Shown piece after piece: positions 1-64,000 of a stretch of DNA of 64,000 bases. The stretch is from Phycisphaerales bacterium. GTDB taxonomy: Bacteria > Planctomycetota > Phycisphaerae > SM23-33. How positions within the stretch are numbered: position 1 is the stretch's first letter; each line of letters starts with the position of its first letter. The notes under the pieces are model-generated. The model worked only from the letters and a program-made list of their open reading frames with translations. It was not told the origin of the DNA and did no database searches. The stretch lies in contig JABGPZ010000069.1 of NCBI GenBank assembly GCA_018644725.1, positions 148,238-212,237 on the forward strand, read 5' to 3'. A program made the translations under genes and the position numbers.

Positions 1-819
1 ACGCGCATGGGCGGGCCTGGCTTCCGTTGGGCGATGGAAACCTATTCGCGAAAGGGAGTTAAGACGGTCAACGGCAAGGCTGTCCCCGCTGCCAAGGCCG
101 TAACGAAAAAAGTCCCCACTGGCGGCAAGGCGATCAATCTGGACGAAAAGAACAACGGGAAGACTGTGGCCGCGCAGGTGGGCGACACGATTCTCATCAA
201 ACTCGATTCGAACCCTTCGACGGGCTACGGCTGGAAACAGGGCGACCAGCCGAAGGGCTCGGCCGTCGAATTCAAGTCGAAGAAGTTCCTCACGGCCTCG
301 CAGATGAACTCGGAGATGCGCCCCATGCCCGGCCAGGGTGGCGCGACAACGTTTACCTATCTCGTCGTCAAGCCCGGCAAAGTCAAAATCGACCTGAACT
401 ATAGGCGGCCTTGGGAAAAGACCAAACCCGCCGCCAAGACGGTTCAGGTAACGATTGACGCGAAGAAGGCCGTCGTCGATGGCCCGGCGGTCACTGGTAA
501 GCTCGTATTCAGTACGCCGCCGGACGTGAAGAAAATCAGCCGTATCGTTGTAGAGATCCGCAACGTAGCACTGATGGATGGCCCGGCGCCGTTGATCGGC
601 CAGGTCGAACTCAAGGGCCCGTTCACGCTGCCGGTGAAATTCGCGATCCCCTATGACGCGTCGAAGGTTCGGCCAAACCCGAGGTTCTATGCCCTCAGCG
701 CCCGGGTCTACACCGAAGCCGGCGGCAAAGAGAAGCTGTATTTCATCAACGACACGCGCCACAGCATCCTCACGAAAGCGGGGGACACGGCCAAGGACAT
801 CAAGGTCAAAAAGTTGTGA
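1..819 (+). CDS. Chagasin-like (peptidase inhibitor I42) domain fused to a YbaY-like domain; 5' end probably upstream of the window
   Basis: ORF 7..819. Motif NPSTGYGW is typical of chagasin/I42 cysteine-protease inhibitors. The C-terminal half (LPVKFAIPYDASKVRPNPRFYALSARVYTEAGGKEKLYFINDTRH) resembles E. coli YbaY. No signal peptide is visible, so the N-terminus is probably truncated by the window edge. Confidence 0.55.
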   Translation, partial: TRMGGPGFRWAMETYSRKGVKTVNGKAVPAAKAVTKKVPTGGKAINLDEKNNGKTVAAQVGDTILIKLDSNPSTGYGWKQGDQPKGSAVEFKSKKFLTASQMNSEMRPMPGQGGATTFTYLVVKPGKVKIDLNYRRPWEKTKPAAKTVQVTIDAKKAVVDGPAVTGKLVFSTPPDVKKISRIVVEIRNVALMDGPAPLIGQVELKGPFTLPVKFAIPYDASKVRPNPRFYALSARVYTEAGGKEKLYFINDTRHSILTKAGDTAKDIKVKKL

Positions 820-859
820 TAGCGGACAATGGGCTTCCTGCCCGAAAAACCGAACGCAA

Positions 860-897
860 AACAGGTGGTTCCCGCAAGGGGTTGCCTGTTTTTTTTG
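860..897 (+). terminator. Rho-independent terminator downstream of the chagasin/YbaY-like gene
   Basis: GC-rich hairpin (acaggtggttccc gcaa ggggttgcctgt, G-U rich) followed by a T8 run. Confidence 0.5.
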
Positions 898-980
898 ATT
901 GGAGAAGGTTGTTTAAGGCCCCATAAATAGAGGGCGATATGGTGCTGTTGAAAAAAGTGGAAAAAAAGGGGCCAAAGGCC

Positions 981-1008
981 TTGACTTATTTCTCTAGTTG
1001 AGTATGAT
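981..1008 (+). promoter_or_regulatory. Sigma70-type promoter of the tRNA-23S-5S operon
   Basis: TTGACT (981-986), 16-nt spacer, TATGAT (1003-1008). Preceded by an A-rich UP-like tract and located ~50 nt upstream of tRNA-Ile. Confidence 0.55.
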
Positions 1009-1055
1009 TCTCCTCCCTGCCAGCAAGGGCAGGAACGCTAACACACAGATTCATC

Positions 1056-1129
<74 letters not shown>

Positions 1130-1177
1130 TACGGCAAGGCTGAAACGTCTTCGGATGGTTCCAGCCAACCCCATACT

Positions 1178-1250
1178 GGGGGCGTAGCTCAATTGGGAGA
1201 GCACCTGCTTTGCAAGCAGGATGTTGCAGGTTCGAGTCCTGTCGCCTCCA
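1178..1250 (+). tRNA. tRNA-Ala (anticodon TGC)
   Basis: GGGGGCGTAGCTCAATTGGGAGAGC ... anticodon loop TTTGCAA ... GGTTCGAGTCC. The G3:U70 acceptor pair characteristic of tRNA-Ala is present. Confidence 0.9.
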
Positions 1251-1767
1251 TGAAAACTCTATCGCGCTAGACCCCTGTTTACAGGGTGATTTGCACGAGA
1301 GCATGACTTTGAAAAAGAAAAGTTGGAAAACTTCACTTTTTTGAAAGAAAGCACTTGCAAGAGACAGAGCGAACGGCTATATTCTCCGCCCCGATGCGAA
1401 ACCGCAACGGAGCGAACAAGCGTCATCTGAGTGACGCGAAAAGAAAACTTCGAAAAAACGAAAAAAGAGCTTGCAACTTAGCGAGCGAATCAGTAAGATG
1501 TTTCACCCTTCGCTGATAACTCCGCGAAGGGAACACATAACCGACGAGCCGCAAGGGTTCGTGTAAGAAGCTGATTGACAATAGCATAGGATTAGAGAAC
1601 GTTCGAATTTCCAAAGAATTTGAACCGAGAACCAAATAAACGAGCGTTGAACACGTGCAAGCGTGTTCGATTGAACGCGCGCAAGCGTGTTCTAAAATGA
1701 ATCGATACAACTCTTATTATGAATGGCAGCTTGACTTGAAGCGGTCCGGAAACGGGCTTGCGACAAA

Positions 1768-4645
<2,878 letters not shown>

Positions 4646-4848
4646 TTGTCGTGTGCCCCCGGGCATACTGCTGCTGATCAAAATAAGACAATTTCGATTC
4701 AAGAGCTCGTTTTCTCATCTCTAATCCTATGCTTTTCATATTCATGTCAAGTCCCAAATGCATCCGAATACCGGGTGACTTTGATCCTTCGGGAAATGGA
4801 CTTGATGTAAAAATTTCTGAATGTTGTGCGACAGCGCAACATTCGGTT

Positions 4849-4957
4849 TGCCGGTGATGATACGTTAGGGGAAACACCTGTTCCCATACCGAACACAGAA
4901 GTGAAGTCCTAACGGCCGATGGTACTGCGATCGCGGGAGAGTAGGTGATCGCCGGTT
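4849..4957 (+). rRNA. rrf: 5S ribosomal RNA
   Basis: TGCCGGTGATGATACGTTAGGGGAAACACCTGTTCCCATACCGAACACAGAAGTGAAG...GGGAGAGTAGGTGATCGCCGG matches the 5S consensus. It lies ~200 nt downstream of the 23S. Confidence 0.9.
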
Positions 4958-4963
4958 TATATG

Positions 4964-5003
4964 GAGCCTTTGGAGGGTAACCCCTTCGAGGCTCCTTTTT
5001 TTA
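4964..5003 (+). terminator. Rho-independent terminator of the rRNA operon
   Basis: Hairpin GGAGCCTTTGGAGGGTAACCCCTTCGAGGCTCC followed by T8. Confidence 0.75.
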
Positions 5004-5455
5004 TGCGCACTGGATTGGGGGAATCTTGCGGTCTTGTTGCTGCTTGCAACTTCGTCTGTCTTCGTCATGCTCATTCAAAAGCCCATAAAGGGCTTCTTCA
5101 CTCGCCTTCCTTGCCAGTCTTGTTTCGCCAACGCAGAACCCTCGCAATCTTCCCCCAACCCAGTGCGCGTTGCGCGGTTCCGAGCGCCAGAGGTCTTGGG
5201 GCAGCCAGGGGAGGAAGATTGGGGAAAAGAGAAAGAGGAGAAAGGGGAAAGAGAAAGAGGGAAATGGAGGGAAGGTGTCAGAAATAGATGATCTGTAGAT
5301 TAAGATGCGAATTCACAGATTTAGTGCATTGAATTCGAATGCTGTTTTGTTACAATTTGTTGCCTCGATACTCCTTATGCAAATTCAGAATTTGCCCGAA
5401 GATGGAGTATTGCGATATCACTTGATTTTCCACCTACCCCAAAAAGGAGTTCCTC

Positions 5456-6394
5456 ATGTCCAAGCGTCCAAAAATTACCGTTCGCGCAATGCAGCCATCC
5501 GACCGCGCCGAAGTGGCCGAGCTGATTTGCGTGTCGACGAACTACTGGTTCCAGATGAACGGCAACCCGGCCGTGTTCCCCGACGGCCCCAACAGTACGT
5601 CAATTTATTTTGATGTCTATGAAACCCTCGATGCCGGAGAGAATCTCGTCGCAGTCAACGAAGACAATGGCTGCTTGGCGGGGTCGGTGTTCTTGCACCC
5701 GCGCGAAACCCACATCTCGCTGGGGATCATGAACGTTCACCCGAACTACTTCGGCTGCGGCGTCGCCAGTTCCATGCTCCGCGAAGCTACCAAGCGTGCC
5801 GACGAAGCGGGCAAGCCCATGCGCTTGGTCTCCAGTGGCCGCAATACCGACTCGTTCTCGCTCTACAACCGCGTCGGGTTTGTCCCGCGCGTCCTGTTCC
5901 AGGGCATGTGGCTCACCGTTCCCGAAACCGGGCTGGACGCGACGGCCGACGGCCAAGAGTTCGTTCGCGAGGCGACGCTGGACGATGTAGACGCGATGGT
6001 CGCTGTTGAGTTTGAAGTCGCCGGAATCAAACGGCCGAATGACATCCGCTATTTCATTGAAAACGTTCACGAGTGCTGGCATGTGTCGGTCTATGAAGAT
6101 GCTGCGGGCGCCATCCAAGGCTTCGCCGTTTCTTGCGAACATCCCGGCTGCCGGATGGTCGGGCCGTGCGCGTCCCGCACCGAAGCTCAGGCCGCTGCGC
6201 TCATGTTGACTGAACTCCAGCTTCGAAAAGGCCTTACGATGGCCTACATGCTTCCAGTTGCATGTGAAGAGCTGGTGAAAACCTCCTACAGCTGGGGCGC
6301 GAAAAACTATGAAGTCGCTCTCGGCCAGGTCCGCGGCGAGTACCAGCCGATGAACGGTGTCAGCGTTCCCACGTTCCTGCCCGAAACCGGCTAA
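5456..6394 (+). CDS. GNAT-family N-acetyltransferase (apparently tandem GNAT fold)
   Basis: The N-terminal half has acetyl-CoA-binding-like motifs (GIMNVHPNYFGCGVASSML, RVGF). The 312-aa length and a second alpha/beta region suggest a two-domain GNAT. Assignment is by motif memory only. Confidence 0.55.
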   Translation: MSKRPKITVRAMQPSDRAEVAELICVSTNYWFQMNGNPAVFPDGPNSTSIYFDVYETLDAGENLVAVNEDNGCLAGSVFLHPRETHISLGIMNVHPNYFGCGVASSMLREATKRADEAGKPMRLVSSGRNTDSFSLYNRVGFVPRVLFQGMWLTVPETGLDATADGQEFVREATLDDVDAMVAVEFEVAGIKRPNDIRYFIENVHECWHVSVYEDAAGAIQGFAVSCEHPGCRMVGPCASRTEAQAAALMLTELQLRKGLTMAYMLPVACEELVKTSYSWGAKNYEVALGQVRGEYQPMNGVSVPTFLPETG

Positions 6395-6417
6395 AACGTC
6401 CTCCGAATTGTAGACAT

Positions 6418-6452
6418 AAAAAAGCCCGGCAGAATTTTCTGTCGGGCTTTTT
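6418..6452. terminator. Bidirectional rho-independent terminator between the convergent GNAT and DUF3604 genes
   Basis: Hairpin AAGCCCGGCAGAATTTTCTGTCGGGCTT flanked by an A-run and a T-run. Confidence 0.65.
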
Positions 6453-6475
6453 GTGTGTGATGGGCAGGGTTGTCG

Positions 6476-8164
6476 TTAGCGCTTGTTGACCCAGATCGGG
6501 CTCGACCAAGCGTACTGTTCGTTGGCCTGGACAACGCGGACGTAGTACCAGTCGTCCTGTTTGCCGTCGCCGGTGTCGTCCACGGTGAAGTTCGTTCGCC
6601 AGTGGTCGGCAAAGGTCAGGCGGTGCAGCATTGCCGACTCCTTGGGGAAGTCGCCGCTGAAGAACATGTCGTTGCTTTCAGCCAACTCGGCGAACGTTTT
6701 GGTCATGGTCACCTTGGTCGGCAGGGTGGTTTTGATGGTGACTTTGGTCTCGGGGCTGGCCTGGAGTTTCATGACCATTGCCTTGGTCGAGATGTCCTCG
6801 AATTGCTGGCGCAGTGCGGTGAACGAGCGAATGTGAACGCCGGTGGCCGTTTGCTTGACCACTTCGTCGAGACGTTTTTCTTCCAACGGGCCAGACTGGA
6901 AGCACGGAAGCGCTTCGAGAATTTTGCCACCTTCGAAGAAGATCTCGAAATCCCAATCGCATACGCGGGTCATGTCCAGTGCCGGCCAGGGGCCCCAGCC
7001 ATATTCAAACCGGAAGATCACCGGCTCGTTCCAGCATTGGGCGGAGGGCTCGCGGTCCATGGGGAAATTGCGCGCGATCACGCGGTTGTTCTTGAGAAGC
7101 TCGACGCGGTCGACCTGGTCCCAGCCTTCCACGGACATTTCGAGTTTGCGTTTTCGCGTGTAGTCCAGCTCTTGTCCCATCGGCCGATCGTTGCAGTGGA
7201 ACTTCATCTTGATCCGGTCGCCGCTGACGGCGTAGCATCGGCGGTTGCGCAGTGCGTCGAGGATTGCCTCGGGCGTCAGCTCGTCGGCGATAATCGCAGC
7301 GAGCCCTTCGCGATAGCCACCCGGGAAACCGAGGTGGTCGTCGGTGCTGGCGACCACGCCCATGCGATGCCCGTTCTTGAGGAAATGTTGCAGGGTATTT
7401 TGCGTCCAGCGGCTTCCTTCGGTGTGGCGGACATAGGGCGAGGGCGCGCGGTCATGTTCGGCATTGCCCCACTCCGAGAACATTTCCAGCACGGGCGAGA
7501 CTTCGGGGTCGCGCTTTGAAATGTCCAGGCCGCGGTGGCCGATCTTGTTGGCGGGGTGGTGGGGGATCAGCAGCGCACCTTTGGATTTCGCAAACTTCTG
7601 AAACTCTTTGAGAGTCTTGGAGCGCGTATACTCGGCGACTTTGGTGTTCGGGAAAATGATGTGGTAGTCACCGCAGTGGGTGGAGTGCCATTCAAAGCCC
7701 GCCATGGCGACAAACTTACCCGGCTTGTTGAAGCGGTTGACAAGTCGGAGAACCTCGGGGTATTGCTTGTTGACGACGTTAAAACCGTTGAGCCATTTCC
7801 GTTCGATGTTGTTCTCGTAGGTGCCGATGTCGGGCCACCAGCCGTGGGGAGTGGAGGCGAAAAAGTCGAGGTGGCTGCGCGCAATTTTGAAGGAGCGCTC
7901 CAGCGAGCCTCTCGCATAGCCGCACTCGGTGTGGTTGTGGAAATCGCCGAAGAAGATGCTGCTGTTTTTGAACATCGAGTCTTTGGAGCTAGCGCTTCGG
8001 ACGGTGCTGGCGGCGAGGCCTTGGTCTGCACTGGAGCAACCAATCGACGAGCCGAGCAAACCGGCCGCACCCAATGCTCCAACCGATTGAAGAAGTTGGC
8101 GGCGGGTCGGGGCGGGCGAGTCGTTGCGTTTCGGTTTACGGGGTTGTGAATCGGATTCCGACAT
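6476..8164 (-). CDS. DUF3604-family secreted protein with Tat signal
   Basis: Twin-arginine motif (TRRQLLQSVGALGAAGLL). The FGDFHNHT motif is characteristic of DUF3604/PHP-like proteins. 562 aa. Confidence 0.6.
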   Translation of the reverse strand: MSESDSQPRKPKRNDSPAPTRRQLLQSVGALGAAGLLGSSIGCSSADQGLAASTVRSASSKDSMFKNSSIFFGDFHNHTECGYARGSLERSFKIARSHLDFFASTPHGWWPDIGTYENNIERKWLNGFNVVNKQYPEVLRLVNRFNKPGKFVAMAGFEWHSTHCGDYHIIFPNTKVAEYTRSKTLKEFQKFAKSKGALLIPHHPANKIGHRGLDISKRDPEVSPVLEMFSEWGNAEHDRAPSPYVRHTEGSRWTQNTLQHFLKNGHRMGVVASTDDHLGFPGGYREGLAAIIADELTPEAILDALRNRRCYAVSGDRIKMKFHCNDRPMGQELDYTRKRKLEMSVEGWDQVDRVELLKNNRVIARNFPMDREPSAQCWNEPVIFRFEYGWGPWPALDMTRVCDWDFEIFFEGGKILEALPCFQSGPLEEKRLDEVVKQTATGVHIRSFTALRQQFEDISTKAMVMKLQASPETKVTIKTTLPTKVTMTKTFAELAESNDMFFSGDFPKESAMLHRLTFADHWRTNFTVDDTGDGKQDDWYYVRVVQANEQYAWSSPIWVNKR

Positions 8165-8297
8165 GGCGTCTCCTTTGAGGAAAAGGGAATAATGTTCTTG
8201 AATATGACCCTGTTGCAGATCTTGGATTTTCGATATTACGCGATTCCGTGGATCAATACAAGGGGGAGAATTCCTAAAATCAGGTCGAAATTAGAAG

Positions 8298-8333
8298 TTA
8301 AAAAAAGACACAGGAACATGGGCTCCTGTGTCC
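8298..8333 (-). terminator. Rho-independent terminator downstream of the GH20 gene (minus strand)
   Basis: Minus-strand hairpin GACACAGGAGCCCATGTTCCTGTGTC followed by T7. Confidence 0.65.
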
Positions 8334-8380
8334 GTTGTATTTGGGGTGGTTTCTTATTCTTCGGATTTGGGAGTAGCGGG

Positions 8381-9967
8381 TTATTTGGCGGCTTTTTTCT
8401 TCCTGGTTTTGCGGGGGACTGTTTTTTTCGCGGGTTTGAGTTTCTCGGTGTATCCTTCGGGGAGGATCGTCGGCCCGTCGGATTCTTCCGCCCGGCCAGA
8501 GACGTAGCCGTTGGCTTTGAGCCAGGGCTTTTGCGCGTCGGCGAGTTTCTGCATGTCCTCCAGGCTTGCCGCTGGTTTACCGTGCCACATCAACTCCGAC
8601 ATCGCAAAGATCCGCGGGAAGGTGCGGATGTCGAGGAATGCCTGCATGAGGTTGCCGTCGGTCCAGAGGCTCGCGCCCATGCCGAGGATCAGCTTGCGTT
8701 GTTCGTCGGTAATTTTGTCACTCATGCCGATGGCGGCGGGGTTTTCCGTGTAGCACTTGGCCATGCCGAATGTGCGCCCCTTGCCGTAGACGCTGTAGGG
8801 TGAGATGGGGAAGTTGAGGTAGGTGTAGTTGTTGGGATTGAGGATCACTTCGCGCCCCATCTCCAGCGCCTTGAAGACCATGCGGTCTTTTCGCGCGCGG
8901 TAGTTCCACCAGTTGACCACGACGTTGTCGGCGAGTTTCGGCCCGCCATTTTTGGCGATGACGTCGTCCCAGCAGATTGCTTTTCGGCCGCGGGCTTTGA
9001 GAATCGCGGCGATGCGGTTGGTGAAGTGGATCTGCAACTCGTGCATATTCTTGAGGTTGTGCTTCTTGAGGAGCGCCTGGCAGGAGGGGCATTGGTCCCA
9101 GTGTGCTTTTGGTGCTTCGTCGCCGCCGGTGTGGATGTAGGGCGAGTTGGGGAACAGGTCGCACACTTCGTTGAGGATCGAGGCGAGGAATTTGTAGTTG
9201 TCGGCCTCGGCTTTGCCCGCGCAGACGATGGGATTCATGCGTGTTTTTTTGTCGGTGGCCTTGGGGTCGACGGTGCCCTTGCAGGAAAATTCGGGATAGC
9301 TCGCCATCAGCGCAAAAGCGTGGCCGGGGAGATCGATCTCGGGGACGATGGTGATGTGGCGCGCTTTGGCATAGGCGACGACCTCGCGGATTTCAGCCTG
9401 CGTGTAGAACCCCTGTTGCTCTTTGCCCGTGGAGACCTTCGATCCGATTTCGGTGAGCTTGGGCTGGGACTTGATTTCGATGCGCCAGCCGTCGGACTCG
9501 GTGAGGTGCCAGTGGAAAATATTGAGTTTGTAGCGCGCCATCCAGTCGAGGGTTTTCTTGAGGTGCGCGATGGTTTGGTACTGCCGGCCGGAGTCGAGCA
9601 TGAAGCTGCGCCAGCGGTAGGTCGGCTCGTCGGTGATGGTTTGACAGGCGATGGTGCGCTTGCCGGCTTTGTCGGTCTCGACGAGCTGCAGGAGCGATTG
9701 CGTCGCCCAGAACACGCCCGTATCGCTCCCGCCGGTAATGGTGATCGCCTTGGGTGTGATCGAAAGCGTGTAGGCTTCTGCGGCGAGGGTTTTGTCGACG
9801 GTCGCCTTGGCAATCTTGGCAACGTCAGCCTGGGCAGGGATGGTGAAGCGGCCTTCACTCATCACGACCGATTTGGGCGTGGGCAAAATTTTGGCAGAAG
9901 ACAGAGATGCCAGTGTAGCAGAACTCAGCAGGAGCAAGGCGAGGAGGGGGAGGGCGATTCGGCGCAT
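8381..9967 (-). CDS. Beta-N-acetylhexosaminidase, glycoside hydrolase family 20, secreted, with a Lys-rich C-terminal tail
   Basis: Signal peptide MRRIALPLLALLLLSSA. GH20 catalytic region (HWHLTESDGWRIEIKS, VPEIDLPGHAFA, HTGGDEA). C-terminal KKTVPRKTRKKKAAK. Confidence 0.85.
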   Translation of the reverse strand: MRRIALPLLALLLLSSATLASLSSAKILPTPKSVVMSEGRFTIPAQADVAKIAKATVDKTLAAEAYTLSITPKAITITGGSDTGVFWATQSLLQLVETDKAGKRTIACQTITDEPTYRWRSFMLDSGRQYQTIAHLKKTLDWMARYKLNIFHWHLTESDGWRIEIKSQPKLTEIGSKVSTGKEQQGFYTQAEIREVVAYAKARHITIVPEIDLPGHAFALMASYPEFSCKGTVDPKATDKKTRMNPIVCAGKAEADNYKFLASILNEVCDLFPNSPYIHTGGDEAPKAHWDQCPSCQALLKKHNLKNMHELQIHFTNRIAAILKARGRKAICWDDVIAKNGGPKLADNVVVNWWNYRARKDRMVFKALEMGREVILNPNNYTYLNFPISPYSVYGKGRTFGMAKCYTENPAAIGMSDKITDEQRKLILGMGASLWTDGNLMQAFLDIRTFPRIFAMSELMWHGKPAASLEDMQKLADAQKPWLKANGYVSGRAEESDGPTILPEGYTEKLKPAKKTVPRKTRKKKAAK

Positions 9968-10322
9968 GGGATTGTCTTTCTGGCAAAGGCGTTGAGGGCG
10001 GCGCAGGGTCGCCCATTTGGATTGGTGTCTGACAGTATAATGCAGACGAGAGGCGATTGTTCCAATTTTCGGATAATTATTTCGTTGGCGAATGAAAATA
10101 ACTCACCGATGGGCGAGGCGTGTGAGTCTTCGGAGAGGCCGATTTTGGAGGGACTATCAAGAGAATCTGTTGTTTTTCAATTTTGAAGGGAGATTTTTGC
10201 GGATTGAGTGTTTATTATGAGAAGAGCGATTATACCTGTGTCCCTTCGACGCCCGATGTGGGTTCGTTGTCAAAGCGGCGCAGGTCCTTCGCGAGGTGGA
10301 TATACTGTAACGGAGAGACTCG

Positions 10323-12362
10323 ATGAAATGGATGAACTCATTCCGACGTGGCTTGTTGTTGACGGCATTGTTGCTTTGTATGCTGTCGGTCTCGCTATTC
10401 GCAGCTCCGCCCAAGGCCGCCAAGACCGCCAAGGACGCTCCCAAAAAAACACCCACCGCACCCGCCGCACCCGTCGCGAAGGGTCGTCCGGAAGTGACGC
10501 CGCCGCCGATTTCGGGAATTCCCGCGCCGGATGATTTGGTTGGCCGTGCCGATGCCCGCAAGGCGCGTGTCGCAGAGCTTCTCGAGGGGAAGCTGGTCGT
10601 GAAACTCATGGGCCTGTTCGAGGACAAGAAGTATGACGAGGCCAAGACGGTCGCGATGCAACTGATCCGCCTCAGCCCCAAAAACGGCACGCATTGGTAC
10701 AATCTGGCGTGCATCTATTCCCGCCTGGACAAAGCGCCCAGCGCATTCAAGTGCCTCCGCCGCGCGGTGGATCTTGGGTATGATGGCATCCGCCACATGG
10801 AGCGTGACGAAGACCTCCGCTCGCTGCGTGACACGAAAGAGTTTTCCGAAATCGTTTCGATGCGCGACGAAATTCACCGCAAACGCGCCGAGCGAATCGA
10901 AGCGGACCTTCGCAAGAAATATGGCGAGGATTATCTCATTGAGGTGGATCACGAAAACAAGCTGGTCTTCGCGACGAACATCGACCGCCAGACCCTCGAC
11001 GCTCTCAAAAGCCAGCTCACCCAGCGCGCCCAAATGATGTGGAAGGTGATGTTCCGCAATCGGTTCGAGCGCTATGTGACGGTGATTATTCCCAAGACCA
11101 AAAGTTCCGAAGACATGGGGGATATCGGCGGGTACTACAATCCCAGCACCAGCGTGCTTGTTGCGCGCCAGCTGGGAATGGTGATGCGTCACGAGTTCAC
11201 CCACGCGCTGCACTTTGCGGACATCGAAGGCCGCGAGGGCAAGGGCATGCACCCGATCTGGGTAGCGGAGGGGCTCGCGACGCTGTGCGAAGGATCGACG
11301 TTCGACGCCAAGGGCAAGCTGGTCCCGGGCAACTCGGAGCGCTTGCACCATTTGCGTCCCTATCTCAAAAGGTACAAGTCGGGCGTGCTCCTGAAAATTA
11401 TGAAACTCAGCCATGGCGATTTTATGCGTAGCCCGGGCTTCCACTATTCTGCGTCGCGGTTCATGATGGCCTATCTGCATCATCACGGCAAGTTGCGCGA
11501 GTGGTATGACACGTTCCGCACTGCCTATCCGGATGAAGATAAGACCGGCCAAAAGACGTGGGAAAAAGTGTTCGGCAAACCGATTGAGACGATTGAGGTC
11601 GAGTGGCGCACCTGGCTGATTTTGCAACATGCGCCGAAGATGACCATCGGCGCGAACGGGCCGTTCATGGGCCTCGGAACCGATCAGGAGGTCGACGGGC
11701 TGAAGATTACCCGAGTGGTTTCCGAGTCCTCTGCGGCCAAGGCTGGCCTGCGGGTTGGCGATGTACTCGTGGGGCTTGCGGGCCAGACGATCTATGATCA
11801 GATGGATATGACGGCCGTATTGCTGGCACATGAGGTGGGCGATACGATTGCAATTCGCTTCCGCCGCGGGAAGAAATATAATGACGGCAAGCTGACGTTG
11901 ATGGCCCGTCCGGCCTCATATAGCGATCCGCGTGTCCCGCCGCACCCCGCCGCCGACAAGCCGTATGTGGGCCTCGCTACGGACTCTGTCGGAAACAAAC
12001 TGACAATTACGCGCGTCGTTCCCAAGAGTTCCGCCGCGAAGGCGGGGCTGAAGGTGGGGGACGTTCTTGTCAGATTTGGCGGCAAGGCCGTGTCCACCAC
12101 GGCAGAGGTGAAGGCTGCGCTCGCCAAGCACAAAGTGGGTGAGACGATTGCCGTTTCATATCGCCGCGGCAAGGAAACCATCAACGCGAAGATGAAACTT
12201 CTGGCGCACCCCGATGCGCCCAAAAGAAAACTCAAACCAGACAAGCCAACCGCTACTCCCAAGCCGCCAGCCGCGAAACCCGCGATGAGGCCAGTCAATC
12301 CACCCACCAAACCCAAGCCCCCGGCTGAGGTCAAAGCAGAGCCCGTCCTGGAGCACGTGTAG
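10323..12362 (+). CDS. Secreted TPR/DUF1570-like putative zinc metallopeptidase with two C-terminal PDZ domains and a Pro/Lys-rich tail
   Basis: Signal peptide. HEFTHALHF (HExxH-like) within a region resembling the Planctomycete DUF1570/peptidase-MA-like fold. Two PDZ-like repeats (GLKITRVVSESSAAKAGLRVGDVLVGLAG and NKLTITRVVPKSSAAKAGLKVGDVLVRFGG). C-terminal PKPPAAKPAMRPVNPPTKPKPP. Confidence 0.6.
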   Translation: MKWMNSFRRGLLLTALLLCMLSVSLFAAPPKAAKTAKDAPKKTPTAPAAPVAKGRPEVTPPPISGIPAPDDLVGRADARKARVAELLEGKLVVKLMGLFEDKKYDEAKTVAMQLIRLSPKNGTHWYNLACIYSRLDKAPSAFKCLRRAVDLGYDGIRHMERDEDLRSLRDTKEFSEIVSMRDEIHRKRAERIEADLRKKYGEDYLIEVDHENKLVFATNIDRQTLDALKSQLTQRAQMMWKVMFRNRFERYVTVIIPKTKSSEDMGDIGGYYNPSTSVLVARQLGMVMRHEFTHALHFADIEGREGKGMHPIWVAEGLATLCEGSTFDAKGKLVPGNSERLHHLRPYLKRYKSGVLLKIMKLSHGDFMRSPGFHYSASRFMMAYLHHHGKLREWYDTFRTAYPDEDKTGQKTWEKVFGKPIETIEVEWRTWLILQHAPKMTIGANGPFMGLGTDQEVDGLKITRVVSESSAAKAGLRVGDVLVGLAGQTIYDQMDMTAVLLAHEVGDTIAIRFRRGKKYNDGKLTLMARPASYSDPRVPPHPAADKPYVGLATDSVGNKLTITRVVPKSSAAKAGLKVGDVLVRFGGKAVSTTAEVKAALAKHKVGETIAVSYRRGKETINAKMKLLAHPDAPKRKLKPDKPTATPKPPAAKPAMRPVNPPTKPKPPAEVKAEPVLEHV

Positions 12363-12374
12363 AGACCATGAAAA

Positions 12375-12405
12375 AACCCGAGCAAATGCCCGGGCTTTTT
12401 TTTTG
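12375..12405 (+). terminator. Rho-independent terminator downstream of the PDZ protein gene
   Basis: CCCGAGCAAATGCCCGGGC hairpin followed by T10. Confidence 0.6.
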
Positions 12406-12416
12406 TGGTTGTGGAA

Positions 12417-12818
12417 TCAGCGTACGCCGAAGAGGCGTTGGGCGGCGCGAAGGGAGCAGGACTGATATTTCGCATAGGCCGCTGCCGCCGCTTGGCGGAT
12501 CTCCGGTTCGGGTTGATTGTTGGCCCAGGCGCGCAGGGACGCGTCGAGGATGTACGCCTCGGGGGCCATGTTGCTGAAGGTGCTCGTGATCAGCTTGCAG
12601 CGGAGTTCCCCCAGCAACGGCCGAAAGTACCGATCCGACTGGCAGGCGAAAATGATTGCGGGCGTGATGAATTTCGCTTTGGGCAGCGGGCCAATCTTCG
12701 TATCCATCAGACCATTGTGGCCGACGAAGCAGAGCGTCTCGGCAGAATGACCAAGGGGAAATGTATGGTGAATGGGTTTGTACCCGAAGGAAAATTCTTC
12801 CTTGTAGGGGCACGGCAT
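12417..12818 (-). CDS. Hypothetical protein (95-133 aa); start ambiguous, the first ATG lies in the centre of a palindrome
   Basis: GC3-rich codon usage consistent with coding. No recognisable motif. Alternative start MDTKIG at 12707. The + strand ORF 12405..14084 is judged to be an antisense artefact. Confidence 0.35.
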   Translation of the reverse strand: MPCPYKEEFSFGYKPIHHTFPLGHSAETLCFVGHNGLMDTKIGPLPKAKFITPAIIFACQSDRYFRPLLGELRCKLITSTFSNMAPEAYILDASLRAWANNQPEPEIRQAAAAAYAKYQSCSLRAAQRLFGVR

Positions 12819-12964
12819 GCCGTGCCCATGTTTCTTCGTATTTTTCTTGTAGGGGCGAAAAATCTTTCGCCCAATCTGTTTTCTATTTTGTGGGGGTTTC
12901 GCTTATGGCGTTTTTGTGTTTTTGCATGTTTCGCAGGGCACGGCATGCCGTGCCCCTACAGGAT
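12798..12964. repeat. Nested palindromic element: 28-29-bp terminal inverted repeats (TCCTTGTAGGGGCACGGCATGCCGTGCCC) flanking ~108 bp that contains a third GTAGGGGCGAAA..TTTCGCCC hairpin
   Basis: Read directly from the sequence. The 20-bp perfect palindrome GGGCACGGCATGCCGTGCCC occurs at 12808-12827 and 12936-12955. A third near-identical copy is at 35272-35291. Confidence 0.7.
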
Positions 12965-13085
12965 AGAATGCCTTTCCAGAACACAAAGAAGCCCGAGCGT
13001 GTGCCCGGGCTTCTTGTGGTGCAGGTTTCTTCCCTGCACAGTTTCAACATTGTTCGATGCAGGCTGGAGGCCCGCACCACAATGG

Positions 13086-14078
13086 CTACTTGTCGAATTG
13101 GCCGTCGAACGCGATGTCCGAAGGGGTGAAGTCCACGGCGCGGACAAAGTCGCACGCTTCGATGGCGCCTTCGACGCGGTCCATGCCGGCGTCTTCCCAT
13201 TCCACGCTCAGCGGGCCTTTGTACTTGATCGTGTTCAGCGCGCGGATGATGCCTTCGAAGTCGACTTCGCCGTGGCCGAGGCTGCGGAACATCCAGCCGC
13301 AACGCGGGTCGCCGAGGTCGAGGTGGCTACCGAGCACGCCCGACTCGCCGTCGAGCTGCATCGCCGCGTCCTTCATGTGGACGTGGAAAATCTTCTTGGG
13401 GAACGCCTGGATGAACTTCACCGGGTCCACGCCCTGCCAGAACAGGTGCGAGGGGTCGAAGTTGAACCCGAACGCGGAGTGGTTCTTGATCGCAGCCAGC
13501 GCGTGGCGCGTGGAGTGGATGTCGAACGCGATTTCGGTCGGGTGGACTTCCAGCGCGAACTTGATCTTGTTGGTCTTGAAGACGTCGAGGATCGGCGTCC
13601 ACATTTTTGCGAAGTAGTCAAAGCCGCCCTGGATCTCGGCCTGGGATGCCGGCGGGAAGTTGTAGACCATGTGCCAGATCGAGCTGCCGGTGAAGCCGTT
13701 GACGACCTTGACACCGAAGTTCTTCGCGGCGCGTGCGGCGTTCTTCATCGTCTTGACCGCCCACTTGCGCTTGGCTTCGGCATCGCCCGCGACCGAGGCC
13801 GGCGCGAACTGGTCGCTGCGTGCGTCGGTGTTGGGGTCGCAGACCAGCTGGCCCTGGAGGTGGGTGCTGATCGACCAGCAGCCCAAGCCATATTTGGCCA
13901 GCAGAGCGCGGTGGTCGGCGCAATATTTCTTGGACTTCGCGGCTTTGTCGACGTCGAAGTGGTCGCCCCACGTCGCCAGCTCCAGGCCGTCATAGCCCAT
14001 GTCCGCGGCCATCTCGCACATCGTTTCGATGGGCAGGTCTGCCCATTGTCCGGTAAAGAGTGTCACTTTGCGTGCCAT
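13086..14078 (-). CDS. Sugar phosphate isomerase/epimerase (xylose-isomerase-like TIM barrel)
   Basis: 330 aa. [15 protein letters not shown] and the [16 protein letters not shown] pattern are typical of the AP-endonuclease-2/IolE-like TIM-barrel family. Adjacent to a Gfo/Idh/MocA oxidoreductase, a common pairing. Confidence 0.75.
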
Positions 14079-14148
14079 AATTGAATCTCCTTGAAAGAGT
14101 GTGTGTTGTTGTCTAATGAGGTCGATCGTGTTCTGCGGAACAGGGACG

Positions 14149-15324
14149 TTATTTGATCTTGGTCCATTTGCCCTTGGATTTCACGACGGCTTCGATGAAC
14201 TTCATGCCCGAAACGCCATCGGTGACGGTGGGGAAGTCCAGCGAGAGCGGGTCAGCCTTTTTGCCCGCGACGCGTGCGCGGATCGCTTCGCCTGCGCGCA
14301 TATAGAGGTTGGCGAACGCTTCGATGTAGGCTTCGGGGTGGCCGCCGGGCAGGCGCGAGTTTTTCGCAGCAGCCGGGGATGCCGCTTCGACATAGCCATT
14401 GCCGCGTTCCCAGATTTCCTTCGGCGCGTCGATGGGCTTGACGAGGAGTTGGTTGGGGTGCTCTTGGTGCCATTCCAGCGAACCGTTTTCGCCATAGACC
14501 CAAATCGCGAGGTCGTTGTCGTGGCCGACCTGAACCTGCGACGCGGTGAGCACGCCCTTGGCACCCTTGTTGAAGTGGAGCAGGACATTGCCGTCGTCGT
14601 CGAGCTTGCGCCCTTTGACAAACGGGGTGAGGTCCGCGCAGAGTTCCTTGATCGACAGGCCGGACACATATTCCGCGAGGTTCGCCGCGTGCGTTCCGAT
14701 GTCACCCATGCAGCCGGCCGCGCCAGCCTGCTTGGGGTCGGTGCGCCAGGCGGCTTGTTGTTGGCCGCTCTTTTCCAGCGCGCGCATCAGCCAGCCCTGG
14801 TGGTACTGTACGATCACCTTGTGAACTTTGCCGAGCTTGCCGTCGGCGACGAGGTCTTTCGCGAGCTTGACCATCGGGAAGCCCGTGTAGGTGTGGGTCA
14901 GCATGAAAATCTTGCGCGTCTTCTTGACGATTTCCTTCAGCTTGACGGCCTCTTTGACGTCCATGGTCATCGGCTTTTCGCAGACGACGTGGAAGCCCGC
15001 TTCGAGGAACGCCTTGGCGATGGGGAAGTGCGAGCTGTTGGGCGTGGTGATCGAAACAAAGTCGATGCGCTCGCCGACGGGCAGCGCCAATTCGCCCGCG
15101 ATCATGTCTTGATAGGTGTTGTAGGCGCGCTTCTTGGGCAGATAGAGCATCCGTCCCATTTTGCGGGATTGCTTGGGGTCGATGTCGAACGCGCCAGCGA
15201 CGAGTTCGATCTCGCCGTCCAAGCGGATCGCTTTGCGGTGGACTTCGCCGATGAAGGCAGTCGGACCGCCGCCGACCATACCCATACGAAGTTTGCGGCT
15301 GAGGATTTCATTTTTCTTGGCCAT
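14149..15324 (-). CDS. Gfo/Idh/MocA-family NAD(P)-dependent oxidoreductase
   Basis: Rossmann motif [16 protein letters not shown] and the EKPMTM motif. Start chosen at MAKKNE (15324) with SD AAGGAGA; the ORF track extends to 15414. Confidence 0.8.
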
Positions 15325-15488
15325 GATCGTCTCCTTGTGGATGTGCGAAAAACCTCCCAGCCGCCATTGGCCAGCGAGGCAATCTACTATACATACACGA
15401 TTTGGTAATACCATTCAATATCAAAGGGTTGAAAGAAATTGTACAAACGTAATTTTTTCGGTCACAGAGGGCGGTTGCATTTTCTGCG

Positions 15489-16967
15489 ATGATGGGTAGA
15501 ATTGAAGGCATGACGGATCGAATGACATTGAGGCGACGGATCGCGGCAGTGCTTCTTTATGTAGTATGCTCGGCGAATGTGTGTGTGGCGCAGACGGCGG
15601 CGGGCAAACCTGCGTCGAAACCGACCCCGTCAATTCAGACAAAGCTCGCGGCGATTGTCGGGCAGTTCGAGTCGAGCAAGACCGGCGGCCCGGCCGGGGT
15701 GAGCGTGCGGGAGATTTCCACCGGCAAGAGCCTGTACGCCTATCGAGCGACGGAAGCGTTTATTCCCGCGAGTAACCAGAAGCTGCTCGGTGCGATTTTC
15801 TGGCTGGAGAAAAAAAGTCACGAGGGCACGTTCCAGACCGAGGTCTATCGGCGCGGCGACGAGTTGCTGATCGTTGGCGATTTTGATCCGCTTCTGGGAG
15901 ATCCCTACGCGGCCAAGCGCGAGAAGAAAAGTGTCTACGCGGAGGTTGACGCGTGGGGCGCGGCCGCAAAAGAGGCGGGCATGACGAAAATTTCCCGCGT
16001 GTTGGTGATGAATCGCCTTGGCGGGGTCTATCCGCCGACGTGGCTGGATCGCTACAAGCCCCACGACTATGGCGCGCCCGTCGCGAGCGCGAGTTTTTAC
16101 TACAACTGCTATGGCGTGACGTTTGTCAAGACGGCTAGCGGCAAGCTGGTTCCCGATGTGACGCCGACGAGCGGGCGGTTTATCCGCGTGGTCGATCAGG
16201 TCAAAACCGGGTCGCGGCATGTGTTTTCCATTCGCGGTGAAAATGACGAAAGCGTGCTGACGGTGCGCGGGACGGCGAAGGTCGCCGGCGGGGATGTGCT
16301 GCTCTCGCCATGCAAGAATCCGCGGATCCGCCTCGCGCGGGTGGTTGCGGGTCGGCTGGACAAGGCCGGACTGAAGGTCGCCGCGGTGGGAGAGGTGGCC
16401 GAAGCCGACGCGGAAAAAACGGAGTGGACCAAGCTCGCCACGACAACGCGCAGCGGCGCGACCGTCCTCAAGGAGAGCCTGCAACACAGCTTCAATCTCG
16501 CGGCCGAGTGCGTCGTTCTCAATGCCGGCGGGGGAACGTTCGCCGCCAGCGCCAAGGCGATGACCACCACGCTGACCACGACGTTCAAACTCAAGCCCGG
16601 CGCGCTCACCGTCGCCGACGGCAGCGGGCTTAGCCGAGAAAACGCGGTCACGCCCGAGGCGATGACGACCGTGCTTTCCGGCGCAACGACGCGCTGCTAT
16701 TGGGAACTCCTGTGCGGCGCGATGGCGAAATCGGGCGAAAGTGGAACGCTGAAAAAGCGCATGACCGACATCGCTGGCCGGATCGTCGCCAAGACCGGCT
16801 ACATCAACGGAGTGAGTTGCCTCAGTGGCTATCTCCTCGACAAGCCCGGCGGTAAACCGATCTATTCGTTCAGCATCCTCACGCGGGACATCCGCTCGGG
16901 CGCGGATGCGAAAAAATTCCAAGACAGCCTCTGCCGTCAGCTCCTCACCCACCTCGACGCAAAGTAA
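15489..16967 (+). CDS. dacB: D-alanyl-D-alanine carboxypeptidase/endopeptidase (PBP4, peptidase S13)
   Basis: Signal peptide. Active-site SNQKLL (SxxK), SGLS, and a KTG-like triad later in the sequence. 492 aa. Confidence 0.75.
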   Translation: MMGRIEGMTDRMTLRRRIAAVLLYVVCSANVCVAQTAAGKPASKPTPSIQTKLAAIVGQFESSKTGGPAGVSVREISTGKSLYAYRATEAFIPASNQKLLGAIFWLEKKSHEGTFQTEVYRRGDELLIVGDFDPLLGDPYAAKREKKSVYAEVDAWGAAAKEAGMTKISRVLVMNRLGGVYPPTWLDRYKPHDYGAPVASASFYYNCYGVTFVKTASGKLVPDVTPTSGRFIRVVDQVKTGSRHVFSIRGENDESVLTVRGTAKVAGGDVLLSPCKNPRIRLARVVAGRLDKAGLKVAAVGEVAEADAEKTEWTKLATTTRSGATVLKESLQHSFNLAAECVVLNAGGGTFAASAKAMTTTLTTTFKLKPGALTVADGSGLSRENAVTPEAMTTVLSGATTRCYWELLCGAMAKSGESGTLKKRMTDIAGRIVAKTGYINGVSCLSGYLLDKPGGKPIYSFSILTRDIRSGADAKKFQDSLCRQLLTHLDAK

Positions 16968-16977
16968 ACAATCGAAG

Positions 16978-17289
16978 TTAGAATTCGGAGCCGTCGAAGT
17001 CGAGCAGGAAAAGTTCCCATCCGGTCGCGGTGTGTTGGAGGCCGGTTTGGGGGTGTTCAAATTGCATGCCGGCGGTGGCGTTGACGATTTCGATCACCGC
17101 GCCGTCGAGTTCGGCCGTCCATTGTTTTTTCAGTTCGGCGACGATGGCGGTTTTCAGTTCGGCCGGGTCCACCTGGTAGCGCTCGCCGACGAGGATTGTG
17201 ATGCGGTAGATGCGTTCATACTTCGACCACTGTCCGATGGAACGGAGGTGCAGAGCGAACTGGCTGGCAAGGTCGTTGGGGTCGATCAT
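16978..17289 (-). CDS. Hypothetical protein (103 aa)
   Basis: Intact ORF, GC3-rich, no recognisable motif. Confidence 0.4.
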   Translation of the reverse strand: MIDPNDLASQFALHLRSIGQWSKYERIYRITILVGERYQVDPAELKTAIVAELKKQWTAELDGAVIEIVNATAGMQFEHPQTGLQHTATGWELFLLDFDGSEF

Positions 17290-17389
17290 GGGTCTGATGA
17301 ATTGTAGGGCGTGTTTGTGTTGGGAGATATTGTATTGTTTTGTGTTTTTTGCCCAAAGAGCGATTTATGTCCTGTTGGACGATTGTAGT

Positions 17390-17478
17390 TAGGCCCGAAG
17401 GGCCGTCAGTTGATAGCCGGGGGCGTAAGCCCCCGGTAGAGTTGCTAAATGAGTTGAGCCCCGAAGGGGCGGCAGAGA
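17390..17478. repeat. REP array (left flank of the RAYT): modules GGCCCGAAGGGCC, GCCGGGGGCGTAAGCCCCCGG, GCCCCGAAGGGGC
   Basis: Three GC-rich hairpin palindromes read directly from the sequence. The same modules recur at 17934-18092 (inverted), 31889-32080 and 47212-47400. Confidence 0.8.
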
Positions 17479-17483
17479 ACCGG

Positions 17484-17924
17484 TCAAAGGTATCGTTCGT
17501 CGTATTCAATTTCATGTCGGTCCAACAAGCTTCGCAATTCGTCCTGAAATGACATTCGTTTGTGATGGTCTGGTTGTGTCTGAATATAGGAAACAACATT
17601 GGGAACAACCGATTGGGAAACCGAAAAAATGGAATATCCATCTTGCCATGCGAAATCTGAGTTATCTGGAAAGGTCTCATGAATCCACCGCGAGGAATTT
17701 GCTTTGATGTCACGGATGACTTCTGCTGGTGTACAAGTTGGTTGAAGGGCAAGGAGTAGGTGTAGATGATCGGCTGTCCCATTTGCAGCAAGAAGTACAC
17801 CGCCAGCCTTTCGAATGATGCCGCCTGAATAATCGGCAAGACGTTGGATTGTTTCTTTGTCAAGAAAGGGCTTTCGCCCCTTTGTGGCATAGACAACATG
17901 AAAATTGATGTCAGAAAAACTCAT
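17484..17924 (-). CDS. IS200/IS605-family (TnpA_REP / RAYT-like) tyrosine transposase
   Basis: 146 aa. HuH motif HLHLLL. Overall IS200-like Y1 transposase architecture (FHVVYATKGRKP...DHLHLLLAL...SRWIHE). Flanked on both sides by inverted REP arrays. Confidence 0.75.
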   Translation of the reverse strand: MSFSDINFHVVYATKGRKPFLDKETIQRLADYSGGIIRKAGGVLLAANGTADHLHLLLALQPTCTPAEVIRDIKANSSRWIHETFPDNSDFAWQDGYSIFSVSQSVVPNVVSYIQTQPDHHKRMSFQDELRSLLDRHEIEYDERYL

Positions 17925-17933
17925 TGCTTGCTT

Positions 17934-18092
17934 TCTGCCGCCCCTTCGGGGCTCGAGCTTGGGGGCACCTTTTCCGGGGGCTTACGCCCCCGGCTATCGA
18001 CTGCCGCGCCTTCGGCGCTGGGCGGCTTGCCATATTGCATGATGGGAGACTATTCTGTCGTGTGTCCCACGTCCTGGCCGCGCCTTCGGCGT
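17934..18092. repeat. REP array (right flank of the RAYT; inverted relative to the left array)
   Basis: CTGCCGCCCCTTCGGGGCTC, CCGGGGGCTTACGCCCCCGGCTATC, CGCGCCTTCGGCG (twice). Confidence 0.8.
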
Positions 18093-18150
18093 TAAAGGCG
18101 AGATTGCTTGCGGTATTGTTTGCACACACTTCTCGGACGGGGGGATGCCG

Positions 18151-18741
18151 TTAGATCACGCCTTTGGTGGACGGGATTTGGGTTCCGCGTCGCGGGTCGA
18201 TTTCCATTGCGCTGCGTAGCGCGCGGGCGAGTGCCTTGAAAATGCCCTCGGCAATGTGGTGGTCGTTGCGGCCGTGGGGGACGCTGACGTGGAGGTTCAT
18301 CTTTGCGACATTCGCGAAACGGACGATGAATTCCTCGATGAGTTGCGAGTCCATCGTGCCGATTTTTCCCGTGGCAAATTCGACGTCCCACACCACGTGC
18401 GCGCGGCCGGACAGGTCGAGCGTGACGTCGGCGAGGGTTTCGTCCATCGGCACACGAGCGTGGCCATAGCGGTTGATGCCGGCCTTGTCGCCGAGCGCTT
18501 TTTCCAACGCCTCCCCGAGGCAGATCGCGATGTCTTCGACGGTGTGGTGGTCGTCGATGTGCAGGTCGCCCTCGGCGCGCACGGACAAATTGATCAACCC
18601 GTGGCGTGCGAGATGGTCGAGCATGTGGTCGAGAAACCCTACGCCGGTGTGGATGTCGGCGGCGCCAGTGCCGTCGAGATTCAGCGAAAGGGTGATGTCG
18701 GTTTCGTTGGTTTTGCGTGTGATGTCAGCGGTGCGTGGCAT
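18151..18741 (-). CDS. hisB: Imidazoleglycerol-phosphate dehydratase
   Basis: 196 aa. Conserved D-x-HH-x-x-E motifs (HIDDHHTVEDIAICLG, HHIAEG). Confidence 0.9.
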   Translation of the reverse strand: MPRTADITRKTNETDITLSLNLDGTGAADIHTGVGFLDHMLDHLARHGLINLSVRAEGDLHIDDHHTVEDIAICLGEALEKALGDKAGINRYGHARVPMDETLADVTLDLSGRAHVVWDVEFATGKIGTMDSQLIEEFIVRFANVAKMNLHVSVPHGRNDHHIAEGIFKALARALRSAMEIDPRRGTQIPSTKGVI

Positions 18742-18764
18742 GGGTGGCTTTCTAGTCTATGTAG

Positions 18765-19784
18765 TTACAGGGCCGCCAAGACGGCCGCGGTTTGTTCGTC
18801 GGTCCCCACGGCGATGCGAAGATAGTCCGCAAGCCGGGGCTGTTTAAAGTATCGGACATATATGCCGCGTTCCTTGAGCCGTTCGTAGACCGCTTCGGCA
18901 TTTCTCTCTGGCGGCGCGGCGAGAAGGAAATTCGCGCCCGAGGGCACGACGTCCCATCCGCGGGTGGTCAGCTCGGCGGCGAGGGCCTCACGTGTGGCGA
19001 GAATTTTCGCGGCGTTGGCGTTTTTGTGGTCCTGATCGACGAAGGCTCTCGCGCCCGCCAGCAGCGTTGTGGTCGAGACGTTGTAGATTTCCATCGCCTT
19101 GAACAGCGCTTCAAGAATCGGCTCTTGCGCGATGGCAAAGCCCATGCGCAGGCTCGCGAGCGAATAGCCCTTCGAGAGTGTGCGCGTGACGATGACGTTG
19201 TCGCAGGTGTCCACGAGGGGCAGGGCCGTGACGCCGCAGAAATCGTAATACGCTTCGTCGACCACCAGCAGCCCGTCGAGTTTGCGGGCGAGCGCTTCGA
19301 TGGCTTCGAGCGGTTCGAGCACGCCCGTGGGATTGTTGGGATTGGCGAGGAAGGTCACCGCCGCGTTGGCCTCGGCGAGGGCGTCGAAGTCGACACGGAA
19401 ATTCTCGTCGGTGGGCACTTCGATGATCTCGGCCCCTTCGACTTGCGAAAGCGTTTCGTAGTAGGGGAACGTTGGCGTGGGGATCGCGATGGGTCCGCCG
19501 GCGGCGTGGATGACGGCCGCGAGAACGTTGTCACTGCCATTGCCCGCGAGGACGCGCGATTGGGGCACGCCGAGGGTCTCGGCCACGGCGGCAGTAAACA
19601 CCGCGCCCGTGGGGTCGGGGTAAACGCGCAGCTCGTCGTCGGAGATGTGCGCGAGCGCTTCCCACGCCTTGGGCGACGGCGGGTAGGGGTTCTCGTTGGC
19701 GTTGAGCTTGATCGCTTCGGGCCCGGGCTGGAAGCCGGGGACGTAGGGCGTCATGGCATCGATGTTGGATTTGAAGTAGGACAT
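18765..19784 (-). CDS. hisC: Histidinol-phosphate aminotransferase
   Basis: 339 aa. Class-II aminotransferase. PLP-lysine region TLSKGYSLASLRMGF and NPNNPTG. Confidence 0.85.
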   Translation of the reverse strand: MSYFKSNIDAMTPYVPGFQPGPEAIKLNANENPYPPSPKAWEALAHISDDELRVYPDPTGAVFTAAVAETLGVPQSRVLAGNGSDNVLAAVIHAAGGPIAIPTPTFPYYETLSQVEGAEIIEVPTDENFRVDFDALAEANAAVTFLANPNNPTGVLEPLEAIEALARKLDGLLVVDEAYYDFCGVTALPLVDTCDNVIVTRTLSKGYSLASLRMGFAIAQEPILEALFKAMEIYNVSTTTLLAGARAFVDQDHKNANAAKILATREALAAELTTRGWDVVPSGANFLLAAPPERNAEAVYERLKERGIYVRYFKQPRLADYLRIAVGTDEQTAAVLAAL

Positions 19785-19832
19785 ACTGGTTCCGTGGTTG
19801 GGGATATGGATCGTGGGTTGGTTTCGCGGCGA

Positions 19833-20402
19833 CTATTCGAGGTTCGCGTGGCGCGAGCGGAAGACGTTGTTGTCGACATGGAATCGCTCGGAGAGGATGT
19901 TGAACACCGCATCGAGACAGACGATGGCGGTATGTTCGAACACGGCCGCGCGAAGGACGATGTCGTTGACGTCGACGGGGATGGTCACGACGTGGTCGGC
20001 GAGTTTTGCCAGAGGCGAGTCGGCCTCGGTGGTGATCACGCAGACCTTCGCGCCGAATTCTTTGGCGCGCTGGGCGAGATAGTCGGTAAAGCCGGTCGAG
20101 CCGGTACAACTGATCGCCACGAGCAGGTCGCCCTCGGCCGCGGCGGGGGTGATCGTTTCGCCGGGGATGTGCGCGGTGATGCCCGCGTGCATCAATCGCA
20201 TGCCGAACATGCGCGCGACGAGCCCGCTGCGCCCCGCGCCAGAGACGAATGAACGCTTGGCATCGAGGACCATGTCAATCAGGTCGGTGAAGCTTGACCA
20301 GTCTGCCTGAGCCACAGCCGCATCGACCCGTTCGAGCAAATCGCTCGCCGCGTCATGCAGTTCATTGCCGAGTTGTGATCGTGGAGTCATCATTCCGTAC
20401 AT
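19833..20402 (-). CDS. hxlB: SIS-domain sugar isomerase, 6-phospho-3-hexuloisomerase-like
   Basis: AGAGRSGLVARMFGMRLMHAGITAHIPGETITP...GDLLVAISCTGST...HANLE aligns closely by eye with PHI/HxlB sequences. Start taken at MYGMM (20402); the ORF track extends to 20561. Confidence 0.65.
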   Translation of the reverse strand: MYGMMTPRSQLGNELHDAASDLLERVDAAVAQADWSSFTDLIDMVLDAKRSFVSGAGRSGLVARMFGMRLMHAGITAHIPGETITPAAAEGDLLVAISCTGSTGFTDYLAQRAKEFGAKVCVITTEADSPLAKLADHVVTIPVDVNDIVLRAAVFEHTAIVCLDAVFNILSERFHVDNNVFRSRHANLE

Positions 20403-20542
20403 TGTACCATGAACCGCGCTGGGTTCAAGGCGTGGAATGGAGAAAAAAAGAAGATCATTTCGAGGGGAAAATTTAGTTGAAATTATCGCGCTGGGAGGGA
20501 GAATGATAGTAGGACCACAAGGGATCATGAAGGAGTTGTACC

Positions 20543-21118
20543 ATGGCGGAATATGAAACACAGGTTGTCGCGGCGTTCGCGACTTCGAACACCGAGGCCG
20601 AGGAGCTTGTTGAGCTTCTCAGTGACCACGGGATTGAGGTTACGGCTGATCGGGATTACGACGGGCCAGGCAGTGAGAACGGCATTGCGATGCTGGTCGA
20701 CGAAGAGTACGAGGAGGAAGCCAAGTCTTTGATCGACGAGCATTCCGACCTTGATATCTATGCGGCCTCGATTGCGACCGACGACGAAGAACTCGACGTG
20801 ACCGACGACGACGAGAAAGATCCGATGCTCGGGACGGAGCTGGACTCCACGGGAAGTTTCCAGGACGACGAACCTGCCGTTGCTGCGGCGGGGGTGGGTG
20901 GCCTGGAGGAGTCTGTGCTTGAGGACGCTGTCGATATCGCGGATGTTGAGGTGGCCGAGGAGGAAGCGCCCGACTTCCTCAAGGCGCTCTTCAGCAACGG
21001 CGACGATGTGGACGAGTATGACGAAGAGGACGGCGATGGCTATGACGGTCCGAAAGATTTATTTGACGATTCCGCCTTCTTCGAGGAAGCGGACGGAATC
21101 GACGACGCGGAAGCATAG
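20543..21118 (+). CDS. Highly acidic protein with N-terminal DUF2007-like domain and a disordered D/E-rich tail
   Basis: 191 aa, roughly 35-40% Asp+Glu. N-terminus VVAAFATSNTEAEELVELLSDHGIEV resembles DUF2007. Confidence 0.5.
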   Translation: MAEYETQVVAAFATSNTEAEELVELLSDHGIEVTADRDYDGPGSENGIAMLVDEEYEEEAKSLIDEHSDLDIYAASIATDDEELDVTDDDEKDPMLGTELDSTGSFQDDEPAVAAAGVGGLEESVLEDAVDIADVEVAEEEAPDFLKALFSNGDDVDEYDEEDGDGYDGPKDLFDDSAFFEEADGIDDAEA

Positions 21119-21134
21119 CCAATTGAATGACAAA

Positions 21135-21168
21135 CCCCGGCCGGTTTTCCACCGGCCATTTTTTTTGC
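21135..21168 (+). terminator. Rho-independent terminator downstream of the acidic-protein gene
   Basis: GGCCGG-TTTTCCA-CCGGCC hairpin followed by T8. Confidence 0.65.
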
Positions 21169-21199
21169 AGGGACGACCCCGCAATCATGGGACATTGAA

Positions 21200-21784
21200 A
21201 TGACCGACGAAACGAATAGTGAAATCAAATATGTGTCACGCGCAGGGAAAAAACTCGCGGGGGCGTTGGACGCGATGGGCGTCGACCCGGCGGGGTGGGT
21301 GTGTGCGGATTTTGGCTGCAATGTCGGCGGGTTCACCGATTGCCTGCTCCAGCGCGGCGCGGCGAAGGTCTATGCCGTGGATACTGGCTATGGCGCGCTG
21401 GCGTGGACGATGCGCCAGCATGAGCGCGTGGAGGTGATGGAGCGCACGAATGTGCTGCACTGTGACGTGCCCGAGGCGGTGGATTTGGTCGTGATCGACG
21501 TCGGCTGGACGCCGCAGGTGAAGGTGATTCCCGTCGCGGCGAAATGGGTGCGGCCGGGCGGGCGGATCGTCTCGCTGCTCAAGCCGACCTTCGAATATGA
21601 CAAGCAGCATCCCAACCAGCGGCGCGACAAGCGCGTGCCACTGACGGCGGAACAAACCCAGGCCGTGATCGACGGCGTGTATGCGGGACTCGAAAAAATC
21701 GGATTCACGCCAACGCAAATCGTCGAATCGGTCCTCCTCGGCAAAGGCGGCAACCACGAATATTTACTTGAGTTCGTACTGTAG
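21200..21784 (+). CDS. TlyA-like FtsJ-type RNA 2'-O-methyltransferase lacking the N-terminal S4 domain
   Basis: VSRAGKKLAGALD...CADFGCNVGGFTDCLLQRGAAKVYAVDTGYG matches the TlyA/FtsJ SAM-binding core. 194 aa, with no S4 RNA-binding domain. Confidence 0.65.
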   Translation: MTDETNSEIKYVSRAGKKLAGALDAMGVDPAGWVCADFGCNVGGFTDCLLQRGAAKVYAVDTGYGALAWTMRQHERVEVMERTNVLHCDVPEAVDLVVIDVGWTPQVKVIPVAAKWVRPGGRIVSLLKPTFEYDKQHPNQRRDKRVPLTAEQTQAVIDGVYAGLEKIGFTPTQIVESVLLGKGGNHEYLLEFVL

Positions 21785-21916
21785 GAACGGTTTTTTTGTC
21801 CGCCTCACGCCTCCACGAATATTTATTGGAGTTTGTACTGTAGGAACGGTTTTTTTGTCCGCCTCACGCCTTCACGAATATTTGCTCGAGTTCGTACTGT
21901 AGGAACGGTATTGCTG
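21755..21916. repeat. Tandem repeat, ~59-60-bp unit x ~2.7 copies, beginning inside the 3' end of the tlyA-like gene
   Basis: CACGAATATTTACTTGAGTTCGTACTGTAGGAACGGTTTTTTTGTCCGCCTCACGCCTC is repeated at 21755, 21814 and (truncated) 21873, with a few point differences. Each copy carries the ...EYLLEFVL-stop coding tail. Confidence 0.85.
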
Positions 21917-21932
21917 TTGGGTTGCGTTTTTG

Positions 21933-24173
21933 TTACGCGCCGGTGAAGATGTGGAAGACTTCGTCGGCGGAGGTTGCGGCGAGGATTTTTTCGCGGCCTG
22001 CCTCGTCGAGGACGGTTGAGATCGTGGACATGAACTGGACGTGCGGGGCGGGTTTGTGTTCCGGCGAGAGGGTGAGCACGAAGATCGTCGAGGGTTGCTG
22101 GTCGAGTGCGGCGAAGTCGATGCCGTCGGGCTTGATGCCGACAACGCAGACGAGCGTGTCGACCGCGTCGGTGCGGCCATGGGGAATCGCCACACCAAAT
22201 TGCATGCCGGTGGTCATCGATTCTTCGCGTTCGCGCACGGCGGTCAAAACGGTGTCACGGCTGGTGGTTTCAACCTGGCCAGTGGCGATCAGCAGGTCCA
22301 CGAGTTCCACGAGCACTTCGTCCTTGGTCGTCGCGGCGAGGTTGGGCTTGATGAATCGCGGCTGGAGATAGTGGCGCAGCTGGCGGGTCTGCTCGTTGTC
22401 GCAGGTCGCCGAACCCAGTGAGCCGCTTTGAAGCTCGCTCGAGTCGAACGGTTTGCGGAGGTTCTTCACCGCGTGTTCCACGTCGGCGGTGGCTTCGAGC
22501 ATGGCCGCGCGAATAAAGCGCACACAGCGGTTGGGGCAGGTGAAATTCAGCTCGGTCCCCATCGCGGTAAACTCGATGACGTCGGCGTCTTTGCGCAGTT
22601 GCCACAGGCGTTGCTTGCGGTTGAGCAGGTGGCAGAAAAAGCCCTCGTGCTCGAAGATGTGGGTGAGGCGCGTGACGAAGAATTCGATCATCGGGATCGA
22701 AGGGAACTCGAAGTTCAGCTCGGCCTCGTCGGCGTCGTGGGCGGTTTCCTTGCGGGTGCCGCGCTTGGGGCTTTTGAACAGGCCCACCAGCACGGGCGGG
22801 GCGAGGACGGTGTTGATGACGACCATGATGATGACGGCCGCGAACAGTTCCGGATCGAGGATTTTCTTGGACAGGCCGATCGACGCGACGATCAGGCCGA
22901 CTTCGCCGCGAGGCGCCATGCCGAAGCCCACGCGCATCGCGCCGCGGAAATTGAAGTTCGCCAGCATCGCCGGCAACCCGCAGCCGAAGACTTTCGCGAT
23001 CAGCGCCAGCGCCGTGTAGACCCCGCCGAACGCAAGGACCCTTGGGTCGGTCATCGCCGTGAGGTCGATCATCATGCCCGTGACGCAGAAGAACACCGGC
23101 ACGAGGAGGGTGTAGATGGAGTGGATTTTCTCGCGGACGACGTGGGAGATGTCCGCCTGGGAGAGCGACAGGCCCATGACATACGCGCCGATGATCATCG
23201 CCAGGCCCGCTTCTTCGAAGAGCCCCGCGAGGATCAGCGCCATGCCAAACGCCATCACGGCGATGGAGGTGCGCTCGCCGAAATACTTCAGCAGGACCGA
23301 GATTTTTCGCGATGCGGCGATGCCGATCACTGTCGCGACCAGCCAGACCCCAACGGCCTTGGCGCCGATGGTTCCGATATGGCCCCAGTTGACAGCCGTC
23401 GAGCCGCCGGTTGCTTCGGCGGCCTGCTGGGATTGGGCGATGCCCGCGACGATGGCGAGCATGATGATGCCGATTACGTCGTCGATGACGGCCGCAGAGA
23501 GAATCGTCACGCCTTCAGGACTGTCGAGTTTGCGCTTCTCGCTGAGGATCCGCGCGGTGATGCCGACCGAGGTGGCCGTCGAGACCACACCCATGAACAG
23601 GCATTTGTAGTGGAAAAAGCCGACCTGCTCGTTGAGCATGGACTCGCTGAAGAGCCACATTGCAGCCATCCCCAGCGCGAACGATGCGACGACCCCGCCG
23701 ATGCCGACGAGCGACCCGGCGAAGGAATAGCGGATCAGCAGCTTGAGGTCGGTTTCGAGCCCGACGTCGAAGAGTAGCACGATCGAGGCAATCGTCGCGA
23801 TTCCGGTGAGTTCGGGGCTGACGGCCTGGACCGCCGAGAACGGTGCGAAGAGCCCGCCCGCAAAGCCCGGCAGCGCCACTTGTCCCAGTGCGAACGGGCC
23901 GATGACCATCCCCGCGCACAGCTCGCCCAGCACGCCGGGCATTTTGAAGCGCTCAAAGAGCATGTTGAAAAATTTCGCAGCGAAGATGATCGCGCCGAAC
24001 TGAATCGAGAGCATCATCATGCGGTGGATCATGTCGATCTCACCGGGGGCCTTGGCATCGCCAGATCCCAGCGCGTTGGCGCAGCACACCAACAGCGCGG
24101 CGAGCGTGAACTTACTGCTCGGCAAAAAGCGGTTTTTGCGTGTGCGGAAGGATAGCGGGGCTTGGGTTTTCAT
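21933..24173 (-). CDS. Cation/proton antiporter (CPA family, Na+/H+ or K+/H+ exchanger) fused to a C-terminal PTS EIIA(Ntr)-type domain
   Basis: ~400-aa polytopic membrane domain with a KefB/NapA-like start (GVLGELCAGMVIGPFALG). A ~120-aa linker. C-terminal ~150 aa with PTS_EIIA_2 motifs (TTGMQFGVAIPHGRTD, phosphorylatable His; DxxPxxIFVLTLSPE). The true start is possibly at MIHRMMML (~24032). Confidence 0.7.
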   Translation of the reverse strand: MKTQAPLSFRTRKNRFLPSSKFTLAALLVCCANALGSGDAKAPGEIDMIHRMMMLSIQFGAIIFAAKFFNMLFERFKMPGVLGELCAGMVIGPFALGQVALPGFAGGLFAPFSAVQAVSPELTGIATIASIVLLFDVGLETDLKLLIRYSFAGSLVGIGGVVASFALGMAAMWLFSESMLNEQVGFFHYKCLFMGVVSTATSVGITARILSEKRKLDSPEGVTILSAAVIDDVIGIIMLAIVAGIAQSQQAAEATGGSTAVNWGHIGTIGAKAVGVWLVATVIGIAASRKISVLLKYFGERTSIAVMAFGMALILAGLFEEAGLAMIIGAYVMGLSLSQADISHVVREKIHSIYTLLVPVFFCVTGMMIDLTAMTDPRVLAFGGVYTALALIAKVFGCGLPAMLANFNFRGAMRVGFGMAPRGEVGLIVASIGLSKKILDPELFAAVIIMVVINTVLAPPVLVGLFKSPKRGTRKETAHDADEAELNFEFPSIPMIEFFVTRLTHIFEHEGFFCHLLNRKQRLWQLRKDADVIEFTAMGTELNFTCPNRCVRFIRAAMLEATADVEHAVKNLRKPFDSSELQSGSLGSATCDNEQTRQLRHYLQPRFIKPNLAATTKDEVLVELVDLLIATGQVETTSRDTVLTAVREREESMTTGMQFGVAIPHGRTDAVDTLVCVVGIKPDGIDFAALDQQPSTIFVLTLSPEHKPAPHVQFMSTISTVLDEAGREKILAATSADEVFHIFTGA

Positions 24174-24375
24174 TCGTGTTATCCAGTCGGGCGGTCAGGG
24201 GCCGTGTCGGTCCAGTGTAGGTCCTGTGCATCGTTCGGGCAAAAAATTACAAGGCGGAACTATACCGACCTTCCCTCCAGTTGTAAAGAAAAAAACTTGT
24301 TAGCCGTGCATAAAATCGCGCGATTTGAAGATGATCATTGCAAAAAAACGCATTCTCTGCTATAGTCCCGCCACT

Positions 24376-25776
24376 ATGAGTTTACCAGTCGTCGCCATTG
24401 TGGGCCGCCCGAACGTAGGCAAGAGCAGTTTGCTCAATTGCCTCGCCGGCCGGCGAATTTCGATTGTGGATCCGACCCCCGGGGTAACCCGTGACCGGAT
24501 CTCGTTTCCGTTGTGCATTGGCGAGGGCGAGGACGCGCCGTATGTCGAAGTGGTCGACACAGGCGGCATCGGCATTGTCGACTGCCACAGCCTCGAAGAG
24601 AACGTCGAAGAGCAGATCGATTTCGGTATTGAAGATGCCGACGTGATCCTGTTCGTGGTGGACGCGCGCGAAGGCGTTCAGCCGCTGGACAAGGAAGTTG
24701 CCGACCGACTGCGCCGCCTCGAAACGCCGGTGATTCTGCTGGCAAACAAAATTGACGAAGCGCGCCTCTTTGGCGAGATTGGCGAGCTGAACTCGCTCGG
24801 CTTTGGCGAGCCGCACCCCATCAGCGCCCACCATGCGCGCGGGATGCACGCGTTGCTGGACATGCTCCGCGACGCCGTGAGCCACTTGCCGCCCGCCCAG
24901 CCCGAAGCCGAGGGCATCAAGCTCGCGATCATCGGTAAGCGCAACGCCGGCAAGAGCACGCTCACCAACGCCCTCGCGGGTGAGGATCGCGTGATCGTTT
25001 CGTCCACGCCCGGCACGACGCGCGACAGCGTCGACGTGAAACTCGAAATTGACGGTCAGCGCCTGACGCTGATCGACACCGCCGGCGTGAAACGCAACCG
25101 CTCGCTGAATGATGACATTGAATGGTATTCCCAGCACCGCGCCCTGCGGAGCGTTCGCCGCGCGGATGTGACGGCGTTTATGATCGACGCGTCGCTGCCG
25201 GTGAGCCAACTTGACAAGACCCTCGCGGCTGTGATTCAGGAAGAATTCAAGCCCGTGATTTTCGTGATCAACAAGTGGGACCTCGCGCGGGACGTCGCCG
25301 ATCCGGATGACTATCTCGAATACATTGAACGCGAGTTCCAGCAGCTGACCTTCGCGCCGATCCTGTTTGTTTCGGCCACGGAAGGGCTCAACGTCAAAGC
25401 ACTGGTGACCCTCGCCGCACAGGTTCACGCCCAGGCCAGCACGCGCGTGGGCACTGGCGAACTGAATCAGATTGTCGGCTCGATCATCGAGCGGCGCGGC
25501 CCGAGCCACAAGGCCGGCACGAAACCGCCGAAGGTGTTCTACGCCTCGCAGGTCAGCACCAATCCGCCGACAATCGTGCTGATGGTCAACGCGACCGAGA
25601 GCTTCGACAACAATTATGAGCGATTCCTGCTCAACCGATTCCACGAAGTGATGCCGTTTTCCGAAGTGCCGATCCGTCTTCTGTTGCGCGGCAAGGGCAA
25701 ATGGTCCGAACGTCGCGGTACGCGCCTCGGCAAAGGCAAAAACCCCGATGGCGAAGACCAACAAACCGACGAGTAA
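24376..25776 (+). CDS. der: Ribosome-associated GTPase Der (EngA), two tandem GTPase domains
   Basis: G1 motifs GRPNVGKSS and GKRNAGKST, with DTGG/DTAG and NKxD motifs in each half. Start MSLPVV at 24376. Confidence 0.9.
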   Translation: MSLPVVAIVGRPNVGKSSLLNCLAGRRISIVDPTPGVTRDRISFPLCIGEGEDAPYVEVVDTGGIGIVDCHSLEENVEEQIDFGIEDADVILFVVDAREGVQPLDKEVADRLRRLETPVILLANKIDEARLFGEIGELNSLGFGEPHPISAHHARGMHALLDMLRDAVSHLPPAQPEAEGIKLAIIGKRNAGKSTLTNALAGEDRVIVSSTPGTTRDSVDVKLEIDGQRLTLIDTAGVKRNRSLNDDIEWYSQHRALRSVRRADVTAFMIDASLPVSQLDKTLAAVIQEEFKPVIFVINKWDLARDVADPDDYLEYIEREFQQLTFAPILFVSATEGLNVKALVTLAAQVHAQASTRVGTGELNQIVGSIIERRGPSHKAGTKPPKVFYASQVSTNPPTIVLMVNATESFDNNYERFLLNRFHEVMPFSEVPIRLLLRGKGKWSERRGTRLGKGKNPDGEDQQTDE

Positions 25777-25789
25777 CATCAAATATAAT

Positions 25790-25822
25790 AAAAGCCCTGC
25801 GTCACCGCGGGGCTTTTTTTAT
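25790..25822 (+). terminator. Rho-independent terminator downstream of der
   Basis: AGCCCTGCGTCACCGCGGGGCT hairpin followed by T7. Confidence 0.7.
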
Positions 25823-25851
25823 TCCACAAGAACAATACGGTCGGGAGTGTG

Positions 25852-26706
25852 TCAGAGTTTCCGATTTTCGTCGTGAATCGTGAAGGAATGATCTAGAAAT
25901 TCAGGGCTGGACATGGCGTGTTGTTTGTCGAGATCGTCTTGAAGTGTTTGCGCGTGGCGTAGCAGTCTGATTCCCAGGGTAAATTGGGAGGCCCACAGGA
26001 CAATAACGAACGCGATGAGGCCGGGCATGTTCAGAACTTTAATGGCGGCCCAAGCAAGACATACGAAAACGGGGAGTCCAAGAATTGAGTTTCGTATCAG
26101 TTTCCATCCTCGACGGTGTGTGGCCAAGACATGATTTTGTTCTGCAAGGGGGGTGGTTTCGTGTTCTGTTATATGCACCTCGCCCTCAGAGTCTGTAAGG
26201 GCGGCATGTTGGCAAACGCCCCGAAGAGTTTCGATGCAGTGATCATATCCCGTGGCCATGCGAATTCGGGTAGAGGTGTTTCGGGTCTGAATCACGAAGA
26301 AGATGCGGCCGGGTTGTTCGACAATTCCGCAAACATCTTCCGTGCGGATACGCGTTTGGCCAATGCCTTTGTTTTGAATAATTTCGTTGGGAGTGATTGT
26401 GAGTGAAAAATCAAAGCATTTGCGTTTGCACCACCAAGTCACTCCTCCTCCAATTAGAAGCGCCACGCCAATAAGAATCAAAAAGGAATCATCAGCGATA
26501 GACCATGAATAGAAACCAGCTAGGAAGTGGAATAAGCATGTGGCGAGTATGGATGTCAGCAGAAAAACGATAGGGAGGATCAGCATCACAAGGGCTCCTC
26601 CTTGCATTGCTATTTGGGTGTGGTAGATTACGTCGTCTGCGACTTTGGGCTGGATATTATCTTCTGAATTTTGAAGACAGGAACCAACGTTATCGGGTTC
26701 TATCAT
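25852..26706 (-). CDS. Membrane protein with bacterial PH (bPH_2/YdbS-like) domain; lies in a low-GC segment
   Basis: Several TM helices. The central segment TITPNEIIQNKGIGQTRIRTEDVCGIVEQPGRIFFVIQTRN resembles the bPH_2 fold. Local GC is visibly lower than in the neighbouring genes. Confidence 0.45.
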   Translation of the reverse strand: MIEPDNVGSCLQNSEDNIQPKVADDVIYHTQIAMQGGALVMLILPIVFLLTSILATCLFHFLAGFYSWSIADDSFLILIGVALLIGGGVTWWCKRKCFDFSLTITPNEIIQNKGIGQTRIRTEDVCGIVEQPGRIFFVIQTRNTSTRIRMATGYDHCIETLRGVCQHAALTDSEGEVHITEHETTPLAEQNHVLATHRRGWKLIRNSILGLPVFVCLAWAAIKVLNMPGLIAFVIVLWASQFTLGIRLLRHAQTLQDDLDKQHAMSSPEFLDHSFTIHDENRKL

Positions 26707-26729
26707 TGGGTACTCCGCGTTGCGTGGAA

Positions 26730-27692
26730 TTACTTCGTATTATTTATCGTGACAGGTTCGACTATAACATCCGCGTCATCGTCTTCCGCGTCATCGTCTT
26801 CGTCGTCCTGTTCTTCGTCGGTGGCGGGTTTGGGCGGGGCGATGGTTTCGAGGCATTCGCCGGAGCGGAGGTTCCAGGTTTTCTGCTCGCCGTCTTCGGT
26901 TTTGCTGATGAGCTGTTTTCCGTCGAGGCGGATCGAGAGGACCCACACGGGCAAAAGATGCCCGGCGTAGGTGCGCAGGCATTGGCCGGTATCGAGATCC
27001 CAGAGTTTGATGCTGCCGTCAACGCTTGCGGACATCGCGCGCTGGTGATCGGGCATGAACGCGACGGCCGAGACCGCAGCGTCGTGGCCCGTGAACGTCG
27101 TGGCGCATTCGCCGGTCTCCACGTTCCACAGTTTCATCGTCTTGTCCCAGCTCCCCGACAGCACGCGTCCATTATGGTCGCACGCGGCGACGGACGTGAC
27201 CCAGTCGCGATGGCCGTCAAGTTTACGGTTGGGCGCGGAGTTGCCGTCAGTGGTCACGCTCAGCGTGTTGTGGTCGGCGGAAATATTGATCTGCCCGTTG
27301 GGGCTGGCGGCGGTGGCGCGGATATGGCCCGACGCGGCATGGCTGCACAGTAGATCGCGCGCACGGTTGGCGGTGGCGGGCTCGGGTGTGGTCCGCACGA
27401 GCTGGCGGATTTGCACGAGCAGATCGTCGACGGCGGCGGTCTGTTCGGCGTTACGGTAACAGGGGTTGGCGGGGAATTCGCCGAGTTCGGCGGCGAGCTG
27501 TTGAAGGTCGGACTGCTTTTCCTCGGCGATGGCGGCGATGATCAGCCCGGCGGCCGCGATGATGCAGCCGCCAACGTTGCAAACGGCGAGCGTACCGACG
27601 AGAATCAGTGTCGCAAAGAACGATTTGGAGGAGGTCATGGTCTGCTTTCGAGAATCGATGGAGTAGACGCGGCGCACTTGGCCACGGACCAT
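26730..27692 (-). CDS. WD40-repeat protein with N-terminal membrane anchor and acidic C-terminal tail
   Basis: WD repeats (GHRDWVTSVAACDHNGRVLSGSWDKTMKLWNV, GHDAAVSAVAF...SVDGSIKLWDL, GHLLPVWVL). TM segment FFATLILVGTLAVCNVGGCIIAAAGLIIAAIA. Alternative start MTSSKS at 27638. Confidence 0.65.
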   Translation of the reverse strand: MVRGQVRRVYSIDSRKQTMTSSKSFFATLILVGTLAVCNVGGCIIAAAGLIIAAIAEEKQSDLQQLAAELGEFPANPCYRNAEQTAAVDDLLVQIRQLVRTTPEPATANRARDLLCSHAASGHIRATAASPNGQINISADHNTLSVTTDGNSAPNRKLDGHRDWVTSVAACDHNGRVLSGSWDKTMKLWNVETGECATTFTGHDAAVSAVAFMPDHQRAMSASVDGSIKLWDLDTGQCLRTYAGHLLPVWVLSIRLDGKQLISKTEDGEQKTWNLRSGECLETIAPPKPATDEEQDDEDDDAEDDDADVIVEPVTINNTK

Positions 27693-27782
27693 TTACTCTA
27701 CAGTGAACCGCGCGGCCTGTCAAGACAAACGCCCGACGAACCGGCCGATTCGTCGAGCGTTGCACGGGGGATGGGATTGGTG

Positions 27783-28328
27783 TTAGCGCCGATGTGTCGA
27801 GCTGCGCGAGCTATGGCGCGTCGAGGTCGGCGGACGGTGTGAGGTTGTGCCACTGCGGTGTGAGGTTGGCGGACGGTGCGAGGTTGTGCCACTGCGGTGC
27901 GAAGTTGTGCCACTGCGGTGCGAGGTCGTGGTGCGGTTGCGTTGCCACGGCGAACTCGCGGACGGCCCTTGCCGCCAGGGCGAAGTGCTGCGTGTGGTCA
28001 CTGGTGAGGATCGATGATGCGACGTCGGCTTGTGATATGACGTCGGTTTGTGATGGCTGGGTTTGTGATATGATGTCGGTTTGTAGTGGCTCGATTTGTG
28101 ATAGCTGGGTTTGTTGTGGGAGACGATCACGCGCGGGGTGGAATAGCCGCTATGGTAGACCGTCGGGCGGTAGTAGGCGTGGCCCCAGTCATAGCCTGCC
28201 GAGACCGTCACGCGTGGGCGATGATAGCGCGAGTGGCGCACGCTGGCATGGGCGAAATCGCAACCCGAGGCCATCAGCAACGCGGCCGCGACCAGTCCGA
28301 ATGTGAGGGTGTGCTTGAGGTGGGTCAT
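27783..28328 (-). CDS. Putative lipoprotein with His/Tyr/Ser-rich tandem repeats (YHKPSHHKPTSYHKP..., TSHRSGTTSHR...)
   Basis: Signal peptide with lipobox-like LLMASGC. Strong SD (AAGGAGA) upstream. The underlying DNA is tandemly repetitive. The antisense ORF 27794..28306 lacks a signal peptide. Confidence 0.5.
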   Translation of the reverse strand: MTHLKHTLTFGLVAAALLMASGCDFAHASVRHSRYHRPRVTVSAGYDWGHAYYRPTVYHSGYSTPRVIVSHNKPSYHKSSHYKPTSYHKPSHHKPTSYHKPTSHHRSSPVTTRSTSPWRQGPSASSPWQRNRTTTSHRSGTTSHRSGTTSHRPPTSHRSGTTSHRPPTSTRHSSRSSTHRR

Positions 28329-28575
28329 GGTATTCTCCTTATTCTTTGTGGTTCTTCATTGCCTCATTCTATGGGGGCTAACGGGAAGGAGACAACTCCT
28401 ATTTCGATAAAATCAAAAATTTATTTTAAAAGTCGGTTTGAATAGTAACATTGGAGATGGGTTTGGAAACGGAACATTGGCTTGGGGAAATAGGCGATTA
28501 TCTCTGGTGGCGGAGCGAGAATAATTATTAGCGTATAATTAAGATTAATTTTTTAAGAATTTCAGTATATTCTTA

Positions 28576-28603
28576 TTGTAAAGTACGATGTTTTTGGTAT
28601 AAT
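28576..28603 (+). promoter_or_regulatory. Putative sigma70 promoter with extended -10 (TGgTATAAT) upstream of PEP-CTERM gene A
   Basis: TTGTAA (28576-28581), 16-nt spacer, TGGTATAAT (28595-28603), within a ~300-bp AT-rich intergenic region. Confidence 0.5.
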
Positions 28604-28657
28604 GAGGGCGAAGGTTAATTCAGACTATTGGATACGACCCTGCAGAAAGGATGCACC

Positions 28658-29485
28658 ATGAAGAATACACAACTGATCTCGCTTGCAACGTTACTGCTGT
28701 GCGCTACGGTTTCGTTGGCAAAGCCTCCAAAGAAACCTAAGGATCCGCCAGTGACACCGCCCACAGGGGATGGACTGATTCTCAAAGAGACGATCAAGTC
28801 CGGCTATGGTGACTATACTGGAACCGCGACCCTCGGTGGAATCTATACCCAGACGTTGGACCACATCGGGCCAACCCACCTTCACTTCAAGAAAGATTCC
28901 TACACGGGCCCGCTTTCCGAGGCGGCCTATGGCGATGGACACCATGTGGATCTGTTTACGGCGGGGATTTTTCAAGAGACCTACGAGACGGACATCGCTT
29001 ATGACGTGACGGCCTTGTCGGCCGGTCCGGTGGGCGGGGTAGAGAATGCTGCTTTGTTCCCCACGGGAATGGGCCAAGTCAAGGCCGATGCCTTGGGGAA
29101 ACTCTTCGGACTTTACTCGGCCGAAGCGGTTGCGCCAAAATCCGGCGACAGCACCGACCAAACGGCGGCATTCCAAGCGGCCGTCTGGGAAATTATTCAC
29201 GAAACGTCTGGCACCTATGGTCTTGGCGATGGCGAATTCCAGATCGCCGGTACCGGGGACTGGATGGACCTGGCGGACCACTATCTCTCGACGTTCGAGC
29301 AGGCCACCATCGCGGGTGAGTTGATGTTGCTTTCCAACGAGACCTATCAGGATTACATTGTGATGGGCGGTCAAGTGGCGGTCGAAGCGCCGTCGGCCCC
29401 GGCCGTGCCCGAACCAATCACGCTCGCATCGCTAGGGTTGTGCTTTCTTGGCGCGGGAGGTTACCTCCGCCGCCGGCTGACATAA
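28658..29485 (+). CDS. PEP-CTERM sorting-domain protein (paralog A); N-terminal domain of unknown family
   Basis: Signal peptide. C-terminal VPEPITLASLGLCFLGAGGYLRRRLT is the PEP motif + TM helix + Arg cluster typical of exosortase substrates. Paralogous to 30933..31730 (conserved blocks SYTGPL, AAFQAAVWEII, DYIVMG). Confidence 0.8.
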   Translation: MKNTQLISLATLLLCATVSLAKPPKKPKDPPVTPPTGDGLILKETIKSGYGDYTGTATLGGIYTQTLDHIGPTHLHFKKDSYTGPLSEAAYGDGHHVDLFTAGIFQETYETDIAYDVTALSAGPVGGVENAALFPTGMGQVKADALGKLFGLYSAEAVAPKSGDSTDQTAAFQAAVWEIIHETSGTYGLGDGEFQIAGTGDWMDLADHYLSTFEQATIAGELMLLSNETYQDYIVMGGQVAVEAPSAPAVPEPITLASLGLCFLGAGGYLRRRLT

Positions 29486-29503
29486 CCGTTGCAATGATGG
29501 GAC

Positions 29504-29534
29504 AAAACCGCAGGCTTGCCCTGCGGTTTTTTTG
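29504..29534 (+). terminator. Rho-independent terminator downstream of PEP-CTERM gene A
   Basis: AAACCGCAGGCTTGCCCTGCGGTTT hairpin followed by T7. Confidence 0.75.
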
Positions 29535-29575
29535 TGGTCAGACGAGTTCCGCCGAAGAACAAATTGGGCGAGTAC

Positions 29576-30532
29576 CTAGCCTCGCGGGTGAAATTTTTGG
29601 TGAATACTTTGGAGTCGTTTGGCATCGACGTGGGTGTAGATTTGGGTGGTGGCGACTGAAGCGTGCCCGAGCATGTCCTGGACACTGCGCAGGTCGGCGC
29701 CGCCGGCGAGGAGGCTGGTTGCGAAGCTATGGCGGAGAGTGTGGGGCGAGACCGATTTGACGATGCCGATCCGCTGTGCGTATCTCTTTACCATTGTGTA
29801 GACTGCAGTGCGGTGGAACGCTTTTCCGCGGTTGGACAGGAAAAGACGGTCCGGACTGACGGGCGTTTTCAGGCGCCGGTAGTCGCTTTCGAGATAATCG
29901 TTGACGGCCTGGACTGCCCGCGGCGCGACGGGAATCAGCCGTTCTTTGTTGCCTTTGCCGAGTACGCGGAGCAGCCCGTCGGTTTCGTCGAGGGCGCGGC
30001 GGGGAAGGTTGACCAGTTCGCTTACGCGCAGGCCCGTTGCATAAAAGAGGATCAGGATCGTCCGATCGCGCGTGGAAAATGGGTCCAGCTCGTTGTTGGG
30101 TGCGGCGAGCAGGTCGCGCAATTCGGTCTCGTTGAGTACCGTCGGCAGATAGCGTCCGCGCTTGGGCAGGTCGATGCTCGCGGATACGTCGCGGTCCTGA
30201 AGGTTTTGCAATACCAGAAATCGGCAGAACATACGAACCGATGCGAGGACGCGGGAAATCGTGGACACTTGCCAATCGCTCTGGGTGCGGATGTGGTGGA
30301 GGAAGGCTTCGACATCGGTCGCGCAGAGTTTGCGCAGATCACAACGGCCTCGCTCGTGGAGACATCCCAAGAACGTCAGCAGGTCGCCACGATAGGCGAT
30401 GCGGGTATTCTGCGAGCGGCCACACTCGATCAAAAGATAATCGAGAAATTCACGCAGCCAGCGGACCGCTTCAGACGGCAAATCGCAGAGGTCGGCTCTG
30501 GGAGGTAGTGTGGGCATGGTGGGGTTTGGCAA
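29576..30532 (-). CDS. Tyrosine recombinase, XerC/XerD family
   Basis: 318 aa. C-terminal catalytic region with R...HTLRHSFATSLLAGGADLRSVQDMLGHASVATTQIYTHV (R-H-R-Y signature). Confidence 0.85.
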   Translation of the reverse strand: MPNPTMPTLPPRADLCDLPSEAVRWLREFLDYLLIECGRSQNTRIAYRGDLLTFLGCLHERGRCDLRKLCATDVEAFLHHIRTQSDWQVSTISRVLASVRMFCRFLVLQNLQDRDVSASIDLPKRGRYLPTVLNETELRDLLAAPNNELDPFSTRDRTILILFYATGLRVSELVNLPRRALDETDGLLRVLGKGNKERLIPVAPRAVQAVNDYLESDYRRLKTPVSPDRLFLSNRGKAFHRTAVYTMVKRYAQRIGIVKSVSPHTLRHSFATSLLAGGADLRSVQDMLGHASVATTQIYTHVDAKRLQSIHQKFHPRG

Positions 30533-30932
30533 AGGCCTGGCGGTAGTGGCGGCATTGCTTATAGCAATCGCCGCAGCGGGTCATGACGTGGGTGAGATTG
30601 CGGAGGGTGATCTTCCCCGCGCAAGCCGAAGTGGGGTGTTCCAGGAAGGGGCACATGAATCCATTCTCCTTTGGCTGGTGGAAATCCGTTCCATCCCTTT
30701 TATCGGCGATTTTCACCCTCACTCATGAGGATTAATTCTATTTCTCAACTGGCGGGTTGGATCAATTGTATGGTGGAGGATTGGATTTTGCAGATCGCGG
30801 GGGGAGAAATAGTGATTAATTTCCGAAAAAAAATAATGAATCTTTCTTGAAATCCCGATAAATTGGGATAGAATGCAAATGTATTCCAGATCACAAGGCC
30901 CTTGGGCCTTTCTGGGAAAGAGGACAAAAACC

Positions 30933-31730
30933 ATGCGAATTCAAAATCCCATCCTGATGCTTGTGACGCTGCTGCTGGCAAGTACGGCGGTTTTTGCTGC
31001 GCCTGGTGGTAACAGCGGAGCCGACGGTGTGTCTCTCAAGTACGTCCCGGGTAGCAAGTTCAATGGAAAAGTCTATGTCAACGGCCAGACCTATGCCCAC
31101 GAGTTCGGCTACTTCGGCCCGATTCACATCCAGTTCAAAAATAATTCCTACACGGGCCCGCTTGCCGAGGCCGTCTACAATCAGGCCGACAGCAAGCGGC
31201 ATCTGAACGTTTTCGCGGCTGGGCTCTTCCAGCCTGCGCGCGAGTCGATGCAATTCTACACTATGCTCGACGTGGCCGATGGGCCGCTCGGTGGACCAGA
31301 AAACGCGACCCTGTTGCCCAATGGCATGGGCCCCGAAAAAGCACTCGCACTCGACAAACTGTTCGGGATGTATTACCCCGAGACCATCACTCACGAAGAC
31401 CCCGCTCACGGCGCGGCGTTCCAGGCTGCAATTTGGGAAATCATCTACGAAACCTCCGGCGAGTACAACGTCGGCGATGGTGACTTCATCATCGACGCCG
31501 AAGGCGAAGGCGACTGGTGGAATCTCGCGAACTACTATCTCGCGACCTACGAGGAAGCGACCCAACTGGCGAATCTGATGATCCTCACCAACGATACCTA
31601 TCAGGATTATATCGTCATGGGCACCGGCCAGAAAACGCCCATCACGCCCGTGCCCGAGCCGATCACGCTCGCTGGCCTGGGGCTGTGCGTTCTCGGCGCA
31701 AGTGGATATCTCCGCCGCCGGATGAGCTAG
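30933..31730 (+). CDS. PEP-CTERM sorting-domain protein (paralog B)
   Basis: Signal peptide MRIQNPILMLVTLLLASTAVFA. C-terminal PVPEPITLAGLGLCVLGASGYLRRRMS. Paralog of 28658..29485. Confidence 0.8.
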   Translation: MRIQNPILMLVTLLLASTAVFAAPGGNSGADGVSLKYVPGSKFNGKVYVNGQTYAHEFGYFGPIHIQFKNNSYTGPLAEAVYNQADSKRHLNVFAAGLFQPARESMQFYTMLDVADGPLGGPENATLLPNGMGPEKALALDKLFGMYYPETITHEDPAHGAAFQAAIWEIIYETSGEYNVGDGDFIIDAEGEGDWWNLANYYLATYEEATQLANLMILTNDTYQDYIVMGTGQKTPITPVPEPITLAGLGLCVLGASGYLRRRMS

Positions 31731-31754
31731 ACAAACATTCTGCACACGTCACAA

Positions 31755-31790
31755 CGACAGGAGCCTTGTTGCTCCTGTCGTTTTTTTTTC
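31755..31790 (+). terminator. Rho-independent terminator downstream of PEP-CTERM gene B
   Basis: GACAGGAGCCTTGTTGCTCCTGTC hairpin followed by T9. Confidence 0.8.
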
Positions 31791-31888
31791 GGAAATGGGG
31801 ACTGGTACCCTTTGCTCTGTATAGAAGATCACATTTTCCAGTATCTGGAATTTACACGATGAGATTGTTTCCGTTTATTTGTGTGAAT

Positions 31889-32080
31889 TGAGGCCCGAAG
31901 GGCCGGCCGTCGATAGCCGGGGGCGTAAGCCCCCGGACCAGTGCGAAAAGAAATCGAGCCCCGAAGGGGCGGCAGACATTGGACTCACGATTCTTCTGTC
32001 GCCCTTTCAGGGCTCACTTCGCCGGGCTGTCTACCGGGGGCTTACGCCCCCGGCTATCCACTGTCGCGCCTCCGGCGCTG
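31889..32080. repeat. REPIN-like inverted REP doublet with no transposase between the arms
   Basis: GAGGCCCGAAGGGCC, GATAGCCGGGGGCGTAAGCCCCCGG, GAGCCCCGAAGGGGCGGCAGA on one arm. GCCCTTTCAGGGC, CCGGGGGCTTACGCCCCCGGCTATC, CGCGCCTCCGGCGC on the other. Same modules as the RAYT flanks. Confidence 0.8.
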
Positions 32081-32294
32081 AAACAGACACAATAAAACAA
32101 AATAGTATCGAGCGTGCAGTATCATAGGGTGCGGGAGCTTGTTGCTGTATGCGGAAGAGTGACTGCAAATGATTATGCGGGTGACAAGATATCCGGTCTG
32201 GAAGGCTGTCCCCGGTTTTTTAATTTTCAACCCAATCTTGAAACCTCGGGTGTTTTTCATTGACGCTCTATCGTGTCATTGGCACAATGGAACG

Positions 32295-33422
32295 ATGAAT
32301 TCTCAAGATGCGACATTCATGCGCCGGGCGATTGCGCTGGCCGGACGAGGGGCGGGGATGGTTTCGCCCAATCCGATGGTCGGCTGTGTGATTGTGCGCG
32401 ACGGCGAGATCATCGCCGAAGGGTTCCACACCAAGTATGGCGCACCGCACGCCGAACGCGAAGCGCTGGCCGATGCAGCCGGGCGCAATGTGGATGTGCG
32501 CGGCGCGACGGCCTATGTCACGCTTGAACCGTGTAGCCACTACGGGAAAACTCCGCCGTGCGCGGATGGTTTGATCGAAGCGGGCCTTGGCCGGGTCGTC
32601 GTGGCGATTGAAGATCCCGATTCGCAAGTCGCCGGACGCGGGATTGCAAAACTCCGCGACGCGGGCATCGCCGTCGAGGTCGGCTGTTGCGGCGAGGAGG
32701 TTTGCCGCCAGCTCGCACCCTACATCAAACACCGCACCACCGCGCGGCCGTGGGTGATCGCCAAGTGGGCCCAGACGGCCGATGGCTATCTCGCGCTGCC
32801 GTCGGGCGAAGGCCAATGGATCACCGGAGAGACATCCCGCACGCGCGTTCACGAAATCCGCGCCACGCTCGACGCAATCGCCGTGGGCATCGGCACGGTC
32901 CTCGCCGACGACCCGCTGCTCACCAATCGGACCGGTCGCGGCCGTCAGCCCTTGCGCGTCGTCGTTGATTCGAACCTTCGCATCCCGCTGGACTCCAAGC
33001 TCGTGACCTCGGCCGGCGAATTCCCGCTCCTCGTCGCGACGACGAACGCCGCCGCGCAGGCCAATCCTGAAATCGCCCGGGCACTCCAAGCCGCCGACGT
33101 CGACGTGGTTTCCGTCTCGGCCGATTGTGACGGGCACGTTGATCTGCTGGCATTGCAGAATGAGCTTGGCCAGCGCGGCATCGTCACCCTTCAGTTCGAG
33201 GGCGGCGCGACATTGCTTTGTTCTCTGTTGGACTGTGCGTTGGCCGACGAGTTGCAAGTCTACGTTTCGCCGCATTGCGTCGGCCGGGCGGCGTTGGAGG
33301 CGAATTTGCCAAAATTGGACATCGCGAAGCGCCTTTCCTGCATGAAGTTGCAGATGCTCTGGGAAGAGGGGCTTGGCGAAGATCGATTTATGCAGTTTGT
33401 CAAATCGCCCCCACAGGAGTAA
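32295..33422 (+). CDS. ribD: Bifunctional riboflavin biosynthesis protein RibD (pyrimidine deaminase / reductase)
   Basis: CDA zinc motif HAEREAL...LEPCSHYGKTPPC. C-terminal RibD reductase domain. Start MNSQDATFM at 32295. Confidence 0.9.
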   Translation: MNSQDATFMRRAIALAGRGAGMVSPNPMVGCVIVRDGEIIAEGFHTKYGAPHAEREALADAAGRNVDVRGATAYVTLEPCSHYGKTPPCADGLIEAGLGRVVVAIEDPDSQVAGRGIAKLRDAGIAVEVGCCGEEVCRQLAPYIKHRTTARPWVIAKWAQTADGYLALPSGEGQWITGETSRTRVHEIRATLDAIAVGIGTVLADDPLLTNRTGRGRQPLRVVVDSNLRIPLDSKLVTSAGEFPLLVATTNAAAQANPEIARALQAADVDVVSVSADCDGHVDLLALQNELGQRGIVTLQFEGGATLLCSLLDCALADELQVYVSPHCVGRAALEANLPKLDIAKRLSCMKLQMLWEEGLGEDRFMQFVKSPPQE

Positions 33423-33528
33423 ACCTGCGGGCTTTCGGCCTCGCTCTGGACAGGAAATCCCATTCTTTTTGACTCTTTTGAGGGTTGCCCCTTGAGAATG
33501 GAGGGGGAAATCAGTATCATTTACCTCC

Positions 33529-35253
33529 ATGAGCAAAACCATGGAATTATTGCAATCGGTCGGGAAGTCAACCGACGAATCGGAGTTTTACACCCCGTAC
33601 CCAGCTGGGTACAAAAAGGATAAAACCAAGTTCGTCGTCGTCTTCGGTACAGTCATCTCTGGCCTGGGCAAGGGCATTTTTTCGTCCTCGCTCGCCAAGC
33701 TTCTTAAGGACAAGGGCCTCAAGGTCAGTCCGATTAAGCTTGAAGGCTACCTGAATATTGATTCGGGCACTCTCAACCCCTTCCGCCACGGCGAAGTGTT
33801 CGTCCTCGACGACGGCATGGAAACCGACATGGACCTGGGGACCTATGAGCGCGTGCTGGATCAGAACCTCGGGCGAAAAAACTTCGCCACCAGCGGGCAG
33901 ATCTACTCGACGATCCTCAACAAGGAACGGGCGGGGGACTATCTCGGTCGCGATGTGCAGATGATTCCGCACGTCACCGGCGAGGTCAAGCTGCGTCTGC
34001 GCGAGCTGGCGATGAACACCGACGCGGATGTCGTCTTCGTCGAAGTCGGCGGCACGGTCGGTGATATCGAGAACAGCTTTTATATCGAGGCTCTTCGTGA
34101 GCTGAGCTATGAAGAAGGACCAGGCCAGGTATGCTTCGCGTGCCTGTGCTACATTCTGGCTCCGCCGGCGCTGGGCGAGCAGAAGTCCAAAGCCGCGCAG
34201 CTGGGCATCAAGCGTCTGATGGAATATGGCATTCACCCGGACGTGATCGCGTGTCGCGCCGAGGACGAAGTCGGCCTGAAGGTTCGCGAGAAAATTTCGC
34301 TCTTTACCAACGTGCCCGTCGAGTGCGTTTTCAGCATGCATGATCTGTCGAGCATCTATCTGCTGCCGGAGAACATGCGCGCTGAGGGGCTCGACGACCA
34401 GGTTGTCGAGCAGCTCGGCCTGAAAGATCGCTGCGACGCGGTCGAGGAAGAAAAACACCGCATTGCGTGGCAGGCCTATGTCGAGAAGATCCAGGCCGAA
34501 AAGCCCACCGTCCGCATTGGCGTGACGGGGAAATATGTCTCCCTGCGGGACAGCTACGCGTCGATCATCAAGGCCATCGAGCATTCCGGCATCGCCAATG
34601 AGGTCGAGGTCGAGATTGTCTGGATCGAGACGACCGATGTGAACGAAGAAAACGTAGACGAGATTCTCGGCGGCGTGGACGGAATTATCGTCCCCGGCGG
34701 CTTCGGCAAGCGCGGTACAGAGGGGAAAATCCTCTGCATCGAGCACGCGCGCAAGACCGGCCTGCCGTATCTCGGGATTTGCCTGGGCTTCCAGATGGCG
34801 GTCATCGAATTCGCACGCAACGTCTGCGGACTTGCCGATGCGACGAGCACCGAGCTGGACCCCGAAACGACACACCCGGTGATCAGCATCCTGCCCGACC
34901 AGAAGCTCATCGAGGGCCTCGGCGGAAACATGCGCCTCGGCGGCCAGGACGTGCAGATCACGCCCGGCACGATTGCGTATGACCTGTACGGCCAGAAGGA
35001 GCAGATTCGTCAGCGCTTCCGCCACCGCTATGAAGTGGACCCGAGCTACATTGAGCAGTTCGAGGCGGCCGGGCTGGTGTTCAGCGGGCGCCACCCCGAG
35101 CACCCGATCATGCAGGTGCTGGAGCTGCCCAAGAAGATGCACCCGTACTTCGTCGCCGCGCAGTATCACCCCGAGCTGACCAGCCGTCCGCTGAATCCCC
35201 AGCCGATGTTCGTCGGCCTCATCGAAGCGGCCAAAACCCGCGCGGGGAAATAG
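33529..35253 (+). CDS. pyrG: CTP synthase
   Basis: 574 aa. Synthase domain (VFGTVISGLGKGI) and glutamine amidotransferase domain (GICLGFQ, HPE). ~30-aa N-terminal extension relative to E. coli. Confidence 0.9.
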   Translation: MSKTMELLQSVGKSTDESEFYTPYPAGYKKDKTKFVVVFGTVISGLGKGIFSSSLAKLLKDKGLKVSPIKLEGYLNIDSGTLNPFRHGEVFVLDDGMETDMDLGTYERVLDQNLGRKNFATSGQIYSTILNKERAGDYLGRDVQMIPHVTGEVKLRLRELAMNTDADVVFVEVGGTVGDIENSFYIEALRELSYEEGPGQVCFACLCYILAPPALGEQKSKAAQLGIKRLMEYGIHPDVIACRAEDEVGLKVREKISLFTNVPVECVFSMHDLSSIYLLPENMRAEGLDDQVVEQLGLKDRCDAVEEEKHRIAWQAYVEKIQAEKPTVRIGVTGKYVSLRDSYASIIKAIEHSGIANEVEVEIVWIETTDVNEENVDEILGGVDGIIVPGGFGKRGTEGKILCIEHARKTGLPYLGICLGFQMAVIEFARNVCGLADATSTELDPETTHPVISILPDQKLIEGLGGNMRLGGQDVQITPGTIAYDLYGQKEQIRQRFRHRYEVDPSYIEQFEAAGLVFSGRHPEHPIMQVLELPKKMHPYFVAAQYHPELTSRPLNPQPMFVGLIEAAKTRAGK

Positions 35254-35271
35254 GACAAAAAAGAGAAACAA

Positions 35272-35291
35272 GGGCACGGCATGCCGTGGCC
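35272..35291. repeat. Third copy (1 mismatch) of the GGGCACGGCATGCCGTGCCC palindrome
   Basis: GGGCACGGCATGCCGTGGCC, 18 nt downstream of the pyrG stop codon. Confidence 0.7.
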
Positions 35292-35302
35292 TATGATTGA
35301 AA

Positions 35303-35350
35303 TAAAAAACCGCCTGACGTTCTTTGGAACATCAGGCGGTTTTGTTTTTT
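35303..35350. terminator. Bidirectional rho-independent terminator between the convergent pyrG and sulfatase genes
   Basis: AACCGCCTGACGTTCTTTGGAACATCAGGCGGTT hairpin flanked by an A-run and a T-run. Confidence 0.8.
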
Positions 35351-35359
35351 GCAGGGCGG

Positions 35360-37039
35360 TTATTTGGTTTTCACCTTTTTCGGTTTCGGCCGTTTTGGTT
35401 TCGGTTGCTTAGGATTTGGCCGTTTTGGTTTCGGGGTTGTCCCATGGTCCGAGTAATGGTCTGTGTACGCGGAGGTGTCCGGCGGAGTGGTTCCGCGGAG
35501 CTCTTTGACCAACGTCGCACACCGTTTGCGGAAGTGGGCAAGCGTCTCGGCGCGTGCGGGGTCCGCGGCGAGGTTCGTCAATTCGCCGGGGTCTTTGGCG
35601 AGGTGGAACAGCTCTTCGTAGATCGGTTGTTCCCCGCGGATCGACGCCGTGAGCGCCTTGGCGTGGGGCGTGTCGAGTTTCTTATCGAAGTAGCGGATGT
35701 ACTTCCAGTCCTTGGTTCGGACCCCTTCGCAACGGGGATAGTTTTGGCCCATGAACATGTTCTCGAGGAAGAACTCGTCACGCCAGACCTTGGGGGTGTC
35801 GGTGTCGGCCAGTAGCGGCTTCCACGATTGGCCTTGGGTGTCGGGTGAGGGCTCCAGCCCGGCAAGGCCCAACAGCGTCGGCGCGATGTCGATGTTCAGA
35901 ACGATCTCGTCGCGTTTTTGGCCTTGGAGGGCCTTGGGCGCGCGCGGGTCGAAAACGATCATCGGAACATGGATTGATTCTTCGTAGAGGAACACCTTTC
36001 CGCCGAGGCCGTGTTCGCCGTGCTGAAGGCCGTGGTCGGACGTGTAGAGAATGATGGTGTTTTCGGCGAGGCCATCGGCCTCAAGCTGTTTGCGGACGGC
36101 GCCGACGAGGCGGTCGATGCCGGTGACCGTCTGGCAGGTGCGGATCTGCCGCTCACGCAGGGCTTCGCGCGACAGGACATAATTATAACCGTTCATGAAT
36201 TTCCCGTTCCACACGTTCGCGGGTAGTTTCCGCGACTTGAGTTTCGCCTTCGGGATGTAATTCTGCGGCGTGGGCAGTTTGTCCGCTTGGTCGCGATAGG
36301 CCGTGCGGTAGAGTGCGTCGTCGGTGGGCTTCTTCTCCATCGTACCCGTTCCTGCGCCGTGGGGAACGTTGAAGTTCACCAGCAGGCAGAAGGGCTTGTC
36401 CTTGGGCCTTGCGGTGAGGAATTTCGACGTGCCCTGCAGCGAGGGGTTCTGCTGGAAGAATGCCAGTGCGCCTTCGGTGAAAATTTCCGGCTGGGTGTCG
36501 AGCTTGGCGTCTTTGTAGATTTTGTGCTTTGATTTGGGATAGAAGAAACTGTGGCCGTGATTGCCATACCAGAAGTCGAAGCCTTTGTCCATTACGCCGC
36601 TTTTGTATCCGCCACGGCCGATGGGCGAGTGGTTCTTGCCGACATAGCCGACGAAGTAGCCAGCCTGCTTGAGGCGCATCGGATAGGATCGTCTAAAGGC
36701 GCGCCCGGAGACGGCAGTGCCCGATCCAAACGTGATGCCATGTTTGCGTTCGTACTGGCCGAGCAGGATCGATGTCCGGCTGGGTGTGCAGGCCGCCGTC
36801 GTCACGAAGGCATTGCGGAAGTAGACGCCCTTTGCGGCGAGGTCATCGATGTTGGGTGTTTTGACCACGGGATGGCCCGCGCAGCCGAGATAGTCGGCGC
36901 GCTGGTCGTCGGCGAGAATGACGACGATGTTGGGGCGTTTGGCCTCGGCTTGTTCGGCGAGCAGGGAAGCAGGATTGGCGGTTGCTGCTGCGAGCATGGT
37001 GAGGCCTGTCGATTTGAGGAATGTACGTCGTTGAAGCAT
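35360..37039 (-). CDS. Sulfatase (formylglycine-dependent arylsulfatase family), Tat-secreted, with a Pro/Lys-rich C-terminal tail
   Basis: Tat signal RRTFLKSTGLTMLAAA. Sulfatase signature CTPSRTSILLG (C-x-P-x-R). C-terminal PKPKRPNPKQPKPKRPKPKKVKTK. Confidence 0.85.
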   Translation of the reverse strand: MLQRRTFLKSTGLTMLAAATANPASLLAEQAEAKRPNIVVILADDQRADYLGCAGHPVVKTPNIDDLAAKGVYFRNAFVTTAACTPSRTSILLGQYERKHGITFGSGTAVSGRAFRRSYPMRLKQAGYFVGYVGKNHSPIGRGGYKSGVMDKGFDFWYGNHGHSFFYPKSKHKIYKDAKLDTQPEIFTEGALAFFQQNPSLQGTSKFLTARPKDKPFCLLVNFNVPHGAGTGTMEKKPTDDALYRTAYRDQADKLPTPQNYIPKAKLKSRKLPANVWNGKFMNGYNYVLSREALRERQIRTCQTVTGIDRLVGAVRKQLEADGLAENTIILYTSDHGLQHGEHGLGGKVFLYEESIHVPMIVFDPRAPKALQGQKRDEIVLNIDIAPTLLGLAGLEPSPDTQGQSWKPLLADTDTPKVWRDEFFLENMFMGQNYPRCEGVRTKDWKYIRYFDKKLDTPHAKALTASIRGEQPIYEELFHLAKDPGELTNLAADPARAETLAHFRKRCATLVKELRGTTPPDTSAYTDHYSDHGTTPKPKRPNPKQPKPKRPKPKKVKTK

Positions 37040-37075
37040 AGTCTTCCTTTCTGTATTAGAGTAACGCTGGGTAGG

Positions 37076-38503
37076 TCAATTTGTTGCGTTGTCTGGCGGT
37101 TCGGGGAGATGTGTGAGGATGGCGGCGGTGGCGAGTCCGCCGATGACGTTCGCGGCCGTCAGGCCCCAGAAGATGCCATAGAGCCCGAAGAAGTAGCGCC
37201 CAAGCCACGCCAGCGGGATATAGAGCACCAACAGGCGAATCAGGTCGACCGCGGCGGCCCGGCCGGGGAAGTTCATCGCGTTGTAGATCGCCGCGCCCAT
37301 GAAGTTCATGCTGCGGAACCCCAGGCCGATCGCGATGATCCACAGGTAGTTCGTCATGATCTCCTGGATGTCGGTTTCGGGGCGGAAGATCGGCGCGATG
37401 TGGCCGGCGAACGCGAACGCCAGCAGGCAGCAGAATCCGCCCCAAGCCAGCGAGAACCACATCGCGGCATTTTTCGCGCGGCGGACGCGGTCCATCTTTC
37501 CCGCGCCGAAGTTTTGTCCCACGAACGGCCCGACGGTGGTGTGTAGCGCCCACAGGGCCATCATCACCAGCGCCTCGACGCGCATCCCCGCCGCTTGGGC
37601 GGCGACGGCGGACAGGTTTTCGGCGGAGGCGAGAACTGGGTTGGGATTGGTGCTGTGGCTGTTGAGAAGCCGCGTGACTGCGCCGATGGAAATCGGGAAC
37701 ATCAGCGTCGTCAGCGTCGAGGGAATGCCCACGTAGAGGATCTTGCCCCAGCTTTCGCGCAGCACGCGCAGGCGCGGGAATTCAAATGTCAGCAGGCCCT
37801 TTTTGCGCAGTGCCCACAGGGCATAGATCGCGACGAGGCCACGGCTGATGACGGTCGCCCAGGCCGCGCCCGCCACGCCCATCCGCGGCAGGCCCCAGTG
37901 GCCGAAAATCAGAAGGTAGTCGAGTCCGACGTTGAGAATCGCGCCCGCGATCATCACCACTGACGGCGTGATCGTGTCGCCGGCCGCCCGCAAGGCAGCA
38001 TTGGCCACGCGCGGAATCAGCATCGTCGCCAGGCCGTAATACCAGATCGTCATGTAGGTGCGGATGACCGGCATGGCCTCGGCGGGGGTCTTGAGCAGCG
38101 CGAACACCGGGTCAATGGTCGCCAGGCCGATGACCGTGAGCATCACGCTCGCCAGCACGCTGAGGATCAGCCCGTCGGTGGCGACCTGGCGCGGGCGATG
38201 CGGGTCACCGCCGCCGATGATGCGCGAAAGAACCGAGCTGAGACCCGTGTTGATCCCCATGCCGAACGAGCCGCAGAACACCACTACAGAGAATGTGCAG
38301 CCCATCGCCGCGAGCGCCACTTTGCCGTAGCCGGGGTCGATGACAGAGTCCCAACCCTGTTCGCCGAGATGCCCGACGAAAAGGGTATCGGCAAGGTTGT
38401 ACAGAACATTGGTCAGCATTCCGCCGATCATCGGCAGCGTCATCCAGAAAAGCTGTTTGGCGACGGGCCCCTCGGTGTACAGATCGAATCGCTTGGTCGT
38501 CAC
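37076..38503 (-). CDS. MATE-family efflux transporter
   Basis: 475 aa, 12 predicted TM helices. N-terminal MATE pattern (QLFWMTLPMIGGMLTNVLYNLADTLFVGHLG). GTG start overlapping the upstream stop (GTGA). Confidence 0.75.
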   Translation of the reverse strand: MTTKRFDLYTEGPVAKQLFWMTLPMIGGMLTNVLYNLADTLFVGHLGEQGWDSVIDPGYGKVALAAMGCTFSVVVFCGSFGMGINTGLSSVLSRIIGGGDPHRPRQVATDGLILSVLASVMLTVIGLATIDPVFALLKTPAEAMPVIRTYMTIWYYGLATMLIPRVANAALRAAGDTITPSVVMIAGAILNVGLDYLLIFGHWGLPRMGVAGAAWATVISRGLVAIYALWALRKKGLLTFEFPRLRVLRESWGKILYVGIPSTLTTLMFPISIGAVTRLLNSHSTNPNPVLASAENLSAVAAQAAGMRVEALVMMALWALHTTVGPFVGQNFGAGKMDRVRRAKNAAMWFSLAWGGFCCLLAFAFAGHIAPIFRPETDIQEIMTNYLWIIAIGLGFRSMNFMGAAIYNAMNFPGRAAAVDLIRLLVLYIPLAWLGRYFFGLYGIFWGLTAANVIGGLATAAILTHLPEPPDNATN

Positions 38504-40164
38504 GGCGTGGCTTTCGGCGCGAGAGCCTCGTACATACGTTCATTGAGTTCCATCGTGCCGTAGATGCGCAATTCGATGCCGTGCCGCAACCAGATGCGCT
38601 CGCGCAGGGCCGGGAGAATCGGCGGGACCAGAAGCGGTTTTCCCCCTGCGGAGAACGTGTCGCTGTAGAGATAGTCCGTCATTTGCATCTGGAGGGAGGC
38701 GATGTTTTCATGGTGGGCGACGAGGAAGATCAGCTCCGGCCGGGCGGTCGGATTGGGATGGTTCGGATCGTCAAGATGGTGGAAGTTCCGCAGGTACCAC
38801 GGCAGCGGCCAGAGGCATTCGAGATTTTCCACGAAGAGTTTGATGTTGGTCGTTTTGGCCAATTCGGGATCCGCCGCACGCCAGCGTTCGAGAATCTCTG
38901 CCAGGGCGGGGATGTCTTTGGTGGTGTGGGCATAGACGCTGGGGTTGGCTTCGTTGTCGATGTCGACGAAGCTCGCACGATGGGCGGAGGTGTACTGGAA
39001 GATCGAGAGCACCAGGAGCAGCACGCCTGCAGCAAACCGGCTGTGCAGGCCGTGAGGGCGGGTGAGGCGCAGCAGATCCATCGCTCCACAGCCCGCGAGC
39101 AGACACAGCGGCAAAATCACGCTGAGGATGCACCACGGCGTTTTGTAGGGGATCAGCGAGTAGAGCCCAAACAGCACGAAGGCGTAGATCCCCAGTCCTA
39201 CGCGCCAACGGTGTTGATTGTCGCTGAGGCCAACGCGGCGGTTCCAGCCCGAGACAAATCCGAGCATTGCCAGCGCCAGCAGCGGCGCCTGGGTATAGAT
39301 CCAGCCGTGTGTGGGGGAGTTGAACAGCCAGGTGATGTAGCGCCCGAAGGGGTAGCTGTGGCGGTCGGCCCCCATGGCGCTCGCGTCGCCCGCAGCGCGG
39401 GAGAGGTAGTTCCAGTAGGTCGAAATCGAGTCGCCCAGTGCGGCGGGGTTTTTGCCGAAGTTGCTCAGCAGCACAAACGCCACGCCTGTCGCGACCAGCA
39501 GAGCGGCCGGTGCAAGCCAAAGTCGTCGCCAGCGGATCGGACGGATCGTCTGGCGGAAGTGCCAGGCGACCACGCCCAGCGCGACAGCGGCGGCCGGGAG
39601 GGACAGGACCCACGTCTCTTTTGTGGCGTGGATGAGACCGACGAACATCCCCGCGTAGACAGCCCACAGCCAGCGCGACGAGCGTGTTGGCGAGGCCAAA
39701 GCGCGGGCGATGGAAACCGCCGCGAAGAACCCGAAGCACACGAGGAAGATTTCCTGGATCGAATCGCGGCTGAAGAACACCAGCTCGTGACAGGTCGCCA
39801 CCGCCAGCATCGCCGCGAGGGTTTCGCCATTGCCGAGGGAGTTGCGCATCAGCAGCAGCCCCGCAACAAGCGCGATGCCCACCAGCGCCGCGGGCAGGCG
39901 CAGGTCGTACTCGTCCAGCTCGGCGTGAGTGCGGTGGCCTCGATAATGGGCGACGGCCGCCGAACCGTAATTCAGCGTCGGGCCGTGAAATTCGTGCGGG
40001 TCATACACATAGTCCCCGCGCTCGATGAGGTCGCCGAGCTTTTTGGCGTGAACCGCCTCATCGGTATGGACCGGGCGATTGGCGAGATTCGTCAGCCGCA
40101 GCCCGCAGGCCATGGCCAGGATTCCAAGTGCTACAGAGACGAAGATGAGTCGCTTGAGGATCAT
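38500..40164 (-). CDS. GT-C-fold membrane glycosyltransferase, family 39 (ArnT/PMT_2-like)
   Basis: 554 aa, polytopic. First periplasmic loop carries the DE...H motif (VHTDEAVHAKK) typical of ArnT/PMT-type transferases. Its start overlaps the lpxD stop (ATGA). Confidence 0.55.
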   Translation of the reverse strand: MILKRLIFVSVALGILAMACGLRLTNLANRPVHTDEAVHAKKLGDLIERGDYVYDPHEFHGPTLNYGSAAVAHYRGHRTHAELDEYDLRLPAALVGIALVAGLLLMRNSLGNGETLAAMLAVATCHELVFFSRDSIQEIFLVCFGFFAAVSIARALASPTRSSRWLWAVYAGMFVGLIHATKETWVLSLPAAAVALGVVAWHFRQTIRPIRWRRLWLAPAALLVATGVAFVLLSNFGKNPAALGDSISTYWNYLSRAAGDASAMGADRHSYPFGRYITWLFNSPTHGWIYTQAPLLALAMLGFVSGWNRRVGLSDNQHRWRVGLGIYAFVLFGLYSLIPYKTPWCILSVILPLCLLAGCGAMDLLRLTRPHGLHSRFAAGVLLLVLSIFQYTSAHRASFVDIDNEANPSVYAHTTKDIPALAEILERWRAADPELAKTTNIKLFVENLECLWPLPWYLRNFHHLDDPNHPNPTARPELIFLVAHHENIASLQMQMTDYLYSDTFSAGGKPLLVPPILPALRERIWLRHGIELRIYGTMELNERMYEALAPKATP

Positions 40165-41246
40165 TCGGTTTCAGCTTCGAGGGCTTCGAGTCGTTGGGTG
40201 AGTTTGGCGAGTTGCTTGGTGAGGCGTTTGATTTCGCCGCGCATTTCCGGCACGCGGGTCATCGAGACCATCACGCGGCGCGCTTCGGAGCGGGGCATGG
40301 CTGGGGTGCCGAGGACTTCGGCGCCGGGGGGCAGGGTGTTGGTCACACCGGATTGGGCGGCGACGCGTACGCCATCTCCGATGGAGATGTGCCCGACGAT
40401 GCCGGCTTGGCCACCGAAGACGCAGTAGTCGCCCACGTGGACCGAGCCCGCCAGGCCTGTCTGGGCGACGAGCAGGCAGTGTTTGCCGAGCTTCGTGCCG
40501 TGGCCGATGGCGATGAGGTTGGAGAATTTCGTCCCGCGGCCAATGGTGGTCGGGCCCATCGTCGCACGGTCGATCGTGCAGCACGCGCCGATTTCGACGT
40601 CGTCTTCCAGAACGACCCAGCCGGCCTGGGGAATTTTGTTGTGGAACACTTCGCCCGCGTCGTTGGCGTGGGTGGCATAGCCGAACCCGTCGTGACCAAT
40701 CGAGCAGCCCGCGTGGACCGTCACGCGGTCGCCGGCAATCGTGCCGTCATAGAGCGTCGTGTTGGGATAGATCACGCAGCCCGCGCCGAGGGTGGTCTCC
40801 GGGCCGACGAACACGCCGGGATAGATCACGCAGCCCGCGCCGAGGGTTGCCCCCGCGCAGATCGTCGCATAGGGGCCCACGGCGACGTCCGGTGCGAGAG
40901 TGGCGGTGGGGTCGACGGTGGCCGAGTCACTCACACCCGTGAAGGGGTGTTCGCGGAAGCCGAAGAATTCGACCATGATATCGCGGTAGGCGCGGTAGGG
41001 ATCGTCGCAGCGGATCAGCGCACCTTTTCCGGTGTAGTCGCGTTGGACGAGCACGGCCGCGGCGTCGCTGGTGGCGACTTTATTCGTATAGCGGGCGTTG
41101 GCCAGAAAGCTGACCTGCTCGGCGGTGGCCTCGTCCAGCGACGAGACACCCGTGACGGCGGTCTGTGGGGCGGCGCTGTCCAGTGTGCCACCGACGAGGT
41201 CGGCGATTTGTTGTAGTGTCATTTCCATAGTGGTCTCCAGGGGCAA
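40161..41246 (-). CDS. lpxD: UDP-3-O-acylglucosamine N-acyltransferase
   Basis: 361 aa. N-terminal LpxD-specific domain followed by left-handed beta-helix hexapeptide repeats (VGPETTLGAGCVIYPNTTLYDG..., IGHDGFGY). Confidence 0.8.
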   Translation of the reverse strand: MPLETTMEMTLQQIADLVGGTLDSAAPQTAVTGVSSLDEATAEQVSFLANARYTNKVATSDAAAVLVQRDYTGKGALIRCDDPYRAYRDIMVEFFGFREHPFTGVSDSATVDPTATLAPDVAVGPYATICAGATLGAGCVIYPGVFVGPETTLGAGCVIYPNTTLYDGTIAGDRVTVHAGCSIGHDGFGYATHANDAGEVFHNKIPQAGWVVLEDDVEIGACCTIDRATMGPTTIGRGTKFSNLIAIGHGTKLGKHCLLVAQTGLAGSVHVGDYCVFGGQAGIVGHISIGDGVRVAAQSGVTNTLPPGAEVLGTPAMPRSEARRVMVSMTRVPEMRGEIKRLTKQLAKLTQRLEALEAETE

Positions 41247-41313
41247 AATAGATGGTCACAGTATACTCCATCGCCCGCAAAGAAGAAAGAACCCGCGGGT
41301 GAATCTGCCGGCG

Positions 41314-42501
41314 CTATTTGATTTCCGTCAGCAGCGAGTCGTCTCGCACACGGAAGGTGCGCGTCGTGCCGTCGGCGAGTTCTGTCCGCAGCGTCGCGTG
41401 ATAGCCTTTGGTCTTGGTGGAAATTTTAATGCGGACGGGCTCGTCGATGCCGAGGGTGGCGGCGGTGGGAGCGAACTTGTCGTGGAGTTTGTGATAGGCG
41501 CGCTGGTGGTGATAGACCTTCATGAGTACGTCGCGCACCACGAGTGTCGGGTCGGGCGTATAGGCGGCGGGCACCAGGCCAGGCTGGGCGAGTTTGGTGG
41601 AGAATTGCAATACGCCCCATCGTTCCGGGCGGTGCTTGGCGGGCTTGCCCACGGGCGAGAAGACCCAGTTGTTTGCTGGGCGATCGATGCGATCGAGTTT
41701 TTGATATGTCCCGTTGAGGATGTCCACGATCCACTCGACGCGCGCGAGTCCGAAGCGCCAGTATTGCCCGTCTTTGGGCGGGAAGGGGGCATTGGGGGAG
41801 AATCGCTTGAGCTCACCGAGGGGGATGGCCACTTCGACGCACCAGCCTTCGTCGGTGTCGGTGGGATCGTTGAGTGTGCCGCGCAGATGGACGGCCGACT
41901 GGAGGCCGACGAGATTGTAGGGTTTTTCATAGACCCAGCCGTCATCGTAGGTCTTTTTGGGGTTGAGTTCCCAGATGATATTGTTTGGGCTGACTTCAAA
42001 CTCGTAGTAGTTCTGGTTGTCCCCGTCGGGGTCGAGGTAGATTTCGAAATCGTTGTCGGTTTTGTAGATTTGCTCGTTGTTTGTTGAGGCGACGGCCCAG
42101 AGGTGCGGCTCTTCCATTTCGCAATAGACATAGAGGAACGAGTCGTCCCAGAGGAGCTTGGCGCGCGTAGCAAAGCGCGGTTTGGCGCGCTTGGATGGCA
42201 GCGGGGTTGGCATGCCGTCGGCGAGTTTGGATTCGATGGCTTTGCGGATGGCGGGGTCGATGTGTTCGATGTCGGCGAAGGACTCGGACCATTCGACGAA
42301 CTGCCATGCGGCGTCATCGTCTTTGCCGTCGACGAGGATGGGGCGGGGGGTTTTGTAGCAGATATATCCGCGCGGGGTGGCCGGGCCCATCACGTCCCAT
42401 GCACTGGAAAGGACGGGCTTGTTTTTCGGCGACATCGTGCTGATAAAAGCGATAATGACCAGCAGGCCGGTGAGGACGAAGAGGGTGATGTTTTTCTTCA
42501 T
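41314..42501 (-). CDS. Secreted carbohydrate-binding family 9-like (CBM9/DOMON-like) protein
   Basis: Signal/TM anchor. WQFVEWSESF...LLWDDSFLYVYCEMEEPHLWA...FEIYLDPDGDNQNYYEFEVSPNN pattern resembles CBM9-like sugar-binding domains. Confidence 0.5.
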   Translation of the reverse strand: MKKNITLFVLTGLLVIIAFISTMSPKNKPVLSSAWDVMGPATPRGYICYKTPRPILVDGKDDDAAWQFVEWSESFADIEHIDPAIRKAIESKLADGMPTPLPSKRAKPRFATRAKLLWDDSFLYVYCEMEEPHLWAVASTNNEQIYKTDNDFEIYLDPDGDNQNYYEFEVSPNNIIWELNPKKTYDDGWVYEKPYNLVGLQSAVHLRGTLNDPTDTDEGWCVEVAIPLGELKRFSPNAPFPPKDGQYWRFGLARVEWIVDILNGTYQKLDRIDRPANNWVFSPVGKPAKHRPERWGVLQFSTKLAQPGLVPAAYTPDPTLVVRDVLMKVYHHQRAYHKLHDKFAPTAATLGIDEPVRIKISTKTKGYHATLRTELADGTTRTFRVRDDSLLTEIK

Positions 42502-42519
42502 AGTGACCTCGCGGGGGGA

Positions 42520-43899
42520 TTATTGGAGTTTGCGAGTCCAGAAACGCAGCTGTTTGGCGAGCTGTTTTTTCCCGCCAGCGCCATCGGGGGCATAGCGCTT
42601 GACGACGTTTTTGGCGGTGAGATATTGGTAGACGTCTTTGGCGATGGCATCCGACGCTTCCTGGAACGTGTCCAGAGTCAGCTCGGAGAGAGCAAGCCCC
42701 TCGGCCTCGGCCGTGGCGACGAGCTGGCCGACGATGTGGTGGGCGGTGCGGAACGGGACGCCGCGGTTGACGAGATATTCCGCCAGAGCCGTCGCATCGA
42801 GAAAACCTTCATCGATGGTGGCGGCGACGATCTCTTCGCGGAACTTCGCCGTCGAGACGATCCCCGGGGCAACGCCCAGCGCCAGCAGCGTCTGCTTGAC
42901 GGTCATGAATGCGAAGCGTTTGTCGTCCTGCATGTCGCGGTTGTAGGCCAAGGGCAGACCCTTGACCATCGTCAGCAGGCTCATCAGCGACCCGAAGGTG
43001 CTCGCGGTTTTTCCGCGGATCAGCTCGAGGGTATCGGCGTTTTTCTTCTGGGGCATCATGCTCGAAGACGTGCAGTACGCGTCGTGGAGTTCGATCATGC
43101 CGAACTCGGTGGAGGAGTAGATGATCCAGTCTTCGCACCAGCGCGAGAGGTGCATGGTGAGCGTCGCACAGCACATCGCAAGCTCGACGAGGAAGTCGCG
43201 ATCGGATGTGGCGTCGATGGAGTTGCGGCTGATCGTGGAAAAGCCCAGCAGCTCGGCGGTGCGTTTGCGGTCGAGGTCGATGCTCGTACCCGCCACCGCG
43301 CCCGAGCCCAGCGGCGAGACGTCGATGCGTTTTCGGCAGTCCTGGATTCGTTCGACATCCCGGCCGAGCATTTCGACATAGGCCATCAGCCCGTGACCCG
43401 CGAGGATCGGCTGGGCGCGCTGGAGGTGCGTATAGGCGGGGATGACGATCTGACCCTGCTCGCGGGCAAGTTCAACAAATGCGCTCTGGAGCGTCTTCGT
43501 TGCGCTGATGAGGCTCTCGGCCGCATCGCGTGCCCACAGCCGCAGGTCGAGGGCGACTTGGTCGTTTCGGCTTCGGCCGGTGTGCAGCTTTCGTCCGGCG
43601 TCGCCCGTGCGCTCGGTCAGGGCCGACTCGATGACCATGTGGATGTCTTCGAGCTCGATGGGCATTGCCAGAGTGCCCGCTTCGATGTCGGACGCAACTG
43701 ACAGCAGACCCTTCTTGATCGTCTGGAATTCTTTCTTCGTGATGATCTTCTGCTCGCTGAGCATCTGCGCGTGGGCAATCGAGCCTGCAATGTCATAGCG
43801 CCACAGGTCGGTGTCGATGTCGATGCTCGCGAGGAGCTCGGCGGTGATGGCGTCGGCGGAGGCTTTGAGCCGGCCGTGCCAGGATTTCTTAGAGGCCAT
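42520..43899 (-). CDS. argH: Argininosuccinate lyase
   Basis: Fumarate-lyase signature GSSMMPQKKNADTLE. Overall ArgH length. Start MASKKSWHGRL at 43899; the ORF track extends 39 codons further. Confidence 0.9.
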   Translation of the reverse strand: MASKKSWHGRLKASADAITAELLASIDIDTDLWRYDIAGSIAHAQMLSEQKIITKKEFQTIKKGLLSVASDIEAGTLAMPIELEDIHMVIESALTERTGDAGRKLHTGRSRNDQVALDLRLWARDAAESLISATKTLQSAFVELAREQGQIVIPAYTHLQRAQPILAGHGLMAYVEMLGRDVERIQDCRKRIDVSPLGSGAVAGTSIDLDRKRTAELLGFSTISRNSIDATSDRDFLVELAMCCATLTMHLSRWCEDWIIYSSTEFGMIELHDAYCTSSSMMPQKKNADTLELIRGKTASTFGSLMSLLTMVKGLPLAYNRDMQDDKRFAFMTVKQTLLALGVAPGIVSTAKFREEIVAATIDEGFLDATALAEYLVNRGVPFRTAHHIVGQLVATAEAEGLALSELTLDTFQEASDAIAKDVYQYLTAKNVVKRYAPDGAGGKKQLAKQLRFWTRKLQ

Positions 43900-43930
43900 G
43901 GAGTGGTCCTTTCGGTACAAACAGAGGTGC

Positions 43931-44704
43931 CTACCGGCCTTCCACGAGGCGGTCGGCGAGATAGTTGTCAAGCGATTCAATGTTGCGAATGGCATCGGCG
44001 GTGGTTTCGACGTCATATTTCACGCGCCGAAAGCGGACCTGATGGTCTTCGAGGATGACGTAGCAGGCGCGGTTGTCGCGGTCGCGCGGCTGACCGACGC
44101 TGCCGACATTGACGATGTGGCGTTTGTCGTTGAGTTCGAAGATCCCCTCGGGCAGCGCTGCGGCCGGGTGGAACATCAGGTCTTCACAGAACACGCCCGG
44201 CATGTGGGTGTGTCCGACGAAGCAGAGGTGCTCCATGCGATCGAACGAGCTTTGGATTTTTGCGGGGTGATTGGTGGTGTCCTCGGGGAAGAGGTATTCG
44301 TTGACAGGCCGGCGGGGGCTCCCGTGGACCAGCAGCACTTCGCGGACACCCTCGACCGGATTGGCGATGGTCTTCCGATTTTCCAGCGTCGCCAAAAATC
44401 GCAGCAAGTCGCCAGACTCTTCGGGGACCGACTCGTCGCAGAGCATCTGGCGGGTCCAGAACGCGGCCGACTCGGCACCGGCGTTGAAGTAGGTCGGCTC
44501 GTAGAGTACCGCGTAGTCGTGGTTGCCGAGGATGACTTCGGCGCAGTTGTCACGAATCATCGCGAGACATTCGCGCGGATTCGGCCCATAGCCGAGGATG
44601 TCGCCAAGGCACCAGATCGTCCGGATGCGTTGTTCGCGGATGTCGTCCAAGACGGCCGACAGCGCGGCGGTATTCGAGTGAATGTCGCTGAGAATTGCAA
44701 TCAT
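43931..44704 (-). CDS. Metallophosphoesterase (calcineurin-like phosphoesterase family)
   Basis: MIAILSDIHSN...GDILGYGP...GNHD...VGHTH metal-binding motifs. Confidence 0.75.
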   Translation of the reverse strand: MIAILSDIHSNTAALSAVLDDIREQRIRTIWCLGDILGYGPNPRECLAMIRDNCAEVILGNHDYAVLYEPTYFNAGAESAAFWTRQMLCDESVPEESGDLLRFLATLENRKTIANPVEGVREVLLVHGSPRRPVNEYLFPEDTTNHPAKIQSSFDRMEHLCFVGHTHMPGVFCEDLMFHPAAALPEGIFELNDKRHIVNVGSVGQPRDRDNRACYVILEDHQVRFRRVKYDVETTADAIRNIESLDNYLADRLVEGR

Positions 44705-44756
44705 GGTTCTATGGTATTGGCGAATGGTGCCAGAATCAAGCCCTGAGCGGCCTAAG

Positions 44757-44790
44757 CACAAAAAAAGCCCGGCCAAAATGACCGGGCGTT
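44757..44790 (-). terminator. Rho-independent terminator downstream of tsf (minus strand)
   Basis: Minus-strand GCCCGGTCATTTTGGCCGGGC hairpin followed by T7. Confidence 0.7.
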
Positions 44791-44817
44791 TGCGTTGTCG
44801 TGATCGCGCGAAGGCGA

Positions 44818-45615
44818 TTATTCGCTGGTGTCGCCCACGGCGTAGCGCGCGAAGGCAGTGACGGTAGCGCCGCCAAGCATTTGCTTGATGGTTTGGCTTT
44901 CGTCGCGAATGAACTTTTGTTCCATCAGTGCGTTGTCGGCGACGAACTTGCGGATTTTGCCGACGACCATCTTTTCGGCGATTTCCTGGGGCTTGCCCTG
45001 TTCGACGGCCTGCTGGATGGCGATTTCCTTTTCCTTTTCGATCAGCTCAGCCGGGATGTCCTCGGCGATGATGCCAATCGGGTTGGAGAAGGTGATGTGC
45101 TGGCAGAGCCCGGCGACTGCGTCGGCGGGGGCCTCTTTGTCCAGCGCGACAATCACAGCCACCTTGTTGTTGTGGTGGATGTAGTTGCCGATGCAGGTGC
45201 CTTGGATTTTCACGCCGCGGGCGAACTTCATGTTCTCGCCAATGGTCGCGAAAGCTTCCTGGACGGCGGCAGTCATTTCGTCGGTGGCCTGAATTTCGCC
45301 AACGGGTTGAGCGACGGCCATGGTGAGCACGTTGTCGACCATTTTGACAAAGCCTTCGTTGCGGCTGCAGAAGTCAGTTTCGCAGAGGACTTCGATGATG
45401 GTGGCTTCGGTGTCGGTGATGTTGATGGCGAGGCGGCCTTCCTTGGTGGCGCGGCCGGCCTTCTTTTCGGCCTTGGCCAGCCCGCGAGCGCGCAGGTTGT
45501 CCTTGGCGAGTTGGATGTCACCGTCAGCTTCGATGAGCGCCTTGCGGCAGTCGCCCATGCCAATGCCGGTGGCTTCGCGAAGTTCTTTAACCATAGAGGC
45601 AGTAATATCAGCCAT
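44818..45615 (-). CDS. tsf: Elongation factor Ts
   Basis: N-terminal UBA-like MVKELREATGIGMGDCRKAL. 265 aa. Directly downstream of rpsB. Confidence 0.9.
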   Translation of the reverse strand: MADITASMVKELREATGIGMGDCRKALIEADGDIQLAKDNLRARGLAKAEKKAGRATKEGRLAINITDTEATIIEVLCETDFCSRNEGFVKMVDNVLTMAVAQPVGEIQATDEMTAAVQEAFATIGENMKFARGVKIQGTCIGNYIHHNNKVAVIVALDKEAPADAVAGLCQHITFSNPIGIIAEDIPAELIEKEKEIAIQQAVEQGKPQEIAEKMVVGKIRKFVADNALMEQKFIRDESQTIKQMLGGATVTAFARYAVGDTSE

Positions 45616-45666
45616 GAGTCTTTCTCCGTATATTGAGTGTGTTGTGTGTGAGGGACCGGCCGGGGA

Positions 45667-46605
45667 CTATTCCGCGGCGGGGGCTTCGGGCGCGACTTCT
45701 TCAGCAGCGGCGGGCGCTACTTCTTCGGCCACGGGTGCAACTTCTTCAGCCACGGGTGCAACTTCTTCGGCTGCGGCGGGTGCGACTTCTTCGGCTGCGG
45801 CGGGTGCGACTTGTTCAGCGGCTGCGGGTGCTGCTGCTTCTTCGGCTGCACGTGCAGTGGTTTCGCGCTGGCTGCGACGCTTGGGTTTTTCGTCGGTGCC
45901 TTCTTTGTCGGCGCCTTGGCCGCGGAGTTTGGTGGCGGTGTCGATGGTGCTCGCCAGTTCGCGAACGATGATTTCGATCGAGCGCATCGCGTCGTCGTTA
46001 CCGGGGATCGGCAGGTCGACGAGGTCGGGGTTGGCGTCGGTGTCAATCAGTGCGACGACCGGGATGCCAGCCTTGCGGGCTTCTTTGAGCGTGATGGTTT
46101 CGTTCGTGGCATCGATCACAACAATCGCGCCGGGGAACTTGGTCATCGTGCGCAGGCCGTTGAGGTTGCGACGGATCTTTTTCATTTCGCGGCGGAGACG
46201 GCTGCCTTCCTTCTTGGAGTAGGCGTCGAGGGTACCGGCTTCTTCCATGCCCTCGAGTTGTTCCAACCGTGCGATGCGCTTGCGGATTTCGCGGAAGTTG
46301 GTCAGCGTGCCACCCAGCCAGCGTTCGGTGACCCAGTGCATGCCGATTTCTTCAGCGTGGGTTTCGATCGACTTGCGCGCTTGGCGCTTGGTGCCCACGA
46401 AGAGCACGTCTTTGCCGCCCGAGACGACCTGGGTGAGGAATTTCTTCGCGAGCAGAAGGCCGCGGAGGGTTTCCTTGACGTCGATGATGTGCAGACCGCC
46501 ACGCTTGGAGAAGATGTAGGGGCGCATCTTGGGGTTCCAGCGGCTGGCGCGGTGGCCAAAGTGGATCCCGGCATCGATCATTTCCTGAACCATATTATTC
46601 GACAT
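45667..46605 (-). CDS. rpsB: 30S ribosomal protein S2 with a ~60-aa repetitive acidic C-terminal extension (AAEEVAP repeats)
   Basis: MSNNMVQEMIDAGIHFGHRASRWNPKM is the classic S2 N-terminus. SD GGAGG upstream. The tail is encoded by tandem DNA repeats at ~45690-45830. Confidence 0.9.
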   Translation of the reverse strand: MSNNMVQEMIDAGIHFGHRASRWNPKMRPYIFSKRGGLHIIDVKETLRGLLLAKKFLTQVVSGGKDVLFVGTKRQARKSIETHAEEIGMHWVTERWLGGTLTNFREIRKRIARLEQLEGMEEAGTLDAYSKKEGSRLRREMKKIRRNLNGLRTMTKFPGAIVVIDATNETITLKEARKAGIPVVALIDTDANPDLVDLPIPGNDDAMRSIEIIVRELASTIDTATKLRGQGADKEGTDEKPKRRSQRETTARAAEEAAAPAAAEQVAPAAAEEVAPAAAEEVAPVAEEVAPVAEEVAPAAAEEVAPEAPAAE

Positions 46606-47211
46606 AGCAATAGCCTCCAACCTGATTTTCTGGCCGACCTTACTACAAGGCAGAGCGGCAAAAACAGGCATGTCGTTAGGGCCTCCGAAGCAATGGTAGA
46701 GCGCGGAATGGCTCTTTTATGGCGCTTCGTGGCCGGTGTTTCCCAGACCGCCAGAACTCACATTGAGTCCCAATAGAACGATCAGGGGCGAAGAATATAC
46801 CCCGAAAGGGGAAAAAACACAAGAAAAAAGGGATAAAAACAAAGGAAAAACAGGAGAGGCCATAGGAGGGTAGGGGATAGGTTGATAGGACAGAACGGAA
46901 GAAATACACACGGGTTGTTGCTTGTACACGCCTGTGTTCTTGCTTGCAAGAATTCAGGATCAGTTTCGTAGGGGCGGAGCTTGCCGGCGCGGAATGTGTG
47001 CTGATGTCATTTTGTGGAAAACCGGGACGGGGAAAGCAGGGTGGGGGATATGGAAACCATGGGGGAGAAATATGGAAAACATGGGGACTGGTACCCTTTA
47101 TTTTGTCCTGTGTTCTCGATTTCTATCTGTTGTCAGGTACCTGTCCCCTTTTTTCCTTCGCCCCGGCCTCCAAGGCTTCAATGATTCATTCGTGTGGACC
47201 GGCCCTGCCTT

Positions 47212-47400
47212 TGCCCTGAAAGGGCAACAGGGTTTAGCCGGGGGCGTAAGCCCCCGGTAGATGTGCCCCAAAACCAAGCCCTGAAAGGGCGAAAGAGAAA
47301 TGTAGGATGGGTGTTTCTTTCGCCCCTTCGGGGCTCTTTTTATTATGCTCATTCCGGGGGCTTACGCCCCCGGCTAAATCCTTTCGCGCCTCCGGCGCTT
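47212..47400. repeat. REPIN-like inverted REP doublet (no transposase) in the rpsB-ribF intergenic region
   Basis: GCCCTGAAAGGGC (twice), TTAGCCGGGGGCGTAAGCCCCCGG, TTCGCCCCTTCGGGGCTC, CCGGGGGCTTACGCCCCCGGCTAAATC, CGCGCCTCCGGCGC. Confidence 0.8.
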
Positions 47401-47613
47401 GAGACAATCCTGTCGCATCAGTATCGTAGTCTCGTAGGGCGGGGGAGTTGTTGCTCGTCGTATTGGGGTTGCGACATTGTTGCCATGATTTTTGAATAAT
47501 TGTCTAAGTGGCGGCTGGATTATTCGTCCTTTAGGTATCGCGGGTGGAGGCTTGCGAAGGGAATTGGAATGGAAGTCCTTCAAATTGAAGTCGGGAAACG
47601 GTACAATGTCGGG

Positions 47614-48579
47614 ATGCACGAGGGAAAACACATTTCATCGCTGGCGGAGGTCACCGACGACCAGCGCGGCTGCGTACTGACGATCGGCAAGTTCGACGGC
47701 GTTCATCACGGCCATCGCGAGCTGATCGCATGCGCGCGGCAGATCGCCGACGACGCAACCACGGCCGGGGGAGTTTATGTCCCGCTGGTGGCGATGCTGT
47801 TTTGGCCGTCGCCCGAAGCGATCCTCTGGCCCGACCGCCCGTGGCAAACCCTCAGCACACTCGACCAGCGCATCCGCCGGCTTCTCTCGTGCGGCGTCGA
47901 TGCCGTCGTCACCGTCGAGCCGACCGTCGGATTTTTGTCCCTGCCGCCCGAGACCTTCGTCGATGCCATCGTCGTCGAAACGTTCGCCGCGTGCGCCGTG
48001 GTCGAAGGCCCGGACTTCAGCTATGGCCGCGACCGTGGCGGATCGCTTGATGATCTGCGCGACGCGGGCGAGGAACACGGCTTTTCTGTCCACTGCATCG
48101 AGCCGCACCTCATCGACGTCGAAGGCAGCAGCCACCGCGTCTCCAGCACACAAATTCGCCGCCTGATTTCCGAAGGCGCAGTCGAACTCGCGGCCGAGTT
48201 GCTCGACGGCCCGTTCGAGTTGGCTGGCGATGTCGTCACCGGCCGGGGCGTGGGGCGCGAACTTGAATTCCCCACCGCCAACCTCCACGTCGGCGACCAG
48301 GTCGTCCCCGATGAAGGAGTCTACGCGGGCGTGGCGATCCTCGACGGCGCGCGCCATGTCGCCGCGATCAGCATCGGCACGGCCCCGACGATTCCCTCCG
48401 AGCAGCGACTCATCGAGGCCTATCTGCTGGACTATCCCGGCGCGGACCTCTACGGCCAAACCATTGAACTTCAATTTCACCATCGCCTGCGCAGCCAGAA
48501 GCGTTTTGACTCGCGCGAGGCGTTGCAGCATCAAATTCAACAGGATGTCGCCCATGTCCGATCCCTCGTCCAACTTTAG
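47614..48579 (+). CDS. ribF: Bifunctional riboflavin kinase / FMN adenylyltransferase
   Basis: CVLTIGKFDGVHHGH (FAD synthetase) and a C-terminal riboflavin kinase domain (ELEFPTANL, GVYAG). Confidence 0.85.
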   Translation: MHEGKHISSLAEVTDDQRGCVLTIGKFDGVHHGHRELIACARQIADDATTAGGVYVPLVAMLFWPSPEAILWPDRPWQTLSTLDQRIRRLLSCGVDAVVTVEPTVGFLSLPPETFVDAIVVETFAACAVVEGPDFSYGRDRGGSLDDLRDAGEEHGFSVHCIEPHLIDVEGSSHRVSSTQIRRLISEGAVELAAELLDGPFELAGDVVTGRGVGRELEFPTANLHVGDQVVPDEGVYAGVAILDGARHVAAISIGTAPTIPSEQRLIEAYLLDYPGADLYGQTIELQFHHRLRSQKRFDSREALQHQIQQDVAHVRSLVQL

Positions 48580-49549
48580 CGCCGCGTTTGCCGACCTTGT
48601 TTCCGCGGTCTCAGCCGCAGAGACTCTCGTCGTGGTTTCCCATGGCAACCCCGACGGCGACGCCATTGGCTCGGCTGGCGCACTCGTCGCCGCAGCGCGT
48701 CGTGCGGGCAAAACGGCCGTCGGCGTGTTCCCTGGCGGCGCGCCCGAGCGGCTTGCGTGGGTGGCCCCGGCCGAATTGTTTGCCGATGAATCGCAACTTT
48801 CCGCGCTGCTGGACTCGGCCGACTGCGTGATTGTGGTCGACACGTCCTCCGCCGTCCAGCTTGGCGACCTCGCATCGGCGATTACCGCGTGCAGCGACAA
48901 GCTGTTCGTCCTCGATCACCACACCCGGCCAGACCTTCCCGCGGCGTGTCTCGCGGTGGATACTACCGCCGGCGCGGCGGGGCTACTGGTGCTCGAGCTT
49001 TGCGAAACGCTCGGGTGGCCCGTCGATCTGCCTCTCGCCGAAATGCTCGCCGTCGCGATTCTCACCGACACGGGCTGGCTGCGCTTCAGCAACACCGATG
49101 CGCGCATTCTTGCGGCGATGGCGCGGCTGGTGGCGACGGGAATCACGCTCGACACGATCTATCAGGAAATTTACCAGCAGGAACGTCCGCAGCGTCTCGC
49201 GCTCAAGCAGCGCAGTCTGGATTCGCTGGTATGGCACGGCGGCGGCGCAATCGCGGTGATGACGCTCCGCGAATCGGACTTTGCCGAAACCGGCGCCACG
49301 AGCGATGAAACCGAGGGATTGGTGAACGAACCCTTCGTCGTTGGCGCGGCAGAGGTCTCGATCCTCCTCGTCGAAGCGCCCGGCCTGACGCGCGTGTCTC
49401 TTCGGAGTCGCGGGGCGGTGGACGTGGCGGACCTTGCCCGTAAGTTTGGCGGCGGCGGACACGTTCGCGCGGCGGGCATCAAAACGCCCGAGCCTCTCGA
49501 CGCATTCTGCACGACGTTGTTGGCGGCAATTGAGAAAAAAGGTCTTTAG
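48545..49549 (+). CDS. nrnA: DHH-family phosphoesterase (NrnA-like bifunctional oligoribonuclease / pAp phosphatase)
   Basis: DHH motifs (VSHGNPDGDAIGS, VVDTS, LDHH) and the DHHA1 GGGH motif (KFGGGGHVRAAG). Overlaps the ribF 3' end. Confidence 0.7.
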   Translation: MSPMSDPSSNFSAAFADLVSAVSAAETLVVVSHGNPDGDAIGSAGALVAAARRAGKTAVGVFPGGAPERLAWVAPAELFADESQLSALLDSADCVIVVDTSSAVQLGDLASAITACSDKLFVLDHHTRPDLPAACLAVDTTAGAAGLLVLELCETLGWPVDLPLAEMLAVAILTDTGWLRFSNTDARILAAMARLVATGITLDTIYQEIYQQERPQRLALKQRSLDSLVWHGGGAIAVMTLRESDFAETGATSDETEGLVNEPFVVGAAEVSILLVEAPGLTRVSLRSRGAVDVADLARKFGGGGHVRAAGIKTPEPLDAFCTTLLAAIEKKGL

Positions 49550-49606
49550 CATTTTCCGGATCGGTGGTATACTCTTTTTACACCTTCTTCGACAAAGGAT
49601 TGCATC

Positions 49607-51307
49607 ATGGACCAGCCCGCCGACAAACGAGTCTCACCCAAATCGATCTTGATGGGAGTTGGGATTTTGGCGGTGTTTGCCTGGTGCTATCATCGTACGT
49701 TTTATGAAATGTGGTTGCGTTGGTTCCCCGCATGGAAATATAGCCAGTGGTCTGTGTATGACCGCCTGTTTGAGGGGGAAGGGTACTACACCCACGGCCC
49801 GCTGGTGGTTCTGATTTCGGCGCTGATTGCCGTTATGCTGCTTCGCTTTACGAAGATCCGCACGCAGCCCTCGCCCAAATTCGGCGCGGTGGTGCTGATC
49901 GGGAGTGTGATGGTCCATTGGCTCGCGGCATTGGCGCAGGTGAATTTCCTCAGCGCGATGACCATTCCCTCGACGCTCGCGGGCGGCGTGTTGATCCTCT
50001 GGGGACGCGACGCGCTGAAGCGGTTGGCGTTTCCGCTTCTGTTTTTGTTCTTCATGGTCCCGATGCCGGAAGTGCTGATCGCGGGGCTGAATTTTGAGCT
50101 GAAAATGTTCACGGTCGATGGCTCGGTGAAGCTCTTTACATTCCTGGGCGGCATTGCCGAACGTCTCGACAATGAAGTCGTTCTTCTGGGCGACAAGACC
50201 CTGGTGGTCGCGAACGTTTGCAACGGTCTGCGCTCGCTGATCAGTCTGCTGGCGTTCGGGGTACTCTATGCCTACGTGTGCAAGGTGCGCGGTCTGTGGC
50301 GGTGGGTGTTGCTGTTTGCCTCGCTGCCCGTGGCCTTGGTGTGCAACGCGATCCGCATCATGAGCTTGATTCTCGTGGCCGACGTTGTCAGCGTTGAGGT
50401 CGCTTCAGGCTGGTACCACGACCTGTCGGGCGTGATGCTCTATCCGCTGGCGATTCTCATTCTCTTCTCGTTCGAGGCGTTCATCCTTTGGACGCACGCG
50501 CGCCTCAAGCATCCCATTGTGGTTCGGCCGCTCTTTGACGGCCTGCGGCGCACCGATGACGATCTCGGCCAGGCCCATGCGATGGTGCGTGGATTTGCCA
50601 CGCGCCGGGCGCTGGTGTTGCTGGTGTTGGTCGCGGGCGCAGCGGGGGGGACGAAGTGGCTGCATTCGACGGAAAAATCGTATGACCGCGACTCCGCACG
50701 CCTAAGCCAGCTCGTTACCAAGACCCTGACGATTGGGGGGGGAGAATGGGCCAGCGAAGATCTGGACCTCGACAAGAAAACCCTCGCCATTCTCCAGAAC
50801 CCTGACTATCTCCGTCGCCGCTATGCGTCCATGGGACGCGGGACGATGGAATTGATGATCCTCTATAGCCGCAACAACCGCAAGGGCAATCACCCGCCCG
50901 ATCTCTGCATCGAAGGCAGCGGTCAGGAAGTCTTCAAGAAGCAGTCCGTCGAGGTCCGCACGAACGGAGGCCAGAGTGTGTGGTGTCAGGAACTCCAGGC
51001 CAAGGAGAGTCCCAAGCATCGCCGCGTCGGCGAACCGCGCAAGCGATTTGTTCACCTGTACACCTACCGCGCAGGCGAGATCTACACCAACAGCTTCTGG
51101 CGACAGCAGTGGACGATTTTCCTCAACTCGCTCCTTGGCCGAGACAGCCGGGGAATGTTGGTCTATGTCGTTGTCCCCCTGAGTGACCGACCCGAGGCGT
51201 CTCGCGCTCAAAGCCAGCAGCTCCTCGCGGCGGTGTTGGATGAATTGGAACACAATCTCCCACGTCTGGACGTGGAAGCTGGAAGGAAGAACCCCGATGA
51301 AAAGTAG
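49607..51307 (+). CDS. Exosortase (XrtA/EpsH family) fused to a C-terminal EpsI-like domain
   Basis: 8-TM N-terminal domain with conserved exosortase blocks (NGLRSLISLLAFG..., CNAIRIMSLIL; active-site Cys, Arg and Asn candidates). C-terminal ~200 aa resembles the exosortase-associated EpsI (DUF3485) family. Confidence 0.75.
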   Translation: MDQPADKRVSPKSILMGVGILAVFAWCYHRTFYEMWLRWFPAWKYSQWSVYDRLFEGEGYYTHGPLVVLISALIAVMLLRFTKIRTQPSPKFGAVVLIGSVMVHWLAALAQVNFLSAMTIPSTLAGGVLILWGRDALKRLAFPLLFLFFMVPMPEVLIAGLNFELKMFTVDGSVKLFTFLGGIAERLDNEVVLLGDKTLVVANVCNGLRSLISLLAFGVLYAYVCKVRGLWRWVLLFASLPVALVCNAIRIMSLILVADVVSVEVASGWYHDLSGVMLYPLAILILFSFEAFILWTHARLKHPIVVRPLFDGLRRTDDDLGQAHAMVRGFATRRALVLLVLVAGAAGGTKWLHSTEKSYDRDSARLSQLVTKTLTIGGGEWASEDLDLDKKTLAILQNPDYLRRRYASMGRGTMELMILYSRNNRKGNHPPDLCIEGSGQEVFKKQSVEVRTNGGQSVWCQELQAKESPKHRRVGEPRKRFVHLYTYRAGEIYTNSFWRQQWTIFLNSLLGRDSRGMLVYVVVPLSDRPEASRAQSQQLLAAVLDELEHNLPRLDVEAGRKNPDEK

Positions 51308-54300
51308 AACAGCCCTGATTCTTGTTTTGGCGGTACTCCTCGTGGCGGGGTCGGTGGTGGGCTATCTCTGGCACCGGCGCAACCAGGGGGAATATCTCCG
51401 TGGGCGCGCGCAGTTGAAAATGCGTACAGGCAGACGCGACGAAGCACAACTTCTGATCAAAAAATACATCGGGAAATATCCCGACCTCTGGCAGGGCTAT
51501 TACACCCAGGGCAACATTTTCGCGCGCTTTGGGGAATATGACAGTGCGCGCAAAAGTTTCGACATTTCGCTTTCCAAGGCTCCCAAGGACAAGCATCAAA
51601 TCATTCAGGTTTCCTTGGCGCGGACCTATTCCATGCCGGCGGTGCAGACGCTCAATTCCACGCGGTACAAGATGGAAATTGCCGCGATGGACCAAGGCAT
51701 TTCATTGCTGGAGCGTTCGAACGAAATTCTCGAAGGGGCCCTGGACCCGGCCACAGCAGACCGCGCCAAGGACCAGGAATTGCTTTCTCTTCTCGCGCAA
51801 AATTACAAACGCATCGGGGCCTACCACGCCATGCGCGCCGCGCGCTATCAGATGAAGCTGGTGGTCTCTAAGTCTGCCGAAGACCTCTTGCGGATTGCGA
51901 CCAATCGTGCCGCCAACAAGGCCAGTCAGGCCGCCTCCGTCACTGCCAATACCAAGGCGCTCGACCTGTTCATGCGTCTTCTGGCCATCGCCCCTGATTC
52001 CAGCAAACAGGCCATTGCGGCCGTTGAACTGGCCGTCCTTCAGCGTAGCGAAACCAAGCTCAATGCGCTCGCCAAACAGATCGAAGCGATTCCCGGCCTC
52101 CCCGAGGCCAAGTCGCAACTCTGGATGTATCAACTCTCGCGCATGTCGTCCAGGCTTTCTCGAAAAGAACGCGATGTGTTTTTCAAGCAGGTCGAATCCA
52201 AACTCCAGACTCTGCACAAGACCTATCCCGATTCGACGCAAGTTCTGGTCGCCCTTTCGCAGCTTGCGATTCAGGATCACCGCCATGACCGAGCCCAGGA
52301 AATTCTCACGGCCGCGATCGGGGCCGCCGAAGCCCGTCACGCCACGCCGGATCGCGAAATCATGCGGACCTATGCGTCGCTGTTGCGCGCTCAGGGAAAC
52401 TACAAACAAGCGTACAACGTTCTTTCGGATCTGCGCGACCGCTATCCTCGCTGGGCCGACGTCCAGTGCAGCTATGCCCTGGTGGCGGAGAAATGTGGCA
52501 AGGAGGGGATCGCGCGCAGTGCGATGCGACTGACGACCGAACTGATGCCCTATCATGCCCGCGCACGTCAATACATGGCCGAGATGCTTTCGCGCCAGGG
52601 CTTTCATGATCGCGCACTGGATGAGGCAAAATTGATGTATGAAGGGCATCCTTCTTCGCCCGATGCCGTGACGTTGGTTGTGACGATGGCGATTCGCGCA
52701 GAAAAAATTGCGGCGGCCGAAACGGTCCTCACCCAGGCGATGGCACTGCATGCGGATCGGCCAAACTTGATGCTGGCGGTGTCGCGTTGCTATCGTCAGA
52801 TCGGCCAGGAGGGCATGGCGCGCAAGGCTGCGGGCATGGTACGAACGAACACCGTGGCAGGGGACTATGCCGAAGAGATTCTCGCGATTCGTGCGTTGCT
52901 CGGCGAGAAACGCTTTCTGCAAGCAGACTCCAAAATTCAGGCACTGCTCCAAACGTACCCCGATGATGAACAACTCCAGTTGCTCCAGGCCACGCTTCTT
53001 GCACAACGAGGGCGGACGTTTTTGGCGATCCCGATCTATCAGGACCTCGTTACCCACGGTAGCGATCCACAGAAATATCGTCAGCTTCTGGCCGCAGCAG
53101 CGTTCGACATCGGCCAGTTTTCTCGGGCGCGAAGCGTTGCGGAACAAGTGATTCAGGACGATCCTACGAACATTCCCATGGCGATGTTGCTACAGCAGAT
53201 TTCTGTCATTGAGGGCAAGGCGTCCGGTCCCCAGCCGGTCCCGATCAAGCCCGTGCAAATGGTCGTGCGATTGCTCCAGGCCGGCAAGACCACCGAGGCG
53301 CTGGAGTTTTGCAGACGCAGTGCGCCCGACGCCAAAGACCCGACGGTCTGGGCCTTGTTTGCTGAGGCGCAAAAGGCAGTGGGCGACCTTCAGGGTGCGT
53401 CTCTATCCTATGCCAAGGCCATCACGCTCCGCCCGCAGCGGCTGAGCTATTATCAGGAATTCCTGCGTGTGCGGATGCTGTATCAGCCGCTCAAAAGTGC
53501 CGTGTTGGAGTTTGTGCGTGTCCCCAATGCGGATACCGCGCTGGTTCACATTGCCCACGCCCATGCTCTTACACAGCGCGGAGATCTGACGGGTGCCCTT
53601 CGCGAGTATCGCTTTGTGCAGGCCAACAAACGCGCCCGGGCCGACGCGAAACTTCTCGCGCGGTATTATAACGCGGATTTGCTGTTGCGTGCCAATCAAC
53701 CCCAAGCCGCCCTCGCGCTCCTTACGGATGTCAAAGATGCTGGTGCGCTCGCTCAGCGTATGGAGTTGCTTCGTGTTGCGGTGTTGCTCCGGCTCGAAAA
53801 ACTTCCCGAGGCCTACAAAGCCCTCGATGCGTTCGCGGTGCGGATGCTTCAGGAACGCGACGCTCATCAAGTTGTGCAGATCGTGGGGCTGTGGCTGAAA
53901 ATCAATCAGTTTGAAAAAGCGCTGACACTTGCCCGACAGCTCGGCGAGATCGTCCCCCGGGCCGTCGAACCGTTGATTCTCCAAGGCGAAGCCCTCGCGC
54001 GGATGGGAAAACCGCTCGAAGCGGAGGCTGCACTTGTGGCGGCCAGGCAACTCCAACCGTCCAACCAAGCCGTCCACATCGCACTCGCCCAAAGCCAAGC
54101 CCGCCGTCAGAAGTGGGACACGGCGCTTGCGACATTGAAAGCATTTGAGGCCACCGGAGAGACCGGCTCGCTTTTGGGGCAGCTCGAACGGGCGAATCTC
54201 TATTCTCGGTGGGGACTCGCGCGCGAGGCCACCGACGTGATCGAGACGCTCCTGACGACCAAGCAATCCCTGCCCCCGCAGGCCTACTATTTCTGTGCGC

Positions 54301-55808
54301 GGGCCTATCTCGCCCTCGGCGATCCTGCCCGTGCCCGCAAGGCGGTCGAGGCGATCAGCTCGGTCAGTCCGTACTATGTTCAAGGGTGGTTGCTGCTTGC
54401 TGCGGCAAATCAGGATCGCAACGCTCGTATCGCGATCTATCGTGAAATTCTCAAACATCGCCCCAGCGACGTCACAGCCGTTGGCGGTGAGATGATGGCG
54501 CTGATTTCCCTGAAGCAGTTCGCTCAGGCCTCGGAGCGGTTCGATGCATTCGTCCACACCTATCGCTCGGAAGGGCGCTGGCCGATGAATCTGGGGTCGT
54601 TGGCCTTGGCCGCCGCAATGGAAAATCGATTCCACAATGCCACCCCCAAGGCGATTGCGCTGGCAGAGACCATGAGCAAGGGCTATCCCCAAACTCACTG
54701 GCCGATGCGTCTGCTGCTGTTGCAGTATGTGGCCGGGAATGATGCGTGGATCGCGAGTCGTCTTGCCGTGCCGAAGGATGTCTACGAGGTCGTTCTGCGG
54801 ATGCTTTCGGAGTTGCGTGCCGGAAAGGGGAAAGTCCCTTCGACCCTGCGGCTAGGCTGGGAAGAACTTGCAGAAAAATTGCCCAAGGAATTTGGCCCCT
54901 ATCTCGTCGAACCGATGAGGGCACTGCTGAATCCCGCCGGCGCAAGCATTCCCCAGGGGGATGCTCGAGCGATGCTCGAATCCATATTGGCCGCTCGCTC
55001 GAAAATGCCCGGGATGGTCGAGATTCTCCGTGAGCGCTGGCTTGCGTCGCCGACGTCGCCGCAACTGGCAGAAATGCTCTGGAAACTCTCCCCGACGACC
55101 GAAACGCTCGCCGCGATCATCAAGTCCTATCCCGACCGGACCAGTGGGTTTTATCGCCGTCTTGCGGCCGAATCTGCCCTCCGTCGCGCCCACATCACCG
55201 GAGCCCCGCGGGACTATGCCAAGGCGATTACGCTCTTCGAAGCCCTCTCCAAAGAAGCGGGCGGCAAAGCGGTTTCGCTCGAGCTGATCTGCGCACGGAC
55301 CTATGAACAGGCGGGTCAGCTCGCCAAGGCAGAAACGCGCTATCGTGCCATCTACGCCCGCACGAAGGCAGCGGCGGTGGGGAACAATCTGGCCTTTCTG
55401 CTTGTGACCAAACCCAACCCGTCCTTCGCAGAATTGCGCGAGGCCGAGCTGCTCTCCAAGGCATCGTTCGCAGCGTCGCCCGGTGACCCGGCCGTGCAGG
55501 ATACGCGCGGATGGGTCTTGCTGAGTCAGGGCAAAACCTTCCCGGCGCTTGCGCTGTTGCGCCATGCGGCGCTCGGCCTTTCCCAAAGCGTTCAGATGCA
55601 ATGTCACCTTGGCGCGGCGTCCGAGGCGACGGGAAAACGCGATTGGGCCCGTCGGCACTATCAGGCCGCCATCGACCTCGGCCGAGAACTACAGACCAAA
55701 GTCGACAAGGCCCGCAAAGAGGGGACCCTCCTCGGTTGGGATGTTGACCCGGCCGACCTCGCCGCCATCCAAACCGCCCATGCCAAACTCAAGGCACTCG
55801 ACAAATGA
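51297..55808 (+). CDS. Giant TPR-repeat protein (~1500 aa), PrsT-like (PEP-CTERM-system TPR protein), N-terminal TM anchor
   Basis: Start overlaps the exosortase stop. N-terminal TM helix. TPR-like repeats throughout. Position immediately downstream of the exosortase, as for PrsT in known PEP-CTERM loci. Confidence 0.7.
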   Translation: MKSRTALILVLAVLLVAGSVVGYLWHRRNQGEYLRGRAQLKMRTGRRDEAQLLIKKYIGKYPDLWQGYYTQGNIFARFGEYDSARKSFDISLSKAPKDKHQIIQVSLARTYSMPAVQTLNSTRYKMEIAAMDQGISLLERSNEILEGALDPATADRAKDQELLSLLAQNYKRIGAYHAMRAARYQMKLVVSKSAEDLLRIATNRAANKASQAASVTANTKALDLFMRLLAIAPDSSKQAIAAVELAVLQRSETKLNALAKQIEAIPGLPEAKSQLWMYQLSRMSSRLSRKERDVFFKQVESKLQTLHKTYPDSTQVLVALSQLAIQDHRHDRAQEILTAAIGAAEARHATPDREIMRTYASLLRAQGNYKQAYNVLSDLRDRYPRWADVQCSYALVAEKCGKEGIARSAMRLTTELMPYHARARQYMAEMLSRQGFHDRALDEAKLMYEGHPSSPDAVTLVVTMAIRAEKIAAAETVLTQAMALHADRPNLMLAVSRCYRQIGQEGMARKAAGMVRTNTVAGDYAEEILAIRALLGEKRFLQADSKIQALLQTYPDDEQLQLLQATLLAQRGRTFLAIPIYQDLVTHGSDPQKYRQLLAAAAFDIGQFSRARSVAEQVIQDDPTNIPMAMLLQQISVIEGKASGPQPVPIKPVQMVVRLLQAGKTTEALEFCRRSAPDAKDPTVWALFAEAQKAVGDLQGASLSYAKAITLRPQRLSYYQEFLRVRMLYQPLKSAVLEFVRVPNADTALVHIAHAHALTQRGDLTGALREYRFVQANKRARADAKLLARYYNADLLLRANQPQAALALLTDVKDAGALAQRMELLRVAVLLRLEKLPEAYKALDAFAVRMLQERDAHQVVQIVGLWLKINQFEKALTLARQLGEIVPRAVEPLILQGEALARMGKPLEAEAALVAARQLQPSNQAVHIALAQSQARRQKWDTALATLKAFEATGETGSLLGQLERANLYSRWGLAREATDVIETLLTTKQSLPPQAYYFCARAYLALGDPARARKAVEAISSVSPYYVQGWLLLAAANQDRNARIAIYREILKHRPSDVTAVGGEMMALISLKQFAQASERFDAFVHTYRSEGRWPMNLGSLALAAAMENRFHNATPKAIALAETMSKGYPQTHWPMRLLLLQYVAGNDAWIASRLAVPKDVYEVVLRMLSELRAGKGKVPSTLRLGWEELAEKLPKEFGPYLVEPMRALLNPAGASIPQGDARAMLESILAARSKMPGMVEILRERWLASPTSPQLAEMLWKLSPTTETLAAIIKSYPDRTSGFYRRLAAESALRRAHITGAPRDYAKAITLFEALSKEAGGKAVSLELICARTYEQAGQLAKAETRYRAIYARTKAAAVGNNLAFLLVTKPNPSFAELREAELLSKASFAASPGDPAVQDTRGWVLLSQGKTFPALALLRHAALGLSQSVQMQCHLGAASEATGKRDWARRHYQAAIDLGRELQTKVDKARKEGTLLGWDVDPADLAAIQTAHAKLKALDK

Positions 55809-55860
55809 CCACCCACATGCTCACATTTGACGTGGAAGAATTTTCAAGGAGCCAACTCGC

Positions 55861-56727
55861 GTGACCACCCACATGCTCACATTTGACGTGGAGGAATTCT
55901 ATCAGGTCGAAGCGGCCCGTCGTGCCGGGGTTTCGCCCCAGATGTGGGCCGTGTACGATTCTCGACTCGATGTGGGTCTGGATTCGATTTGCGAATTGTT
56001 GGATGCAGCCGACGTGCGTGCGACGTTTTTTATTCTCGGCGAGGTCGCCCGTCGTCGCGGCGATTGGGTAAAGCGCCTGGCTGCGGCGGGGCACGAAATC
56101 GCCTCTCACGGCATGACGCACACGATGCTCACACAGCTTTCACCCGAGGCGGCTGCGGCCGAGTTGCGCGATTCCAAAGCGCTGCTCGAAGAGTTGTCCG
56201 GTGAGGCGGTTTTGGGATTCCGCGCGCCGACATTCTCGATCAATCACACCAACGCATGGGCCATCGACGCGCTCGCGGACGCGGGCTATGCGTATGACTC
56301 GTCGATCTTTCCTGTCCGCCACGACCGATACGGCGTGCCCGACGCGCCGCGCGGTGCGTTTCGCTGTGTGGGGCCCGAGGGTGGTGCGGTGCTGGAGATT
56401 CCGCCGCTGACCAGACGGGTTTGTGGCATGACGATGCCGATGGGCGGCGGGGGCTATTTTCGCCTCGTGCCGCTGTGGTGGTTTGCCTCGGCGATCAAGG
56501 CCGCCGCGCGCAGGAACGATCCCGCGATGCTCTATTTCCACCCGTGGGAATTTGATGCTGACCAGCCCGAGTTACCCGGCCTGAGCGGCCTGCGGCGTTG
56601 GCGTCATCGTGTGGGGCTCGCGAAGAACGCGAAGAAACTCCTCAAACTCCTTACGAAATTTTCATTCGGCCCGGTCCGCGATCAGCTCGATGGGTTGAAG
56701 CAGACTGACGTCGATTTTACGTTGTAA
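55861..56727 (+). CDS. Polysaccharide deacetylase (carbohydrate esterase 4), PEP-CTERM-locus subfamily
   Basis: N-terminus LTFDVEEFYQVEAA matches the DVEDYFQV start of XrtA-associated deacetylases. Also HEIASHGMTH and RAPTFS. GTG start overlapping an upstream mini-ORF stop. Confidence 0.75.
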   Translation: MTTHMLTFDVEEFYQVEAARRAGVSPQMWAVYDSRLDVGLDSICELLDAADVRATFFILGEVARRRGDWVKRLAAAGHEIASHGMTHTMLTQLSPEAAAAELRDSKALLEELSGEAVLGFRAPTFSINHTNAWAIDALADAGYAYDSSIFPVRHDRYGVPDAPRGAFRCVGPEGGAVLEIPPLTRRVCGMTMPMGGGGYFRLVPLWWFASAIKAAARRNDPAMLYFHPWEFDADQPELPGLSGLRRWRHRVGLAKNAKKLLKLLTKFSFGPVRDQLDGLKQTDVDFTL

Positions 56728-56765
56728 CGCACCTGTTCCAAAGATTTCCGGCAGATGTGTTGCCG

Positions 56766-57905
56766 TTACAGATCTTCGCCTTGGACGATGGCTTCGGTGA
56801 AGCGGCCGACGATGCGGTCGTTGGCGAACAGAAGCGGCAGTAACATGCCGATGGACGTATTGGGCGGGCGGAGATAGTCCACGAGGGCTTCGCGCCAGGT
56901 GGAGTGGAATTCGGCGAGGGTGTCTTGGGGGGTGGCGGCGGTGATGGCTTCCATGGAGACCTGCGCGGCGATCAGGGCCGAGGCGATGGTCGGATAGATA
57001 GTTTGGCCAGTGACGCTGTCGGCGAATCCCCCGGCCGAGCCAACCAGCAGGGTCCGCTTGGCGTCGTGGGTTTCCTGTTCGAGCGCCATGCCCGCCGGCG
57101 GAGACCATGCAGCCGCCTTGGCGCGATCGAGCTTGAGGGTCTCGGGAAGGATTTTATGAAGTTGGAGGCGGTTGAGCAGCGCGCCGAGTTCGGTGGTGCG
57201 CAGGCCCGAGGCCATCGACGTGCTGATCACGCGGATGTGGAGCGTCGCCCCGAGCAGAAATGCCACGCCGAGTTCGCTGCGTTCGTCGAGTTCGAAAATG
57301 TGCAGGTCGCCTTTGAGCGATTTTTTGAGGAATTCTTTTTGCTTGGGGCTCAGGGGGACATCCAGCGCGACGGCGGACATTGTCTGCGGTGGGCAGCTGG
57401 CCTGTGAGGTGCGTCCGAGCGCGCCGAGAATTTCGTTGGGATGGCCTTGGGCGGCGAGGAGGAATCGTGCGCTGTAGGTCTTGCCGGCAGTGAGAAGGTG
57501 GACCCGGTCTTCGCCGAGTTCAAATTCGAGCTGCTCGGCCGAGTTGCGCTTGGTCACGCCCGCTTTGGTCGCGAGTTTGCTGAGCTGCTTGGTCAGTGCG
57601 CCTGCGGGCAGAAGATAGCCCAGAGGGCGCCTGGAGGAGTGGTCGGCGGTGTGGTCGAGTCGCGAGGAGTGGAACTGGACCGAGCGGAAGGGCGCGGCCT
57701 TGGTGGTCTTGATGAGTCCCTTGTCGATGCCGTCGAGGTCGAACAGCGCGGCCGGGCACCAATCGCACAACGGGCACTCCATGGCCGAAGGCGCGGGCGT
57801 ATTGAGCAGCAAAACGCTGTGGCGGGCCTTGGCGAGAGTGATCGCCGCCGCCAGCCCTGCGGGCGTTGCGCCCCAGATCGCCATGTCATATACTTTGCGT
57901 GCCAT
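56766..57905 (-). CDS. FAD-dependent oxidoreductase (geranylgeranyl-reductase-like)
   Basis: N-terminal FAD-binding GxGxxG (YDMAIWGATPAGLAAAITLAKARHSVLLL). ~380 aa. Confidence 0.6.
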   Translation of the reverse strand: MARKVYDMAIWGATPAGLAAAITLAKARHSVLLLNTPAPSAMECPLCDWCPAALFDLDGIDKGLIKTTKAAPFRSVQFHSSRLDHTADHSSRRPLGYLLPAGALTKQLSKLATKAGVTKRNSAEQLEFELGEDRVHLLTAGKTYSARFLLAAQGHPNEILGALGRTSQASCPPQTMSAVALDVPLSPKQKEFLKKSLKGDLHIFELDERSELGVAFLLGATLHIRVISTSMASGLRTTELGALLNRLQLHKILPETLKLDRAKAAAWSPPAGMALEQETHDAKRTLLVGSAGGFADSVTGQTIYPTIASALIAAQVSMEAITAATPQDTLAEFHSTWREALVDYLRPPNTSIGMLLPLLFANDRIVGRFTEAIVQGEDL

Positions 57906-57966
57906 GGCATCCACCGTACTCAACGGGGGTTACGATAGCAAGGAGAAAATGGTGAAACCGAGGGCG

Positions 57967-58689
57967 TTATTTTTCGCGGCGGATGGCGAGAGTGAAATCG
58001 TTGTGGAGGTAGTCGTCGCGGATGTCGATGGTGGCCTCGGGGAAGAGGTTCCGCGCGAGTTTGTGGACGATGTGGACGGAGTAGTTGAAGTAGGTCGGGT
58101 CGGAGCAGTAGCCCTTGTTGGCGAGGAAATTCACGACCAGCGTCTCGGAAGCGAGTTCGTACATCGCGCGGAGGCTGCGCGGGAGAAATTCCATGTTGTT
58201 GCCGAGATTGAGGTTCAGTGTCCCGCTGCAAAATACTACGTCGAAGGGCTGGTCACTCTTCCGGCCGAGCGCGACGAGGACTTCCTCGGACGGGCCGGAA
58301 AACACATCGACGCACGCGAAGGTGCGGCTGGGGTGCAACTCGGCGGCGCGCTGTAGCATTTCCTCAACGATGTCCGCGCCACAATAGTCGACGTGAATTT
58401 GTTTGCGTAGCAGGAACGTGCACAGATCGCCCAGACCGCAGCCGACGTCGAGCAGCGATTTGTCCTGAAGGTCGACGCTGTGGGTCAGCACGTCGAAGCG
58501 GGTCTCTTGCGTCTCGGCCGCCGCCCAGTCGAGAATGTCGTGGTTGGCGCGCCCGGGAACGATGCGCGGGCGATAGTGACGGCGGATTTTGTCGGCGGGA
58601 TTCATGCCCCCATTGTACCGCGAACCTTCGCACAAGTCGACCCCGTCGCGCTTTACATTCGCACGCGGGGGTTCTATAATCGCATTCAC
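57967..58689 (-). CDS. Class I SAM-dependent methyltransferase
   Basis: SAM-binding motif I LLDVGCGLGDL and post-I VVFCSG. Alternative ATG start at 58605; the GTG at 58689 gives the full ORF. Confidence 0.6.
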   Translation of the reverse strand: MNAIIEPPRANVKRDGVDLCEGSRYNGGMNPADKIRRHYRPRIVPGRANHDILDWAAAETQETRFDVLTHSVDLQDKSLLDVGCGLGDLCTFLLRKQIHVDYCGADIVEEMLQRAAELHPSRTFACVDVFSGPSEEVLVALGRKSDQPFDVVFCSGTLNLNLGNNMEFLPRSLRAMYELASETLVVNFLANKGYCSDPTYFNYSVHIVHKLARNLFPEATIDIRDDYLHNDFTLAIRREK

Positions 58690-58706
58690 ACTAGCAAGGA
58701 GAACTC

Positions 58707-59477
58707 ATGGCGTTTGGCACGATGCAATTTTATTCCAAGCAGCTTCAAACAATGTGCAGCATGAACGTGATCACCCCGCGCACCGGCGACGGGCCGTTCC
58801 CTGTGCTGTATCTGCTGCATGGCCTCAGCGACAATCACACCGCATGGAGTCGCTATACGACTCTGGAGATGCAGCTGGCGGAGATGCCGATGATCGTCGT
58901 CATGCCCGATGGCGGCCGCGGCTGGTATCTCGACGATCCGCGCCCGGGTGGCCTGGCGTGGGAGCAGTATATGATCGAGGACGTGGTCTGCTTTGTCGAT
59001 ACGACGTTCCGCACCATCCGCAGCCGCGAGGGCAGGGCAATCGCCGGACTGTCGATGGGCGGCCATGGCGCGCTGGGCTTGGCGATGAAGCACCCGGAGA
59101 TCTATTCCATGGCGTCGACTCATTCCGGCGCGGTCTTTTTCGGCCATCATCCCCGGCCGTCGAGCGAACTGCACGACATCAATGCCGTCAACGCCTTTGC
59201 CGACGCGATTAACGCGAGTGAAACCGGCGATCTGTGGTCGATTTCCGAGCGGTATCTTTCGCAGAAGGCGGCCGAGTTGCCGTTGTCGATCCGCATGGAT
59301 TGCGGCACGGAGGACGAGCTGATTGACGACAATCGTGAGTTCCACGCGCACCTCGACGCGGTCGGCCTCGCCCATGACTATGCCGAATACAGCGGCGGCC
59401 ATCGCTGGGACTATTGGAATAAACATGTCTACAAAACCCTGCGCTTCGTCCGCGATGGATTGACGAGCGGCGCGTAA
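58707..59477 (+). CDS. Esterase (esterase D / putative-esterase family, alpha/beta hydrolase)
   Basis: FPVLYLLHGLSDNHTAWS...GLSMGGHGAL (nucleophile elbow GLSMGG). Confidence 0.75.
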   Translation: MAFGTMQFYSKQLQTMCSMNVITPRTGDGPFPVLYLLHGLSDNHTAWSRYTTLEMQLAEMPMIVVMPDGGRGWYLDDPRPGGLAWEQYMIEDVVCFVDTTFRTIRSREGRAIAGLSMGGHGALGLAMKHPEIYSMASTHSGAVFFGHHPRPSSELHDINAVNAFADAINASETGDLWSISERYLSQKAAELPLSIRMDCGTEDELIDDNREFHAHLDAVGLAHDYAEYSGGHRWDYWNKHVYKTLRFVRDGLTSGA

Positions 59478-59535
59478 TTGTATGATGGGCGAACTATTTT
59501 TCGCACCCACGAAAAAGACACAAAAACAGTGTCCA

Positions 59536-59578
59536 TAGAAAAACACCCACGGGGTTGAATCCGTGGGTGTTTTTGAAT
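59536..59578. terminator. Bidirectional rho-independent terminator between the convergent esterase and acyl-CoA dehydrogenase genes
   Basis: ACACCCACGGGGTTGAATCCGTGGGTGT hairpin flanked by A-rich and T-rich runs. Confidence 0.75.
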
Positions 59579-59607
59579 TGTCTTTTGACTTCGGTCTGTC
59601 CGTCGAA

Positions 59608-61374
59608 TTACTCGATGATGGGCAGGGGGCCAGCGAGGGCTTCGAAGTCGGGGTTGACGTAGTCGAGGTCGGCGAAGATCGCGGCCTTGTACGAGTCAAA
59701 CTCGGGCATGCGCCATGCCATCCAGTGCTTGAGCACCTTGAGCTTGGTCGCGGCCATTTCGTCGTCGACGGTGGACTCGGCCTGGTCGGCGAACTGCGTG
59801 CCGACGACGAGGAAGATCCCCATGTCCACGAGCTTGCGCGCCATCAGGTCACGATAGGCGGTCGATTTGGTCTTGATGAACGTGACGCATTCGTCAAGCT
59901 CGACCATCTTGGCCTGGATCGTCTCGATGAAGCCCTTGGTGTCGGCCGACCATGCGTCGGCGCGGGTGGGCTTGGCGGTGATGTCTTCGATGACGGTCTT
60001 GCACGTTCCGCTCAGCACGCCAGCGACGGCCGCGAGGACCTGCAGCTGCGACGTGCCTTCATAGATCGTCGTGATCCGCGCGTCACGCATGTGGCGCTCG
60101 GAGGCGTAGTCCTTCATGTAGCCACTGCCGCCGAGGACAGCAATGGCGTCGTTGGAGACGCGCATCGACATTTCCGACCCGTAGTACTTCGCCATCGGCG
60201 TCAGCAGCTTGTTATAGCGGCCGATGCTACGGAGGGTCTTGCGGTTGGCTTTCTTTTCGTCGCCTTCCGCAACGAGGGCCTTCTTTTCGCAGGCGATCTC
60301 AATGTCGACGTTGAACGTCGCATAGTAGGTCAGCGAGCGGGCGGCCTGGAGGTCGACCTGAGAGTTGACGAGCAACTCGCGGACGGCCGGGAAGGTGTCG
60401 ATGGTCACGCCATATTGCTCGCGCGATGCGCCGTAGTCACGGGCAACGCGGTAGGCCGCTTCGCCGATGCCAATGGACTGGCTGGCGATGCCGATGCGTG
60501 CGCCGTTCATCAGGCTCATGACGTATTTGATCAGGCCGTATTGGCGTTCGCCGACGAGCTTGGCGGGGACGTGGTCGAAGAAGATTTCGCACGTGGGGCT
60601 CGCGTGGATGCCGAGCTTGTTTTCCAGGCGGCGAATCTTGACCTTCGGCCCGCGCTTGCAGACCAGCAGGCTCAGCCCGCGGCCGTCGGAGATTTCCGGC
60701 TCGGTCCGCACGAGGCACAGCAGCACTTCGCCGCAGCCGTTGGTGATGAAGCGCTTGACGCCGTGGATGAACCACTCGCCGTTTTCGTCTTGATAGGCGC
60801 TGCATCGCACGGCCTGGAGGTCGGAGCCAGCGTCGGGCTCGGTGAGCACCATCGCGGACGTCCAGTTGCCAGCGGCCATGTCCGGCAGGTATTCCTGCTT
60901 GATTTCCTCAGACGCGAATGCGTTGAGGGTGTCGGCATTGCCTTGGAGGCCATAGATGTTCATCAGCGAGGCATCCGCGCGGGAGACCATGTCGTTGGAC
61001 ATCGAGAAGACCAGCTGGGGGCAGTTGATTCCGCCGAAGCGGTACGGCAGGGTGAAGCCCATGGCCTCGGCCTGTGCGAGGCGCTCGATGGCGTTCTGGA
61101 TGCCGGGGGTGTAGGTGACGGAGCCATCGTCGTTGAGGATGTTGCCGACGTTGTCGGATTCCTCGGCGGTGGGGGCGATTTCGTCGCCACAGATTTGTCC
61201 GACGTTCTTGAGGATGCGCTCGTAGCTGTCGCGCGCGTCGTCGGCGTCTTCGGGTGCAAAGTCAAATTCCTCGTGGAAGCGGAAGTCTTCTTCCTGGAGC
61301 GTCGCAAGGCGCTCGAGGTTGAAGTGCTTGAAGAGGAACATCATGTCCTGATTGTCAGTGAAAAAGTTTGCCAT
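59608..61374 (-). CDS. Acyl-CoA dehydrogenase (long, FadE-like, ~590 aa)
   Basis: ACAD middle and C-terminal domain motifs (TEPDAGSDLQAV, GGSGYMKDY). Directly downstream of etfBA. Confidence 0.8.
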   Translation of the reverse strand: MANFFTDNQDMMFLFKHFNLERLATLQEEDFRFHEEFDFAPEDADDARDSYERILKNVGQICGDEIAPTAEESDNVGNILNDDGSVTYTPGIQNAIERLAQAEAMGFTLPYRFGGINCPQLVFSMSNDMVSRADASLMNIYGLQGNADTLNAFASEEIKQEYLPDMAAGNWTSAMVLTEPDAGSDLQAVRCSAYQDENGEWFIHGVKRFITNGCGEVLLCLVRTEPEISDGRGLSLLVCKRGPKVKIRRLENKLGIHASPTCEIFFDHVPAKLVGERQYGLIKYVMSLMNGARIGIASQSIGIGEAAYRVARDYGASREQYGVTIDTFPAVRELLVNSQVDLQAARSLTYYATFNVDIEIACEKKALVAEGDEKKANRKTLRSIGRYNKLLTPMAKYYGSEMSMRVSNDAIAVLGGSGYMKDYASERHMRDARITTIYEGTSQLQVLAAVAGVLSGTCKTVIEDITAKPTRADAWSADTKGFIETIQAKMVELDECVTFIKTKSTAYRDLMARKLVDMGIFLVVGTQFADQAESTVDDEMAATKLKVLKHWMAWRMPEFDSYKAAIFADLDYVNPDFEALAGPLPIIE

Positions 61375-61393
61375 GGTAGGGTGTTCCTCCAGA

Positions 61394-62440
61394 TTAACCG
61401 TTGGTTTTGACGCTCATGCCGCCACGAATGGCTTTGATGAGCATGGGGACGACTTCGTTGAGGTCGCCGCAGATCCCGTAGTGGGCCACTTTGAAGATGT
61501 CGGCTTTGGGGTCGGAGTTGATCGCGAGGATCTTGGCCGATTCCTTCATGCCGGCGGTGTGCTGGATCGCACCGGAGATGCCGATGGCGATGTACAGCGC
61601 GGGGCGCACCGTTGTGCCCGTTTGCCCGACTTGGTGATCGTGAGGGATGTAGCCGAGGTCGACGGCCGCGCGGCTGCCCGCAGCAGTTCCGCCGAGGCAG
61701 TGGGCGAGGTCCCAGACGTGCTTGAAGTTCTCTTTGTTGCCGAGGCCTGCGCCACCGGCGACAACGATCCGCGCACCCTTGAGGTCGACCTTGGACGCTT
61801 CACGGTGAATTTCGTGAATGATCAGCTTGAGGTCGTCTTCGGTGATGCCGGTGTTGACGCGGACGAGTTCGCCTTCGCGGCCGGGGGTGGCTTCGCTCAT
61901 CGGCATCACGCCTTCGCGAACGGTCGCCATCTGGGGCCAGCGTTGGGGGTTGACGATCGTCGCGATGATGTTGCCACCGAACGCGGGACGAATCTGGTAG
62001 AGCAGATTTTCGTACGTCGTGTCGGTGCGTTTTTCGATGTGCGTGCCGATTTGGAGGTCGGTGCAGTCAGCAGTCAGGCCGCACTTCATCGTCGAGGCGA
62101 CGGTGGGGCACAGGTCGCGACCGATCGCGCTGGCACCCACGAGAAGGATTTGCGGCTTGTAGGCTTCGATGCAGTGGCAGACGGCCTTGGTGTAACTGGC
62201 GGTCTGGTATTGCGCGAGCTTGGCGTCGTCGACGAGGTAGACCTTGTCGCTGCCGTGCTCGAAGAGTGTCTTGGCCATGCCCTCGACGCCGCTGCCAATC
62301 AGCACCGTGCCCAGGCCCACGCCGAGTTGATCGGCGAGTTCACGACCCTTGGAGAGCAACTCGAGCGGAACTTCCGCAAAGTGCCCTTCTTCCTGTTCGG
62401 CGAAAACCCAGACTTCGCCTTGTTTGTTAACTTCGATCAT
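61394..62440 (-). CDS. etfA: Electron transfer flavoprotein alpha subunit
   Basis: FAD-binding C-terminal domain (IVVAGGAGLG, AIGISGAIQHTAGM). Start MIEVNKQ at 62440; the ORF track extends 63 Ser-rich codons upstream. Confidence 0.85.
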   Translation of the reverse strand: MIEVNKQGEVWVFAEQEEGHFAEVPLELLSKGRELADQLGVGLGTVLIGSGVEGMAKTLFEHGSDKVYLVDDAKLAQYQTASYTKAVCHCIEAYKPQILLVGASAIGRDLCPTVASTMKCGLTADCTDLQIGTHIEKRTDTTYENLLYQIRPAFGGNIIATIVNPQRWPQMATVREGVMPMSEATPGREGELVRVNTGITEDDLKLIIHEIHREASKVDLKGARIVVAGGAGLGNKENFKHVWDLAHCLGGTAAGSRAAVDLGYIPHDHQVGQTGTTVRPALYIAIGISGAIQHTAGMKESAKILAINSDPKADIFKVAHYGICGDLNEVVPMLIKAIRGGMSVKTNG

Positions 62441-62471
62441 GTGTAGTTCCTCTATAGGTTGGATCGTGCGA

Positions 62472-63329
62472 TTAGCCGATGGTGTGTTCTTCGATGAGTT
62501 CGCTGACGAGCTTGGCGGCGCCAGCTTCGGTGGGCTCGAATTCTTCATAGTCGCCGCCCGCGAGGACGACCGACAGAATGCGGTTGACCTTGGTCGGGCT
62601 GCCGGCCATGCCGACCCACTGCATGTCACACTCGAGCGCGTCGAGGTCCCACATGTCGATCAGCAGGCCCTTTTCGGCCATTGCGTCGGGGCAAACGCCT
62701 TCGGCGAGTTCCAGCGCGCACTTGGCTTTTTTAAACTTCATCAAGCGCTTGGACATGTACGGGCGGGGGGTGTTGGCGGTGTCGAGGACGGTCACCAGAG
62801 CGGGGAGCTTGGCGGTGACGTCTTCCCAGCCATTGCCGACATTGCGCTTGACGCGGATGCCGTCGTTGCCAACGTTGATGAGCTCTTCGAGGTAGGTCAC
62901 CAGCGTAAAGCCGAGTTTTTCGGCCATCTGCGGACCCACTTGCGCGGTGTCGCCATCGATGGCCTGGCGGCCACAAAAGACGAGGTCGGCGTTGAGCTTG
63001 CGGACGGCCTGGGAGAGAATGTAGCTCGTGGCGAGCGTGTCGGACGCAGCCGCGCGGCGGTCGCTGACCAGGATGGCCTTGTCGGCGCCGCGGCAGAGCG
63101 AATCACGCAGGATTTCGCACGCGTTGGGCGGGCCCATGGTCACGACAGTGACGGTCCCGCCGTGGGCGTCGCGGACGGCCAATGCGGTTTCCAGAGCGTT
63201 CAGGTCTTCGGGATTGAAAATTGCCGGCAGGGCCGCACGGTTCACTGTGCCATCTTCTTTCATGGCATCGCCTGTGATCCGTTTGGTGTCGGGAACCTGC
63301 TTCGCGCAAACGACGATGTTATAACCCAT
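62472..63329 (-). CDS. etfB: Electron transfer flavoprotein beta subunit
   Basis: MGYNIVVCAKQVPD...VTMGP...LVFCGRQAIDGDTAQVGP, the typical EtfB pattern. Confidence 0.85.
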   Translation of the reverse strand: MGYNIVVCAKQVPDTKRITGDAMKEDGTVNRAALPAIFNPEDLNALETALAVRDAHGGTVTVVTMGPPNACEILRDSLCRGADKAILVSDRRAAASDTLATSYILSQAVRKLNADLVFCGRQAIDGDTAQVGPQMAEKLGFTLVTYLEELINVGNDGIRVKRNVGNGWEDVTAKLPALVTVLDTANTPRPYMSKRLMKFKKAKCALELAEGVCPDAMAEKGLLIDMWDLDALECDMQWVGMAGSPTKVNRILSVVLAGGDYEEFEPTEAGAAKLVSELIEEHTIG

Positions 63330-63626
63330 CGCAGTTGCTCCTTTCTAAGGGGGTCAGGTGGCGGACTCATCCTTGTTCCGCGCAGTTGTTGGTCGGTCGC
63401 CCATATCCCAATGATACAGGGGATAAAAATGGTACGCAATCCAGACTCCCGGGTCAATGACAATCGAGAATTTCAATAGGGTTTTTCGTCCATTTAATAA
63501 GCGAAATTCTTCTCGAATGTGGAACCCGAAAGGGGAAATGGGTATACTGAAATGGATTGCATCGTGTTGCGTTAGACGTGGTACGGTAGATGATTCTCTT
63601 TCTCGAAACTCAAAAGGAACAATGCA

Positions 63627-64000
63627 ATGAAGAAAACGATGATGACGGTATTGGCGATGGTGATGCTGGTGGGTGTGGCCGTGGCTGCGCCGAAGGGCGA
63701 GACCAAGGCCGCGCCAGAACAGAAACCCGCGAAGAAAACCAAGGCCGAACGCAAAGCCGTAAAGAAGGCCGCGAAAAAAGCCAAGGCCAAACCCGCCGCG
63801 AAGGGCGACACGCTCAAACCCGAAGCTGGCAGCGCTGAAGAAATCAAAGCCGTCAAGAACGCGAAGGGATCTGCAAAAAAAACCGCGAAGAAAAAACGTC
63901 GCACGGCGTATACGACCGTCACCGACGTCAAAGGTCTGCCGCGCGTGCTGATCATCGGCGACTCGATCTCCATCGGCTACACCATGCCCACGCAGGATCT
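63627..64000 (+). CDS. Secreted SGNH/GDSL hydrolase with a Lys/Ala-rich linker (3' end beyond the window)
   Basis: Hand-translated, not in the ORF track because it runs off the end. Signal peptide MKKTMMTVLAMVMLVGVAVA. ~90-aa K/A-rich linker. Then VLIIGDSISIGYT (GDSL block I). Confidence 0.6.
   Translation, partial: MKKTMMTVLAMVMLVGVAVAAPKGETKAAPEQKPAKKTKAERKAVKKAAKKAKAKPAAKGDTLKPEAGSAEEIKAVKNAKGSAKKTAKKKRRTAYTTVTDVKGLPRVLIIGDSISIGYTMPTQD

Follow-up and report, generated by a model that had tools for sequence, protein, structure and literature searches.

What is a single small transposase gene doing between two arrays of GC-rich hairpins in a planctomycete genome? The locus lies in a stretch of 64,000 nucleotides from a Phycisphaerales bacterium, here called the window. 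The original prediction took the gene for a domesticated REP-associated tyrosine transposase (RAYT) that sits among its cognate REP sequences and disperses them. That prediction is partly supported: the RAYT/REP architecture is right and the family label is wrong. The locus is likely to be a REPtron-like unit, in which a Y1 transposase gene of the IS200-like branch stands between inverted arms of three hairpins each, the outer two hairpins of an arm are the Rfam motif Acido-Lenti-1, and arms without a gene form non-autonomous doublets.

A transposase gene between mirror-image hairpin arms

The open reading frame of tnpA encodes the 146-residue Y1 transposase that had been reported, with HLHLLL at residues 53-58 (Table 1). 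The Pfam Y1_Tnp profile matched the product at 90 bits over the full domain, and the HuH and tyrosine catalytic residues were present on alignment: H53-L-H55 aligned with the HuH motif and Y113 (SYIQTQ) with the catalytic tyrosine of ISDra2 TnpA (PDB 2xm3). Across 40 homologs, H53, H55, W93, Q94, Q117, H120, and H121 were invariant, Y113 was at least 90% conserved, and a C-terminal tail of 29 amino acids was conserved as well (F126, E129, L134, H137, D142, E143, and Y145). Y113 is presumed to be the catalytic tyrosine. An AlphaFold model built on the 40 homologs reached a pLDDT of 90.8. As judged from its residues, the enzyme is intact. A tblastn search found one copy of tnpA in the 64-kb window, and the exact protein is on record from one genomic place. 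No tnpB was found beside tnpA, unlike in IS200/IS605 elements. A small ORF of 103 codons next to the gene (16978-17289) is unrelated to the 97-residue ORF beside the closest homolog, and therefore no accessory gene is proposed.

GC-rich palindromes do bracket the transposase in inverted arrays. Every palindrome quoted in the original prediction was found, and the two arms are inverted repeats of each other, with 51 nt at 86% complementarity and 21 nt at 100%. The tnpA ORF takes up the space between the arms, leaving gaps of 7 and 9 nt, and the entire arm-gene-arm unit measures 629 bp. Folding gave three local hairpins on either strand for the left arm (z about -4.8) and likewise for the right arm. 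A chance origin of the hairpin repeats was excluded because shuffled sequence gave expectations of 0.00 (100 shuffles), 0.06, and 0.77 where the window holds 12 strand-matches to the 20-nt hairpin, 8 matches to a 19-nt module, and 7 matches to the 13-nt GSSSCGAAGSSSC pattern, respectively. Scanning for consensus promoters and terminators was not informative, with 2 found where 0.7 and 1.7 were expected.

Scanning the window against Rfam identified the repeats. Six matches to RF01687, the Acido-Lenti-1 RNA, were returned at 46.1-55.3 bits (gathering score 37), and they coincide with the outer two hairpins of each of six arms. The repeats are Rfam Acido-Lenti-1, a point absent from the earlier reading of this stretch. 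A covariance model built from the Weinberg seed, R1, reproduced the Rfam scores. The left member of each pair lies on the minus strand and the right member on the plus strand, so that both point outward. The window contains exactly six full units, arranged as three such outward-facing pairs, and the gene lies inside only one of them. The right array had also been credited with two copies of CGCGCCTTCGGCG; both are present, but only the first (18005-18017) belongs to the right arm, while the second (18079-18091) lies 57 nt outside it in a solitary small hairpin. This hairpin scored only 6.3 bits with R1, over model positions 34-44, and is no full unit. It stands between the element and the end of hisB, and is possibly a remnant of another unit.

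Table 1. Features of the transposase locus, the gene-less doublets, and one further region of the window (positions of the window; strand cells are empty where none is assigned).
Feature	Position	Strand	Details and basis
Left arm, three hairpins, 86 nt	17391-17476		Sequence; inverted repeat of right arm; folding; six-arm alignment
Left arm, outer small hairpin	17392-17404		GGCCCGAAGGGCC
Left arm, TAG tag	17414-17416		
Left arm, main hairpin	17417-17436		CCGGGGGCGTAAGCCCCCGG
Left arm, inner small hairpin	17458-17470		GCCCCGAAGGGGC
Acido-Lenti-1 unit of left arm	17391-17436	minus, away from tnpA	Rfam 54.0 bits; R1 54.8
tnpA, 146-aa HUH/Y1 single-strand DNA transposase	17484-17924	minus	ORF; profile matches; homolog residues
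Right arm, mirror image of left, 86 nt	17934-18019		Sequence; inverted repeat; folding; alignment
Right arm, inner small hairpin	17940-17952		Reverse complement of left-array hairpin
Right arm, main hairpin	17974-17993		Reverse complement of left-array hairpin
Right arm, CTA	17994-17996		
Right arm, outer small hairpin	18006-18018		
Acido-Lenti-1 unit of right arm	17974-18019	plus, away from tnpA	Rfam 55.3 bits; R1 55.6
Solitary small hairpin	18077-18091		GCGCCTTCGGCG; direct-repeat family D1
Doublet E2, inverted, without transposase	31891-32079		Units 31891-31936 (minus) and 32034-32079 (plus); Rfam 51.1 and 52.8 bits
Doublet E3, inverted, without transposase	47212-47399		Units 47212-47257 (minus) and 47354-47399 (plus); Rfam 46.1 and 55.1 bits
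Part of rRNA operon	1056-4957		tRNA genes 1056-1129 and 1178-1250; 23S rRNA 1771-4643; 5S rRNA 4850-4957

The other two pairs, E2 and E3, are about 190 bp long and carry a short spacer in the gene's place. E2 is located between a PEP-CTERM protein gene and ribD, and E3 between rpsB and ribF; the longest ribD and ribF ORFs had no exact-protein matches, and the called genes probably start elsewhere. As single-stranded DNA, E2 folds to -67 kcal/mol (z -7.9). Alignment of the six arms revealed an invariant 23-nt core, TAGCCGGGGGCGTAAGCCCCCGG, together with spacers that vary freely and small hairpins that vary by compensatory substitutions (GGCCC/GGGCC, GCGCC/GGCGC, and GCCCT/AGGGC). In the same alignment E2 and E3 share both ends with the gene-bearing unit. 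Such doublets of about 190 bp in intergenic DNA are best read as non-autonomous elements, REPIN- or MITE-like.

E3 is absent from the syntenic rpsB-ribF interval of a relative (locus L206; 78% nucleotide identity, synteny on both sides), where a Fic-domain gene and an Abi_alpha gene stand instead of the doublet (L206:1896-3582 against window positions 46832-47578). The comparison shows gain or loss of E3, with a different insertion in the relative rather than an exact empty site; neither a transposition event nor an excision product nor a clean empty site was observed. A second locus, from the same species (L207, 98.5% identity), stops short of the doublet. The rpsB-ribF interval is a variable spot.

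Outward-facing units beside related transposases in other genomes

The closest homologs of tnpA, P0005 and P0007 (67% and 55% identity), are also flanked by outward units. Two larger sets of loci bear on the generality of this arrangement, one selected by the hairpin and the other by the protein. The exact 20-nt main hairpin was present at no fewer than 114 loci in 54 other species-level genomes; by their labels, the loci listed are mostly Planctomycetota, with 4 from Acidobacteriota, 3 from Verrucomicrobiota, and 1 from Armatimonadota. A homolog of the gene was carried by 7 of the 114 hairpin-selected loci listed, in either orientation. Five of these seven have an outward unit on both sides; in the remaining two, L088 and L077 (the latter cut by the edge), only the left side has one.

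The protein-selected set comprised 80 metagenome loci chosen by TnpA similarity alone, at 41-52% identity. In these loci 126 of 140 units fell within 300 nt of the gene, a density of 2.8 per kb compared with 0.055 per kb elsewhere, or about 50-fold. At least one outward unit was found in 58 of the 80 loci and outward units on both sides in 38; among the near-gene units, 103 pointed outward and 23 inward. The distance from unit to ORF was mostly 50-75 nt on either side. Five loci negative by the model were also checked. Four of them still carried long hairpin arms, inverted and enclosing the gene; in the fifth, L171, inverted hairpins lay on one side only. The link between the TnpA family and outward-facing units holds across many genomes.

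These data bear directly on whether the arrangement is a coincidence, the transposase having landed among GC-rich palindromes, for example terminators, of the kind common in a GC-rich genome. Small GC hairpins are indeed easily found in a window of 59% GC. Nevertheless, shuffled sequence is expected to yield zero matches, and the 50-fold enrichment beside homologs was obtained from 80 independent loci, at a fixed distance and with a mostly outward orientation. We regard the probability of a coincidence as practically nil.

The units themselves are organised in a regular way. Neighbouring units formed 37 outward pairs, 1 inward pair, and 17 same-strand tandem neighbours. The gap between paired units was 89-144 nt when empty and 535-577 nt with the gene inside. 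Doublets from the same genome align over their full length at 88-92% identity; because the best within-genome pairs are only this similar, recent doublet activity is not evident. Conservation breaks off sharply once the terminal CT of a unit is passed, and no clear target motif follows. Homology extends along the whole doublet, which terminates sharply in ...CT. Since inverted doublets without a transposase occur both in the window and in many genomes, the palindromes are dispersed like REPINs, as had been predicted, and are not unique to the window.

Several further observations were made in these loci. Same-strand tandem arrays with a period of about 68-150 nt (L004:2381-2909, L091:524-1644, L039:1630-1811, and L034:3225-3408) resemble the clustered REP arrays (BIMEs) of enterobacteria. 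One locus (L184:2896-5838) carries two transposase homologs separated by 2.3 kb (3001-3432 and 5296-5727), and each of them has a separate pair of outward units. A search of IMG/VR for the exact hairpin gave 1 match, and a phage-borne origin of the repeats is unlikely. The 20-nt main hairpin is identical in the six arms (the 17414-17436 region and five others) and in the 114 or more loci from several phyla. Transposases beside the identical hairpin are only 40-55% identical, the site being better conserved than the enzyme. An identical hairpin accompanied by diverged proteins is not predicted by a simple co-evolving pair of enzyme and site.

DNA or RNA as the acting form of the arms

Weinberg et al. 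2010 described Acido-Lenti-1 on the basis of 89 copies (Koribacter, Lentisphaera, Rhodopirellula, and metagenomes), judged it 'probably RNA', and noted that it sometimes lies near group II introns. In Rfam, RF01687 is entered as an sRNA gene from Acidobacteria and Lentisphaerae with no function assigned. Our literature search found no paper that ties the motif to a transposase. The units in the window have the same two-hairpin structure, CC...GG-CUA foot, and terminal CU as the Rfam family, and the third, inner hairpin is already visible in the flanks of the Weinberg et al. 2010 alignment. What differs is the setting: here a transposase stands between inverted arms of which the motif forms the outer two-thirds, and the motif is abundant in Planctomycetota. 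Contrary to the filing as an sRNA, the arms here probably act as DNA.

The arms are structured and show extensive covariation. Of all stem cells, 98.5% were paired, and compensatory double changes occurred in 12 of 13 pairs; the two foot pairs are nearly invariant and stay CC/GG. G-U pairs are nearly absent (6 of 1690 stem cells), which fits hairpins that pair on both strands. On the modelled strand of the RF01687 seed, A-C mismatches outnumber G-U pairs by 27 to 6, and therefore the complementary strand pairs better (98.2% versus 95.1%). Loops on the complementary strand conform to GNNA in 43 of 52 seed cases and to GNA in 40 of 52, and on this strand the TAG tag lies 5' of the main hairpin. 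Judged by this pairing, the strand catalogued in RF01687 may be the wrong one. The mirror-image pairing, the Watson-Crick pairing on both strands, and the outward orientation would all be more in keeping with a DNA element than with an RNA gene that is strand-specific.

The opposite view holds that Acido-Lenti-1 is a genuine structured RNA, either an sRNA or an element at mRNA ends that, for example, stabilises or regulates tnpA, and that its link to the transposase is regulatory with no DNA substrate involved; this appears very improbable. Mirror-image pairs on opposite strands, at 37 outward to 1 inward, constitute a symmetry at the DNA level for which a strand-specific RNA gene has no need. 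Oriented as in Rfam, both units head away from the gene, the catalogued strand pairs worse than its complement, and T-runs for termination are absent; the scarcity of G-U pairs adds to this. The case for RNA draws on the strong stem covariation seen here, on the position of the arms, 9 and 7 nt from the ORF, in what must be the untranslated 5' and 3' regions of tnpA, and on E. coli, whose REPs also act in mRNA. A further argument is the curation by Weinberg et al. 2010, who noted covariation and judged the motif 'probably RNA'. Our preferred reading remains that the arms act as DNA.

Family placement, mobility, and meaning of the unit

It is in the RAYT label that the original prediction failed. 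The NCBIfam RAYT model REP_Tyr_transpos (NF047646) scored the TnpA product at 23.7 bits, far below its cutoff of 80, while transpos_IS200 (NF033573) gave 71.5 bits and passed its cutoff of 55. The tyrosine motif reads YIQTQPDHH, whereas RAYTs have YxxxNP (Quentin et al. 2018, BMC Genomics 19:475, Table 1). By sequence, the closest proteins of solved structure are the transposases of ISDra2, Sulfolobus, and IS608, and the best PDB folds for the AlphaFold model are ISDra2 and IS608 TnpA (E ~1e-8); the E. coli RAYT structure 4ER8 ranks only 30th among the fold matches (E 1.4e-5).

Within the Y1 enzymes, TnpAY1 subclass 1.2 is characterised by the motifs DH[IV]H, WQ, and Y---Q--HH, a length of about 148 aa, and a C-terminal domain (Quentin et al. 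2018). It lies near IS200 and is low-copy, with 1.7 copies per genome and 36% identity between copies; it is listed as 'REP: no', occurs mostly in Cyanobacteria and Bacteroidetes, and is generally without terminal secondary structures (Quentin et al. 2018). TnpA of the window has DHLH (L for I/V), WQ, and YIQTQPDHH, is 146 aa long, and resembles the subclass also in its conserved C-terminal tail of about 30 aa and its low copy number. By its motifs, the enzyme is assigned to TnpAY1 subclass 1.2. The difference from the published subclass is that its members here, from Planctomycetota and allied phyla, have structured flanking repeats dispersed in the genome. Class 3 TnpAY1, known from Planctomycetes and Acidobacteria, has NHVH, W[TA], and YV..EQ motifs, about 178 aa, and flanking structures with a CnGA foot (Quentin et al. 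2018); it was ruled out, the features here being DHLH, WQ, YIQTQ, 146 aa, and a TAG-CC foot.

REPtrons, known for instance from E. coli and Pseudomonas fluorescens, pair a RAYT (TnpA-REP) gene with REP/REPIN repeats (Nunvar 2010; Bertels & Rainey 2011; Ton-Hoang 2012; Di Nocera 2013), and Di Nocera et al. 2013 also place them in Rhodopirellula baltica and Opitutus terrae. As in REPtrons, a Y1 HUH gene is bracketed by inverted palindromic repeats, and the same repeats are dispersed between genes, mainly as inverted doublets with some tandem arrays. Gene-less copies likewise far exceed gene copies, and an unpaired conserved tag, here (N)TAG, precedes the hairpin on its 5' side. The repeat here, however, is an 86-nt composite arm of three hairpins, compared with a single palindrome of 20-40 nt, and one hairpin variant is identical across several phyla. 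The tag differs in its first base, which is A or T and not G. In the GTAG-tagged REP superfamily (Di Nocera 2013), one end of the stem-loop bears an unpaired GTAG or a close variant in which the first G is retained; in the six arms TAG is invariant, and the base before it is A in 4 arms and T in 2. The preceding base also varies in the Rfam seed, and is G in some Koribacter copies. Several points count against a REPtron reading: the protein falls on the IS200 side, outside the RAYT clade (class 2), with Y---Q--HH instead of YxxxNP, and it fails the curated RAYT model; no transposition event was observed; the best doublet pairs within a genome reach no more than 88-92% identity; and the main hairpin is identical across phyla whose proteins have diverged.

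A second comparison is with the tyrosine transposases of Koribacter versatilis that are flanked by partly palindromic inverted repeats, named TIRYT/TIRtrons (Di Nocera et al. 2013). They share with the present unit a tyrosine transposase and long inverted repeats that contain palindromes and may form small repeat families, and they occur in Acidobacteria. The likeness is one of description, and the text of that paper draws no connection to the Rfam motif.

The closest enzymatic kin are IS200/IS605 elements such as IS608 and ISDra2, which have the same fold, HuH/Tyr/Gln catalytic set (Y113...Q117 here, the IS200-type Y---Q), small size, and hairpin ends. Classical IS200 transposases lack the WQ and HH motifs found here. 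The ends also differ: those of IS200/IS605 are asymmetric left and right hairpins carried by a single strand and lack terminal inverted repeats (Quentin et al. 2018), whereas the arms here are inverted copies of each other with loops oppositely oriented in the two arms. No tnpB accompanies the single copy in 64 kb.

The unit might nonetheless be an ordinary autonomous IS200/IS605-type insertion sequence, the 629 bp transposing themselves, the doublets being internally deleted MITEs, and nothing being domesticated. This we consider unlikely. The pass of the IS200 equivalog model (71.5 versus 55 bits), the proximity to ISDra2/IS608 TnpA in sequence and fold, and the ends that doublets and gene-bearing unit have in common are all as such an element would have them, but its ends should not be mutually inverted, and one copy in 64 kb with one recorded place for the exact protein sits less well with it. 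The subclass 1.2 motif set, with its published 1.7 copies per genome and 36% inter-copy identity, and the excess of gene-less doublets over gene units (the gene is in 7 of the 114 hairpin loci listed) point the same way.

The history of the gene itself bears on both this alternative and the 'domesticated' status originally proposed, which is not established: tnpA lies about 15 GC points under its surroundings, and its close homologs are in differing gene contexts. The GC content of tnpA is 44.2%, compared with 58.8% for the window (-14.6 points) and 61-64% for neighbouring genes, and in 56 of 60 loci the gene was below its flanks, by a mean of -5.5 points. P0005 and P0007 are found in gene contexts unrelated to that of tnpA. 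This GC offset and the differing contexts of homologs speak for mobility and suit an ordinary insertion sequence. The gene's GC content also tracks that of the host (r = 0.78, 60 loci), however, and a distant metagenome relative, L130, has the same hisC-hisB-tnpA order with flanking units (L130:667-3548 against window positions 17391-19784; identities of 60% for HisB, 45% for HisC, and 49% for TnpA). This order suggests either an old locus common to both or a hot spot for insertions. Along with the one copy in the window and the one place on record, it and the GC tracking speak for long residence and count against an ordinary insertion sequence. The evidence on long residence versus mobility is mixed. 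The reading as a REPtron-like unit remains the one we prefer.

By analogy with IS608/ISDra2 and E. coli TnpA-REP, TnpA would bind the hairpins in single-stranded DNA, for example at the replication fork, and would read the conserved foot and tag (TAG-CC...GG). Y113 would cut at the ends of the element, with a metal held by H53, H55, and Q117, and such cutting could move or copy the doublets in trans. Both catalysis on single-stranded hairpins and mobilisation of the doublets in trans are what these relatives lead us to infer.

REPtrons are already known, Planctomycetes included, and the present unit is therefore an extension and no new principle; the REPtrons of R. baltica and O. terrae and the Koribacter elements (Di Nocera et al. 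2013) make the general kind a known one. The findings join two loose ends, an Rfam 'sRNA' without a known function and a transposase subclass that had been characterised as low-copy and lacking flanking repeats. On balance we lean towards the view that Acido-Lenti-1 is no sRNA gene but the single-stranded DNA recognition module (REP) of IS200-like subclass 1.2 REPtrons in Planctomycetota, Verrucomicrobiota, Acidobacteriota, Armatimonadota, and Lentisphaerae. If true, an orphan RNA motif and an orphan enzyme subclass would gain a function together, and there would be a route from IS to REP separate from that of classical RAYTs. Matches to Acido-Lenti-1 in genome annotation probably mark the ends of mobile elements and not RNA genes, and the 86-nt arm with its invariant 23-nt core provides a defined biochemical substrate. 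The findings suggest that REP-type systems have arisen more than once within the Y1 transposase family.

Follow-up and report, generated by a model that had tools for sequence, protein, structure and literature searches.

The paralogous PEP-A and PEP-B genes, found in a 64,000-nucleotide stretch of a Phycisphaerales bacterium contig (hereafter, the window), likely encode two PEP-CTERM surface proteins built on a cysteine-less version of the thioester domain (TED), and lie beside what looks like a housekeeping xerD gene rather than a switch that controls them. An apparently ordinary XerD adjoins a variant of a known adhesin domain, and the gene arrangement is itself ordinary, since the recombinase-driven switching of surface proteins that had been suggested for this locus was not upheld. 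The features of the locus are listed in Table 1.

Table 1. Features of the PEP-A–xerD–PEP-B locus, in window coordinates.
Feature	Position	Strand	Description	Remarks
PEP-A candidate promoter	28576–28603	+	σ70-like; TTGTAA, 16 nt, TATAAT, with upstream TG	Consensus scan, 10/12 matches, extended −10
PEP-A	28658–29485	+	275 aa; signal peptide, TED-like core (aa 22–249), PEP-CTERM tail (aa 249–273)	
PEP-A intrinsic terminator (predicted)	29504–29537	+	11-bp stem, A-run before, T-run after	Between convergent PEP-A and xerD
xerD-type tyrosine recombinase gene	29576–30517	−	313 aa from ATG at 30517; ORF reaches TTG at 30532	Gene callers use ATG
Small four-cysteine ORF	30471–30656	−	61 aa; MCPFLE...C...LRN.T...C...C	Directly upstream of xerD, overlapping the xerD start
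PEP-B candidate promoter	30847–30874	+	σ70-like; TTGAAA, 16 nt, TAGAAT	Consensus scan
PEP-B	30933–31730	+	265 aa; signal peptide, TED-like core (aa 23–239), PEP-CTERM tail	
PEP-B intrinsic terminator (predicted)	31753–31789	+	12-bp stem, then T-run	

As originally predicted, the PEP-A and PEP-B proteins are paralogues (47% identity, E 2e-76 in BLASTP), and the sequence blocks SYTGPL, AAFQAA[VI]WEII, and QDYIVMG are present in both. By inspection, each begins with a typical Sec-type signal peptide (MKNTQLISLATLLLCATVSLA/K and MRIQNPILMLVTLLLASTAVFA/A, the slash marking the cleavage site), composed of a basic n-region, a hydrophobic core, and an SLA/K or VFA/A cleavage site. The anticipated C-terminal tails were also found: both proteins end in the pattern VPEPITLA(S/G)LGLC.LGA.GYLRRR, which scored 22.1 bits in PEP-A and 20.2 bits in PEP-B against PF07589 (cutoff 20.7), and 16.4 bits in PEP-B against TIGR02595 (cutoff 16). 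In combining a signal peptide with a C-terminal VPEP, a hydrophobic helix, and an RRR cluster, the two proteins resemble known PEP-CTERM/exosortase substrates (TIGR02595, PF07589), such as the flocculation protein PepA (NF033554); unlike members of known PEP-CTERM subfamilies, they match curated models by their tails alone, no subfamily model spanning the core. Genes for homologues of PEP-A and PEP-B (P0005 and P0010) adjoin EpsH/EpsI exosortase and EPS export genes, as is the case for PEP-CTERM substrates. The genes called in the ~21 kb of source contig that surround the locus included no exosortase gene. Sequence features of this kind suggest that PEP-A and PEP-B are exported by the Sec pathway and processed by an exosortase, which would anchor or release them at the outer cell face or in the exopolysaccharide matrix.

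The core shared by the two proteins had been described as belonging to an unrecognized domain family. This holds in that no curated model names PEP-A or PEP-B, but judged from sequence profiles and a structural model, the domain is a remote, cysteine-less relative of the TED (PF08341), and the family as a whole appears to be a remote branch of it. A profile search retrieved at least 3,129 family members (cluster representatives at 50% identity), mostly of ~250 amino acids; the members come from metagenomes, and the majority bear a PEP-CTERM tail. The family consensus matched PF08341 and no other family (24.4 bits compared to a gathering cutoff of 22, E 4e-5). When 148 members were considered individually, 59 matched the TED at E ≤ 0.1 (best value 4.7e-7), and this was the only non-anchor Pfam family to recur among them.

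The structure prediction that had been proposed as a check of the shared domain proved informative. For the PEP-A core, AlphaFold gave a confident model (pLDDT 88.9, pTM 0.87), in which three long central helices lie between, and are enclosed by, beta-sheet regions, which is the TED topology described by Walden et al. (PMC4450167). In a Foldseek search, the only credible PDB matches of the model were two TED crystal structures, SfbI-TED (5a0l, probability 0.95) and FNE (5dcq, probability 0.96). The next match had a probability of 0.02, with an E-value ca. one hundred-fold worse. The Foldseek TM-scores were only ~0.4.

TEDs are characterized by a Cys motif, [YFL]C-hydrophobic-hydrophilic, and by a Gln motif, a hydrophobic-Q-hydrophilic-hydrophobic-hydrophobic strand toward the C-terminus of the domain; a helical motif, TQxx-hydrophobic-W-hydrophobic-x-hydrophilic, is present in most TEDs but is not essential. 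Corresponding motifs occur in the family in the same order, as FC[I][DE], a helical AAFQxAVWEI, and QDY. The cysteine of FC[I][DE] is found in 138 of 146 members (~95%), the glutamine of QDY in 142 of 148, and its aspartate in 145 of 148. In PEP-A and PEP-B the Gln motif is YQDYI, which in the PEP-A model stands at the start of a strand (residues 212–215), and the helical motif is FQAAVWEIIHE or FQAAIWEIIYE, located in helix 146–160 and beginning with F instead of T.

Alternatively, the shared domain could be a new fold unrelated to the TED, with short motifs that are alike by chance. We consider this unlikely, even though several sequence comparisons are in line with it. Searched singly, PEP-A and PEP-B gave no PF08341 match even at E ≤ 1, below the Pfam gathering threshold; the family profile retrieved no solved TED from PDB sequences; and in an hhalign comparison with a single class II TED, that of pLS20 TIE, only FCID and YCID were aligned, without significance. 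The low TM-scores point in the same direction. Against a chance resemblance stand the recurrence of TED as the sole non-anchor Pfam family, the score of the family consensus above the curated cutoff, the identity of the two best structural matches and their distance from the next one, and the three motifs, whose order and secondary-structure setting are those expected of a TED. In addition, TED sequences are documented as extremely diverse (PMC4450167, PMC9210967).

At the position of the thioester cysteine, PEP-A has FTAG (Thr101) and PEP-B has FAAG (Ala) in an alignment with the family motif FC[I][DE], and the acidic residue two positions past the Cys site has also been lost in this lineage. 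Sequence inspection revealed no cysteine in mature PEP-A or PEP-B, so neither protein is able to form a Cys-Gln thioester. Such an internal bond has a recognizable signature, a mass change of −17 Da and reactivity with methylamine, and it may form in the cysteine-containing relatives of PEP-A and PEP-B. A Cys-to-Ser change in pLS20 TIE abolished function (PMC8092201). PEP-A and PEP-B would most likely be non-covalent binding proteins, or structural proteins, of the cell surface or matrix. The PEP-B orthologue of the closest relative (L020), 76% identical to PEP-B, likewise has alanine at the family Cys position. The cysteine-less subclade, which includes both window genes, is conserved and under purifying selection, as shown for PEP-B (dN/dS 0.11).

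With the TEDs of Gram-positive bacteria (SfbI, Cpa, and FNE of streptococci, and TIE proteins; PMC4450167), the domain of PEP-A and PEP-B shares its predicted fold, the order and context of its motifs, and an extracellular position following a signal peptide, and in the wider family both Cys and Gln are retained. Several differences set the two proteins apart. Each is a single-domain protein of ~250 amino acids, not the N-terminal head of a long stalk built from isopeptide or ester domains; they bear the PEP-CTERM/exosortase signal of diderms instead of an LPXTG/sortase signal; the first residue of their helical motif departs from the Gram-positive pattern; their sequences fall below Pfam detection; and the cysteine, and with it the possibility of the bond, is missing.

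In the literature searched, thioester domains are treated as a means by which Gram-positive bacteria adhere covalently (PMC4450167; PMC8092201; bioRxiv 10.64898/2026.02.05.703941). No mention of them together with PEP-CTERM was found there, and among the papers in which exosortases and thioesters both occur, no title or abstract connected the two. We hold it to be an even question whether the ~250-aa family consists of true thioester domains, forming a large and essentially uncurated branch that occurs in environmental diderms and is mostly sorted by exosortases rather than sortases. Were this the case, covalent attachment through thioesters, whether to particles, exopolysaccharide, or other cells, would be widespread beyond Gram-positive bacteria, and the PEP-A/PEP-B lineage, a naturally thioester-dead subclade retained by selection, would be a natural control for the function of the TED fold without the bond. 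The lasting value of the analysis is the domain assignment, which encompasses thousands of small TED-like proteins, most of them with PEP-CTERM tails and ca. 95% of sampled members with both Cys and Gln. It raises the questions of whether exosortase-sorted TEDs form thioesters and with what targets, and of what the fold does when the bond is lost.

The recombinase is, as had been stated, a full-length member of the XerC/D family, with both Pfam integrase domains aligned over their full length (PF00589, E 5e-43; PF02899, E 6e-18) and the catalytic R, K, HxxR, H, and Y residues recognizable in the sequence (ATGLRVSE, GKGNKER, HTLRHSFAT, and LGHASVATTQIYTH). XerD (TIGR02225) was its best-scoring model, at 316.3 bits, while the XerC model gave 293.9 bits (cutoff 335.15). 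The XerD score falls just short, by 13 bits, of the equivalog cutoff of 329.6, in which the protein differs from established XerDs; the subfamily cutoff (NF001399, PRK00283; 310 bits compared to 279) was passed. Its homologues form a continuum with proteins annotated as XerD in Phycisphaerae and other phyla (44–53% identity across phyla), and the orthologue in L020 is 85% identical, with a dN/dS of 0.08. Neighboring genes are of the housekeeping kind (der, ribD, pyrG, murJ, and lpxD), and a tblastn search of the 64-kb window revealed no second Xer. The pyrG-xerD linkage was also observed in an Actinomycetota relative.

Directly upstream of xerD lies a small ORF for a four-cysteine protein that matched no Pfam or NCBIfam family; this ORF, between xerD and PEP-B, had been overlooked in the original prediction. 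It is found in L020 (79% identity) and in two further Phycisphaerae, L024 and L026 (27–31%), with C2, C12, C28, and C35 invariant, and is kept upstream even where the XerD of the relative is only 50% identical. It is probably co-transcribed with xerD. Its constant presence before the xerD of Phycisphaerae (in the window and the three relatives above) sets these genes apart from known xerD genes. The original prediction had allowed that the recombinase could simply be the chromosomal XerD, and this is the reading favored by the best-scoring model, the continuum of homologues, the conserved small ORF, and the housekeeping neighborhood; in its domains, catalytic residues, and surroundings the protein looks like an ordinary XerD/XerC-type recombinase of chromosome-dimer resolution. 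It would then act at dif, and its place between the PEP genes would be an accident of local gene order.

The surroundings of the three genes were described earlier as an AT-rich island. In fact, PEP-A (57.6% GC), xerD (59.7%), and PEP-B (57.8%) are close to the window mean of 58.8%, and low GC is confined to intergenic stretches, namely those upstream of PEP-A (36.8%), where the PEP-A promoter-like site is located, and between xerD and PEP-B (48.2%). The recombinase gene is divergent from PEP-B, as claimed, but convergent with PEP-A. The claim that each PEP gene has its own promoter region and strong terminator was borne out, as promoter-like sites and strong hairpin/T-run terminators were located for both (Table 1), the latter scored at 29504–29530 and 31753–31782. 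The σ70-like sites would act as promoters, and PEP-A and PEP-B would form independent transcription units, each with a promoter, a ribosome-binding site, and an intrinsic terminator. Because its stem is preceded by an A-run and followed by a T-run, the terminator between PEP-A and xerD may work in both directions. In L020, the PEP-B promoter has the same architecture and orientation (TTGATA, 16 nt with the common CCGATAAA, TAGAAT), and has been kept while the surrounding intergenic DNA diverged.

A tyrosine recombinase between two paralogous surface-protein genes with AT-rich upstream regions invites comparison with the fimS (FimB/FimE) switches and the Rci shufflons, where a tyrosine recombinase likewise adjoins surface-protein genes. 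In a phase-variable or shufflon-like locus, as suggested earlier, the surface protein being made would be switched by the XerD-like recombinase, either through inversion of a segment carrying a promoter or through exchange of PEP-A and PEP-B. The search for promoter-bracketing inverted repeats that had been proposed as a check yielded none above chance at either promoter. A 14-nt inverted repeat with one mismatch (30777–30790/30942–30955) does bracket the PEP-B promoter and start codon, and a perfect 15-nt A-run repeat (30819–30833/31782–31796) brackets the whole PEP-B gene. However, repeats of such quality occur ca. once per 6 kb in the window, including within ribD and murJ; the arm that falls within the PEP-B coding sequence has no conserved counterpart in L020, where the N-terminus differs; and no inverted repeat brackets the PEP-A promoter. 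PEP-A and PEP-B are complete genes, each with its promoter and terminator, rather than partial inverted cassettes, and are in direct orientation, an arrangement in which recombination between the two would remove xerD instead of switching genes. Eight independent metagenome assemblies from at least six samples were colinear with the window, one differing from it by a single mismatch and the other seven being 100% identical; as assemblies collapse minority orientations, this colinearity speaks only to the dominant orientation. The conserved orientation of the PEP-B promoter in the sister species L020, and the presence there of xerD but not PEP-A, also argue against a switch, as does the lack of a recombinase near four other family members. 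Unlike the recombinases of fimS and Rci systems, the protein is not of the invertase type, scoring far under the cutoffs of DNA-invertase models (NF007371, 69 compared to 222 bits; NF007370, 64.5 compared to 221). Phase or antigenic variation at this locus is therefore very improbable.

Equally improbable is a small integrated mobile island in which the recombinase is the integrase that imported one or both PEP-CTERM genes: the AT-rich intergenic regions would fit it, as would the ~1.15-kb unit of PEP-A, promoter, and terminator (28431–29579) that is replaced in the closest relative by 292 bp of unrelated AT-rich DNA, but the genes have window-mean GC, no tRNA gene is near (the only ones in the window are at 1056–1251), there are no direct repeats at the locus ends, the recombinase is XerC/D-like and not phage-integrase-like, it and the small ORF occupy the same place in the relative lacking PEP-A, and the pair is also found in distant Phycisphaerae, where its neighborhoods are unrelated, as expected of a core gene. 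The PEP-A copy was either inserted in the lineage of the window or lost from that of the sister species. PEP-A is closest to PEP-B (47–55% identity), which points to local duplication rather than import.

Coordinates of the features are collected in the table below. PEP-A and PEP-B, the two PEP-CTERM-tailed proteins whose genes flank the xerD-type recombinase gene, are paralogues, as originally predicted: BLASTP aligned them over their full length at 47% identity (E 2e-76), and the blocks SYTGPL, AAFQAA[VI]WEII, and QDYIVMG, quoted in that prediction, occur in both. By inspection, each protein has a typical Sec-type signal peptide, and the expected PEP-CTERM tail, VPEPITLA-LGLC-LGA-GYLRRR, closes both. 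The PEP-CTERM model PF07589 scored PEP-A at 22.1 bits and PEP-B at 20.2 bits (cutoff 20.7), and TIGR02595 scored PEP-B at 16.4 bits (cutoff 16). AGGA-type ribosome-binding sites are present 5' of both ATG codons, and a consensus scan located the anticipated promoter-like site and strong terminator for each PEP gene. The proposed AT-rich island did not hold up: the GC content of PEP-A, xerD, and PEP-B is 57.6%, 59.7%, and 57.8%, compared to 58.8% for the window, and low GC is confined to intergenic DNA (36.8% and 48.2%). The recombinase gene, described as divergent between the two, is divergent from PEP-B and convergent with PEP-A. The window's sequence recurs in the Phycisphaerales MAG GCA_018692615.1 and in several metagenomes; the 318-aa TTG-start version of XerD had no exact match in a protein look-up, because gene callers take the ATG start.

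Features of the PEP-A/xerD/PEP-B locus, its repeats, and relatives of the small ORF
Feature	Position	Strand	Remarks
PEP-A	28658-29485	+	275 aa; ORF list
xerD (tyrosine recombinase)	29576-30517	-	ORF list; possible extension to TTG at 30532
Four-cysteine ORF	30471-30656	-	61 aa; directly upstream of xerD, overlapping its start
PEP-B	30933-31730	+	265 aa; ORF list
Promoter-like site, PEP-A	28576-28603		TTGTAA-16-(TG)TATAAT; consensus scan
Promoter-like site, PEP-B	30847-30874		TTGAAA-16-TAGAAT; consensus scan
Terminator	29504-29530		strong hairpin and T-run; consensus scan
Terminator	31753-31782		strong hairpin and T-run; consensus scan
Acido-Lenti-1 (RF01687)	31891-31936	-	51.1 bits (gathering score 37)
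Acido-Lenti-1 (RF01687)	32034-32079	+	52.8 bits (gathering score 37)
Acido-Lenti-1-type inverted pair	17417/17974		
Acido-Lenti-1-type inverted pair	47238/47354		
Small-ORF relative, L020 (sister species)	1036-1217		
Small-ORF relative, L024 (distant Phycisphaerae)	7859-8050		
Small-ORF relative, L026 (distant Phycisphaerae)	7805-7996		

The domain common to PEP-A and PEP-B had been considered unassignable. This stands for curated libraries, which recognised the two proteins in their tails only (the core domain is represented by no NCBIfam model); structure prediction and matches to PF08341, the thioester domain (TED) of Gram-positive adhesins, now point to an assignment. Only a few relatives came from a word-indexed protein search, but when six core sequences were used for an exhaustive profile search, 3,129 cluster representatives passed E<=1e-3 and 811 of these also passed E<=1e-10; the best 150 are 144-308 aa long, mostly ~250 aa. 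PF07589 was matched by 98 of 148 aligned members at E<=0.1. The consensus of this alignment reads FC[I][DE]xxQ ... AAAFQxAVWEI ... QDY, with 138 of 146 members keeping the Cys, 142/148 the QDY Gln, and 145/148 the Asp following it. The motifs described for TEDs, i.e., [YFL]C-hydrophobic-hydrophilic, a helical TQxx-hydrophobic-W, and hydrophobic-Q-hydrophilic-hydrophobic-hydrophobic (Walden et al., PMC4450167), are all three present in the consensus, in identical order.

The family is very probably related to TEDs, since four independent lines of evidence converge. A distant member, P0005, matched PF08341 (E 5.8e-4), as did 59 of the 148 aligned members at E<=0.1 (best 4.7e-7), and PF08341 was the sole match of the consensus sequence (24.4 bits against a curated cutoff of 22). 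No other non-anchor Pfam family recurred among the 148 members; the reach of the Pfam TED model into this mostly PEP-CTERM-tailed family is marginal. An AlphaFold model from a six-sequence input was set aside (pLDDT 44.8), and a deep alignment gave a model of the PEP-A core with pLDDT 88.9 and pTM 0.87, in which three long central helices are flanked by beta regions. The two best Foldseek matches of this model in the PDB were the SfbI TED (5a0l, probability 0.95) and the FNE TED adhesin (5dcq, probability 0.96), at TM-scores of only ~0.4; the probability of each remaining match was <=0.05. Profile HMMs of the family did not reach solved TEDs among PDB sequences and returned only chance antibody and nanobody matches, partly driven by signal peptides, and the consensus sequence had no PDB match. 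When the family profile was compared by hhalign with the experimentally supported class II TED of pLS20 TIE, FCID/YCID alone was aligned, without significance.

TEDs have only two fully conserved residues, one being the Cys (PMC4450167), and replacement of this Cys with Ser inactivates the pLS20 TED adhesin (PMC8092201). In the family alignment, the near-invariant Cys column is occupied by Thr in PEP-A and by Ala in PEP-B, and the acidic residue two positions further on is Gly in both. Independently of any alignment, the mature ectodomains contain no Cys at all, the Cys residues present being one in the PEP-A signal peptide and one per protein in the PEP-CTERM helix; neither protein can therefore form a Cys-Gln thioester. 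A Thr-Gln ester bond in PEP-A, analogous to those of ester-bond domains, was considered but rejected as unsupported: the corresponding PEP-B residue is Ala, and the neighbouring acidic residue is missing too. Members without the Cys are rare (8 of 146 sampled) and include P0003 and P0004, the nearest relatives of PEP-A and PEP-B. The PEP-B orthologue of the sister species (76% identity) likewise has Ala at the Cys position, and dN/dS between the two is 0.11, comparable to 0.08 for xerD. The genes are not decaying. PEP-A and PEP-B represent a conserved, thioester-less variant.

The two genes would each be transcribed independently, and their products are likely exported by Sec and then handled by an exosortase via the PEP-CTERM signal; a domain of TED fold would then be presented at the cell surface or within the exopolysaccharide matrix. 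With the Cys lost, binding would be non-covalent, or the role of the proteins may be structural. In the literature searched, no paper joins thioester domains with PEP-CTERM, and where "exosortase" and "thioester" occur in the same paper, neither title nor abstract links them. The assignment of the domain is a modest advance; the arrangement of the locus is ordinary.

P0005, which contains the Cys, closes a tandem series of seven or eight unrelated PEP-CTERM genes (locus L013, 2378-8752) lying between a sugar transferase and a polysaccharide export/chain-length/exosortase EpsH-EpsI block, a textbook exosortase locus. In alignment A3 (P0013-P0150), a few members appear to carry other sorting signals in place of PEP-CTERM: two have VPDSG-CTERM (best E 1.6e-6) and two have weak LPXTG (E 0.037), a hint that more than one anchoring system serves this domain.

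The recombinase appears to be simply the chromosomal XerD, the reading that the original prediction had offered as its second option. Its top model was XerD (316 bits; cutoff 329.6), NF001399 was passed, and with DNA-invertase models it fell far short of the cutoffs. Its homologues grade into XerD-annotated proteins across many phyla, and the surrounding genes are housekeeping ones (hisB, hisC, der, ribD, pyrG, murJ, and lpxD). The partner conserved beside xerD is the small four-cysteine ORF rather than the PEP-CTERM genes. The sister species (79% identity) and two distant Phycisphaerae (27-31%) also have it upstream of xerD; across the four lineages it encodes 61-63 aa with the pattern MCPFLE..C..LRN.T..C..C, in which M1, C2, P3, L5, C12, R19, N20, T22, C28, and C35 are invariant. 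The ORF matched nothing in Pfam or NCBIfam, and its product could be a Xer accessory or a zinc-binding factor. XerD and this small partner are most likely housekeeping genes whose location is incidental.

The other option, a phase-variable or shufflon-like locus with the recombinase as a surface-protein switch, is not supported by the evidence. A repeat search of the window for inverted repeats bracketing the promoters found none at PEP-A and a single one at PEP-B, of 14 nt with one mismatch. Repeats of this quality occur about once per 6 kb of the window, including inside ribD and murJ, and the arm within the PEP-B coding sequence is not conserved in the sister species. Since PEP-A and PEP-B are both complete and run in the same direction, a recombination event joining the two would remove xerD and exchange no cassette. 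The window is colinear with eight contigs from independent assemblies, of which seven match it at 100% identity and one differs by a single mismatch. The sister-species PEP-B promoter, TTGATA-16-TAGAAT, has the same architecture and orientation, with CCGATAAA common to both and the surrounding DNA diverged; this match was read by eye, as MAFFT did not line the promoters up because of differing intergenic lengths.

A scan of genome contigs with XerD found no close relative (best 43% identity), so synteny was compared through exact-protein look-ups of XerD homologues. In the sister species (XerD 85% identical), xerD follows the B-orthologue and the small ORF and precedes genes for a His-rich protein and a WD40 protein, in that order; the segment carrying PEP-A, its promoter, and its terminator (window 28431-29579) is absent, and 292 bp of AT-rich DNA are found instead. 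No TED-like gene flanks xerD in Phycisphaerae with a 50% identical XerD, where neighbourhoods differ, and no recombinase adjoins other family members at four loci, which hold exosortase/EPS or housekeeping genes.

The two Acido-Lenti-1 copies located past the PEP-B terminator, before ribD, make up an inverted repeat of 49 nt whose arms are separated by 97 nt. They were rejected as a recombinase target, since the same pairs occur at two other window sites without a recombinase. Three inverted pairs with the core palindrome CCGGGGGCGTAAGCCCCCGG are present in the window, none being expected by chance. Contigs of several other assemblies terminate within the element, which thus behaves as a multi-copy REP- or MITE-like repeat.

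In the Actinomycetota MAG L006 (2044-4561, 10541-11839), pyrG directly precedes the gene of a 37% identical XerD, and der lies ~6 kb away; in the window, der, xerD, and pyrG lie within 11 kb. The proximity could be coincidental or could reflect an ancient linkage of housekeeping genes. A 181-aa protein encoded at 27783-28328 (minus strand) carries LMASGC, resembling a lipoprotein signal, ahead of tandem repeats rich in His, Tyr, Pro, and Ser (units SYHKP and TSHRSGT; DNA repeats of 15-39 nt); it matched no family, and a counterpart with 50% identity adjoins xerD in the sister species. Finally, tRNA-Ile(GAT) and tRNA-Ala(TGC), 48 nt apart at 1056-1251 (plus strand), are the usual rRNA operon spacer pair, so the start of the window probably falls within an rrn operon.

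What the first reader, a model, noticed from the sequence alone, without database searches (positions are those of the whole stretch)
49607..56727. Compact exosortase system: XrtA-like exosortase/EpsI fusion, ~1500-aa TPR protein and locus-type polysaccharide deacetylase in one translationally coupled operon
The three genes overlap or abut. The exosortase stop overlaps the TPR start (ATGAAAAGTAG). The TPR stop is chained to the deacetylase through ATGA/GTGA overlaps. The exosortase carries a fused EpsI-like domain. The TPR protein is roughly 1.6x the length of a typical PrsT and is anchored by a single N-terminal TM helix rather than a lipobox. Only two cognate PEP-CTERM cargo genes are visible, and they lie ~18 kb away (28.6-31.7 kb). 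A minimal sortase-like surface-protein system of this shape in a PVC-type genome would be worth characterising, particularly its cargo and whether the deacetylase modifies an EPS or the cargo glycans.
Basis: partly seen in the sequence, partly recalled or inferred. Interest (0 to 1): 0.7.

Follow-up and report, generated by a model that had tools for sequence, protein, structure and literature searches.

The report
Planctomycete exosortase–TPR–deacetylase gene cassette

Summary
Three same-strand genes abut or overlap at 49607-56727.
- 49607-51307 is an exosortase (PF09721, E 4.9e-50) fused to an EpsI domain. It passes the general exosortase and EpsI models but no named subtype: XrtA 131 bits against a cut-off of 208, XrtD 193 against 400.
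- 51297-55808 is a 1503-aa TPR protein. Its best match is PrsT, below cut-off (134 against 312). It has an N-terminal TM anchor and no lipobox.
- 55861-56727 passes the XrtA-system deacetylase equivalog (294 against 276).

The ATGAAAAGTAG and ATGA/GTGA junctions are real. The second comes from a 56-bp tandem duplication that creates a 19-codon mini-ORF.

The source is a Phycisphaerales MAG. I examined 32 species-level relatives with at least 40% exosortase identity and enough downstream DNA. In 27 a ≥1400-aa ORF follows the exosortase, and 30 have the deacetylase downstream. The long TM-anchored TPR is therefore normal for the clade.

About half of these relatives carry further XrtA-system markers upstream (FemAB-like protein, O-antigen-ligase-like protein, glycosyltransferase, CoA ligase). 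"Minimal system" therefore describes this locus, not necessarily the genome.

Two paralogous VPEP-tailed cargo genes lie in the window. The genome-wide cargo count cannot be determined.

Verdict: an unnamed, lineage-typical form of the PEP-CTERM/exosortase system, of modest interest.

The parts
49546..49573 (+). Promoter-like site (TTAGCA-16-TATACT with a TG extension) in the 57-nt gap between the DHH phosphoesterase gene and the exosortase start
   Evidence: This is a consensus match only: 5 sites were found in the scanned region against 3.0 expected, so it is not significant on its own.
49607..51307 (+). Exosortase-EpsI fusion protein, 566 aa. Exosortase domain at about residues 21-292 (nt 49667-50482), a further TM helix at about residues 333-354, and a periplasmic EpsI domain at residues 337-548 (nt 50615-51250).
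   Evidence: HMMs. C205, R209, R250 and H271 invariant in 22 homologues, plus R425, H429, P431 and C434 in EpsI. (hydropathy). (AF2 model, pLDDT 86.3, pTM 0.82).
51297..55808 (+). 1503-aa TPR solenoid protein with one N-terminal TM anchor. It is PrsT-like, and its C-terminal module (residues 1290-1455) aligns to PrsT model positions 735-894 of 899.
   Evidence: (TM anchor conserved, no Cys). (colinear alignment of 36 homologues; the N-terminus and residues 1320-1440 are most conserved).
55805..55864 (+). 19-codon mini-ORF created by a 56-bp tandem duplication of the deacetylase 5' end (repeat copies 55806-55842 and 55862-55898). It links the TPR stop to the deacetylase start through ATGA and GTGA overlaps.
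55861..56727 (+). XrtA-system polysaccharide deacetylase (CE4 domain plus DUF3473), 288 aa from the GTG at 55861 or 284 aa from the ATG at 55873. No signal peptide.
   Evidence: TIGR03006, 294 bits against 276.2. (PF01522, PF11959). (CE4 motifs FDVE, SHG..H, FRAP and HPWE conserved in 36 sequences).
28658..29485 (+). PEP-CTERM cargo candidate 1: 275 aa, with a signal peptide and the tail VPEPITLASLGLCFLGAGGYLRRRLT.
   Evidence: PF07589, 22.0 bits against 20.7.. (rare family, 8 hits).
30933..31730 (+). PEP-CTERM cargo candidate 2: 265 aa, a paralogue 47% identical to candidate 1, with the tail VPEPITLAGLGLCVLGASGYLRRRMS.
   Evidence: PF07589, 20.0 bits, just under the 20.7 cut-off..

Best explanation

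Shown:
- Gene 1 is an exosortase-family polytopic membrane protein with the family's invariant Cys/Arg/His residues. It is fused through an extra TM helix to a periplasmic EpsI domain.
- Gene 2 is a roughly 1500-aa PrsT-related TPR solenoid held in the membrane by one N-terminal helix.
- Gene 3 is a CE4 deacetylase of the XrtA-system family that lacks a signal peptide.
- The three genes are contiguous or overlapping, and this order is conserved across species.
- PEP-CTERM proteins with canonical VPEP-TM-RRR tails are encoded in the same genome.

Inferred from established knowledge of the family (Haft 2006, PMC1569441; Haft 2023 preprint, 10.1101/2023.06.07.544157):
- Cargo is exported by Sec and held in the inner membrane by its C-terminal helix and Arg cluster.
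- The exosortase Cys attacks at the PEP motif and removes the helix, probably by transpeptidation to an unknown acceptor.

My own inference, unproven:
- The TPR protein projects into the periplasm. Distant relatives (L057, L063) carry a lipobox instead, which places the body outside the cytoplasm.
- It acts there as a scaffold or chaperone that couples cargo hand-off to the envelope or polysaccharide.
- The cytoplasmic deacetylase de-N-acetylates a sugar on a nucleotide- or lipid-linked precursor of the associated polysaccharide, possibly creating the free amine that serves as acceptor.

The exosortase is not XrtA by the curated test. It is an unnamed subtype whose accessory genes are of XrtA-system type.
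For: - HMM results are.
- Invariant catalytic residues were found in 22 homologues.
- Hydropathy shows eight or more TM segments plus a linker TM. The AF2 model is confident.
- At least 150 homologous protein clusters have the same two-domain architecture, all from Planctomycetota/Phycisphaerae where named.
- 78 species-level genome loci were retrieved. Of 32 with at least 40% identity and at least 6.2 kb downstream, 27 have a >=1400-aa ORF next, 30 have the deacetylase downstream and 23 have exactly the window's geometry.
- The TM-anchor motif (M-K/R-R-R, about 20 hydrophobic residues, then WWYLHRNSG..LLARAELALRA) is conserved.
- Relatives carry XrtA-system markers that pass curated cut-offs: FemAB-like TIGR03019 at 320 bits against 260, and PEP_O_lig_1 TIGR03097 at 231 against 188.
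- The window holds two canonical PEP-CTERM tails. About 11 more lie in the flanks of relatives.
- The deacetylase catalytic motifs are conserved.
Against: - No experiment exists for any member of this clade, and every relative found is a MAG.
- The exosortase fails every subtype-specific model and the TPR fails PrsT, so functional transfer from XrtA/PrsT is by analogy.
- Charge flanking the TPR TM helix is ambiguous: K2 and R4 lie before it and four Arg within 15 residues after it. Periplasmic placement therefore rests on homology to lipoprotein forms.
- No EPS genes, PrsK/PrsR or sigma-54 sites were found in the window.
- Only two cargo genes are visible, and these were not shown to depend on this exosortase.
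- The 56-bp duplication could not be checked in an independent assembly.
Confidence: 0.78

Rival explanations
1. It is simply a divergent true XrtA orthologue. The locus would then be an ordinary XrtA/PEP-CTERM EPS system whose other genes lie elsewhere, with nothing subtype-specific about it.
For: For the catalytic domain alone, XrtA is the top subtype model (131.9 bits). The deacetylase passes the XrtA-system equivalog. Relatives carry the XrtA-system FemAB-like and O-ligase-like markers above cut-off. The cargo tails are classical PEP-CTERM.
Against: The XrtA score is 76 bits below the curated cut-off and is statistically tied with XrtV and XrtD. The EpsI fusion, the 1500-aa TM-anchored TPR and the fixed trio order are conserved clade-wide. 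The TPR fails PrsT (134 against 312). No PrsK/PrsR gene is adjacent.
Confidence: 0.3
2. The TPR protein is a regulatory component, as PrsT was originally proposed to be together with PrsK/PrsR, rather than a periplasmic scaffold for sorting. The tight coupling would only set stoichiometry with the exosortase.
For: PrsT is the best NCBIfam hit, and the C-terminal module aligns to the PrsT C-terminus. Haft 2006 defined PrsT by co-occurrence with the PrsK/PrsR regulators.
Against: No histidine kinase or sigma-54 activator lies next to the cassette in the window or recurs in the 78 loci. No sigma-54 promoter enrichment was found. Some relatives carry two tandem ~1600-aa copies, which is more typical of structural proteins.
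Confidence: 0.25
3. The cassette is mainly a polysaccharide modification and export module, and the exosortase homologue does not process the two VPEP-tailed proteins in this window.
For: The deacetylase is the best-conserved partner (50-58% identity). The cargo genes lie 18 kb away and belong to a rare family.
Against: The exosortase Cys/Arg/His residues are invariant. PEP-CTERM tails recur in the relatives' genomes. Dispersed cargo genes are typical of these systems according to Haft 2006.
Confidence: 0.08
4. It is a decaying remnant of a larger EPS locus and is no longer functional.
For: The flanks are housekeeping genes (ribF, a DHH phosphoesterase, an oxidoreductase, a methyltransferase). 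A duplication scar sits at the TPR/deacetylase junction.
Against: All three ORFs are intact with conserved catalytic motifs. The same bare trio with unrelated flanks occurs in many species. The duplication leaves a full-length deacetylase ORF.
Confidence: 0.03

Closest known systems
XrtA / PEP-CTERM system (EpsH-EpsI of Methylobacillus sp. 12S; TIGR03109 with accessory families TIGR03006, TIGR03019, TIGR03097 and PrsT TIGR02917)
   Same: Both have an exosortase-family catalytic domain with Cys/Arg/His and an EpsI module. The deacetylase is of the same equivalog. Relatives carry FemAB-like and O-antigen-ligase-like markers. The cargo tails are classical PEP-CTERM, and the TPR is PrsT-related.
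   Different: The exosortase scores 131 bits against the 208 cut-off. EpsI is fused rather than encoded by a separate downstream gene. The TPR is about 1500 aa and TM-anchored, not about 900 aa with a lipoprotein signal. No PrsK/PrsR was found. The trio stands alone among housekeeping genes here.
XrtD (VPLPA-CTERM-specific exosortase, TIGR04152) and XrtW (NF038142)
   Same: Both show the same two-domain exosortase+EpsI architecture over the full length, and they give the highest raw bit scores (193 and 148).
   Different: The scores are less than half of the cut-offs (400 and 425). The cargo signal here is VPEP, not VPLPA. The high scores reflect the fused EpsI region; for the catalytic domain alone XrtD ranks behind XrtA and XrtV.
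PrsT (PEP-CTERM regulatory system TPR lipoprotein, Haft 2006)
   Same: It is the top HMM hit, and the C-terminal module (NNLAFLL...DT.GW...) aligns to PrsT model positions 735-895. It is associated with an exosortase.
   Different: It is 1.6x longer, scores below cut-off (134 against 312), has a TM anchor instead of a lipobox, and is encoded directly downstream of the exosortase rather than with PrsK/PrsR.
Sortase A / LPXTG system of Gram-positive bacteria
   Same: It is a functional analogy: a C-terminal tripartite signal (motif, TM helix, basic cluster) and a Cys/Arg/His enzyme, with transpeptidation to an amine acceptor proposed. FemAB-type enzymes build the acceptor in Gram-positives, and FemAB-like genes accompany this system in relatives.
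   Different: The fold is unrelated. The enzyme is polytopic and membrane-embedded. The acceptor is unknown.

Membership tests
Exosortase/archaeosortase superfamily (PF09721, TIGR02602, TIGR04178) | HMM score above the curated cut-offs | tested here: met
   PF09721 170.7 bits against 25.7; TIGR02602 130.8 against 105.55; TIGR04178 49 against 23.
Exosortase/archaeosortase superfamily (PF09721, TIGR02602, TIGR04178) | Polytopic membrane protein with about 8 TM helices | tested here: met
   Hydropathy segments between residues 9 and 294. The AF2 model shows long helices there.
Exosortase/archaeosortase superfamily (PF09721, TIGR02602, TIGR04178) | Conserved Cys, Arg and His putative catalytic residues | tested here: met
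   C205, R209/R250 and H271 are invariant in 22 homologues of 35-66% identity. They lie within the TIGR04178 signature region, residues 201-288.
Exosortase/archaeosortase superfamily (PF09721, TIGR02602, TIGR04178) | Co-occurrence with PEP-CTERM-type cargo in the same genome (more than two instances by Haft's rule) | tested here: inconclusive
   Two tails in the 64-kb window. The genome beyond the window was unavailable.
XrtA (TIGR03109) | HMM score of at least 208 bits | tested here: not met
   131.3 bits for the full protein and 131.9 for the catalytic domain alone. Relatives L046 and L057 score 111 and 92 bits.
XrtA (TIGR03109) | Embedded in an EPS locus with XrtA-system accessory genes | tested here: inconclusive
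   The deacetylase TIGR03006 is adjacent and passes. No other marker is in the window. About half of the relatives have FemAB-like, O-ligase-like, glycosyltransferase or CoA-ligase genes within 10 kb.
XrtD (TIGR04152) | HMM score of at least 400 bits and VPLPA-CTERM cargo | tested here: not met
   193.4 bits. The tail scan, which included PLPA, found only VPEP tails.
EpsI (TIGR02914 / PF11984) | HMM score above cut-off; domain fused to or adjacent to an exosortase | tested here: met
   TIGR02914 51.6 bits against 42.8; PF11984 70.5 against 26.1, covering residues 337-548.
PrsT (TIGR02917) | HMM score of at least 312.2 bits | tested here: not met
   134.3 bits in 5 stretches. Clade relatives score 197-269 bits.
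PrsT (TIGR02917) | Lipoprotein signal sequence | tested here: not met
   No Cys in or after the N-terminal hydrophobic segment in the window or in most of the close relatives inspected. A lipobox occurs only in the distant L057 and L063.
PrsT (TIGR02917) | Co-occurrence with PrsK/PrsR and sigma-54 sites upstream of cargo | tested here: inconclusive
   No sigma-54 consensus enrichment (55 matches against 71 expected). No kinase or activator is among the recurrent neighbours. The whole genome was not available.
XrtA-system polysaccharide deacetylase (TIGR03006) | HMM score of at least 276.2 bits, CE4 domain plus DUF3473, next to an exosortase | tested here: met
   294 bits over model positions 3-268 of 272. 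PF01522 and PF11959 both match. Catalytic motifs are conserved.
PEP-CTERM sorting domain (PF07589) | C-terminal PEP motif, TM helix and basic cluster; HMM score of at least 20.7 bits | tested here: met
   Cargo 1 scores 22.0 bits. Cargo 2 scores 20.0, marginally below, but its tail matches cargo 1 at 21 of 26 positions.

The most novel reading that the evidence does not exclude
The Xrt-EpsI fusion, the ~1500-aa TM-anchored PrsT-like solenoid and the cytoplasmic CE4 deacetylase together define a distinct, still unnamed Planctomycetota exosortase subtype. In it the deacetylase is not an incidental EPS gene. It makes the acceptor by generating a free sugar amine on a lipid-linked glycan, which resolves the exosortase acyl-enzyme. 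The extra-long membrane-anchored TPR bridges the unusually wide planctomycetal periplasm to deliver cargo. If true, this irreducible trio would be the cleanest system in which to identify the long-unknown acceptor of exosortase transpeptidation.
Probability: 0.15. Interest if true: 0.6.

Novelty: new member of a known kind. Interest (0 to 1): 0.3.

Why it matters
Exosortases are widespread, but their chemistry is unresolved. The acceptor is unknown, as are the roles of EpsI and PrsT, and no solved structure matched here. This work shows that one large Planctomycetota clade keeps only three genes rigidly together: exosortase-EpsI, a long TPR protein and the deacetylase. That points to the partners most likely to act directly with the enzyme. 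It also suggests a curated subtype model is missing from NCBIfam. On its own, the window adds an annotation and a clade-level synteny rule, not a new mechanism.

Tried and rejected
- Solved structures: a profile search of PDB sequences gave no hit at E <= 1. Foldseek of the AF2 model against PDB gave nothing at E <= 0.001, only weak chance-level matches of the EpsI part to START/Mog1-like folds.
- AFDB search: the library was not available.
- Sigma-54 promoter consensus (as upstream of proteobacterial cargo): 55 matches against 71 expected, none convincingly placed upstream of either cargo gene. The two cargo upstream regions share no clear motif.
- Independent check of the 56-bp duplication: the only other record with the deacetylase is the source JGI contig, for which no DNA was returned. 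ENA contig L001 ends inside the TPR gene.
- Haft 2012 (archaeosortases/exosortases): the paper is not held in the library.
- XrtA-system markers elsewhere in the window: tblastn with FemAB-like, O-ligase-like, glycosyltransferase, CoA-ligase and acetyltransferase queries found none. It found only an unrelated PDZ protein at 10.3-12.4 kb.
- CAAX-protease or other TM families for gene 1: rejected, since only exosortase and EpsI models match.
- Method caution: my greedy ORF clustering produced antisense artefacts in these GC-rich loci. Synteny counts therefore rely on tblastn.
Full report
**Observation**

The exosortase stop TAG (51305-51307) lies inside ATGAAAAGTAG, whose ATG (51297) starts MKSRTALILVLAVLLVAGSVVGYLW. 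Public gene callers disagree on the TPR start, one using 51297 and the other 51240. In homologues the TM helix begins 9-95 nt after the exosortase stop, which favours 51297.

At the other junction the TPR stop TGA (55806-55808) overlaps an ATG (55805). This ATG opens a 19-codon ORF that repeats the deacetylase N-terminus (MTTHMLTFDVEEF...). The mini-ORF ends in a TGA that overlaps the deacetylase GTG at 55861. The "chain" is the product of a tandem duplication: two 37-nt copies, 1 mismatch, 56-nt spacing. I could not check the duplication in an independent assembly.

**What the genes are**

Gene 1 matches Exosortase_EpsH (PF09721, E 4.9e-50) over residues 21-289 and DUF3485/EpsI (PF11984, E 2.1e-19) over residues 337-548.

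In NCBIfam it passes the general exosortase model (TIGR02602, 130.8 bits against 105.55), the exosortase/archaeosortase signature (TIGR04178) and EpsI (TIGR02914, 51.6 against 42.8). It passes none of the subtype models:

| Subtype | Bits | Cut-off |
|---|---|---|
| XrtD | 193 | 400 |
| XrtW | 148 | 425 |
| XrtA | 131 | 208 |
| XrtV | 124 | 313 |

Scanned without the EpsI half, the catalytic domain ranks XrtA (131.9), XrtV (126.9), then XrtD (119.2). "XrtA-like" is therefore fair as a description but fails as membership.

An alignment of 22 homologues (35-66% identity) has C205, R209, R250 and H271 invariant. In the EpsI part it also has an invariant R425/H429/P431/C434 patch. Cys/Arg/His is the triad proposed for this family (Haft preprint 10.1101/2023.06.07.544157).

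Hydropathy and a confident AlphaFold model (pLDDT 86.3, pTM 0.82) show a helical membrane bundle. This is followed by a further TM helix (about residues 333-354) and an alpha/beta domain. Nothing in the PDB resembles the protein by sequence or fold.

Gene 2 contains only TPR-class Pfam hits. Its best NCBIfam hit is PrsT, below cut-off (134.3 bits against 312.2). Residues 1290-1455 align to the PrsT C-terminus, model positions 735-894 of 899.

Gene 3 passes the equivalog model for the XrtA-system polysaccharide deacetylase (TIGR03006, 294 bits against 276.2). It has the CE4 and DUF3473 domains and conserved CE4 motifs. The model aligns from residue 6 and there is no hydrophobic N-terminus, so the enzyme should be cytoplasmic.

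**Surroundings**

Upstream lie rpsB, tsf, ribF and a DHH/DHHA1 phosphoesterase. Downstream are convergent genes for an FAD-dependent oxidoreductase, a methyltransferase, an esterase, an acyl-CoA dehydrogenase and ETF.

A promoter-like TTAGCA-16-TGnTATACT sits in the 57-nt gap before the exosortase. It is not statistically compelling.

No EPS genes, PrsK/PrsR or other XrtA-system markers occur in the 64 kb.

Two paralogous proteins (47% identity) have signal peptides and near-identical VPEPITLA...GYLRRR tails, at 28658-29485 and 30933-31730. A six-frame tail scan gave only one other match in the window, the C-terminus of the DHH gene (ends 49549), which has no PEP-CTERM tail. They belong to a rare, lineage-restricted family with 8 database hits.

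**Origin and relatives**

An identical partial protein is named as coming from a Phycisphaerales MAG. The window matches a 175-kb JGI metagenome contig.

At least 150 protein clusters share the two-domain architecture at E <= 1e-95. All that carry a name come from Planctomycetota/Phycisphaerae.

A scan of species-representative genomes returned 78 loci, all MAGs. Among the 32 with at least 40% exosortase identity and at least 6.2 kb of downstream sequence:
- 27 have a >=1400-aa ORF immediately after the exosortase.
- 30 have the deacetylase (50-58% identity) downstream.
- 23 show exactly the window's spacing.

Several loci show TPR-homologous sequence extending about 8-9.5 kb between the exosortase and the deacetylase, which suggests two tandem ~1600-aa TPR genes.

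The TPR proteins align colinearly over their full length. The strongest conservation is at the N-terminus and at residues about 1320-1440. Their N-termini share M-(K/R)-R-R, about 20 hydrophobic residues without Cys, then WWYLHRNSG..LLARAELALRA. Only the distant loci L057 and L063 have a lipobox.

The long, TM-anchored TPR is therefore the clade norm, not a peculiarity of this genome.

About half of the close relatives carry additional genes within 10 kb upstream:
- a FemAB-family XrtA/PEP-CTERM-associated protein (TIGR03019, 320 bits against 260);
- the exosortase-A-associated O-glycosylation-ligase-like protein (TIGR03097, 231 against 188);
- a TIGR03088-like glycosyltransferase;
- an AMP-dependent ligase.

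In the more distant Phycisphaeraceae group (exosortase identity below 40%) the order is FemAB-like, exosortase, a ~985-aa TPR protein, then a trypsin-like protease. That group has no adjacent deacetylase.

PEP-CTERM tails (VPEP/IPEP, TM helix, RRR) occur sporadically in the relatives' flanks, about 11 in 1.26 Mb.

**How it most likely works**

Shown: the domain identities, the conserved catalytic residues, the conserved gene order and the presence of canonical cargo tails.

Inferred from the literature on the family (PMC1569441):
- Cargo is exported and tethered by its C-terminal helix.
- The membrane-embedded Cys enzyme cleaves at the PEP motif, possibly transferring the protein to an acceptor.

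My own inference:
- The TPR body is periplasmic, because distant relatives replace the TM anchor with a lipoprotein signal. Flanking charges are ambiguous.
- It serves as a scaffold or chaperone.
- The cytoplasmic deacetylase modifies a sugar of a nucleotide- or lipid-linked precursor, not exported cargo glycans.

A more speculative idea also fits the data. The deacetylase stays locked to the exosortase, and FemAB-like genes accompany the system in relatives. Both observations are compatible with these enzymes building an amine acceptor, by analogy with sortase and lipid II. I rate that at about 0.15.

**Comparison and novelty**

The system works like an XrtA-type PEP-CTERM system and shares its accessory families. 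The exosortase fails the XrtA test, the TPR fails both the PrsT score and the lipoprotein feature, and no PrsK/PrsR gene is linked.

Exosortase-EpsI fusions have been known since 2006. Literature searches found no description of this Planctomycetota trio.

I file it as a new member of a known kind: an unnamed, lineage-typical subtype. "Compact" applies to this locus. Whether the system as a whole is minimal cannot be told from 64 kb. Interest is modest (0.3).

Noticed in passing
window 17391-17436(-)/17974-18019(+); 31891-31936(-)/32034-32079(+); 47212-47257(-)/47354-47399(+): Six Rfam Acido-Lenti-1 (RF01687) matches at 46-55 bits form three inverted pairs in intergenic regions. An alignment shows each is part of a larger palindromic array of GC-rich hairpins (GGCCCGAAGGGCC, CCGGGGGCGTAAGCCCCCGG, GAGCCCCGAAGGGGC). 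The family is described from Acidobacteria and Lentisphaerae, whereas this window comes from a Phycisphaerales MAG. One pair follows cargo gene 2, and another lies between rpsB and ribF, about 2.2 kb upstream of the exosortase. They could be REP- or MITE-like elements or bidirectional terminators.
   Followed up: partly
window 55805-55898: A 56-bp tandem duplication of the deacetylase 5' end creates a 19-codon decoy ORF between the TPR stop and the deacetylase start. The second copy has GTG where the first has ATG. It could not be verified in an independent assembly.
   Followed up: partly
window 1056-4957: tRNA-Ile(GAT), tRNA-Ala(TGC), 23S and 5S rRNA genes lie together with no 16S upstream. 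The preceding gene (7-819) encodes a chagasin-family inhibitor/YscW-like protein. This indicates a split rRNA operon that keeps the spacer tRNAs with the 23S gene.
   Followed up: partly
window 28658-31730: The two paralogous PEP-CTERM genes, both on the + strand, flank an oppositely oriented XerD/XerC-like tyrosine recombinase at 29576-30532(-). It scores 310 bits against 279 for PRK00283 and 316 against 329.6 for XerD. Whether it is the housekeeping Xer recombinase or is linked to the duplication of the cargo gene was not examined.
   Followed up: no
L044, L046, L052, L053, L061, L064, L070 (about 8.5-15.7 kb in each locus): A sister arrangement occurs in Phycisphaeraceae MAGs: FemAB-like (TIGR03019), exosortase-EpsI, a ~985-aa TPR protein and a trypsin/HtrA-like serine protease. 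An acetyltransferase and a GT4 glycosyltransferase lie upstream, and no deacetylase is adjacent.
   Followed up: partly
L008, L013, L020, L023, L025, L026 (downstream of the exosortase): tblastn matches to the window's TPR protein extend over about 8-9.5 kb between the exosortase and the deacetylase, or to the end of the locus in L026 where no deacetylase was found. This suggests two tandem ~1600-aa TPR genes, that is, a duplication of the TPR component.
   Followed up: no
window residues R425, H429, P431, C434 of the 49607-51307 product (nt ~50879-50908): The EpsI domain carries an invariant R..GxHPPxxC patch across 22 homologues, including an invariant Cys. No function is known for EpsI. This patch would be the obvious target for mutagenesis.
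   Followed up: no
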